Origin: a virus
Taxonomy: Duplodnaviria; Caudoviricetes
DNA length: 30,796 bases
Virus record (IMG/VR): IMGVR_UViG_3300016476_001223
Span: 1 to 30,796 of that record
Reading direction: 5' to 3' (one strand)
Numbering within the stretch: the stretch's first letter is position 1; every line of letters begins with the position of its first letter. Below are positions 1 through 30,796 of the stretch, piece after piece. A program made the position numbers and the translations under genes. The notes under the pieces are model-generated. The model worked only from the letters and a program-made list of their open reading frames with translations, was not told where the DNA came from and did not search any database.

Positions 1-5
1 ACTTA

Positions 6-53
6 TAACGTCCGATGATAAACAATCGTTTTAATGTTGTTTATCATTTGTTA
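6..53 (+). repeat. attC-like recombination site 1
   Basis: TAAC(6-9), 5 nt, ATGATAAACAA / TTGTTTATCAT 11-bp inverted repeat around loop TCGTTTTAATG, 2 nt, GTTA(50-53). Confidence 0.7.
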
Positions 54-83
54 TGTATATGTAAATTTTTAATTAAACGAATT

Positions 84-302
84 ATGAAAAAGAACAAAAC
101 TCGAAATATAGACGAACAACTTCAAAAATTGTTATATGAAGAATATGGAGAAGAATACATTCAATGGTATAAGAAAACTTTTGATGTTAAATTATATTTT
201 GATGGAGCGGAAACTTCGGATAGAGGTTATTTAACAGATAAAGAGTTTGATGAATGGAAAGAGGAAAAATGGAAACAATTTTTGACTAAGTATGGTTATT
301 AA
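84..302 (+). CDS. hypothetical cassette protein (72 aa)
   Basis: ORF 15..302; the in-frame ATG at 84 in A-rich context is a more plausible start than the ATG inside the hairpin. Stop lies just before the next TAAC site. Confidence 0.6.
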   Translation: MKKNKTRNIDEQLQKLLYEEYGEEYIQWYKKTFDVKLYFDGAETSDRGYLTDKEFDEWKEEKWKQFLTKYGY

Positions 303-316
303 AAATTTATTATACA

Positions 317-441
317 TAACGGTCACAGATATATTCAGTTGTTTACTTAAATTAAAACACAAATGATAAAAGAAGAAGAATATTTAAAAGCAAAACAGAT
401 AGTTCAAGAATACGAAAAACAATTGAATATATCTGATGTTA
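317..441 (+). repeat. attC-like recombination site 2 (large coding loop)
   Basis: TAAC(317-320), 5 nt, CAGATATATTCAGTTG(326-341) / CAATTGAATATATCTG(420-435), 2 nt, GTTA(438-441). Confidence 0.7.
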
Positions 442-698
442 GGCAACGTTCTATTGCAGTAATTTCATTAGATACTAATGATTTCAAACTTTGGAAAACG
501 GATAACAATTTAAAACACGATGGATTAGACACACAAAGAAGATTTAAAGTTGGTAATGCCACATATTATTGTATTTCCAAAGTTTGTGATTTATGTTCAC
601 TTGCTATTGATGAAATTATAGAAACAAAATACGCTAAAGAAAACAAAGAGTATGAACAAATAAAATTAGTTGCAAGAGGCAATGTGAATGTTGTCTAA
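363..698 (+). CDS. hypothetical protein that starts inside attC-like site 2 and reads into the next cassette
   Basis: 111-aa ORF; QLNISDVR is encoded by the 3' arm of the hairpin; the stop TAA is part of the next site's TAAC. Confidence 0.7.
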   Translation: MIKEEEYLKAKQIVQEYEKQLNISDVRQRSIAVISLDTNDFKLWKTDNNLKHDGLDTQRRFKVGNATYYCISKVCDLCSLAIDEIIETKYAKENKEYEQIKLVARGNVNVV

Positions 699-744
699 CG
701 TTTTGCGTATAAAAAATCGTTTTAATGTTTTTTATACGCTGTTA
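696..744 (+). repeat. attC-like recombination site 3
   Basis: GTCTAAC, 5 nt, GCGTATAAAAAA / TTTTTTATACGC 12-bp inverted repeat around the same loop TCGTTTTAATG as site 1, 1 nt, GTTA(741-744). Confidence 0.7.
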
Positions 745-779
745 GCTTTAGTTTTTTGGTGGAATTTAATAACGAAAAT

Positions 780-1010
780 ATGAATTGGATAAGTGTAAAT
801 GAAAAGATGCCTGAATGTTGGTCGCAACACGGCAAATCCTTTGCGACTGGATATTTACTAACCTATGATAAGTATGGTGAATATCAAATAAACCAATATT
901 GGAAACATGGAGAACATACAAGCAAAGGATGGATTAAAAGTAGTGAAGGTTGGGAAGAATGTGATGGGGAAGTAACTCATTGGTGCGAACTAACTCCACC
1001 AAAAAATTGA
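780..1010 (+). CDS. DUF551-like phage protein
   Basis: MNWISVNEKMPE...VTHWCELTPP fits the WISV-x-LP / VTHW-x-LP-PP family pattern; ATG at 780 preferred over TTG at 756. Confidence 0.65.
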   Translation: MNWISVNEKMPECWSQHGKSFATGYLLTYDKYGEYQINQYWKHGEHTSKGWIKSSEGWEECDGEVTHWCELTPPKN

Positions 1011-1031
1011 AGCTAACTCGTATATATACGA
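1010..1031 (+). repeat. terminal or degenerate cassette-array site
   Basis: AAGCTAAC(1010-1017) is the reverse complement of GTTAGCTT(741-748); it is followed by the palindrome TCGTATATATACGA instead of a full hairpin. Confidence 0.5.
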
Positions 1032-1125
1032 CATTAAATATAAATTATTAACACACATCTAGTTACGTTTTAAAAAAGCAAATTACTCTGAAATTTGCAA
1101 ATAAAATAATATAATATAATTTATT

Positions 1126-1332
1126 ATGAATAGATCAAGCAGATTAAGAACCATACAAATAGAAGATGAAATATATTCTGAAACACAAATTAGCAATATG
1201 ACTTATAATGAATTGCATATGTTAGTTAGTTTCTGTGATAATATTAAACAATTAAATTTTATAAAACATTACACAAACATTGAAAGGGTTCAAGTTTATA
1301 TAGATAACTTAATTATAAAGTGTGGTTTATAA
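1126..1332 (+). CDS. hypothetical protein
   Basis: 68-aa ORF followed by a terminator hairpin. Confidence 0.55.
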   Translation: MNRSSRLRTIQIEDEIYSETQISNMTYNELHMLVSFCDNIKQLNFIKHYTNIERVQVYIDNLIIKCGL

Positions 1333-1350
1333 TTTAAAAAGATTTTCTTA

Positions 1351-1388
1351 AAAAGGAGTGATTAAATTTATTCACTCCTTTTTTTTTA
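1351..1388 (+). terminator. intrinsic terminator
   Basis: AAAAGGAGTGA / TCACTCCTTTT stem followed by a T-tract. Confidence 0.75.
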
Positions 1389-1403
1389 TTAATTTTTATT
1401 TAT

Positions 1404-1411
1404 TATATTTG
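1404..1411 (+). promoter_or_regulatory. Bacteroidota housekeeping-sigma -7 element
   Basis: TATATTTG matches TAnnTTTG; lies between the terminator and ORF 1435. Confidence 0.55.
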
Positions 1412-1434
1412 TTAAAAATGAAATAACTTCTTTT

Positions 1435-1653
1435 ATGAAAAATAATATGAACCAGACAGCATTAAATAGTTTAATTGAAAAATTATTACCATTCATAGAT
1501 AGATCTAAAATTAGCGATACGATGTTACAGAACATTTCAGAAGAACATATAATGTTAGAGAAAAAGCAAATTGAGGATGCTCTTGAGTTTGGCTGGAAAA
1601 GTATGTCACATGAATTAAAAGAGTATTATAACAATACTTTCAAACAAAAATAA
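1435..1653 (+). CDS. hypothetical phage protein
   Basis: 72-aa ORF with the QTAL...EKKQIEDA...EYYNNTF pattern of small modular phage proteins. Confidence 0.65.
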   Translation: MKNNMNQTALNSLIEKLLPFIDRSKISDTMLQNISEEHIMLEKKQIEDALEFGWKSMSHELKEYYNNTFKQK

Positions 1654-1654
1654 T

Positions 1655-1747
1655 ATGAGCGATGAATATGATGATGATGATGGATGGTTATACATTATGG
1701 CTTTATCAATCATTTTTTGTGTTGCTTTTTATCAACTTTTTAAATAA
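1655..1747 (+). CDS. single-TM microprotein (30 aa)
   Basis: MSDEYDDDDGWLYIMALSIIFCVAFYQLFK; tightly packed after the previous stop; below the ORF-track cutoff. Confidence 0.55.
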   Translation: MSDEYDDDDGWLYIMALSIIFCVAFYQLFK

Positions 1748-1753
1748 CATATT

Positions 1754-1840
1754 ATGAAAAGAATAATTATAGCTGCAATTGCATTTGTACTAGGATTCAC
1801 GATAATGCAAATTATTTTACATCAAGTAATACTAAAATAA
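1754..1840 (+). CDS. single-TM microprotein (28 aa)
   Basis: MKRIIIAAIAFVLGFTIMQIILHQVILK; stop overlaps the next start (TAATG). Confidence 0.6.
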   Translation: MKRIIIAAIAFVLGFTIMQIILHQVILK

Positions 1841-2403
1841 TGAAAGGAAAACTTATCAAAAGAACCAATGAAAGATATGATTTGTATTATTCAGAAGATA
1901 TAAATCAATTAAATACTATTGCATCAACGCAGCACGAGCCAAATATTGGAAAATTATCTATTCAAAACTGTCAAGCAATTGAGAATGGTTATTATGATTT
2001 GGATGAGCTGGCTAAAGACTATGCGATTAACCAATTAGCAAATCCAAATGAGTATGAACATAGTATATATGCTGCTACAATTCAAAATACTTATATGGTT
2101 GGATTCAAAAAAGCACTTGAACTTCTTGGTGATAAGAAGTATAGTGAGGAAGATATTATAATCGCTATGACTTGTATGCAAGGTCAAGAAGTATTCTATG
2201 AAAAAACATATGAAGAAACTCAAAAATCAAGAGAAAGTTACATAAAAAACTATATCCAATCACTACAACAAGCTGAATGGGATGTATGGATAACTATGGC
2301 TTGTGGATTATCTAATGGGTGTACTGAGCCAAATGTTGAATGCTCTTGTGAAATAGTTCCTGCTGTAGATGAAGAAGGTTTTTTAATTTTTAATAAAATA
2401 TAA
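1840..2403 (+). CDS. modular paralog family, copy 1
   Basis: Blocks NCQAIENGY / GFKKALELLGDKKYSEED / IQSLQQAEWDV shared with ORFs at 3275, 10512 and 11818. Confidence 0.85.
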   Translation: MKGKLIKRTNERYDLYYSEDINQLNTIASTQHEPNIGKLSIQNCQAIENGYYDLDELAKDYAINQLANPNEYEHSIYAATIQNTYMVGFKKALELLGDKKYSEEDIIIAMTCMQGQEVFYEKTYEETQKSRESYIKNYIQSLQQAEWDVWITMACGLSNGCTEPNVECSCEIVPAVDEEGFLIFNKI

Positions 2404-2404
2404 A

Positions 2405-2953
2405 ATGAAAATGATTGCGATAATATTCTTAATTTTAATTGTTGTTCTGTTATCTTGTCATAAAAAAGATGACAATGGTTTCTATATTTTCAAAATTAAG
2501 AAAGGTAACCATAGATCAGTTAATAGAGTTGGGTTTACAAAAACAAATAATCTATCTTTTTCTTTCATAATGACAGAATCTTGCAACTATGAATTATCAA
2601 ATGCAGAAAATCAATATGATATCAATAAGTTATTTGGAATGAGTGATGGTGGAAATCATATGGATAATTCTGCCAGGCTTGGATGGAGAAGTATTGATGG
2701 TAAAATTGAAATATTTGGTTATACGCACAATAATGGACAATTCTTTTTTGAAAAGATATGTGATGCAAAACCAAATATTGAATATAATTGTCAAATTAGT
2801 TTCCTAGCAGATAAATATGTTTTTATCGTTGATTCTAATACCCTAGAAATGGATAGGTATAAAGATAATAATAAAAGGAAGTATTTGCTATATCCTTATT
2901 TTGGGGGCGATGAAGTTGCTCCGCATGATATAATAATAAAAGTAAAATATTAA
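2405..2953 (+). CDS. putative lipoprotein
   Basis: Hydrophobic N-terminus ending in LLSC (lipobox-like); mature region appears beta-rich. Confidence 0.7.
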   Translation: MKMIAIIFLILIVVLLSCHKKDDNGFYIFKIKKGNHRSVNRVGFTKTNNLSFSFIMTESCNYELSNAENQYDINKLFGMSDGGNHMDNSARLGWRSIDGKIEIFGYTHNNGQFFFEKICDAKPNIEYNCQISFLADKYVFIVDSNTLEMDRYKDNNKRKYLLYPYFGGDEVAPHDIIIKVKY

Positions 2954-2955
2954 AT

Positions 2956-3285
2956 ATGGGAATTAACTTACACGAAAAATTGTTAGAGATAAAACAAGAC
3001 TATAAAAATCTAACAAATAAGAATTCTGAACAGATTAACATCATATCAAACAAAATATTAGATGTTTTTGAATATGAGTATGCCACTTTATTAAAATCCG
3101 AAAATCCAAATTATTCAGAACTAAAAGAATTTATTATGTGTTTTATACATGGTAGATTTAAAAAACAATTAAAGTTTAATTTATGGACTGCAATGGCTTT
3201 TTATACTCAAACAGAGTTAACTAATCATGTTAAAAATGTAATGAGGTATAAATATCCAACTAAAACTAAAAAACATGAAAGATAA
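2956..3285 (+). CDS. hypothetical protein
   Basis: 109-aa ORF in operon-like packing. Confidence 0.65.
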   Translation: MGINLHEKLLEIKQDYKNLTNKNSEQINIISNKILDVFEYEYATLLKSENPNYSELKEFIMCFIHGRFKKQLKFNLWTAMAFYTQTELTNHVKNVMRYKYPTKTKKHER

Positions 3286-3772
3286 ATTACGCAAATATAA
3301 TAATGGAATTTATGTGTTATATGATTGTGATGGTGACATCATAGCATCAAGCGACCTTAAAACATCAACAAGTAAAAAGCTTTCTGTAAAAAACTGCCAA
3401 GCAATTGAGAATGGTTATGATTTGGAAGATTTAGCTTATGATTTTTCTTGGAATTATCAATCTGATCCAAATTATGGTGATACAACTAATATATTCAAAG
3501 CAGGCTTCCAAAAAGCACTTGAAATTATTGGTGATAAGAAGTTTAGTATAAATGAAGTTGTAGAACTATGTAAAATACTAATAAGTAATCCTTTTGAAAG
3601 AAGTGGAAAAACTTATCAAGAGTTAACAGATTCTTATGTCCAATCACTACAACAAACTGAATGGGATGTTGAATTAGTGATGGTCCCAGCATTGTCAAAT
3701 AATGGTAATGTGTATTATGGTGATATACCAAAACTTGATGCAGATGGATGTTTAATACTTAAAAGAATATAG
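3275..3772 (+). CDS. modular paralog family, copy 2
   Basis: Same conserved blocks; ends PKLDADGCLILKRI. Confidence 0.85.
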   Translation: MKDKLRKYNNGIYVLYDCDGDIIASSDLKTSTSKKLSVKNCQAIENGYDLEDLAYDFSWNYQSDPNYGDTTNIFKAGFQKALEIIGDKKFSINEVVELCKILISNPFERSGKTYQELTDSYVQSLQQTEWDVELVMVPALSNNGNVYYGDIPKLDADGCLILKRI

Positions 3773-3817
3773 TATGAAACAAATGATAATAGACTTTTTC
3801 TATAACGAAAAATAAAA

Positions 3818-3904
3818 ATGAAAAGATTTTTACAAAAAATAATACTTTGGCTATCATTTAAATTCGATATAAAGAAAAAAAGAAAGGATATTTGGGAGTT
3901 GTAA
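3818..3904 (+). CDS. basic microprotein (28 aa)
   Basis: MKRFLQKIILWLSFKFDIKKKRKDIWEL after an A-rich leader; fills an intergenic gap. Confidence 0.4.
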   Translation: MKRFLQKIILWLSFKFDIKKKRKDIWEL

Positions 3905-3929
3905 AAAATTTTTAGAAATAATAAATAAC

Positions 3930-4373
3930 ATGAACAGAAACATTCCAAACAAAAATAATAATTTAGTTTCTTTTTTTTTAAAAGAAAAACTAGATAACTT
4001 CCAAGAAGAATATGAAAACCTAATGATTAATACAGAAAAATCATTAGAAAAAAAGTTAATAGATGTTTTTAATAAGTTGGGAATTCACGCCTCAACAAAA
4101 ACAGATAGGTATTCTCTTCCCTACAACAATCAAGTAAAAATAACTCAATATGGAGAATCTTATGTTAACGCAGCTTATAATTCAGAAAAATTATTTAGAG
4201 AAGCTGTAAAAAAAATTTTAGATCAAAATGTTTATAAATTTAGATTTTATATTTTTATAGAAGTTATTGATTTAGAGCCTATGAAAATAGTTGACCCAAT
4301 AGATTCAAAAAAATTTTTTAATATAAACAGAGAAGCAGTTAATCTTTACTTTAATTATCATATTCAAAAATAA
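3930..4373 (+). CDS. hypothetical protein
   Basis: 147-aa ORF. Confidence 0.65.
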   Translation: MNRNIPNKNNNLVSFFLKEKLDNFQEEYENLMINTEKSLEKKLIDVFNKLGIHASTKTDRYSLPYNNQVKITQYGESYVNAAYNSEKLFREAVKKILDQNVYKFRFYIFIEVIDLEPMKIVDPIDSKKFFNINREAVNLYFNYHIQK

Positions 4374-4389
4374 ATATTAGTATCTTATT

Positions 4390-4415
4390 TGAAACTTTTT
4401 TACCTTATAGTCGTA
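4390..4415 (+). promoter_or_regulatory. ECF-type promoter
   Basis: TGAAAC-N16-CGTA upstream of ORF 4439. Confidence 0.7.
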
Positions 4416-4438
4416 TATTAATTTAAAAATAAAAAGTT

Positions 4439-4678
4439 ATGGAAGGTAAATCAGTGAAGCGCAGAAAGTTTGAAAATCCTACAATCGAAGTTAATTTGTG
4501 GGAATATCATACATTGGTAAATCAAATTACAATACCTAATTTCGTTAAAACTCCTGGAGTTATTATTGTTAATGGTGAATGTTATATGTTTACTGACAAT
4601 CGTAACACCCATCAAGATAATAAATTAAATTACATTAAAACTACGATGTATAATGTTGAAAATTTAAACAACAATTAA
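4439..4678 (+). CDS. hypothetical protein
   Basis: 79-aa ORF downstream of an ECF-type promoter. Confidence 0.65.
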   Translation: MEGKSVKRRKFENPTIEVNLWEYHTLVNQITIPNFVKTPGVIIVNGECYMFTDNRNTHQDNKLNYIKTTMYNVENLNNN

Positions 4679-4706
4679 AATGATTGAAGAATTAATTAAA
4701 TAATAT

Positions 4707-4955
4707 ATGAGCACATTAAAAGCATCAGATTTAACAACAGCTAATTTCGGATCAAACTCTATAACGATTGGATATAACGCAATAAATACACTTGATAATT
4801 GTATAGTTATTAGTTGCAGCCCAGAAGGTCAACCAAATACCCTAGAGTTTAGACAAAATGGAGATATACTAGTACATGGAAAACTAATTGAATCAGACAA
4901 AGAAATTGTTGATGGGTTTAGAACTTTCCTAGAGAATATTCTAAAGCAAAAATAA
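4707..4955 (+). CDS. hypothetical protein
   Basis: 82-aa ORF. Confidence 0.65.
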   Translation: MSTLKASDLTTANFGSNSITIGYNAINTLDNCIVISCSPEGQPNTLEFRQNGDILVHGKLIESDKEIVDGFRTFLENILKQK

Positions 4956-4964
4956 ATTTTTTTT

Positions 4965-4990
4965 TGTAACTTTTAATATTTATCATCGTA
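4965..4990 (+). promoter_or_regulatory. ECF-type promoter
   Basis: TGTAAC-N16-CGTA upstream of a microprotein and the tRNA-like RNAs. Confidence 0.75.
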
Positions 4991-5016
4991 TAATAATAAA
5001 AGTTAAATTAAATATT

Positions 5017-5088
5017 ATGGAAATTCTTATTGGTATTTTAATTGCTTCTATGATTTGGGCAATTTTAGGTGGTTTTAAAAAACATTAG
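5017..5088 (+). CDS. single-TM microprotein (23 aa)
   Basis: MEILIGILIASMIWAILGGFKKH directly after the promoter. Confidence 0.55.
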   Translation: MEILIGILIASMIWAILGGFKKH

Positions 5089-5097
5089 ATTGTAATT

Positions 5098-5230
5098 AGC
5101 TAGGTGGGCGTAATGAGGAATGGTGTCCAAGCCCCCAAGACCTATAGACCCAAAATTTGGGTTTTCTATGGAGTCGCAAGGTTGTCTAATCCGTCTTGAA
5201 CGGTATACGGTTCGAGTCCGTCCCTAGCTA
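5098..5230 (+). ncRNA. tRNA-like RNA with a large insertion in place of the anticodon arm
   Basis: Acceptor AGCTAGG/CCTAGCT-A; T-arm ACGG-TTCGAGT-CCGT; internal long hairpin (ATAGA-CCCAA..TTGGG..TCTAT) and CCGT-CTTGA-ACGG arm; 133 nt. Confidence 0.65.
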
Positions 5231-5301
5231 CTGACAATAAAACTTTGGGGTCAGGGTTTTGTTGGCACTGAAAGGTGTGTGTTTTCAACGGTTCGAGTCC
5301 G

Positions 5302-5373
5302 AGTCAGGTGGTCGATAATGGCAATGGCGATTACGGAAGTAATAGAATATAGGTTCGAATCCTATCCTGGCTA
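5302..5373 (+). ncRNA. tRNA-like RNA with a GNRA tetraloop instead of an anticodon loop
   Basis: Acceptor AGTCAGG/CCTGGCT-A; D-stem GTCG/TGGC; ATTAC-GGAA-GTAAT; T-arm ATAGG-TTCGAAT-CCTAT; 72 nt. Confidence 0.7.
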
Positions 5374-5400
5374 CAAACAAAAATAAATAAATTAAATATT

Positions 5401-5928
5401 ATGGGACTAGATATTAGTGTATATAAAAACATAGACTTTGATTCCTTTAAAGATAGAGGAGGAATGACAGAAGAAGAAATAGATGATTCATTTGACAATA
5501 TGCTGTATTTGTACGCATTTGATACTGACTATAATCAAACTGACGACATAAAACCAGGTTTTTATAATGACCCTCAAAGAACGCTAAGTTTTCGTGCAGG
5601 TAGCTATTCTGGATATAATATTTTTAGAAGCATTCTTTGTCAATCTTTCTTTGGATTTAAACCTGAAAAAATTTGGGAAAATCCAGAAAATTATACAGGA
5701 CAAGATTTTGTCGAATTAATAAACTTCTCAGATTGTGAAGGGTTTATTGGTTATAAAACTTCACAAAAATTATATAATGACTTTATCAAAAACAAAGATA
5801 AGTTTGTAAAATACTTAGAAAATGAATGTTTTGAAGAAAATTCCAAATTATATTACATAGACAAATATGATGAATGGACCGAAGCATTTCAAGTTGCATC
5901 AGAACAAGGAGTTGTTGTTTTTTCATAA
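5401..5928 (+). CDS. hypothetical phage protein (MGLD-start type)
   Basis: 175-aa acidic ORF with RAGSYSGYN and LINFSDCEG motifs. Confidence 0.8.
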   Translation: MGLDISVYKNIDFDSFKDRGGMTEEEIDDSFDNMLYLYAFDTDYNQTDDIKPGFYNDPQRTLSFRAGSYSGYNIFRSILCQSFFGFKPEKIWENPENYTGQDFVELINFSDCEGFIGYKTSQKLYNDFIKNKDKFVKYLENECFEENSKLYYIDKYDEWTEAFQVASEQGVVVFS

Positions 5929-5958
5929 TATAATATAACATCCTTTAAACACAACAAA

Positions 5959-6357
5959 ATGAGAACAAGCGACTTTAGAATAGGAAACATTGTATTGGTT
6001 GATAACTTGAATGAATGTAAAGTTATTGAAATCAAAGAAAAACATCTTAGGGTTAAAAATTTACAAACAACCGATACACCATTTGATGTTGAAATTGGGA
6101 GAATATTTCCATTGCAACTTTCAGAAGAAAAGTTATTATCTTTTCAGTTTGAAGAATGTGGATATGATTTGTTGTTCTGGAAACATGATAAATTGCCTCA
6201 TGTACAATTCGCAGGAATCAATTGGGCTGACAGAGATATACCAGAATATCAGTTTCTTAATGTTAAAGTTGATCATGAAATAATTAAAATAGACTTTGTT
6301 CACCAATTACAAAACTTGTTCCATTCTTTGACTCATGAAGATTTGGAAATAATATAA
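5959..6357 (+). CDS. conserved hypothetical phage protein
   Basis: FRIGN...PLQLSEEKL...VHQLQNLFHSLT pattern, which I recognise from Bacteroidota phage ORFs. Confidence 0.75.
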   Translation: MRTSDFRIGNIVLVDNLNECKVIEIKEKHLRVKNLQTTDTPFDVEIGRIFPLQLSEEKLLSFQFEECGYDLLFWKHDKLPHVQFAGINWADRDIPEYQFLNVKVDHEIIKIDFVHQLQNLFHSLTHEDLEII

Positions 6358-6363
6358 GATAAT

Positions 6364-6651
6364 GTGAAAGTTTCTAGAGTAAATAAAACAGAAAAACACA
6401 TAACTATGACATTAAAACAATTTATAGATATATTTTATCGAAAAGTAGCAAATACATTCTATTCTAGATATAGTGTAGAAGTGATAGGATTCGCATTATC
6501 AGATGCAAGTTGGTATACCATAGATGAGATTGAAGAATCATTTAACCTTTTTAACAATGATAGAAAAACTTGGTTAGATGAATATGCATGGAGTGAAGAT
6601 GCTTGGGAAAAAGCTGATAACATAGATTGGTTAAAACCTTATATTATATAA
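6364..6651 (+). CDS. hypothetical protein
   Basis: 95-aa ORF; start uncertain (GTG versus a downstream ATG). Confidence 0.6.
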   Translation: MKVSRVNKTEKHITMTLKQFIDIFYRKVANTFYSRYSVEVIGFALSDASWYTIDEIEESFNLFNNDRKTWLDEYAWSEDAWEKADNIDWLKPYII

Positions 6652-6652
6652 C

Positions 6653-6967
6653 ATGGAATATACATTTAATCAGTTGCTAAAAGAAATTGCTGATGGGAAA
6701 AGACAAGTAGTTATAGAAATACCCAACACTGAACCAATCAAAGCAATCATTACAGATATAAATCTTGAAACACCTGATTGGAAACCTTTTAAGGTAAAAA
6801 TAATTACTGAAGGATTGACAATAACAGATACACGATGGACTGAATCTGAATTTGGTGGTGATGTTCTAGAAGAATACCAAAGGCCTTATACAGAAGATTG
6901 GATAATGGTAGAATTTATTACACACATAGATTTTGAAGAAGGTAAACAATTAACAATTGTATGTTAG
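6653..6967 (+). CDS. hypothetical protein
   Basis: 104-aa ORF, tightly packed. Confidence 0.7.
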   Translation: MEYTFNQLLKEIADGKRQVVIEIPNTEPIKAIITDINLETPDWKPFKVKIITEGLTITDTRWTESEFGGDVLEEYQRPYTEDWIMVEFITHIDFEEGKQLTIVC

Positions 6968-7254
6968 GAAAAACAAATAAGATGGAAAAAAGCATGAAAG
7001 AAGAAATAACGCCTTATACTGAAAACACTACAGAAGTTAGAATAAAATTGCAGATGATGGGTTATAAACCACTATCTTTCTTTCAAGGAAAAAAATATAT
7101 TAGACCTATGATTTCAACTTGGGCCAATAAAGATAGCACATGGAAACAATATGAATATTCAACTTTTGATAATCCTGAAGATTTAACATATTCAACAGTT
7201 TATTTAAAAGAAAGTGTTTTTTTAAATGAATTAATGTTATTAAAAGAAATATAA
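6961..7254 (+). CDS. hypothetical protein
   Basis: 97-aa ORF; start uncertain. Confidence 0.6.
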   Translation: MLGKTNKMEKSMKEEITPYTENTTEVRIKLQMMGYKPLSFFQGKKYIRPMISTWANKDSTWKQYEYSTFDNPEDLTYSTVYLKESVFLNELMLLKEI

Positions 7255-7255
7255 G

Positions 7256-7933
7256 ATGAAAAATATATTTTTATTACCAACAGATGAGCCAAGCAGGTTG
7301 TGGTTTGATAATTTAAGTCATAAATTAAAATTATCAGAAATGAAAACGTTAGTGGGTTATAAAGCATCACGAAACGTATATATCACAAATGATGAAGAAG
7401 TTAATATAGGCGACTATGTTATTGTTAGTTGTTCAGAAGAAGATATTGAAGAAGTAAGAATTGTTAAAGAATATTATAATGAACATTTCCTATTTGAGGG
7501 TAAATCTCAAATACATATGTTTAATTGCAAAAAAATCATCTTAACAACAGATTACAATTTAATCGAAGAAGGAATTCAAGCTGTTGATAATCATTTTTTG
7601 CAGTGGTTTGTTAATAATCAAAATTGTGAATTTATTTATGCTTATAATGATAGAGTAGTTGGATATCCATATGATAATTATACAATCATCATTCCAGAAG
7701 AAAGAAAGCCTTGGAGATTCTGTGAAACACCAGAAGAAAAATGTACAATGAATTATTGTGATGAAAATGGTTGTCAAAATAGAAAAAGAAATTTAACAGA
7801 CCCCATAGAAAAAACTGATGTAAATCATTTAGAATGGATGTATAATAGAATGATTGAAATTCATAACGAAAATCCAAACTATGATTATATGATCAAGTTT
7901 AAAGAAATAATTAACCAATTCAAAAATAAGTAA
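7256..7933 (+). CDS. modular hypothetical phage protein with a Cys-rich segment
   Basis: MKNIFLLPTDEPSRL...CKKIILTTD...FLQWFVNN plus FCETPEEKCTMNYCDENGC. Confidence 0.8.
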   Translation: MKNIFLLPTDEPSRLWFDNLSHKLKLSEMKTLVGYKASRNVYITNDEEVNIGDYVIVSCSEEDIEEVRIVKEYYNEHFLFEGKSQIHMFNCKKIILTTDYNLIEEGIQAVDNHFLQWFVNNQNCEFIYAYNDRVVGYPYDNYTIIIPEERKPWRFCETPEEKCTMNYCDENGCQNRKRNLTDPIEKTDVNHLEWMYNRMIEIHNENPNYDYMIKFKEIINQFKNK

Positions 7934-7934
7934 T

Positions 7935-8027
7935 ATGAAAACAGCATTTGTAGCCGCTGGATTAGCTTTGCTTTTCAGCGCATTAATAGTAGGTTATGGA
8001 GTATTAATTGATTGGGTAACACCATAA
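7935..8027 (+). CDS. single-TM microprotein (30 aa)
   Basis: MKTAFVAAGLALLFSALIVGYGVLIDWVTP, starting just after the previous stop. Confidence 0.6.
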   Translation: MKTAFVAAGLALLFSALIVGYGVLIDWVTP

Positions 8028-8040
8028 AAAAATAAATAAT

Positions 8041-8193
8041 ATGGCAACGGTATATAAAGTAGAGGTAGAAATAGTTTCTGATTGGGTTAATTATACAGAA
8101 GAACAAATAGCTGAAATGGTTAAAGAACAAATTGAAGCTGCAAGATTATCTAAAATGAGAGTTACTGAAGTTATTGTTAAAAGTAGAACATAA
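8041..8193 (+). CDS. small hypothetical protein (50 aa)
   Basis: MATVYKVEVEIVSDWVNYTEEQIAEMV...; fills the gap; below the ORF-track cutoff. Confidence 0.65.
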   Translation: MATVYKVEVEIVSDWVNYTEEQIAEMVKEQIEAARLSKMRVTEVIVKSRT

Positions 8194-8198
8194 AAGTT

Positions 8199-8582
8199 AT
8201 GAATAAAGAAACATTAAAAGAAGTAAAAAAAGCACTACACAAACTTAGTGATTTAGAATCTAAAGCATTTAATTTGCCCACGATTGATCAATATATGGAT
8301 GAAATGCATAGAATATGGGAATTAAAAAAACCATTACTATTCCAAAAATATAAATTAGAAGAAATAGTTTTCGGAGATGAAATTGATAAATCTAGTGATT
8401 TAATGACTTTAAAAGAATTTGTTAATTGTTGTACTAGCGGTGGTTTTATTGATTATGATGGAAATGGATATTATGCTAGTGCCACTCATGAAAGTAATAT
8501 CCCCGCAATACCTAGTATGATAACTAGTAAAATGATTTTGGATAACCCACTCCTAACTCATGTTGTTTGGTATAACAAATAA
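8199..8582 (+). CDS. hypothetical protein
   Basis: 127-aa ORF with GGFIDYDGNGYYA and THVVWYNK. Confidence 0.75.
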   Translation: MNKETLKEVKKALHKLSDLESKAFNLPTIDQYMDEMHRIWELKKPLLFQKYKLEEIVFGDEIDKSSDLMTLKEFVNCCTSGGFIDYDGNGYYASATHESNIPAIPSMITSKMILDNPLLTHVVWYNK

Positions 8583-8596
8583 TTAATAACAATATT

Positions 8597-8818
8597 ATGA
8601 CTGAATTAGAAAAAGCAGCATCAAGATTTGCTTGTGGGTGGGGTGAAAATGATGATGAAAAATCATTTTTATCTGGTGCTAAATGGCAATCAGAAAGGAT
8701 GTATAGTGAAGAAGAAGTTCAATCTCTATTGCATAAATTTATGCAATCAGAACAAAAAGATTGGCATTTTTATTCAACAATCAAATGGTTTGAAGAAAAT
8801 AAAAAAATAAGTTTTTAA
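8597..8818 (+). CDS. modular hypothetical phage protein
   Basis: LEKAA...GAKWQSERMYSEEEV...WFEENKK. Confidence 0.7.
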   Translation: MTELEKAASRFACGWGENDDEKSFLSGAKWQSERMYSEEEVQSLLHKFMQSEQKDWHFYSTIKWFEENKKISF

Positions 8819-8821
8819 AAT

Positions 8822-9514
8822 ATGATACCAAAAGCAAAATATGAAAAAATTATTCAGATGATATCTGAAGGTTATGCTTATAAGGATATTGCAAAAAAAA
8901 TTAAAGTTGCTTATACAACCATTTGTAATATATCCATAAAAAATGGTATGAGAAGAAATACTAGATATGATAAAGAAGAAGCAATCAAAATAATAGAAAG
9001 CATTCACTTAGATATTAAAAATGGTATTTCATATAAAGAGCTTCTAACTAAACATGATCTAACAAACAAAAAAAAGTTGCATACACTCTATAGATTCGGA
9101 TTGGAACCAATAACGCAAATATATAAGCCAATACGTGATGATAAGATTAAAGAATTGTATAAGGTGAAATTGGCAAGAGAAGTTGTAAGCTCAGAAGATA
9201 AAGAACTAAACAACCCTGAAAGAATTGCGTCTGCACATTATGTATATATAATCAATAGAGAAGTTGGGGGCGAAAGAAAATTTCCCAAAATAGGAAGTAG
9301 ATTCCATGGAGGAAACTTTGAAGATAAAAAAATATTGAAATATATCCAAAAGAAAAGAGATAAAGATAATTGGACTTTTAAACAAATAGCAGACAAACTA
9401 AATGCTATGGGTAAAAAAACAGTAATGGGAGTTAACTTTTCTGACTATCTTGTAAGATACAAATATTTGCATTACAATAAAGTTAAAGGCAAAAAAAAAG
9501 ATTATATAAAATAA
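8822..9514 (+). CDS. putative DNA-binding protein (HTH plus recombinase-type DNA-binding motif)
   Basis: N-terminal GYAYKDIAKKIKVAYTTI HTH; C-terminal TFKQIADKLNAMGKKT; very basic. Confidence 0.6.
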   Translation: MIPKAKYEKIIQMISEGYAYKDIAKKIKVAYTTICNISIKNGMRRNTRYDKEEAIKIIESIHLDIKNGISYKELLTKHDLTNKKKLHTLYRFGLEPITQIYKPIRDDKIKELYKVKLAREVVSSEDKELNNPERIASAHYVYIINREVGGERKFPKIGSRFHGGNFEDKKILKYIQKKRDKDNWTFKQIADKLNAMGKKTVMGVNFSDYLVRYKYLHYNKVKGKKKDYIK

Positions 9515-9519
9515 AGTAA

Positions 9520-9918
9520 TTATTTATATTGAACAATGAGTTTTCCTTCTTCTTTAATTACTTCATAGCCTCTTCTTTTTATAAAATATTCAATTACATT
9601 ATTAAGACTATTAAGTTCGCATAGCTCAAATCCAAGTTTTCCTTGGTAGTTTTTTTCTTCAGCCCATTTTTCAATAGAGTTTAACATAAATTTAAAAACT
9701 TTATAAGATCCAATTTCCCAAGTTATTGGATAAAAAAATAATGTACCATGTCTTGAGCAGAATAATTTAACTCCATCTTTTTCATAGCAAATTATTTTCA
9801 TAGAAGGTGCAAATTCAGGAACATCAATCTCAAAATTTTTTCCAACACCTGTTTGTGGGTATCTTTTTATGTTTATTATTTCCCACTTCTTCTCTAAATT
9901 TTTATTGTAATTTCCCAT
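9520..9918 (-). CDS. hypothetical protein
   Basis: 132-aa ORF in a two-gene inverted block. Confidence 0.65.
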   Translation of the reverse strand: MGNYNKNLEKKWEIINIKRYPQTGVGKNFEIDVPEFAPSMKIICYEKDGVKLFCSRHGTLFFYPITWEIGSYKVFKFMLNSIEKWAEEKNYQGKLGFELCELNSLNNVIEYFIKRRGYEVIKEEGKLIVQYK

Positions 9919-10411
9919 TTAATAGTTTTTTTGATATTAAAAAAATATTATAATCAGTAATTTCTTTCATTCTATATCTAATAAATTTATCAAGAGCAAA
10001 ATTATTAACCATCTTATCAAACATCTTATCTCTTACACTAGAATTTGGAACATACGAAATAACTTCAACATTATTATCTTCTATAAACTTTAAAATAATT
10101 CCAGCTATAAATCTTATTATTTCTATGGGATTACCAAAGTTGGTTTTAACATTATAAGTTCTAATTCCATTTTCTATAATACCAAAATCAATTATGTATT
10201 TTTTATTTGCATTATTAATTATGTTAAGTATTTTTTTATCTCCAACCATATATTCTGTTGTTAAATTAAAAGGAGTTATGTTAACATAATATTCTATATT
10301 ATTATATGTAAATGTAAATAAGCCATTGTCTTCTTTTAATCCGTCAGGAATACTAAAAGAATCAAAAATTTCTTCTAATGTATCTCTAATAATTTTAATC
10401 GCTTTACTCAT
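9902..10411 (-). CDS. hypothetical protein
   Basis: 169-aa ORF in a two-gene inverted block. Confidence 0.7.
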   Translation of the reverse strand: MSKAIKIIRDTLEEIFDSFSIPDGLKEDNGLFTFTYNNIEYYVNITPFNLTTEYMVGDKKILNIINNANKKYIIDFGIIENGIRTYNVKTNFGNPIEIIRFIAGIILKFIEDNNVEVISYVPNSSVRDKMFDKMVNNFALDKFIRYRMKEITDYNIFLISKKLLNGKLQ

Positions 10412-10462
10412 TAATATTTTTTATTTAAATATAAACATAAATTATTTTAATTAAAATGTTTT

Positions 10463-10489
10463 TGAAACCTTTTTTTTCTTATCTTCGTA
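10463..10489 (+). promoter_or_regulatory. ECF-type promoter
   Basis: TGAAAC-N17-CGTA upstream of ORF 10512. Confidence 0.6.
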
Positions 10490-10511
10490 CAATGGAATAA
10501 AATAAGTTGAT

Positions 10512-11015
10512 ATGAAAGCAAAATTAATTAAAGTAAATGACATTTATCGTTTAATTAACGATAATAATTCAATAATTGGTACAACTGATTTAGAATATCA
10601 AAAAGCTTTTTCTGATGTTTGTTTTTTATTATCTACCAAAAATTGTGAAGCAATTGAAAATGGTTATGATTTGGATGAGTTGGTAGACGAAATGCTAGAA
10701 AAAGCACAAACACCCCATAAACTTATTAGTCCAAGTACATTTAGAAGTGGTATAATCAAAGGTTTCCAAAAAGCACTTGAAATTCTTGGTGATAAGAAGT
10801 TTAGTGAGGAAGACATGGTTAAAATGTTTTTTAATGGCAGAGAATCTTTAGATAAAGCATTAGTTACTGTACAAGAAGCAAAAAGTGTTATCCAATCACT
10901 ACAACAAACTGAATGGGGTGTTGAGATTGAGATGGATATTTGTGGTGATAAAGTATATGCTGTACCAGAACCAGTTTTAGATGAAAATGGTTGTTTAATT
11001 TTAAAAAGGAAATAA
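10512..11015 (+). CDS. modular paralog family, copy 3
   Basis: Same conserved blocks; 47 nt (10761-10807) identical to 12061-12107. Confidence 0.85.
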   Translation: MKAKLIKVNDIYRLINDNNSIIGTTDLEYQKAFSDVCFLLSTKNCEAIENGYDLDELVDEMLEKAQTPHKLISPSTFRSGIIKGFQKALEILGDKKFSEEDMVKMFFNGRESLDKALVTVQEAKSVIQSLQQTEWGVEIEMDICGDKVYAVPEPVLDENGCLILKRK

Positions 11016-11127
11016 CATAAATGGAACATTAATTTTAGAATTGTTTATCATACCGAATACAACAAGAATTGTGATCGGTCACTCACATGGTCATTGGACA
11101 GATATTTAATTTAAAAAAGAAAATAAC

Positions 11128-11370
11128 GTGGAAGATAACATAGAAGAAATAAGACAGAAAAAGTGCGAGAGAATAAATGAATTGTGCGAAGAAAAAAATG
11201 TAGAGATTCAAGATGATTATTTTACAGACATATTCAATGAGGGTGGAACATTAAATGAAATCTTTAGAGTAATGAGTTCAAGAGGATTTGAAACAAACCC
11301 AGAACTTATAGATGAAACTCTTGATGAGATCATAGAACAACTAGAAGCCTATCAACCTAAATGTTTGTAA
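11128..11370 (+). CDS. acidic hypothetical protein
   Basis: 80-aa ORF with a GTG start after an A-rich leader. Confidence 0.6.
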   Translation: MEDNIEEIRQKKCERINELCEEKNVEIQDDYFTDIFNEGGTLNEIFRVMSSRGFETNPELIDETLDEIIEQLEAYQPKCL

Positions 11371-11391
11371 CTTTTTTTATTCATCGTCGTA
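11366..11391 (+). promoter_or_regulatory. ECF-type promoter
   Basis: TGTAAC-N16-CGTA; the nearest such promoter upstream of the gene run ending in the Cas12f-like gene. Confidence 0.75.
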
Positions 11392-11413
11392 TAATATAAT
11401 AAAATAAGTTTAT

Positions 11414-11506
11414 ATGAAAGCAATATTAATAGCATTAGGTATCTTATTATCAACCTGTCTTGTTATTATAGCTTATGCTATGGTTATGGATTATATAAAT
11501 CATTGA
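11414..11506 (+). CDS. single-TM microprotein (30 aa)
   Basis: MKAILIALGILLSTCLVIIAYAMVMDYINH directly after the promoter. Confidence 0.6.
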   Translation: MKAILIALGILLSTCLVIIAYAMVMDYINH

Positions 11507-11509
11507 ATT

Positions 11510-11788
11510 ATGAATAAAGAAACAATAGAAGAAGCTGCTGAAAATAATAAAAAAATTGAAGATTATTATCTAGGTAAAACATTGAAACTAAAAAAGAGAA
11601 TTCCGAGTAGATATTATCAAACTTCACTACTAGAATCAGAAACTATTAAAATTGATAAATTTATAGATAGTGAAGTGGAAGGATGTAGAATTGCAGTGGG
11701 TTATAAAAATGGTTTTGAATTTTTATTATTTAATACAACTCATGTAGATTCATATATGAAAGGACTATATTATTTAATTAATGAATAA
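11510..11788 (+). CDS. hypothetical protein
   Basis: 92-aa ORF starting MNKETIEEAAE. Confidence 0.65.
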   Translation: MNKETIEEAAENNKKIEDYYLGKTLKLKKRIPSRYYQTSLLESETIKIDKFIDSEVEGCRIAVGYKNGFEFLLFNTTHVDSYMKGLYYLINE

Positions 11789-11817
11789 ATGATTATATCA
11801 ATTTAAAAAGAAATAAT

Positions 11818-12309
11818 ATGAAATATAAATTAATTAAAACAACAAAAGGATATTCTTTGTTAGATAGTGCAGAAGATGTAATTGCAACAACCCAAGATAA
11901 ACCTAATGAAGTTATAAAATACCAGCTATCATTGAAAAATTGTGAAGCAATTGAGAATGGTTATGATTTAGATCAGTTGGGAATGGATTATGCTTCAACT
12001 ATATATGACGGCAGAACCGAATCAATACGCTTTAATGGTGCTCACATTGATTTTATGAAAGGTTTCCAAAAAGCACTTGAAATTCTTGGTGATAAGAAGT
12101 TTAGTGAAGGTGATATGCTTGAATGTTGGAATACTGCTGCACAAACAATTTCTATTTCTTGGGTTAATTTTATGGAATCAATAGAACCAAATGAATGGGA
12201 TGTCGAAATAGTCACCAGACCTTATACTGAAGTAGGTGAAGGTTTTGTTCTTAAAGAAAAAAGAGAGCCAAAATTAGATGATAATGGTTGCTTAATTTTA
12301 AAAAGATGA
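11818..12309 (+). CDS. modular paralog family, copy 4
   Basis: Same conserved blocks; ends PKLDDNGCLILKR. Confidence 0.85.
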   Translation: MKYKLIKTTKGYSLLDSAEDVIATTQDKPNEVIKYQLSLKNCEAIENGYDLDQLGMDYASTIYDGRTESIRFNGAHIDFMKGFQKALEILGDKKFSEGDMLECWNTAAQTISISWVNFMESIEPNEWDVEIVTRPYTEVGEGFVLKEKREPKLDDNGCLILKR

Positions 12310-12520
12310 GTTAATATTTGAAACCGAAAAAGAATGTATTGATTATTTGAAAGATCAAATATTATGGATATTGAGAGGCGAAGGGTATAAAGGAGTAAGA
12401 GATGTAAAAATGAAACAAGCACATAAAAAAGTTTGGTATAAATGAAATTAATGATATCCAATCACCACGACCAACTGAATGAGATGTTGAGAAAATGTAT
12501 AAAAATAAATAAGATATAAT

Positions 12521-13840
12521 ATGAGCCAAAATACTTTAACAACAAGAAAGATTGAAATCTACGTTTCAGAATCAGATAAGGATTTAAGAAAAGAATATTA
12601 TAAGACTCTTAGAAATTGGTCATACATTTCCAGGAACTACGCCAATGATACAATTAATGCCCTTCAATCTTCTTTCTTCTTAGATAATATAACTAAGGAT
12701 TCAAATGAAGAGAATAAAAAAGCTCTAACAGAATATCTAGGAATTAAAAAAATGGGTATGGGATATAAAATCCTTGCAAATAAATATAAGGAACATTTAC
12801 CATCATACTTTAGGTCTGCAATAAACTCATTTGTATATAAGAACTTCTCAGAATCTATTAGAGATGTGCTTAGAGGAGATTCATCTGTTACTTCATTCAA
12901 GAAAGACTTCCCATTGCTATTCGATAGTCGTTCAATTAGAAATCTTTCAATAGATGATAAAGGAGGTTCATTTGAATTCTCCGCAATTCCATTTAGATTT
13001 GTTTTCGGTAGAGATAAATCTAATAATAAATCTATAGTCGAAAAAATAACAACAGGAGAATATAAGATGTCAAACTCATCTTTCAAGTTTATAGATAATA
13101 AACTATTCTTCTTTCTTACTGTATCAATTCCAAAAGAAAAGTTTGAACTAGATGAGAATAAAACCCTAGGAGTTGATTTAGGTATTGCAAACCCAGCTTA
13201 TGTATCTATCAATAATGATAAACACTTTAAACAAGCAATAGGAAGTACAGACGCTTTCTTACATACAAGACTCGCAATTCAAAAAAGTAGAAAGTCCCTC
13301 CAAAAAAATCTTACACATACCAAAGGAGGTAGAGGAAGAAATCATAAATTGGATAAACTAAATGATATAGGATCCAAAGAAAGAAACTTCGCCAAGACAA
13401 TGAATCATTCTTGGTCAAAACAAATTATTGAAGCTGCAGTAAAAAATAAATGTGGGACAATAAACATAGAAGATCTTAAGGGTATAGGAAGAGATGAAAA
13501 GAATTCATTCGTTCTTAGAAACTGGTCTTACTTTGAATTGCAAACAATGATTCAGTATAAGGCTGATAGAGCTGGAATAAAAGTTAATATGGTTAATCCT
13601 AAGTATAGCTCTCAAAGATGCTCAAGCTGTGGATTTATTCACGAGGATAATAGAATATCTCAGTCAAAGTTTATATGCCTAGAATGTAAGACGGAAATGA
13701 ATGCTGACTATAATGCTTCTAAGAATATATCTATAGCTCACACCAAAGAGTATGTAAAGGAAATTGAAAATCATTCTAAGGCTATAGAGAAATTGAAAAA
13801 ATTAAATAAGGAAGAAAAAAATGTAGAAGAAATGTTGTAG
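12521..13840 (+). CDS. cas12f: Cas12f-like (type V-F / TnpB-family) RNA-guided nuclease
   Basis: 439 aa; RuvC-I GVDLG, RuvC-II IEDL, NWSYFELQTMIQYKA helix, Zn-finger CSSC...CLEC, RuvC-III NADYNASKNI; CRISPR array 210 nt downstream. Confidence 0.85.
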   Translation: MSQNTLTTRKIEIYVSESDKDLRKEYYKTLRNWSYISRNYANDTINALQSSFFLDNITKDSNEENKKALTEYLGIKKMGMGYKILANKYKEHLPSYFRSAINSFVYKNFSESIRDVLRGDSSVTSFKKDFPLLFDSRSIRNLSIDDKGGSFEFSAIPFRFVFGRDKSNNKSIVEKITTGEYKMSNSSFKFIDNKLFFFLTVSIPKEKFELDENKTLGVDLGIANPAYVSINNDKHFKQAIGSTDAFLHTRLAIQKSRKSLQKNLTHTKGGRGRNHKLDKLNDIGSKERNFAKTMNHSWSKQIIEAAVKNKCGTINIEDLKGIGRDEKNSFVLRNWSYFELQTMIQYKADRAGIKVNMVNPKYSSQRCSSCGFIHEDNRISQSKFICLECKTEMNADYNASKNISIAHTKEYVKEIENHSKAIEKLKKLNKEEKNVEEML

Positions 13841-13857
13841 GTCTAATTATTTATTCC

Positions 13858-13900
13858 TACATTTGTATACATAAGATTGAAACAAGAAAACGTTCTTTGA
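13858..13900 (+). promoter_or_regulatory. host-type promoter plus boxA-like element for tracrRNA/array
   Basis: TACATTTG (13858-13865, TAnnTTTG) followed by CGTTCTTTGA (13891-13900); the same arrangement precedes the tRNA cluster. Confidence 0.65.
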
Positions 13901-13913
13901 TATTTTGACTTTA

Positions 13914-14034
13914 ATGTCGGGCTGGTTGGACAGCCTTAAGCTGAGGTGAATCTCAAAAAAAATACAATGTAAGATAATTGATTGTATTGTTATTCGCACT
14001 CGGTAAATACCTTTTTATTTTTATTGCCTGACAT
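13914..14034 (+). ncRNA. putative tracrRNA / scaffold RNA
   Basis: GGCTG-[GTTGGA]-CAGCC hairpin whose loop complements the repeat end TCCAAC/T; stem 13941-13951/13992-14003; inner stem 13961-13968/13981-13988; ATACCTTT (14007-14014) complements repeat AAAGGTAT; ends approximate. Confidence 0.7.
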
Positions 14035-14050
14035 ATGATTTTTAATTTAT

Positions 14051-14282
14051 GTTGGTATTTATCTTAATTTGAAAGGTATATCCAACCGTAATAGCTTCTG
14101 TTCCTATATTTTATTGTTGGGAGTTATCCTAATTTGAAAGGTATATCCAATGGTTATTCTGATGTTCGTTCAGTTGAGAAGTTGGGAGTTATACTAATTT
14201 GAAAGGTATATCCAATTCCTTAATCCTATTTCTCTCCATTTGAGCAATTGAGAGTTATCCTAATTTGAAAGGTATATCCAAT
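14051..14282 (+). CRISPR. mini CRISPR array, 4 repeats (36 nt) and 3 spacers (29, 29, 30 nt)
   Basis: Repeats at 14051, 14116, 14181 and 14247; consensus GTTGGGAGTTATCCTAATTTGAAAGGTATATCCAAT; the 21-nt core TAATTTGAAAGGTATATCCAA is invariant; spacers are unique. Confidence 0.95.
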
Positions 14283-14465
14283 ATTTAGATACCCTAACAT
14301 ATGGGGGGAGAGTTTAATATTCACCCCTAAATAATATGTTAGATTAAACCCCTTAGTTTTGGGGGGAGAGTTTACTTTTTAATGAATAAATTCTTATAAT
14401 AATTCTGTATAGTTTTTTTAATTAATTACCCTATTTAACAAACCCCTTTGGGGAGAGTTTAATTA

Positions 14466-14863
14466 GTGGTAATTTGTGGGTGAAAATGTAGGTAAAAATA
14501 TAGTCAAAATTATGTGCTATTTTTATACAAAATTTTATCAAATAATTGTTGATAAAATTGATGTGTAAATTTGTGGTAATTTGTGGGAGGTTTTAGAGCT
14601 GTTTTTGAGCTTTTTTAATGCCATTTTGATAGAGTTATCCACACTTGTTGATAACTATTAATTAGTTAATTGGTTGATTATCAGAAAGAAACGCAGATTT
14701 TAGTCGCTTTTTGTATATAAAAAATTTCAACCCTGTTCTGTAGACATTTTCCCCCACAAACTCCCACCAAAATTTTGACCAACGATATTTTTAATCAATT
14801 GTTGGTTGAGCCCTCAAAAGCAATAATTTGCCCTCACGGATCACATTCATAATCAGTAAGTTG
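14466..14863. other. candidate replication-origin-like region
   Basis: TTATCCACA 14635-14643; TGTTGATAA 14547-14555 and 14646-14654; TTATACAAA 14523-14531; GTGGTAATTTGTGGG at 14466 and 14573; IHF-like matches at 14667-14679 (minus) and 14851-14863. Confidence 0.45.
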
Positions 14864-14932
14864 CAAAAAAGTTTTATAAAATTTGGAAAATAGAAAAGTA
14901 TATAAGATAATTTTTGTGGGGGTTTAATTTGA

Positions 14933-14948
14933 TGTTTCAAGTGGAACA
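14933..14948. other. parS-like site
   Basis: TGTTTCAAGTGGAACA, one mismatch from the parS sequence TGTTTCACGTGGAACA. Confidence 0.45.
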
Positions 14949-15121
14949 AATCATTGGGGGTTTTTGGCATAGTAAACCAGGGTCAGAATTGACTAGCAAT
15001 TTGACAAGATAAAAAACAAGAAAAAAGAGTCCCTCACACGTTACCTTTTGGTTGTGTCAAGATAGCATAAAAATCATGCTTTGAGGGTTTATATTTGGGG
15101 GTTTATTTTTTTATTTTTTTT

Positions 15122-15446
15122 TTAAGTTTTCTTTATTTGTTTTTCTATAACAATGTGGGGGGATCTAAATAGATTCTACCTCCTTATATATATAATACGA
15201 CTATGCCCCCCAAATGTTACAGGGGCTATAAAAATATAATTGCAAAACTTAAAAAAAAAGATAATTATTTTTTTTATTTTTTAAAAAAATATTTTTAAGT
15301 TCTACCAGAAAAACTTTCTATAAGTTGGCTTTTGGGGGGGCGTGAAATAAATTTTGGGGGTTGAGCCAACCTATAGAAAAAAATACCCCCAAAACTTAAA
15401 TTAATTTTTTTTTAAGTTCTTGCTAGAAAAATTTCTATAGGTTGGC
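15122..15446. promoter_or_regulatory. cluster of TTAAGT-N16-TCTATA motifs plus one ECF-type promoter
   Basis: Motif at 15122(+), 15295(+), 15372(-) and 15412(+); ECF-type promoter at 15196-15221(-). Confidence 0.65.
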
Positions 15447-15493
15447 GTTTGGGGATTTATATTTTATCAACATTAAGTTGATAACTATAATAT

Positions 15494-15766
15494 TTATGAT
15501 CTCAACAAAGAAATGCTTTCTCCTTCTTGTAGGTCGTTTTTTACTGAGTGTATATTAATTATTCTATATGTATATATTCCTACTTGTTCCCAGGTTTCTT
15601 TTCTGAGTTGTTGTTTTCGATTATTATCTAGATATATGATTGTTTGTTCTGAATAATCATTTTCTCTGTTGTATTTTTCTTTTAATACAAATCTGTCTAG
15701 TTTGTCTTTTAGGTTTGTTATTTGTTTGTTTTCTGTGAGTCCTATATAAATTTGTTTATTATTCAT
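15494..15766 (-). CDS. hypothetical protein
   Basis: 90-aa ORF; shares C-terminal LQEGE with its neighbour. Confidence 0.55.
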   Translation of the reverse strand: MNNKQIYIGLTENKQITNLKDKLDRFVLKEKYNRENDYSEQTIIYLDNNRKQQLRKETWEQVGIYTYRIINIHSVKNDLQEGESISLLRS

Positions 15767-15972
15767 TTGACTTTAATTTTTATTGGTGTTTTAAAATATA
15801 GTTGCTCTCCTTCTTGTAGACCATCTTTAAAGTAATACGAATAAAGTAGAGAGTAGTTTCCTGTTTTTTTATATTCGAAATCTACTTCAGTTTGGACGAC
15901 AGATATTGCTCCATTTAAAACTGTGGATTTTTGTCTGTTGTTTGCAATTTTATTTTTATCTATTTCCAGCAT
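15763..15972 (-). CDS. hypothetical protein
   Basis: 69-aa ORF with an ATGA overlap to the next gene. Confidence 0.55.
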   Translation of the reverse strand: MLEIDKNKIANNRQKSTVLNGAISVVQTEVDFEYKKTGNYSLLYSYYFKDGLQEGEQLYFKTPIKIKVK

Positions 15973-16074
15973 ATATAATTTTTTATCCTGGCATTTTTAT
16001 AACAAACCCCCAAAAGGTTTTTACGCCAAATTGGGGGTTGTTGTTATAGTTAACAGTTTAGTTGTGTATTTTGT

Positions 16075-16443
16075 TTAGTCTCTAACTCTTTCTAGTGCTT
16101 TTGAGAAAGGGTTGTATTGTCTTTGAACTGTTCTTAGATAGATACCTTCATCTAGAGTAATTGGCCCGTGTTCTTCGTGCATGATTACAGCTGTTCCTTT
16201 TACTTCGAAGAAAATATTTTCTCTTTCTACCAGGTCACGAATTTCTGTAGAGTCGTATCCAGCTACATTATGGTGTTCAATAATTGTGGAGTCGTCTAGT
16301 GCAAATATTTCATGGCTATGGCCTGTAACTTCACCAAGTCCTATAGTAAGTTTTTTTGTTTCTCTAGTTTCCATTCCAGAAACTTGATCTTTGGAGACTT
16401 TAAATATTGTCATATCTCCATGTCGTGCAATAACGTTTGTCAT
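16075..16443 (-). CDS. His-rich putative metal-binding protein (usual partner of DUF6745-like proteins)
   Basis: RHGD...GEVTGHSH...HEEHGPITL...QRQY motif set; TAnnTTTG promoter at 16466-16473(-). Confidence 0.75.
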   Translation of the reverse strand: MTNVIARHGDMTIFKVSKDQVSGMETRETKKLTIGLGEVTGHSHEIFALDDSTIIEHHNVAGYDSTEIRDLVERENIFFEVKGTAVIMHEEHGPITLDEGIYLRTVQRQYNPFSKALERVRD

Positions 16444-16492
16444 AATTGGTTGTTTTATGTATTTACAAATATAAGTTTTTTTTTAAAAAGTA

Positions 16493-17203
16493 TCAAGCCT
16501 CTGCTTGAAGTTTTAGGTATTCTTCTTTTGTTAAGCAGGATCCATTATCTTTAACCATTGTCCAGGCAACAGCTCCAATTGCATCTTGGCATTGTGGTTC
16601 TTCTGAGTCAACGAAAATAAAGTAATGATTATGTGTTGAGGGACATTCAACTTCTAGAACATATATTGGATTTTCCAATCCAGAGTTTTGTCCGAATTGT
16701 TTTTCATTTACTACATGTAGTGTATAAGTATCATTATATGTTACTTCTTTTGTTTCAAATAATTCAGAAGCTACAGAGGGAGAGTTTTGTCTCTTTGTTG
16801 TTTCGAAGTTAATTGAAGAATTATCTTTAAGGAAAGTTCTCTTTTGAGTTTTTGTAATTGTTTGTTGATCTTTAATAGTTGAGTTAAGTGCTTTGAAAGT
16901 TGCTTCTGGTCCCATAATAGATAATACAGTCATTAGCTGTTGAGCATTTGACGAAAATTTTTTGAGGGCTTGAATTGCTGAGATTGGTTTAACAGTTTCC
17001 CAGGCTTCAATTATATCTGGCTCAGGAGATGTATATTCAGGCATTTCAAGAGCTCTTGTTTGGAATAGATGTTCTTCTAGGGAGAAGTCTCTTTGATGTT
17101 TACGTATTGATACATATTCCTTGAGATTAATTTCAAACTTAACTCCTTTAATAAAGAACGTTCTAAATGCTTTAATTGGCGTTGGTAATTTTGTATTTGA
17201 CAT
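16493..17203 (-). CDS. DUF6745-like protein
   Basis: C-terminal VECPST-x-YFIFV...AIGAVAWT motif; ECF-type promoter at 17223-17248. Confidence 0.6.
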   Translation of the reverse strand: MSNTKLPTPIKAFRTFFIKGVKFEINLKEYVSIRKHQRDFSLEEHLFQTRALEMPEYTSPEPDIIEAWETVKPISAIQALKKFSSNAQQLMTVLSIMGPEATFKALNSTIKDQQTITKTQKRTFLKDNSSINFETTKRQNSPSVASELFETKEVTYNDTYTLHVVNEKQFGQNSGLENPIYVLEVECPSTHNHYFIFVDSEEPQCQDAIGAVAWTMVKDNGSCLTKEEYLKLQAEA

Positions 17204-17257
17204 AATTTATTTTTTTTATTATTACGAATTTAATTAAAAAAAGTTACAAATATTATT

Positions 17258-17821
17258 TTAATTGAACTTATATGCTCTATCTTTAATGAAGTATATTCCT
17301 TTCTGAATTATATATTCTTCATCTGTAAAATATCCTTTGCTAATATTTAATTGGTTTTCATTTTTAATTCCCAAAACAATTGAGTTATCCAGGTTAACAG
17401 TTTCTTTTGTTTTGATATAGTATATAATGGATGAACCTCTTTCTGCCAGGAGTGAGCTGGTTGATATTATTATATTTTCGTTTGTAATAAAAACTATTTT
17501 ATTTATTTGATCATCTGAAAGGTCTATGTATATACCGTTTTGTGAGGGGACAACTTTTTTGTTTGTTGTGTTAATGGGGAGAGTTTTAATATCTAGTTTA
17601 AATGGTTCGCTTATTGGCGTTTTAAAGTTTTCATCTTTGAGGGATGAGGTATTTATTACTTCTTGTGGAATTTTTATGTTTAAATTCTTTTGAATCCAAT
17701 CAGCTGTATTTAAATAGGAATTGTTTATATGTTTTTTTTCCTGGTTCTGTTTTTTGTTTAGGGATGAAGCTATTATTATAATAGACAGGGAGAGTAATAA
17801 ATAAAGATGTATATTTTTCAT
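17258..17821 (-). CDS. membrane-anchored or secreted hypothetical protein
   Basis: Hydrophobic N-terminal helix; ECF-type promoter at 17831-17856. Confidence 0.65.
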   Translation of the reverse strand: MKNIHLYLLLSLSIIIIASSLNKKQNQEKKHINNSYLNTADWIQKNLNIKIPQEVINTSSLKDENFKTPISEPFKLDIKTLPINTTNKKVVPSQNGIYIDLSDDQINKIVFITNENIIISTSSLLAERGSSIIYYIKTKETVNLDNSIVLGIKNENQLNISKGYFTDEEYIIQKGIYFIKDRAYKFN

Positions 17822-17908
17822 ATGGTATAATACGATTAAGAATAAAAAAAGTTACAAATAAAAATGAGGGAGACTTTTGCCTCCCCCAAAAAAGTTATTT
17901 ATTTTTTT

Positions 17909-18859
17909 TTACATTGCAAGTAGTAATTCTGTTGCTTTGGTTGCAATGTTTGCTGAGGCACCGCCTAGAACATTGTCAAACTTTGTTGAGTCATTACGGT
18001 AATTTTTTACATGGTCTAAGTAAAAAGTAATTCCGTTAATTGCTCCCCAAGCAGTTCCAACAATTTTCTCTTGGCCAACGCCAGCGAAGTAGCATTCTAA
18101 TACAGCATCCTCAATATTTTTAATTCGAGTGCTGTCACGCTCTTGTTCATTAAACAAGTTGCGAATTAGTTCTTTAACAGAATCATCAGAAACATATTTC
18201 TTAGACAAGAAGTTAAAGCACTCATTTGCTTCAGCAACAAACGCCTTAGAAATACCTAGCACGTTGTGTGCATCAGCCAAGCGTTGTTTAACCATAGAGC
18301 TATGTCTAATTGAAACACGGTTTATTGTATTTCCAAGTGCCATATTGAGGGTGTTTTGACAAACCACACGAATAGGTGTTACAGCTGCAATAATGGAACC
18401 TGAGCCATCATGTGAAGAAGTTAGGAGAACGTACACTTCTGTTAGGTCATCTGTACCCGCAATACGAATTGTATCTGGCATTTTGGCTGTGACAAAAATC
18501 TTTTCGCCAATCCCCAATACTCCTGCGGTTTCATAAATTGCAGAGCCTGTCTCTGTAATTGTGTCAAAAAATTCAAACGCTTCTAGGTTCTGAACTATGG
18601 TATAGTTCTTTCCAATACGGTCTCCTAGAATTTGTCCTGTGTCAGTTCTGAGGGTTGAGAACGAAGCCGGGGTATCCAAGAACTCGCCGTTATAAAAGGC
18701 GTAGTTTGGAACTTTAACCACGTCATAATCTAGACGAGCCAATTCAATTGCCTCTTTTGCTGTCATAGCACCATTAACAATTTGACCAAGTCCGTGCCAT
18801 GCTGTTTGAGTGCTAGCGAATGAAGCAACTCCGTTTCTAATCTCTAAGTTGTGAGCCAT
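17909..18859 (-). CDS. DUF932-family phage/plasmid protein
   Basis: MAH...AWHGLG...YTIVQN.EAF.FFD...ETAG.L..G...SHDGSGS...TPIRVVCQNTL...GTAWGAINGIT. Confidence 0.9.
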   Translation of the reverse strand: MAHNLEIRNGVASFASTQTAWHGLGQIVNGAMTAKEAIELARLDYDVVKVPNYAFYNGEFLDTPASFSTLRTDTGQILGDRIGKNYTIVQNLEAFEFFDTITETGSAIYETAGVLGIGEKIFVTAKMPDTIRIAGTDDLTEVYVLLTSSHDGSGSIIAAVTPIRVVCQNTLNMALGNTINRVSIRHSSMVKQRLADAHNVLGISKAFVAEANECFNFLSKKYVSDDSVKELIRNLFNEQERDSTRIKNIEDAVLECYFAGVGQEKIVGTAWGAINGITFYLDHVKNYRNDSTKFDNVLGGASANIATKATELLLAM

Positions 18860-18890
18860 AGTTTTAAAATTTAATGATTTATAATGTTAA

Positions 18891-18926
18891 TACGATGATA
18901 TAGAAAAAAAGTCACAAGAAACTTAA
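18891..18926 (-). promoter_or_regulatory. interleaved ECF-type promoter and TTAAGT-N16-TCTATA motif
   Basis: TGTGAC-N16-CGTA (18891-18916) overlaps the second motif (18899-18926); same nesting at 21830, 24218 and 29089. Confidence 0.7.
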
Positions 18927-19136
18927 ATTAATTTTTATTTTTTTTTCTGTGCTGTTAATCGCTATCAACATTTATATAGAAAACTATGGGGGATAAACTT
19001 AAAAAAAAGTAAATAAATTTTTTTAAAAAAGTTTTTAAGTTTTGGTTTTATTTTTTTCTATAGGTTGGCTTTTGGTTGGGGGTACAAAAAAAGGTATCGC
19101 AAAATACGATACCCTCAAAAAACTTTTAATTAGATA

Positions 19137-19592
19137 TTAACTAAAATATAAATCAGCTTCTGACTGGCGTCTTCTTGTTAGGCCGGCCAAAGCTCTTCCC
19201 CCGGCTTTGTTCCACTTCATAAACTCTTGTCTAATTGTTTCATCATTAGGGTTTGCATTTACTTTTTTCAATAGTGTGCTGCTTTTCAAGTTTGCAGGTC
19301 CTAAGTTATAGCAGAAACTAGTAAGTGCGTCAAATTGATTCTGATTAACATCATCTCTACAATATGAGTCAACGTATTGTTCGAACTTTGAAAGTGTGTG
19401 CATTAAAAGCTGTGTAGCTCTTTCTTCTGTAATTGCAGGATCTTTCATTGTCACTTTTTTTCCATCTTCATAGAAAGTGGCACCATATCCTATGGTTGGA
19501 ATTTTTGCTGGGCACAAATATGGTTTTAATCTAATACCCTCAAAAGATTTAATTACTTCTAATCCTTTTGATCCGATTTTTGTTATTTTCAT
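19137..19592 (-). CDS. GH24 phage lysozyme (endolysin-like)
   Basis: FEG.RLKPYLCPAKIPTIGYGAT, NQNQFDALTSFCYNLG, SSTLLKKVN, GLTRRRQSEA. Confidence 0.95.
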   Translation of the reverse strand: MKITKIGSKGLEVIKSFEGIRLKPYLCPAKIPTIGYGATFYEDGKKVTMKDPAITEERATQLLMHTLSKFEQYVDSYCRDDVNQNQFDALTSFCYNLGPANLKSSTLLKKVNANPNDETIRQEFMKWNKAGGRALAGLTRRRQSEADLYFS

Positions 19593-19765
19593 ATCATATT
19601 ATTTTATAAAAATAAATATATATGAATTTAAGTTTTTGATGTTTTTTTTTCTATAGGTTGGCTTTTGGGGATGAGGTTTGGGGGAAATAAAAAAAAGTGA
19701 CCAGGTTATCTGATCACTCTTTTACTTTAACGAAAGAAAGGAGGAGTTATTTCGTCAAGTCTGTG

Positions 19766-19847
19766 TACTTTGGGAGGGACTCGAACCCTCACACCTTGCG
19801 GCACTGCGCCCTTAACGCAGCATGTCTACCAATTCCATCACCAAAGC
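19766..19847 (-). tRNA. tRNA-Leu(AAG)
   Basis: Acceptor GCTTTGG/CCAAAGT-A; anticodon arm CTGCG-TTAAGGG-CGCAG; long variable arm with GCAA loop; T-loop TTCGAGT. Confidence 0.9.
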
Positions 19848-19853
19848 GTAATG

Positions 19854-19927
19854 TGGTCCAGGAGGGACTCGAACCCCCGACCTCAAAATTATGAGTTTTT
19901 TGCTCTAACCAGCTGAGCTACAAGACC
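19854..19927 (-). tRNA. tRNA with CAT anticodon, probably Ile2 (lysidine-type)
   Basis: GGTCTTGTAGCTCAGCTGGTTAGAGC...CTCATAA...GGTTCGAGTCC; discriminator A; a few stem mismatches. Confidence 0.85.
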
Positions 19928-20010
19928 TTTGCAGTTGTATTAAATTAGGTAGAGGATATCATAACTTAACCCAATTTTATATAGCGACAACCAACGCTTT
20001 ATCTTTTGAA

Positions 20011-20610
20011 TTAATTTTTATAATTCTTTAAATATCTTTCCTTCCTTGAAGAGTTTTTATTTTTTGATTTATAAGTATCTAATTGAGAATCACAATTATG
20101 ACAAATTAGTCTTAAATTTTCTCTTTTGTTATTTACTGCATCACCATCAATATGATCTAAAATAAAAATTAATTCTTTATTATTCCAAATATTATCAATA
20201 TTACAAATTAAACATTTACAATTTTGTTCTAATAAGATATGTTTTTTGGCAAATTTCATATCTCTATCATAACAATATTTTTCTTGGTTTTGCAAATATT
20301 CATTATATTTTTTTCTTTTTTTAAAATCATTATCACACTCTCTTGAACAAAACTTTTGACCAACCCAAGATTTATAAATGTCACTTCCACAATTCTCACA
20401 ATCAATTTTTTTACCAGTATTTTTATTGTGTGGTACGAAATCAATTTTAAATACTTTTCTTTTATCTAAAATAATTCCTAATTTATTTGCAACTTTTCTT
20501 ATGTAAGTATCACTTACACCATAAATTCTGCCAATTTCACGATAAGATAATTTTTTAATAAAAATTAGTTCGTAAAGTTCTTCTTTTTTGTATTTTTCAT
20601 TTAAGCTCAT
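20011..20610 (-). CDS. free-standing HNH endonuclease
   Basis: N-terminal HTH, CxxC...FCSREC zinc motif, LDHIDGDAVNNKRENLRLICHNC. Confidence 0.9.
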   Translation of the reverse strand: MSLNEKYKKEELYELIFIKKLSYREIGRIYGVSDTYIRKVANKLGIILDKRKVFKIDFVPHNKNTGKKIDCENCGSDIYKSWVGQKFCSRECDNDFKKRKKYNEYLQNQEKYCYDRDMKFAKKHILLEQNCKCLICNIDNIWNNKELIFILDHIDGDAVNNKRENLRLICHNCDSQLDTYKSKNKNSSRKERYLKNYKN

Positions 20611-20671
20611 AATATTTTATTATAAATAGTATGAGTTTTTTTAAACGAACCAAAAACAACAAAGAAAAAAG

Positions 20672-20744
20672 TAGTCCTATCAGGGTTCGAACCTGAACGA
20701 TTTCTTTAGAAGAGAAATATGCTATCCAATTACATCATAGAACC
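20672..20744 (-). tRNA. tRNA-Arg(TCT)
   Basis: Acceptor GGTTCTA/TAGGACT-A; anticodon arm TTTCT-CTTCTAA-AGAAA; T-arm TCAGG-TTCGAAC-CCTGA. Confidence 0.85.
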
Positions 20745-20746
20745 AA

Positions 20747-20860
20747 AAAAGAAACCAAGGAAATTGCCTAAGTGAATATTAAACCCCAATGGGATTCAAT
20801 AGGATTCGAACCTATAATAACCATTTAGAAGTAACATAGAACGTAGCCTTGGTTTCTTTT
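20747..20860 (-). ncRNA. structured RNA with closed terminal stem and internal tRNA T-arm (possibly Y-RNA/YrlA-like)
   Basis: 14-bp perfect terminal inverted repeat AAAAGAAACCAAGG/CCTTGGTTTCTTTT enclosing ATAGG-TTCGAAT-CCTAT. Confidence 0.55.
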
Positions 20861-20866
20861 AGTATT

Positions 20867-20890
20867 TTAAAGAACGTGTATGCAAATATA
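20867..20890 (-). promoter_or_regulatory. host-type promoter plus boxA-like element of the tRNA operon
   Basis: Minus strand reads TATATTTG...CGTTCTTTAA. Confidence 0.65.
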
Positions 20891-20944
20891 GTAAAATTAA
20901 ATATTATAAAAAACTTTTTTTCATTTTTATTTTTTTTTGGGGGC

Positions 20945-21808
20945 TTAAATATTTTTCAGCCCCTCAACCAATTTAGTTATATCAGAACCATAAGGTATGG
21001 TAACTTTTGAGTTATTGAAGACAACTTTACCATTGCTTTCTTCGTATGCTCCAATTTTCAACACAATACCATTCTTATATGTAAGTGTGAATTCGCATTC
21101 ATTAATTTTAATTTGAACACCTTCATTTTCTAAGTGGCCGAATTTATTTTGGAACTCTGTTTCAATTCTTTGCTGTCTCAATTTCATTGAATTTTTATAT
21201 TCAATTTCATAGAAAGCATTTTGAGCCAATTCAGCAAGTTTATTAACTACGGTTTGAGGTTTTGTCATTTGCCCTTTTTTCTCCCAAGAATTAATTCCTG
21301 TGCCTTGAATTTGCATTTTATAACCAATAATATGGTGTCTATACTTTGAGTATTGTGGAACTGCAATGACGTGAAATGAATGTCCTTCAGGCACATTTCC
21401 TATGTATGAAATTCTTATATCGTATGAGTATGAATTAAGAGTAATTTTTTCTTTAGGTTTTAAAGAGCGTATTGCAACTCCTTCTTTATCATATTCATAT
21501 CTAATCTGAAATCCATTTTCATCAAGTTCAAATAATTCAATAATTTTTTTGTTTATTATTTTCTTGCAATCTAATTTGAACACTGGAGAAATGGCAGTCA
21601 AACTATTAAAGAAATCCTCATATACTTTCTTTTTGTTTTCTTGTTCTTTTTGAGTTTGTACAATTCTTTCTTCTTCTTGTTTAATTGCATTTGCTTTGTA
21701 GTGGTCATAAGACTTTAATAGAGCTTCTTGAGCCGCTTTTTCTTCTGCTCTCTTGTTTTCAATTAACTCTAATTCTTCTGCTGTCAACTTAACTGTGTGT
21801 GTCGCCAT
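20945..21808 (-). CDS. hypothetical protein with N-terminal coiled coil
   Basis: 287-aa ORF; nested promoter motifs at 21830-21863. Confidence 0.8.
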   Translation of the reverse strand: MATHTVKLTAEELELIENKRAEEKAAQEALLKSYDHYKANAIKQEEERIVQTQKEQENKKKVYEDFFNSLTAISPVFKLDCKKIINKKIIELFELDENGFQIRYEYDKEGVAIRSLKPKEKITLNSYSYDIRISYIGNVPEGHSFHVIAVPQYSKYRHHIIGYKMQIQGTGINSWEKKGQMTKPQTVVNKLAELAQNAFYEIEYKNSMKLRQQRIETEFQNKFGHLENEGVQIKINECEFTLTYKNGIVLKIGAYEESNGKVVFNNSKVTIPYGSDITKLVEGLKNI

Positions 21809-21876
21809 TTTATCAGGTTTTAATGTTTATACGATTATAGAAATATTTTGTTACAAAACTTAAAAAAAATAAAATA

Positions 21877-21975
21877 AAAAACCCAAGATTGGCAGGTCTT
21901 GGGTTATATAAGTATTTCGACTTATATCAGAGATTCAACAATAAAACAAACAACAAAAAAAATCTCTGTAACTAC
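21877..21975 (-). ncRNA. putative small RNA
   Basis: ECF-type promoter at 21985-22010, two hairpins and a terminator (AACCCAAGA/TCTTGGGTT plus U-tract), with no ORF seen. Confidence 0.5.
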
Positions 21976-22012
21976 ATTATATTATACGACTGAGATTAAA
22001 AAAAGTTACAAA

Positions 22013-22711
22013 TTAATTATCTTTTTTTTCTGAACCTGGATTTCCTTTCTTTTTATTATTTTCTTTTTCTGAAATTTTATCTCTAATAGAAGCAGCCCAC
22101 AACCAATCTTCAGAGTCTACAGCTAGTTTTAATTCACTTTTAAGTTCTCTTAAGCTCAATGAGTTTAGCATTTCTTGTTTGGTCATTTTTTTTCCTTTAA
22201 ATTCCTGGTGTGAATTTAACATCTTATCAAGCATCTGTTTTCTGATTTCGTTCATTTCTTCCATGTTTTTAAAATCTCCAGAGAAAATTGGATTATCAGG
22301 ATCATCTGCATTATAAATCGATATAGATCCAGACACATCATCGTCTGACATACCTGGTGTTCTTTTGAATAAATTTTTGAGGGTTTCCTGGAAATTTACA
22401 CCAGTTGGTTTTGGTTCATTATTTAATTTGGTTTTCAATAAATGTAAAACTCCTTTAGCGATTGTTTTATTTTGATCTTTTATTTCGCTAACCAGGTTTA
22501 ATATTCCTATAGAGAATAATATTAAAATTCCGCTGGTAAAATATAATAAATCAATGGATTGTAAATTATATTTTGTAAATAGAGCTAAAATCATTTTGTA
22601 TGATCCTAAAACCACAAAAGAAACGGATAGCACGATTAGCACTAACCCTAAAAAAGATAAAAAGAAATTATTGTTTTTTTCTTTTTTTTTAACATTAAAA
22701 TCAAGACTCAT
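22013..22711 (-). CDS. two-TM membrane protein with C-terminal UvrB/UvrC (UVR)-like motif
   Basis: Two hydrophobic helices; ELKLAVDSEDWLWAASIRDKI. Confidence 0.7.
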   Translation of the reverse strand: MSLDFNVKKKEKNNNFFLSFLGLVLIVLSVSFVVLGSYKMILALFTKYNLQSIDLLYFTSGILILFSIGILNLVSEIKDQNKTIAKGVLHLLKTKLNNEPKPTGVNFQETLKNLFKRTPGMSDDDVSGSISIYNADDPDNPIFSGDFKNMEEMNEIRKQMLDKMLNSHQEFKGKKMTKQEMLNSLSLRELKSELKLAVDSEDWLWAASIRDKISEKENNKKKGNPGSEKKDN

Positions 22712-22769
22712 CTATATAGAAAATTACTTTAGGTACAAACTTAATATTTTTTTTTTACAAACCAAAGTA

Positions 22770-23027
22770 TTATTCTATTTCATCTTGCATTTTATTGTAT
22801 AAATCTTGAATTTCTGATTTAATATCTTCTGTGTCCTGGTCTAAATCAGCAGCTTCATCCACATAAAACATTAATTCACTTGTAATTTCTAATATCTCAT
22901 ATTCGTCCTGAGCATGTGATATTTCTTGATAAAAAGATTCTAGTGCACCATTCAAGTTATGATCTTCTAGCTGGTAGCATAAATCCATAATTTCATCAAA
23001 TAACGCCTTAGCTTCTTTAAGAGTCAT
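22770..23027 (-). CDS. highly acidic small protein
   Basis: 85-aa D/E-rich, probably helical ORF. Confidence 0.7.
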   Translation of the reverse strand: MTLKEAKALFDEIMDLCYQLEDHNLNGALESFYQEISHAQDEYEILEITSELMFYVDEAADLDQDTEDIKSEIQDLYNKMQDEIE

Positions 23028-23062
23028 CTTTTTTAAATTTCTCTTAAATAGAACATAAAAAC

Positions 23063-23089
23063 AAAAAACCCAATCTTTTGAATTGGGTT
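23063..23089 (-). terminator. intrinsic terminator
   Basis: AACCCAAT/ATTGGGTT stem with a U-tract on the minus strand, after ORF 23101. Confidence 0.6.
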
Positions 23090-23100
23090 ATTAATTTTTT

Positions 23101-23559
23101 TTATAAATCCTTGTACTCTTCACAGAGTTTTAAAATCTTATTGACATTATCTGCTCCGAACTCATATATAAGTTTTTGTTTGAACTTTTCTTTGGGGGTA
23201 TATTCTCTGGCCTCTTCTAATTTGTGAATGTTAACAGCCTGAAAGTCTATGTCATCACAATCGTTCTCATCAATAAATCCCCCAAACTCTTCTAAGAAGT
23301 GCATCATAATCCCAACACTATCACCCCAGCATCCTAGGCTTAAAAGTATTCCGTTAATTCCGTAATCTCTTTCAGCCAATGTCGGATCTGTAAAGACTGC
23401 TAATGTTCTATTCTTTTCTCCTTCTTTGAATCTGAAATAGAAGAAATCTTCATCGTAAGTATTTTCAATTATAATAGGTCCAAGTTTTTTTTCTGCGTGC
23501 GCTTTTAACTCTTCTAAGGTTACTCCTTTTCGAATCACTGCCTTTGTATCAATTCCCAT
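23101..23559 (-). CDS. hypothetical protein
   Basis: 152-aa ORF directly downstream of the sigma factor gene. Confidence 0.75.
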   Translation of the reverse strand: MGIDTKAVIRKGVTLEELKAHAEKKLGPIIIENTYDEDFFYFRFKEGEKNRTLAVFTDPTLAERDYGINGILLSLGCWGDSVGIMMHFLEEFGGFIDENDCDDIDFQAVNIHKLEEAREYTPKEKFKQKLIYEFGADNVNKILKLCEEYKDL

Positions 23560-23560
23560 A

Positions 23561-24196
23561 CTAAAATCCTCCTTTAGTTAAAATATCTTTCAAGTGTTTT
23601 TTTGCTCTGTGTAAAAAAGCTTTTACATCACTTTGAGGAATACCCATTTCGCTTGAAATTTCAGAATAACTTTTGTCGCCAAAATAATAAAGAACAAGAG
23701 CTTGTCTTTGTTTTTCATTTTTTATTTTTTCAACAGCTAAGAATAACAATTTATATTCTTCTGCTTTAATCATTGAATTCATAGAGTTGTTTAGCAAGTT
23801 TTTGTCTTCTACTTGAAACTCAATAAATTCATCTCCATTATTTGTTGTAAAACCTAAACTATCTAAACTCACTTCTGAATTACTTTTTTTCTTTCTGAAA
23901 TCCAAAAGAGTATTGTTTGCAATTTTGTAAATCCAACTTGAAATTGTTCCCTCATCTGACGAGTAAGAATCGAATTTTAAATGAACTTTTGTAAATACGT
24001 CCATTAATAAATCTTTCGCCACTTCTTCGTTGTAATTAAGCTTTTTATTTAAAAAGTTAAAAACTTTACTTTTATATTCTTTGAACAACAATGAGAAACC
24101 CTCATCTTTTTTTATTTGTGAATTGCAGTTAATCAACTCTAAAACTCTACTCTCTACATTCATCTCCTTCGCCGCTTTCATTTGTGTCTGTCTCAT
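23561..24196 (-). CDS. ECF-family sigma-70 factor
   Basis: Region 2 AKDLLMDVFTKV...SWIYKIANNTLLDF; region 4 QRQALVLYY..KSYSEISSEMGIPQSDVKAFLHRAK; own ECF-type promoter at 24218-24243. Confidence 0.92.
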   Translation of the reverse strand: MRQTQMKAAKEMNVESRVLELINCNSQIKKDEGFSLLFKEYKSKVFNFLNKKLNYNEEVAKDLLMDVFTKVHLKFDSYSSDEGTISSWIYKIANNTLLDFRKKKSNSEVSLDSLGFTTNNGDEFIEFQVEDKNLLNNSMNSMIKAEEYKLLFLAVEKIKNEKQRQALVLYYFGDKSYSEISSEMGIPQSDVKAFLHRAKKHLKDILTKGGF

Positions 24197-24247
24197 TATG
24201 TGTTAAAATTATTATTATACGTTTATAGAATAAAAAAGTTACAAAAC

Positions 24248-25381
24248 TTAAAAACTTTTTTCTATTTTTCTCAATCTTTCAATAATATTTTCATCATAAC
24301 GTATTCTTTCTAATCTTATATTATTTTTAATGCAGAAATTACTTTTAAACTCATCTCTTTTTTTATTTTCTAATAACTTTTCTTCTCCTCCGAAATGCTC
24401 AATCGCATAAAAATGTTGTTTTCCGTCAAATTCGATGCACATATTATAGTCAGGTAAATAAAAATCGAAATATAATTGTCTTTTAAATTTACAATTGTTA
24501 AAGGTTTTTTGTTTGCTAAAATTTATTTTTTTATTTATAAGCCACTTTCTTATCTCTCTCTCTCCTTTTGATTCATTACAATTAGGACAACCAACACCAG
24601 ATAAATGACTGCCTGCTCCTTGCTTAAATTCCCCATGTATTGGGCAAATAATATCAACCTTACCATAGTGATTTGTGTAATTAACAAGGGAATAGTCATA
24701 TTTATTCTCATGTACATCAGTAGCTCTTCTTAAGAAATCCTTCATAGTTAGCTTTTTACTACCAGAACAGGTTCGACAACCCTTCCCACTTAAATGCCCT
24801 CCTGCTTTTTGTTCCCAAATTCCATGTTCTGGGCAAATTATTTTAATTTTCACTTGAGTACCTTTATAATCAACCAAAGAATAATCATATCTATTGTTAT
24901 GTATAAATTTAGAACGTTCTACAAATTCTTCTTTGGTTTTTTGCTGTTGTTTGATGCTATTTTTTATTTTACCACACTCTCTACAGCCCTGTCCTTTAAA
25001 ATGTTTACCTGGAGTCTGTTCAAATAAACCGTGCTTTGGACAAACTATTTTAACTTTAGTTGCAACATTTTTATATTCAACAAGAGAATAATCATATTTA
25101 TTTTCATGAATAAAATTAGAACGATTAATAAAGGTGTCTAGACTTAATTTACTGTAACTACCGTCATCGTTATTTTTTCTTTTTTCGTTATAACATTTTT
25201 GACATCCAGTTCCCAACAATAAAGAATTTGGTTGCTTACTAAATTCTCCATGCACTTTACATATTAAATTAACATTAGAAAAAATATTCTTATATTCAAC
25301 TAATGAATAATCAAATTTATCTCCATGAATTTCTTTTGCTCTTCTTATAAACTCTTCTTGAGTTAATTTTGTTGTTTTCAC
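24248..25381 (-). CDS. homing-endonuclease-like protein with four Zn-binding repeats (DUF723-like) and a PD-(D/E)xK/Vsr-like domain
   Basis: 4x H.x.YDYSLV.Y...I(I/V)CP.HG...G.GC..C; C-terminal FDFYLPDYNMCIEFDGKQH. Confidence 0.85.
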   Translation of the reverse strand: MKTTKLTQEEFIRRAKEIHGDKFDYSLVEYKNIFSNVNLICKVHGEFSKQPNSLLLGTGCQKCYNEKRKNNDDGSYSKLSLDTFINRSNFIHENKYDYSLVEYKNVATKVKIVCPKHGLFEQTPGKHFKGQGCRECGKIKNSIKQQQKTKEEFVERSKFIHNNRYDYSLVDYKGTQVKIKIICPEHGIWEQKAGGHLSGKGCRTCSGSKKLTMKDFLRRATDVHENKYDYSLVNYTNHYGKVDIICPIHGEFKQGAGSHLSGVGCPNCNESKGEREIRKWLINKKINFSKQKTFNNCKFKRQLYFDFYLPDYNMCIEFDGKQHFYAIEHFGGEEKLLENKKRDEFKSNFCIKNNIRLERIRYDENIIERLRKIEKSF

Positions 25382-25420
25382 TTTTGTTTATATATAAATA
25401 TATATGAAAAAAAATAAACG

Positions 25421-25600
25421 TTAAGACCAAGAACTATAAATTCCTTTTGGGGTTGGATTCAGTTTCGGTTTTTTGATTTTAAATGGACTATCATCTGGCA
25501 ACGGTTCTCTGCTTGGCTTAGGGTTCTTAGTTGGTCTTGGAACAACCACTGGAACTGGTAAGATTTCTGGTTGGGGAGATTTATTTATATTACTTTCCAT
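25421..25600 (-). CDS. proline-rich microprotein (59 aa)
   Basis: MESNINKSPQPEILPVPVVVPRPTKNPKPSREPLPDDSPFKIKKPKLNPTPKGIYSSWS; overlaps the end of the upstream gene. Confidence 0.55.
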   Translation of the reverse strand: MESNINKSPQPEILPVPVVVPRPTKNPKPSREPLPDDSPFKIKKPKLNPTPKGIYSSWS

Positions 25601-26652
25601 ACGCTCAATTTTGTTTTTGCCATCACTTTATCATCCATCATATTTCTAAATATTTCTGTCAATTTTTGGTAAGATAATTTAGATAATTTAGAAATAACAC
25701 TTGGTAAATCTTGCGGAACAACATCTACAGTCTCTAATAAATCTGACCAAAGAGTTGGGGAGAGTAGGTAATGCCAAAATTCATTTTCATACTTATCTGA
25801 CTTTGAATAAAAATACCTAAGTTCATCTTCTGTGTATTCTTGAGGTATTTGATGACAAATCAAATAATCTATAACTCCCTTATTTAGTTCGTGTAATAAA
25901 ATAGGAAAGTTAATACCCTTACAGGTAATAGTAGCCCCATCTTCATCTGTATCATTAAATTTAATCTCATTATAACCCTGTGTAAGTTGTTGATTTGAAT
26001 CTATGCTCGACTGAAAACTCTGAGGATCCATTGTCCAAAAAAGAAAATTTACTCCTGCTGTATACTCATCATATAACTGAACAAGCATAGGATTTAATTT
26101 CATTAATTTGTCACGAACAATATAGTATACACTTTTCCAAATGTACATAGATGAACCATGCACAAGAGCGTTTAATATTACTCTTGCCTGTATAGAATCC
26201 CTCATCCCATTCTTTTGTTCTAGGGAGAGGTTTAGAAACGGTTTCGGATTATCATCCTGGTTTGTGTCTAAATCAATTTTTGTTTCAATGAACGCTTGCA
26301 GGTTTACATGATCAGGAACGTTGTATAATTCCTTTATTGTTTCAACTGCTATTCTTTTAAGATCTTCCTTGTGGGGAGATTCTTGTTTTGATATAAAAGA
26401 GAAAAGGCCAAATACTTTTAGTTTGATATCTTTTGTTGTTACATTAGATCCTAGTCTACGTTCAATAATATTGCACGAAGCCTCAAACTCCTTTCCTGCT
26501 AAATATTCTGGTTTATAACTAAATACATTGTTTGCATCTAAAGAAAACATTTTTGAATCTAGCGCTTTAATAATGTTTTTGTGGGGTTTAAATTTCAAAT
26601 GAGATATTGCATTTGAAAAGGCTTTGTTCCCAATGTCTATTTTTTTTGCCAT
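25585..26652 (-). CDS. hypothetical protein (large-phage type)
   Basis: Long ORF (track gives 25585..26661); ATG at 26652 preferred; FPILLHELNKG motif; TAnnTTTG at 26659-26666(-). Confidence 0.8.
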   Translation of the reverse strand: MAKKIDIGNKAFSNAISHLKFKPHKNIIKALDSKMFSLDANNVFSYKPEYLAGKEFEASCNIIERRLGSNVTTKDIKLKVFGLFSFISKQESPHKEDLKRIAVETIKELYNVPDHVNLQAFIETKIDLDTNQDDNPKPFLNLSLEQKNGMRDSIQARVILNALVHGSSMYIWKSVYYIVRDKLMKLNPMLVQLYDEYTAGVNFLFWTMDPQSFQSSIDSNQQLTQGYNEIKFNDTDEDGATITCKGINFPILLHELNKGVIDYLICHQIPQEYTEDELRYFYSKSDKYENEFWHYLLSPTLWSDLLETVDVVPQDLPSVISKLSKLSYQKLTEIFRNMMDDKVMAKTKLSVWKVI

Positions 26653-26677
26653 TAGGAACAAAGTTACAAATTATTTT

Positions 26678-27277
26678 TTAATCCTCCTTAAAATTTGGTA
26701 CAATTTCTTTGAAGTTTGTAGGAATTTCTTTTTCTACAGAAATAATATCTCCAGCCCACGTTCCAACAAATTTATTTTCCCCTCTGAAATCACCACCACC
26801 TCTGCCGTTTCCTGAAGAAGTCAACAAGGAAAGTGGGTGAATCTGCCATCCATCAACAGACGGAACTTTTTTCTTATCAACAAATTCTTTCTTTGTATGG
26901 TTAACAATGAATTGAAACTCTTTTGCTTGTTTTGCTGTTAAAGGTTTTGGAACCAACTCTCTTGCAACATGTTCTCCTTCGTCTGTTGAATCGCACATAT
27001 CGTAGTAATTCATTTCATTTCTCACGTGGTCTGAATAATCACCTGCCCACACAATCGGTGTTTTGTGCCATTCTCCACCCTCAATCAAAAGAGCCTCTAC
27101 ACATAACATCATTTTGTTTTTTAAGTATGAGTGTTCCATCAATTTAAGACCTTGGCCTGTTGTTACGAACTTGCCGTCGTATCTTTTCCAACGACTTTTA
27201 ATGCTATGAGAATAAACAAAGCTCTTAACGTTTTGTTTGTCACTTGTAAGCGAGCATGGTTGAAAGTATTGTCCCAT
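26678..27277 (-). CDS. hypothetical phage protein (MGQY-start type)
   Basis: GLKLMEHSY...IVWAGDY...IVNHTKKEFVD...IHPLSLLT..GNGRGGGD...VGTWAGD. Confidence 0.8.
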   Translation of the reverse strand: MGQYFQPCSLTSDKQNVKSFVYSHSIKSRWKRYDGKFVTTGQGLKLMEHSYLKNKMMLCVEALLIEGGEWHKTPIVWAGDYSDHVRNEMNYYDMCDSTDEGEHVARELVPKPLTAKQAKEFQFIVNHTKKEFVDKKKVPSVDGWQIHPLSLLTSSGNGRGGGDFRGENKFVGTWAGDIISVEKEIPTNFKEIVPNFKED

Positions 27278-27349
27278 TTCTTTAATTGTTTTTATGTTAT
27301 ATTGTTATAGAAATTTTTTAAATGAAAACTTAAAAAACAGGGAGAGTTT

Positions 27350-28249
27350 TTATTGCTCTCCTTCTGTTTCTTTTAAAGAATTAATTTTTGTATCTACTTT
27401 TGAAATCAATTCATATTCTTCATTCTCAATTAACATTTCTTTTAATGTATTTAAGAAAGTATCTGAAAAATGCATGTCCTCATCAAACTCCACCTCTTCT
27501 ACCAATTCTTTTGGGGAGAATATAGTAAACATAGTTGAAATTAAGTTGGTAGCGAATTCTTCATCTTCTGTGTCTGCTATGTAGTATAATAATTGGTCTA
27601 TGCCAATATCTTGAACTTTTGCAGCAAGTGCATATGCCTCTGCAGAACCTCCGTCTGGAATATCTTCTTCAATTATTTGACCAGCCAATAAAGTGACAAC
27701 TCCACAATTATGACCAAAATCCTCATCTGCAAATTCCAAAGTCATTTCCACGTCTGGAAACATAGAAGAAAGTTTTACAACTACAGCCATAGGAGTGCTC
27801 CATGCTGTGTCAAAAATAACAGAGTTGTCATTTGAGCTGGTGCTGTAAGCATTCCATTTTGTATCCCAATTTGCTATGGACCAAGAATACCAATCTTTGA
27901 ATCCATGTTCTGCTTCATTATTAATAGCAACTGCTGCCTCTTCTAAATTTACTCTGTTCTCTTGAACAAGGTAATCTGCAAGTTGTTTACATGTAGTTAT
28001 ATTTTCAGCCTTTACCCAAGCATAATCCAACATAGGTTTTAATTTTGAGTCATCGCCATTATTTAAGAATTTCAACACTGCAATACCATTATCAACTTGT
28101 GAGCCAGAAGTTATTTGTAAACTATTAGGCATAGGAATAATTTTATTGAAGTCTATTGTTTCTTCTTCGCCTTTAATTGTGTTTAAAATTTCTTCAATTC
28201 CTTCGCTTGAAGTTTTGAACGTTAAAATGTTTGTTACATGATTTGGCAT
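27350..28249 (-). CDS. DUF1281/YubB-like (ferredoxin-like fold) protein
   Basis: MPNHVTN...DFNKIIPMP...WYSWSIANWDTKWNA...FDTAWSTP...FADED. Confidence 0.8.
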   Translation of the reverse strand: MPNHVTNILTFKTSSEGIEEILNTIKGEEETIDFNKIIPMPNSLQITSGSQVDNGIAVLKFLNNGDDSKLKPMLDYAWVKAENITTCKQLADYLVQENRVNLEEAAVAINNEAEHGFKDWYSWSIANWDTKWNAYSTSSNDNSVIFDTAWSTPMAVVVKLSSMFPDVEMTLEFADEDFGHNCGVVTLLAGQIIEEDIPDGGSAEAYALAAKVQDIGIDQLLYYIADTEDEEFATNLISTMFTIFSPKELVEEVEFDEDMHFSDTFLNTLKEMLIENEEYELISKVDTKINSLKETEGEQ

Positions 28250-28308
28250 TTTATCTCTTTTTTATTTGTTTATACTATTATAGAAAAATTTCATTTAAAA
28301 ACTTAAAT

Positions 28309-28569
28309 TTATTTTTCAAGTTCTCTTAATTGTTCTGACAAAATTGGACCTATGTGTTGGAAAACTGACTCTGGTCTATCCCAGGTTAATTCTGCAACCT
28401 TTACAACACCCTCAAACCAGGGTCTAAACCATTCAGAATTATTTTTAAGAATATCAGCAATTTCAATGTACTGATATAAGTGAAACAATTCTCCTTGTGA
28501 ATTGCTGCGAAAAATTCTTTCACCATAATCCTCTATATTTAAAACTTGTAAGGCTTCTTTAAAATTCAT
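28309..28569 (-). CDS. hypothetical protein
   Basis: 86-aa ORF with the TTAAGT-N16-TCTATA motif upstream (28596-28623). Confidence 0.7.
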   Translation of the reverse strand: MNFKEALQVLNIEDYGERIFRSNSQGELFHLYQYIEIADILKNNSEWFRPWFEGVVKVAELTWDRPESVFQHIGPILSEQLRELEK

Positions 28570-28639
28570 CGTTTATATTTTTAGGGTTATATGTTTATAG
28601 AAATTTTGTTTGAGAAAACTTAAATTTTATTTAAAAAAA

Positions 28640-28731
28640 AGTAGTGCAACCTTATACGTTTTAATACCTCCGTTGCTTGGTCTGCTATGCTTTCGCAGTG
28701 AACATTTTAAGGTGCAGTTTGTCGCACTACT
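28640..28731 (-). ncRNA. putative structured RNA
   Basis: GC-richer intergenic fold: AGTAGTGCGAC/GTTGCACTACT outer stem, CCTTA/TAAGG, TGC-GAAA-GCA on the minus strand. Confidence 0.45.
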
Positions 28732-28758
28732 CTGTATAAATAATGAGGGAGAGCTTAA

Positions 28759-29067
28759 TTAAATGTGGCCTAAAAATTGGCTAGGGAAAAAACTATCATG
28801 TTTGTATCCAGTTTCATTTTCTTTTAACATTCTGAAACCTTTTACCAAATCCCCACAAACTTTCTTTGCATCTTCATTGCGCAAATCTGTTTGGTAATCT
28901 TCTTTACCGACCATTTCTATCACTTCTAAGAACATTCTAATGGTTGACTGCTGTAAGGTTCTATGCTGTCTACGAAAAGCATCTTTAAAGCCTTCTTTGT
29001 CAAATCCATAAACATTAACGAAATTTGTTATGTCGTTCATCAATTCTTGTGCTGTTTTTCTTTCCAT
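28759..29067 (-). CDS. hypothetical protein
   Basis: 102-aa ORF with HRTLQQS motif; nested promoter motifs upstream. Confidence 0.75.
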   Translation of the reverse strand: MERKTAQELMNDITNFVNVYGFDKEGFKDAFRRQHRTLQQSTIRMFLEVIEMVGKEDYQTDLRNEDAKKVCGDLVKGFRMLKENETGYKHDSFFPSQFLGHI

Positions 29068-29120
29068 AATTTTAAGTTTTATATGTTATACGATTATATA
29101 GAAACAAAGTGACAATAAAC

Positions 29121-29531
29121 TTAAATTTTTTTAGAAAGAATTTCATAAATTTCTGCCAGGTTTCTTGGAATGGTGCATGACTTGCATTTTTTATAGAAGT
29201 CATCTTTATATTTTGGGTATTCTGTGGTTAGGATCATTTCTAAATCAGCATTGTCATACACCCTCATAGCTAACTCATCATACCTAATTAAAAGCCTATA
29301 AGCTTCTTCTTTAGAAATAGAACTAAGTTGTTCAGTGGTGAGAGAGGCAATCTCTAAAGAAATAATATCCATAGAATCTACATTTGCATTATAGTCGTCA
29401 AAAATTTGTTGTAAATCTACAGGAAATCCAGGTACTTCTTTTTTTGTGGGGGTTGGTTTATTTAATGTGGTTTGAGCTTCACACGAAAATAAACCAAAGA
29501 ATAAAATAAAAATTAAAATTTGTCTGATCAT
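29121..29531 (-). CDS. putative lipoprotein
   Basis: Signal peptide ending LFSC. Confidence 0.7.
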   Translation of the reverse strand: MIRQILIFILFFGLFSCEAQTTLNKPTPTKKEVPGFPVDLQQIFDDYNANVDSMDIISLEIASLTTEQLSSISKEEAYRLLIRYDELAMRVYDNADLEMILTTEYPKYKDDFYKKCKSCTIPRNLAEIYEILSKKI

Positions 29532-29642
29532 GGTTTTTTTTATTATATAGAAAACGTAACCATTAAAACTTAAAAAAGGGAGAATTTAATTTTCCCCCTT
29601 TTTAAAAAAGACAATTATGAATGAAACTTGAACTAGGTTTCG

Positions 29643-29715
29643 TGGTGGAGGCAGGAGTTGAACGCTGCGACACACGGGGTTTCAAGCCGTTGCTCTACCA
29701 CTGAGCTACTCCACC
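29643..29715 (-). tRNA. atypical tRNA-Phe(GAA)
   Basis: Acceptor GGTGGAG/CTCCACC-A; canonical D-arm; loop TTGAAAC; C-C mismatch at the anticodon-stem base and a bulged T-stem; TATATTTG promoter at 29728-29735(-). Confidence 0.7.
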
Positions 29716-29765
29716 AAATTTGATAAACAAATATAATCAGGGAGAGTTTAAAAGTAAATAAAAAA

Positions 29766-30233
29766 TTAAGAAAAATGAAACATAAATTTATTTGTGTTTG
29801 GTAAAGAAATAAATTCACCAAATTGTTCGTCTTCTCCTTTTTTAAATATTTTAATGAAATGTGTTCCACCGCTCATCTTCATCTCCTGTTTTTCAAATCC
29901 AAGCATTCTAATTAATGAATAAGCTTCTAATTTTTCTATTTTTCTTCTGTATGTATGTAAATTTAGTATCACTTCTTCAAACGTGTCGTATGACAAAAGT
30001 GATGAAACATAAACACAAGAATTTACGTAATCATCTTGCGTTGAAATAAATTCATTTAAAATAGAAAATAAGTACATAGCATTTTCTTTGTCATTTGTAT
30101 ATACTCTTCCAAAGTTTGAGGTAGAATTTGCTACGTCCACGCCGTAATTTTCTTTATCTTTAAAAATAAGTACGTATAATGAATCTTTTTTGTATTTATG
30201 TTTTTCCTCTGTAATAATTCGAAATGTTGACAT
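29766..30233 (-). CDS. hypothetical protein
   Basis: 155-aa ORF. Confidence 0.7.
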   Translation of the reverse strand: MSTFRIITEEKHKYKKDSLYVLIFKDKENYGVDVANSTSNFGRVYTNDKENAMYLFSILNEFISTQDDYVNSCVYVSSLLSYDTFEEVILNLHTYRRKIEKLEAYSLIRMLGFEKQEMKMSGGTHFIKIFKKGEDEQFGEFISLPNTNKFMFHFS

Positions 30234-30252
30234 TGTATTAATTGGTTTAATT

Positions 30253-30642
30253 TTATAAAAGTAAGTCTATAATCGAGACTTGTTCGTTGGGTAGTGTAAT
30301 AGTAAAGTCGACCATTATATAAGAACGTTCATATCCCTTAAAAGTACATTCTGTTCTTCCTCGGTATGTAAATTTATCATATTCTCTTTTAGGTGTTTCT
30401 ATGCTGTTTCCAAACTTAGAAACTTGTTTTGTGTTTTTTAAAATTCTTTTTATGTTTCGTCTAATTGTGGTTAAATTAAAATCTTTTTTGAGAGGTTTTT
30501 TATTTTTATCCAGATCCAAGTAAACAACAATTTGAAACTCGCCGTATTTGTTGTAGTCATCGACGCTTGCTGAATTGACGCCTAGAATCCCTTCAATTTC
30601 AGCTGATACTGCTTTTGCTATATTTATTTTGTCTTCTATCAT
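30253..30642 (-). CDS. hypothetical protein
   Basis: 129-aa ORF with the TTAAGT-N16-TCTATA motif upstream (30657-30684). Confidence 0.7.
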   Translation of the reverse strand: MIEDKINIAKAVSAEIEGILGVNSASVDDYNKYGEFQIVVYLDLDKNKKPLKKDFNLTTIRRNIKRILKNTKQVSKFGNSIETPKREYDKFTYRGRTECTFKGYERSYIMVDFTITLPNEQVSIIDLLL

Positions 30643-30796
30643 ATTGCTTTTTATTATATAGAAAAACTTAATCCATAAACTTAAATTTTTTTTTATTTAT
30701 TTTTTTTTAAGTTTCTTTTCTTTTTCTTTCTATAAGTTGGCTTAAAAATAAAGTTTTGTTTTAAAAAAAAAGGAGATCAAACTCCTTCTTTGTCGT

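Follow-up and report, generated by a model that had tools for sequence, protein, structure and literature searches.

Bases 1-1030 of a 30,796-base virus record (the window; completeness about 16%) are read here, with a probability of about 0.85, as the docking-site end of a phage cassette array. A short Xer-like tyrosine recombinase that works on folded single-stranded DNA hairpins likely excises and inserts the units of the array, and the window's own gene for that enzyme is probably a relic. The reading rests on comparison of the window with other phage and bacterial sequences.

Three hairpins that carry an AAC/GTT core were claimed in a preliminary description of the sequence, and a stem scan together with DNA folding places them as described (Table 1). 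Sites 1, 2 and 3 are each more stable than shuffles when folded as DNA, with z-scores of -3.4, -2.4 and -5.8 on the plus strand and -2.7, -2.7 and -3.8 on the minus strand. The whole window contains 14 AAC..GTT stems, four of which have a spacer of 5 nt on one side and 1-2 nt on the other (sites 1-3 and a weak one at 18967); ten dinucleotide shuffles of the window yielded one such stem altogether. The loop TCGTTTTAATG is common to sites 1 and 3, whose stems differ and are each fully paired, again as described. The sites had also been called attC-like and non-canonical for their 5 versus 1-2 nt spacers and their want of obvious extrahelical bases, which agrees with the folds and site scans: the predicted folds of sites 1-3 contain no single-base bulge (extrahelical base), and pairing was ungapped in 23 short cores as seen by an ungapped scanner, long sites perhaps bulging further up. 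Rfam gave no family on the sites, the window or eight array loci, and a suspected link to a Flavobacteria RNA motif found no support.

Table 1. Coordinates of the array features in the window
Feature	Position	Strand	Description
Site 1, short attC-like hairpin	6-53	+	TAAC-5 nt-11-bp stem-TCGTTTTAATG-stem-2 nt-GTTA; AAC 7-9 (putative crossover), GTT 50-52; spacers 5/2; part of cassette 3
Site 2, long attC-like hairpin	317-441	+	AAC 318-320, GTT 438-440; 19-bp stem with one G.T; spacers 5/2
Site 3, short attC-like hairpin	696-744	+	AAC 697-699, GTT 741-743; 12-bp stem; spacers 5/1; part of cassette 1
Cassette 3	7-317	+	311 bp, AAC to AAC; hairpin 1 and 72-aa ORF 84-302
Cassette 2	318-696	+	379 bp; hairpin 2 and 111-aa ORF 363-698, which takes its stop codon (TAA) from site 3
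Cassette 1	697-1014	+	318 bp, beside the attI-like site; hairpin 3 and 76-aa ORF 780-1010
attI-like docking site, right array end	1014-1026	+	TAAC-N5-TATA (minus strand TATA-N5-GTTA)
Probable relic of recombinase leader and first ~12 codons	1038-1106	+	KKANYSEICK, then stop; usual distance from the attI-like site

The flanks of the hairpins are complementary within a unit and not within a hairpin, as had been claimed. Cross-unit matches in the three units are 10/10, 9/10 and 8/8, the third extending over 26 nt at 88%, whereas the two ends of one hairpin match at a mere 6/9, 6/9 and 5/9 positions even with the GTTA core included, and there is little match beyond GTTA. Recurrence of the complementarity in homologous loci had been proposed as a check, and it does recur: hairpins with cross-unit complementarity are found in hundreds of viral records. 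Among 126 distinct adjacent-site pairs, a unit's own ends pair at 4.78 of 6 positions, against 2.32 +/- 0.10 after permutation (maximum 2.67 in 2,000) and 2.38 of 6 within one hairpin in the same comparison. End pairing extends some 12 nt beyond GTT and includes a G.T pair at position 7. Since the ends of a unit are complementary, a circle formed from it would contain a closed site. Fetched stretches with the short-site pattern number 129, with an estimate of about 640 for IMG/VR, and the 5/1-2 geometry is found in 283 of the 369 stems of 133 oriented loci (three are the window's own) but in only 1 of 24 on the opposite strand.

Near-identical short hairpins are present in many unrelated contexts, and hairpin families are repeated. 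This could suggest non-autonomous REP- or MITE-like hairpins spread by an HUH or IS transposase, and the window does hold an IS605/TnpB-like gene (12521-13840, 439 aa, phrog_506 transposase match at E 3.5e-44). Sites are, however, confined to one side of the recombinase and to one strand, and their flanks pair across a gene, unlike those of free-standing insertions; we find this explanation barely credible. In 17 gene-less units, GTTA-N5-TCGTTTTAATG-N5-TAAC in form (loci including L147, L148, L110, L059, L172 and L181), the loop TCGTTTTAATG makes up the entire body; 15 of these units have 5/5 paired flanks. The same 11-mer closes short hairpins after xxTA-N5, and both site arms look symmetric. 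The gene-less units may be a trace of how cassettes are first made, a question for integrons too.

Comparison of related genomes for changed cassette order had been suggested, and it places all three window cassettes in other phages with different neighbours. Cassette 1 recurs in locus L327 with 312/321 identical bases from AAC to AAC, between unrelated flanks (8/40 bases alike on the left, 17/40 on the right); its ORF is DUF551-like, with a Pfam score of 21.3 bits that lies below the cut-off of 22. Cassette 2 recurs in locus L333 at 87% DNA identity (312/358), ending at TAACG 700 ahead of another hairpin; an exact 18-nt search of viral contigs gave no match to its body. The body of cassette 3 recurs in locus L314 (92% amino acid identity), where identity ends at TAACG 321 and another hairpin follows, and a match in record 29 of run X9 likewise ends at 321; PHROG and Pfam were blank for its ORF. 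At L314:4935-5000 and in L333 near 1122, the cassette body adjoins a hairpin that breaks off within the loop, which points to non-site-specific deletion between A/T-rich leader stretches of similar sequence. With the upstream hairpin broken in this way, these two loci fix the right boundary only.

The cassette unit is a hairpin plus the gene behind it, with recent crossover in the plus-strand AAC (G|TT on the minus strand, the one that has the classical polarity), because near-identical units break at AAC and carry the upstream hairpin. Our polarity set consisted of 288 clean units, pre-filtered for end complementarity, with 11 full-length pairs at an identity of at least 85%. The upstream hairpin was kept in 7 of 10 shared cassettes with a different previous neighbour (not kept in three), and the downstream hairpin in 1 of 8 with a different next neighbour; 3.5% of random hairpin pairs are that alike. 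In 277 of the 288 phage units the longest ORF runs against site polarity. Recent moves, represented by cassettes 94-100% identical, by L327 and by the Polaribacter phage Freya isolates, have their breaks at AAC and carry the upstream hairpin.

Six of the nine other Freya isolates were compared with Freya_10, leaving out Freya_3, _4 and _7 (loci L317-L326 are Freya_1, 2, 5, 6, 8, 9 and 10). Five lack 4,942, 4,100, 3,198, 902 or 307 bp, with a joint that shares AAC or CAAC only. In the sixth, Freya_6, 3,195 bp are missing, and 469 nt foreign to Freya_10 stand at the docking site with an AAC on either side; a hairpin scan of this new unit found none. The arrays of these cultured isolates thus differ by exact AAC-to-AAC changes (6/6), which speaks for the distinct phage-borne shuffling system that had been proposed. 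In the assembled records three of the joints are at record ends and three are internal, and an overlap of 3 nt is probably too short for assembly collapse. The Freya recombinase is 38.5% identical to the viral group and follows a looser array (5-6/2-3 spacers). The size range of the Freya isolates, 44.0-48.9 kb, is accounted for by AAC-bounded deletions and one insertion beside the integrase. The main text of the source paper (PMC8776804) contains neither 'integron' nor 'cassette', and the integrase is read there as a sign of temperate life.

Long hairpins have a further role to consider: many of them, site 2 included, likely also start translation of the gene behind. The loop of site 2 holds an ATG (363), and the site encodes the first 26 codons (..KQLNISDV, in which V is GTT). 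Hairpins of the site-2 type have an in-frame ATG in 33/33 cases, with the frame open over at least 80% of the body in 30/33 and the other frames in 0/33 each; leader coding was found in 39/91 other long hairpins and in 9/72 short ones. Searching for relatives of the cassette-2 protein in the range of 61-195 aa yielded 67 in the database, of which 16 are full-length (76-88%); in about 40 the shared part is the leader alone, and unrelated tails follow the GTT valine directly. Such leader-only relatives indicate that, on a longer time scale, bodies are also re-paired at the plus-strand GTT. Of 64 pairs of near-identical long hairpins, 60 have bodies unrelated to each other, and identity between near-identical hairpins falls off directly after GTTA. 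On these alignments the plus-strand GTT is a second, older modular boundary: members of one hairpin family continue, from GTT(A) on, into bodies that are unrelated. Together with the three of ten upstream hairpins that were not kept, the unrelated bodies mean that a second route must exist, whether by crossover at the opposite end or by homologous recombination within the arms; excision at the GTT end would give a closed circle too.

The preliminary description had envisaged integron-type cassettes inserted at G|TT. Mobile cassettes stand; the place of recent crossover does not, since cassette pairs, L327 and Freya put it at the plus-strand AAC. Were the cassettes instead a gene plus its downstream hairpin, with plus-strand G|TT crossover as the main route, the shared leaders with tails unrelated after the valine and the loss of identity right after GTTA would be accounted for. 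We judge this most improbable, given that recent moves break at AAC with the upstream hairpin and that the array ends in a bare AAC core.

That bare core, at 1014-1026, is called attI-like because of its matrix score, its position and its flank match. A matrix built on 56 distinct relatives, whose extraction pattern was written after the window's site had been seen, puts position 1014 at the top of 61,560 window positions, and an earlier 13-sequence matrix puts it second. By itself, the TAAC-N5-TATA pattern shows no significant excess in the window (5 against 2.7). The core TAAC-T....ATAT lies shortly before the recombinase gene in 69 of 80 viral loci. The site, which overlaps the right AAC flank of the third unit in the preliminary description (1010-1017), is not a further attC but the attI-like array end. 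A second motif with an attI-like score, at 15482 (12.6 bits), has no array beside it.

To the right of the docking site, the recombinase gene of the window is probably reduced to a 5' relic. The relic aligns to the leader and first codons of the L167 gene with a local score of 47, reached by 0/300 random window segments and 1/300 shuffles; it is weak in two of three tests (nhmmer E 1.5; protein matrix rank 9 of 61,504). No recombinase had been visible in the window, and neither tblastn nor a profile search at E<=10 found one there. Recombinase loss is not rare, as the 99% complete L314 phage keeps only residues 206-267. For the 68-aa ORF at 1126, viral contigs, PHROGs and Pfam yielded no relative. 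A sigma-70 promoter and terminator scan of 1-1500 gave no excess, and a host test with the Bacteroidota promoter motif TAnnTTTG was uninformative (43 against 58 in shuffles).

Contigs of about 4-fold depth from two studies (runs X6 and X8) agree with the window starting at 1013 and 1014 and onwards through the relic; left of the junction they have 47 and 112 letters differing from the window. These letters are probably cassette ends; if so, the first cassette changed after the recombinase had decayed. No excised circles or joints were seen in eight public runs, all of which consist of contigs. A skip of 442-703 in run X1 (20-nt side) was rejected as a joint, being most likely from another genome that shares hairpin arms, and the absent coverage of cassette 2 in run X2 proves nothing as excision evidence. 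Given a completeness of ~16%, the array can continue left of base 1; no longer copy reaching past base 1 was retrieved.

Elsewhere the window encodes four paralogous ORFs of 163-187 aa (1840-2403, 3275-3772, 10512-11015 and 11818-12309) with an NC.AIENGY.DL core and no PHROG match, five tRNA genes (5302-5373, 19766-19847, 19854-19927, 20672-20744 and 29643-29715), a sigma factor (23561-24196), an endolysin (19137-19592), HNH-type endonucleases (20011-20610 and 24248-25381) and many small genes. A strand-switch region at 14700-19100 has long inverted repeats rich in A/T and G/C runs.

The recombinase itself was surveyed in relatives: 50 of the 133 loci, fetched from other records and picked for long contigs (49 records). 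PF00589 matched in 16 of the 49 array-bearing records and in 2 of the 8 near-complete ones, and in 16/16 of these loci the sites are upstream on the gene's strand (one of the genes is in pieces). The earlier suggestion of a tyrosine recombinase upstream, to the left, was thus sound as to an enzyme beside the arrays and mistaken as to its position, which lies on the array's right side. Among 298 viral relatives, the best 80, a set that includes near-duplicates, have 284 sites upstream of the recombinase gene, 14 downstream and 9 on the other strand; a site is present in 51 of the 58 loci having over 1.5 kb upstream of the gene. The phage recombinase is of the tyrosine type, ~267 aa long, lies directly after the last unit and keeps the catalytic motifs. 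In 5/5 cases tested it falls under the IntI, XerA, XerC and XerD cut-offs: scores on TIGR02249 are 136-158 bits (cut-off 265), and those on NF040815, XerA being the best family match, are 179-195 bits (cut-off 220). The best structure match is PDB 4A8E (E 7.5e-40). Over the IntI-specific region the enzyme is about 48 residues shorter than IntI4, and the alignment splits (query 176-214 against chain 179-265). XerC/D-type recombinases act at the dif site. The phage enzyme is like XerA, XerC and XerD in its best family and structure matches, but lies under all curated cut-offs and is tied to hairpin arrays rather than to a dif site.

Integrons (IntI1, VchIntIA, PDB 2A3V) are alike in having a tyrosine recombinase gene, a simple docking site and a polar array of one-gene units, in the GTT/AAC crossover core, in unit ends that pair in the circle, in one strand favoured for folding and in a recombinase that points away from the array in site polarity. 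Complementary cassette ends corresponding to R'/R'' are found here, as is an attI-like site beside the recombinase with G|TT crossover (1014 ranked first; AAC of the Freya joints is GTT on the other strand); a recombinase gene adjoins the array in 16/49 records of relatives, the window having none but the probable relic. The differences are a phage recombinase without the IntI-specific domain, spacers of 1-2/5 (classical polarity) in phage sites versus about 5/5-6 in attC (5/6 in attC aadA7), window stems without an extrahelical base, and end pairing that reaches about 12 nt beyond GTT. Phage genes also run against site polarity, which places the hairpin at their 5' end, where it can provide a start codon, whereas integron attC is 3' of the gene; an integron-like attC at the gene 3' end is seen in the bacterial relatives and not in phage arrays. 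Judged from sequence, the system works like an integron without belonging to the integrons as IntI and attC define them. An additional domain is defining for IntI in the accessible text of PMC9668308, and alpha-I2 is IntI-specific in that of PMC3053210.

The array might otherwise be an ordinary CALIN, a cluster of attC sites that has no integrase, taken from a bacterial integron and moved by a true IntI. Both the AAC/GTT core and the closed-circle complementarity are the same, and phage CALINs have been described by Qi et al. 2023 (PMC9892861), where HattCI called a site of the Polaribacter phage P12002L attC. This P12002L_attC1 (TAAC..TCGTTTTAATG..GTTA), handled there like any other attC, is of the same family as window sites 1 and 3, and the strand predicted as its bottom strand coincides with the gene strand; P12002L attC2 lies where the present model places the closing AAC of that unit. 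According to the accessible part of that paper, P12002L_attC1 was the one of six sites to give no IntI1 co-integrate, and no recombinase or docking site of its own is named there for P12002L. The copy is slightly degenerate (a bulge; 6/3 register), and its failure with IntI1 may come from decay. Besides this negative assay, the adjoining recombinases with their low TIGR02249 scores (5/5) and missing ~48 residues, the spacers that depart from those of attC aadA7 and the stems without a single-base bulge all speak against a CALIN, which we hold to be highly improbable. The literature searched, in which subscription papers are largely uncovered, yielded no description of a hairpin-cassette system.

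Counterparts of the phage arrays occur on bacterial chromosomes. Of 545 relatives that we confirmed in a genome collection, the best 80 are, going by their titles, almost exclusively Bacteroidota, with recombinases 40-47% identical, and from these relatives the host of the present phage is probably a member of Bacteroidota. A site lies within 3 kb after the gene in 24 of 73 bacterial loci (L241-L313); 20 of those 24 have a matching GTT within 400 nt, in 19 of the 20 as TATA-N5-GTT, the reverse of the window's TAAC-N5-TATA. Of the 80 bacterial contigs, 38 end within 1.3 kb of the recombinase gene. The bacterial arrays share the TATA-N5-GTTA core, the site geometry and the G.T strand, while the layout mirrors that of phages: the array comes after the 3' end of the recombinase gene, and genes run along site polarity in the loci mapped. 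No description of such chromosomal arrays was found in print.

Two loci in these comparisons have further features. In L332:3046-5220 (NZ_CP104345.1, an Acinetobacter baumannii plasmid), the gene directly behind a shorter recombinase (46% identical) is tet(X3), which precedes what is apparently one arm of this site family; other Acinetobacter plasmids have similar recombinase matches. In L307:11147-19591 (a Saprospiraceae MAG), one 397-aa ORF occurs five times in a ~1.8-kb repeat behind the recombinase, with identical sites between three copies, from cassette amplification or an assembly effect.

Wobble pairs distinguish the strands. On the AAC-5..1/2-GTT strand, G.T and A.C pairs stand at 433:30 in 340 viral sites and at 60:10 in 38 bacterial sites, 32 of them opposite the recombinase strand; the G.T-biased strand is the sense strand in phages and mostly the antisense strand in bacteria. 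G.T skew and folding energy favour one strand in 278 of the 340 sites. Since the wobble follows site polarity and not transcription, it favours folded single-stranded DNA over RNA. This bears on the idea that the hairpins are RNA or translation-start modules, with genes swapped by homologous recombination between repeated hairpins. The repetition of hairpin families, the start codons in some of them, the breaks inside the loop in L314 and L333 and the sense-strand G.T bias in phages would all fit such modules. Yet the bias in bacteria is antisense, Freya joints share only 3-4 nt, covariation links the two ends of a unit rather than those of a hairpin, and arrays end at a fixed core beside a recombinase, so that we regard the idea as very unlikely.

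In the cassette array that we favour, the plus (gene) strand would be the folded substrate, new units would enter at 1014-1017 and the array-adjacent recombinase would be the catalyst. For arrays without an intact cis gene, the enzyme might act in trans (host, co-infecting or distant), or the arrays might now be mostly frozen. The window is then an orphan array end, useful since its three cassettes and docking site can be traced elsewhere.

Integrons are held to recombine folded DNA by virtue of the IntI-specific domain and extrahelical bases. Tentatively, and at somewhat short of even odds, we propose that Bacteroidota and their phages share a second single-stranded DNA hairpin system that does without either. 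The mirrored phage layout would double the site as a translation start, crossover at either end would re-pair leaders and bodies and so build new small proteins, and arrays without a recombinase, like the present one, would go on trading cassettes with the help of host or co-infecting enzymes. Thanks to the Freya isolates and to sites as short as 46-47 nt, the mechanism is open to immediate testing, and Freya in its Polaribacter host would be a ready model. If the proposal is true, the same logic without the IntI domain or extrahelical bases would change the definition of an integron and add a class that current detectors likely miss, and phages would own a gene-shuffling platform that they share with host chromosomes.

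Follow-up and report, generated by a model that had tools for sequence, protein, structure and literature searches.

Does the region between a 439-aa open reading frame and four 36-nt repeats in a phage genome encode a separate tracrRNA, or a scaffold that continues into the first repeat and spacer as a natural single guide? The window (i.e., the whole 30,796-nt stretch that we analyzed) is a linear virus record, IMGVR_UViG_3300016476_001223 (16% complete), whose gene content includes an endolysin, HNH nucleases, a sigma factor, and tRNAs. A first-pass annotation of this DNA had proposed a candidate tracrRNA whose anti-repeat is split and whose hairpin loop forms a pseudoknot with the repeat, had suggested that scaffold, repeat 1, and spacer 1 could form a natural single guide, and had added that such a locus would be a TnpB-to-Cas12 intermediate. 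We consider the identity of the region as a Cas12f1 tracrRNA virtually certain; that it is the tracrRNA gene of a phage type V-F CRISPR-Cas12f1 module, likely cotranscribed with its array and with repeat 1 and spacer 1 acting as an in-cis guide, is on balance probable.

Table 1. Features of the cas12f1 locus (window coordinates)
Feature	Position	Strand	Evidence or remark
cas12f1 gene, 439 aa	12521..13840	+	RuvC D219, E317, D396 and zinc-finger cysteines; PDB matches; fold Z; PF07282
Predicted Bacteroidota sigma-A type promoter (TTG at 13835, TAnnTTTG box at 13858-13865)	13835..13865	+	start predicted near 13870
tracrRNA region	between 12521-13840 (ORF) and 14051-14282 (four 36-nt repeats)	+	
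boxA-like element GTTCTTTGA, predicted Nus antitermination signal	13892..13900	+	boxA-like pattern enrichment
Stem 1 hairpin, 6 bp	13919..13936	+	pairing probability 0.95; 3/6 stem pairs change on both sides
Stem-1 loop GTTGGA, short anti-repeat of the pseudoknot	13925-13930	+	2/6 pseudoknot pairs change on both sides
Stem 2, long hairpin with conserved CTGAG/CTCGG closing core	13940..14004	+	probability 1.0; C-G to T-A in 4/8
Proximal anti-repeat (ATACC) ATACCTTT(T)	14007..14015	+	pairs with repeat 14071-14079; probability 0.96
Distal anti-repeat segment, predicted	14025..14035	+	pairs with 5′ end of repeat 1; holds TGACAT
Repeat 1, full length	14051..14086	+	5′ half diverged (17/20 versus later copies); 3′ 19 nt intact
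Spacer 1, 29 nt, predicted in-cis guide	14087..14115	+	array detection
Repeats 2-4, 36 nt (starts 14116, 14181, 14247), with spacers 2 (29 nt) and 3 (30 nt)	14116..14282	+	

The upstream protein and its genomic setting

In Cas12f1 systems, a protein dimer (an asymmetric homodimer) binds one guide RNA, the pseudoknot places the guide directly after the last base of the repeat, and the complex cleaves dsDNA beside a 5′ PAM. On sequence and modeled fold, the upstream protein is Cas12f1, a predicted nuclease with intact RuvC motifs: D219, E317, D396, and four zinc-finger cysteines are invariant across 52 aligned homologs, and 865 homologs were found at an E value of 1e-20 or better. Among solved relatives, Cas12f chains all came first by sequence (E values from 6e-68 for Al3Cas12f, 9NZO, to 5e-26), with much weaker matches to TnpB (3e-12) and LaTranC (1.6e-5). 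Likewise, the predicted monomer model (pLDDT 86.9) gave Z scores of 27.9 (AsCas12f), 25.8 (dCas12f), and 25.2 (Al3Cas12f) versus 19.6 for TnpB and 12.4 for LaTranC, the rmsd of these fold matches being near 7 Å (7.0 over 395 residues for AsCas12f, the best). In NCBIfam, the protein is named guided_TnpB only (170.7 bits, cut-off 100); it falls below the Cas12f2 cut-off and does not reach those of IS200 and IS607 TnpB (68.4 of 425 and 51.6 of 350 bits, respectively). Like type V-F1 effectors, it is a RuvC protein of 400 to 550 aa that is closest to Cas12f1 and keeps its D-E-D residues and zinc finger intact, and the array downstream of the gene, with the tracrRNA between them, is the type V-F1 layout (PMC8548392 and PMC10691335, cited, like the other papers here, for the excerpts consulted).

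A scan for Cas1, Cas2, Cas4, and transposase families found none among 45 of the 51 window ORFs (six overlapping shadow ORFs were omitted), in a record that holds only 16% of the genome. Beyond the array lies a stretch of ~1.2 kb without ORFs (14300-15500), which lies at the switch between plus- and minus-strand gene blocks and is possibly an origin or regulatory region; it holds copies of GGGGAGAGTTT at 14305, 14363, and 14450, with another copy at 17576. An unexplained dispersed intergenic repeat, TTCTATARGTTGGC, occurs on both strands (15316, 15433, 19056, 19649, 30728, and, on the minus strand, 15365). Four paralogous genes of 160 to 190 aa (1840-2403, 3275-3772, 10512-11015, and 11818-12309) have no Pfam match and share long near-identical DNA blocks. 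There are five tRNA genes (5302-5374, 19765-19927, 20671-20744, and 29642-29715), one of them for Leu with an AAG anticodon, which is unusual in bacteria. The phage-encoded sigma factor gene (Sigma70 r2 and r4; 23561-24196, minus strand) lies 9 kb from cas12f on the opposite strand.

Pairing between scaffold and repeats

Repeat 1 is the only array copy ending in AAC, with which the GTTGGA loop forms six Watson-Crick pairs, as compared with five plus one G-U pair for repeats 2 to 4 (AAT). The proximal anti-repeat ATACCTTT(T) is the complement of (G)AAAGGTAT in the repeat, and the duplex of 14006-14035 with repeats 1 to 3 is predicted at -15 to -17 kcal/mol (~-16 for repeats 2 and 3). In 3,000 dinucleotide shuffles of the 210-nt gap, an anti-repeat of at least 8 nt arose in 14.7%, GTTGGA in 6.1%, and both in 1.1%; the folding z-score of the region is -1.23, and an Rfam search returned two chance-level matches and no family. 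Without other loci, the window's complements exceed chance by only a modest margin, and we therefore examined covariation across loci. The fold probabilities in Table 1 were computed on the scaffold-repeat 1 transcript with the pseudoknot strands blocked.

Locus searches yielded at least 240 loci, of which 60 were selected (a score of 120 bits or more with an array no farther than 400 nt away, and L086 and L007 added by hand); 55 of them carry a stem-1 hairpin, found independently of the repeat, and 48 of these are unique. The loop pairs over at least 5 bp with the last 8 nt of the repeat in 22 of the 48 unique array loci, relative to a mean of 6.4 and a maximum of 14 in 10,000 permutations that ignore relatedness between loci, in a set that includes at least one false array (L197) and some loci with imprecise automatic repeat ends. 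Among close relatives, the loop/repeat-end pairs are GTTGGA/TCCAAC, GTTGTA/TACAAC, GTTATA/TATAAC, and GTTCAG/CTGAAC. In an alignment of eight scaffolds, with the structure drawn from the window and L007 and L089 left out, 98.9% of cells pair, versus 27 to 44% when the partners are slid. Of the 25 pairs, 7 have changes in both partners (0 of 500 shuffles, which likewise ignore relatedness), two of them in the pseudoknot and one in the anti-repeat helix. Because of this covariation, we regard the pseudoknot helix and the proximal anti-repeat helix as certain to be real, as far as sequence can tell; stem 1, stem 2, the 6-bp pseudoknot, and the proximal anti-repeat helix are shown at the level of sequence and covariation. 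Separately, L013 (4115-4390) and L169 combine Cas12f-like genes with arrays of 61-nt period whose 28- to 29-nt repeats still pair with the stem-1 loop; these repeats, in our estimation, resemble type I-E repeats.

Covariation in homologous loci was among the checks that the first-pass annotation had named, and both pairings came through it: the loop at 13925-13930 with the repeat's last 6 nt, and the anti-repeat at 14007-14015, each lying where it had been placed and each pairing with the 3′ part of the repeat. The end of the fold had also been put correctly, 16 nt from repeat 1 (14034, with repeat 1 starting at 14051 on the same strand). A further helix, in which ATGTCG (13914-13919) and TGACAT (14029-14034) would close a multibranch fold, fared differently, with a probability of 0.00 in the presence of repeat 1 and 0.04 without it. 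It is a sequence complement only, and we rejected it; a partner with GACA can be seen in four of the eight scaffolds, with no compensatory change. For SpCas12f1, a head-to-toe stem has been proposed (excerpt of PMC12255294). Since 14025-14035 and 14006-14035 pair with the repeats, the anti-repeat is the bulged long anti-repeat of Cas12f1 type, of which TGACAT is part, the distal portion being predicted.

The guide match with Al3Cas12f (Cas12f-MG119, type V-F1; PDB 9NZO, 9NZR), the best PDB sequence match, and with MG119-3 settles the identity as a Cas12f1 tracrRNA and upholds the proposed pseudoknot and split anti-repeat. In the portion of PMC13186708 consulted, both of these validated guides share with the window the GUUGGA loop, the GAGG and CACUC core, an anti-repeat of ~10 bp, and the AUCCAAC end; the Al3Cas12f guide also has the same 6-bp stem, short anti-repeat, and one unpaired A, and that of MG119-2 has a short ACCAU anti-repeat right after the core. 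The window protein differs in being phage-encoded and 439 rather than 488 aa long (~35% identity), and the published Al3Cas12f single guide is an engineered GAAA fusion, whereas in the window, repeat 1 follows the scaffold contiguously on the genome. Cas12f1 duplexes are described as combining a long stem, often bulged, with a pseudoknot whose short stem has 5 to 7 bp (PMC11246509, in part), which is the form of the window guide; stem 1, pseudoknot, and stem 2 are conserved across Cas12f1 and TnpB (PMC12255294, in part). The loop-repeat pseudoknot is therefore the known core of the Cas12f1 family, and the RNA architecture is known; the locus itself looks functional. Compared with AsCas12f1 (the best fold match), SpCas12f1, and OsCas12f1 (excerpts of PMC8548392, PMC12255294, and PMC11246509), the window lacks stems 3 and 4 between stem 2 and the anti-repeat and has a 36-nt AT-rich repeat and a boxA-like leader.

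Transcription and the first guide

Ahead of the scaffold lies the predicted promoter, of which we take the TTG to be the upstream element. In Flavobacterium, the TAnnTTTG box sits at -12 to -5 (PMC9723704, in part), which would place the start near 13870 and, by analogy, makes a Bacteroidota host likely. Five of 12 scaffolds have the box in the corresponding position; because the motif occurs 43 times in the window, it says little by itself, and a sigma-70 promoter scan gave 14 matches versus 14.7 expected. GTTCTTTGA occurs twice in the whole window, a loose boxA-like pattern is found in 8 of 12 scaffolds, and in 10 of the 48 array loci the pattern stands ahead of stem 1, versus 7 of 2,680 background bins. 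BoxA precedes CRISPR arrays and affects read-through (PMC7862264 and PMC13753749, both in part, and Stringer et al. 2020 as cited there); our limited literature search found no description of a boxA before a Cas12f tracrRNA. No G+C-rich terminator was found between scaffold and array (0.7 expected in shuffles, hence weak evidence). Arguing the other way, a T-run at 14012-14025 could terminate the transcript, and a host RNase might cleave the long bulged stem. Taken together, the Bacteroidota-type promoter motif and the boxA-like element suggest that scaffold and array quite probably share one transcript.

Searches of viral sequences with 17-mers of spacers 1 and 2 gave 7 and 42 stretches, respectively, none matching beyond 19 of the first 20 nt; the best match was 23/29, and a shared 5′ motif was not found. 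The same kind of search with spacer 3 gave no matches, BLAST of the spacers against phages gave E values of 0.6 or worse, and no spacer matched the window itself beyond 16/20; neither a protospacer nor a PAM emerged. The repeat pattern had no matches in viral contigs, scaffold pattern searches recovered only L005 and L006 (both already known loci), and a single-sequence locus search gave no match.

Part of the proposed natural single guide stands: an in-cis guide of repeat 1 and spacer 1 is plausible, given an in-cis anti-repeat/repeat 1 helix of probability 0.96 in the predicted fold, the boxA-like element, and the cut first repeats of relatives. The in-line spacing offered with it is, by comparison, unexceptional. 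From the core to the end of the first repeat, we counted 37 (L007), 48 (L005), 58 (L086), 60 (L085), 61 (L087), 88 (window), and 109 nt (L006), and the median in 24 non-clade loci is 109 nt, with 6 of 24 at 95 nt or less (32 of the 48 loci were scored and 16 skipped; a short value for L088 is probably a chance match, a separate reading of that locus giving 112 nt). The first repeat is reduced to its 3′ part in L005, in both scaffolds of L086, and in L007 (three copies of 75 to 80 nt), so that truncated or fused first repeats occur in three of seven close relatives, all beside RuvC-intact proteins; the 5′ half is missing in 1 of the 24 scored non-clade loci. Because the first repeat of the window is still full length, the chances for and against an intact fused first guide at this locus are evenly balanced. 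Searching the literature by title or abstract start, we found no description of a phage Cas12f with a fused first repeat.

Two of these relatives have further features. In L007, the three fully fused guide genes are dispersed (2828-2907, 4320-4394, and 5314-5393) around a RuvC-intact 435-aa Cas12f, two of them lead into 18-nt mini-repeats (spacers of 12 to 17 nt), and the stem-1 loop matches that of AsCas12f1. In L086 (1914-3040), two tandem scaffold-plus-array units stand behind one cas12f gene, each with a promoter box, a boxA-like element, and a truncated first repeat.

Under the in-cis reading, transcription would start near 13870 from a host (likely Bacteroidota) promoter, and boxA would recruit Nus factors and bring the polymerase past the U-rich tract and on into the array. 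As repeat 1 and spacer 1 fold back in cis, the first guide would form cotranscriptionally, later crRNAs being freed by host RNases and pairing in trans with the scaffolds of other transcripts. New spacers might come from host adaptation machinery or recombination, and the targets would likely be competing phages or mobile DNA. In evolutionary terms, a dual-RNA system would be shrinking back towards a fused guide.

Rival readings and evolutionary placement

A strictly dual-RNA tracrRNA, whose transcription stops at the T-run or which is cleaved within the bulged stem, with repeat 1 serving as an ordinary crRNA, is a serious though doubtful alternative. SpCas12f1 and AsCas12f1, with the same gene order, give a tracrRNA between gene and array, sequenced as an RNA separate from the crRNA (PMC8548392, in part); the full-length repeat 1, an anti-repeat that pairs equally well with repeats 2 and 3, and a core-to-repeat spacing near the family norm fit this picture as well. 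It sits less easily with the boxA-like element ahead of the scaffold and with the two loci closest to the window in the tree, L005 and L086, whose first repeat keeps only its 3′ part and is attached to the scaffold. That tree, a maximum-likelihood tree of 27 hand-chosen rows with a midpoint root on distant no-array homologs and no named TnpB included, unites the eight clade loci (100/99) with array-bearing Cas12f and dCas12f in one major group (100/99), well away from the no-array group; a second set of array-bearing loci branches off outside this major group. FastTree runs with 104 and 219 rows gave the same nesting (crude-regex noRuvCIII labels in the larger were not used). A sister relation of the clade to dCas12f had support of 89 with 104 rows, disappeared with the denser 219-row sampling, and was not resolved in the maximum-likelihood tree. 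Given this nested position of the clade, amid array-bearing Cas12f and in the same group as dCas12f-sigmaE, fusion of scaffold and first repeat is likely derived rather than primitive.

This nesting goes against the TnpB-to-Cas12 intermediate of the first-pass annotation, a TranC-like state in which an ancestral omega-RNA was kept and an array newly gained; the idea is largely refuted and, in our view, very improbable. The guided_TnpB label with the missed Cas12f2 cut-off, together with a Cas12f core that aligns with that of the TnpB reRNA (PMC12255294, in part), speak for it; the sequence and fold comparisons, which both rank Cas12f well above TnpB and LaTranC, and the scanned ORFs, among which no Y1 or serine transposase family was found, speak against it. 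Systems with TranC or TnpB omega-RNA likewise combine a small RuvC nuclease, a downstream scaffold, and a 3′ guide (excerpts of PMC13565253 and 10.64898/2026.03.27.714800), but the window protein matches them more weakly, is nested inside Cas12f and outside the TnpB clade, scores below the TnpB cut-offs, and comes with a four-repeat array. Nor is it closer to TnpB than to Cas12, as TranC is by secondary description, being TnpB-like and recently joined to an array. Hardly more credible, and if anything less so, is an RNA-guided DNA-binding regulator like dCas12f-sigmaE (Sigma-TnpB) of Bacteroidota, steering transcription for the phage. Its guide is fused and its protein falls in the same major tree group (PMC13472631 and PMC10691335, in part; PDB 9N9C); fused dCas12f guides are also reported in the excerpt of 10.1101/2025.06.10.658880, the same RNA core, with its pseudoknot pairing to TACAAC, is present in 23 of 34 dCas12f-like loci, and the window does contain a sigma factor gene. 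In contrast, dCas12f-sigmaE proteins are inactivated, C-terminally truncated in RuvC, adjacent to rpoE, and mostly without an array, whereas the window protein keeps its array and all three RuvC motifs and zinc finger, its sigma gene is distant and on the other strand, and no spacer has a convincing match within the window.

Returning to the in-cis guide, its wider setting can be read, tentatively, as a large-phage clade with active Cas12f1 whose guides stand at successive stages of re-fusion driven by boxA read-through: (i) full tracrRNA and array (L006); (ii) a scaffold running into a full first repeat (window, L085, and L087); (iii) a half repeat joined to the scaffold (L005 and L086); and (iv) stand-alone guides of 75 to 80 nt (L007). 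Fusion of a Cas12f tracrRNA and half repeat back into one guide has been described (PMC10691335 and PMC13472631, in part), and the excerpt of PMC10691335 puts this fusion after inactivation of the nuclease; fused guide forms beside intact RuvC motifs may therefore be new. The clade's motifs were absent from the supplements searched (one file of PMC10691335 and four of PMC13472631), and its protein motif from 12 of 16 PMC13186708 files; the V-U40 to V-U43 lists of PMC10691335 may include the clade, and the phage Cas12 of 10.1101/2025.01.20.633832 is, from its excerpt, a different one. If the series is true, fusion would precede loss of cutting or do without it, opposite to the order proposed for dCas12f-sigmaE, and the RuvC-intact L005, L086, and L007 make this order testable. 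It would also be a source of natural minimal guides for active nucleases: this new phage clade has compact Cas12f1 proteins (~430 to 440 aa) with naturally short scaffolds, otherwise engineered by deletion, and offers a test set for the re-fusion of two-piece CRISPR guides.
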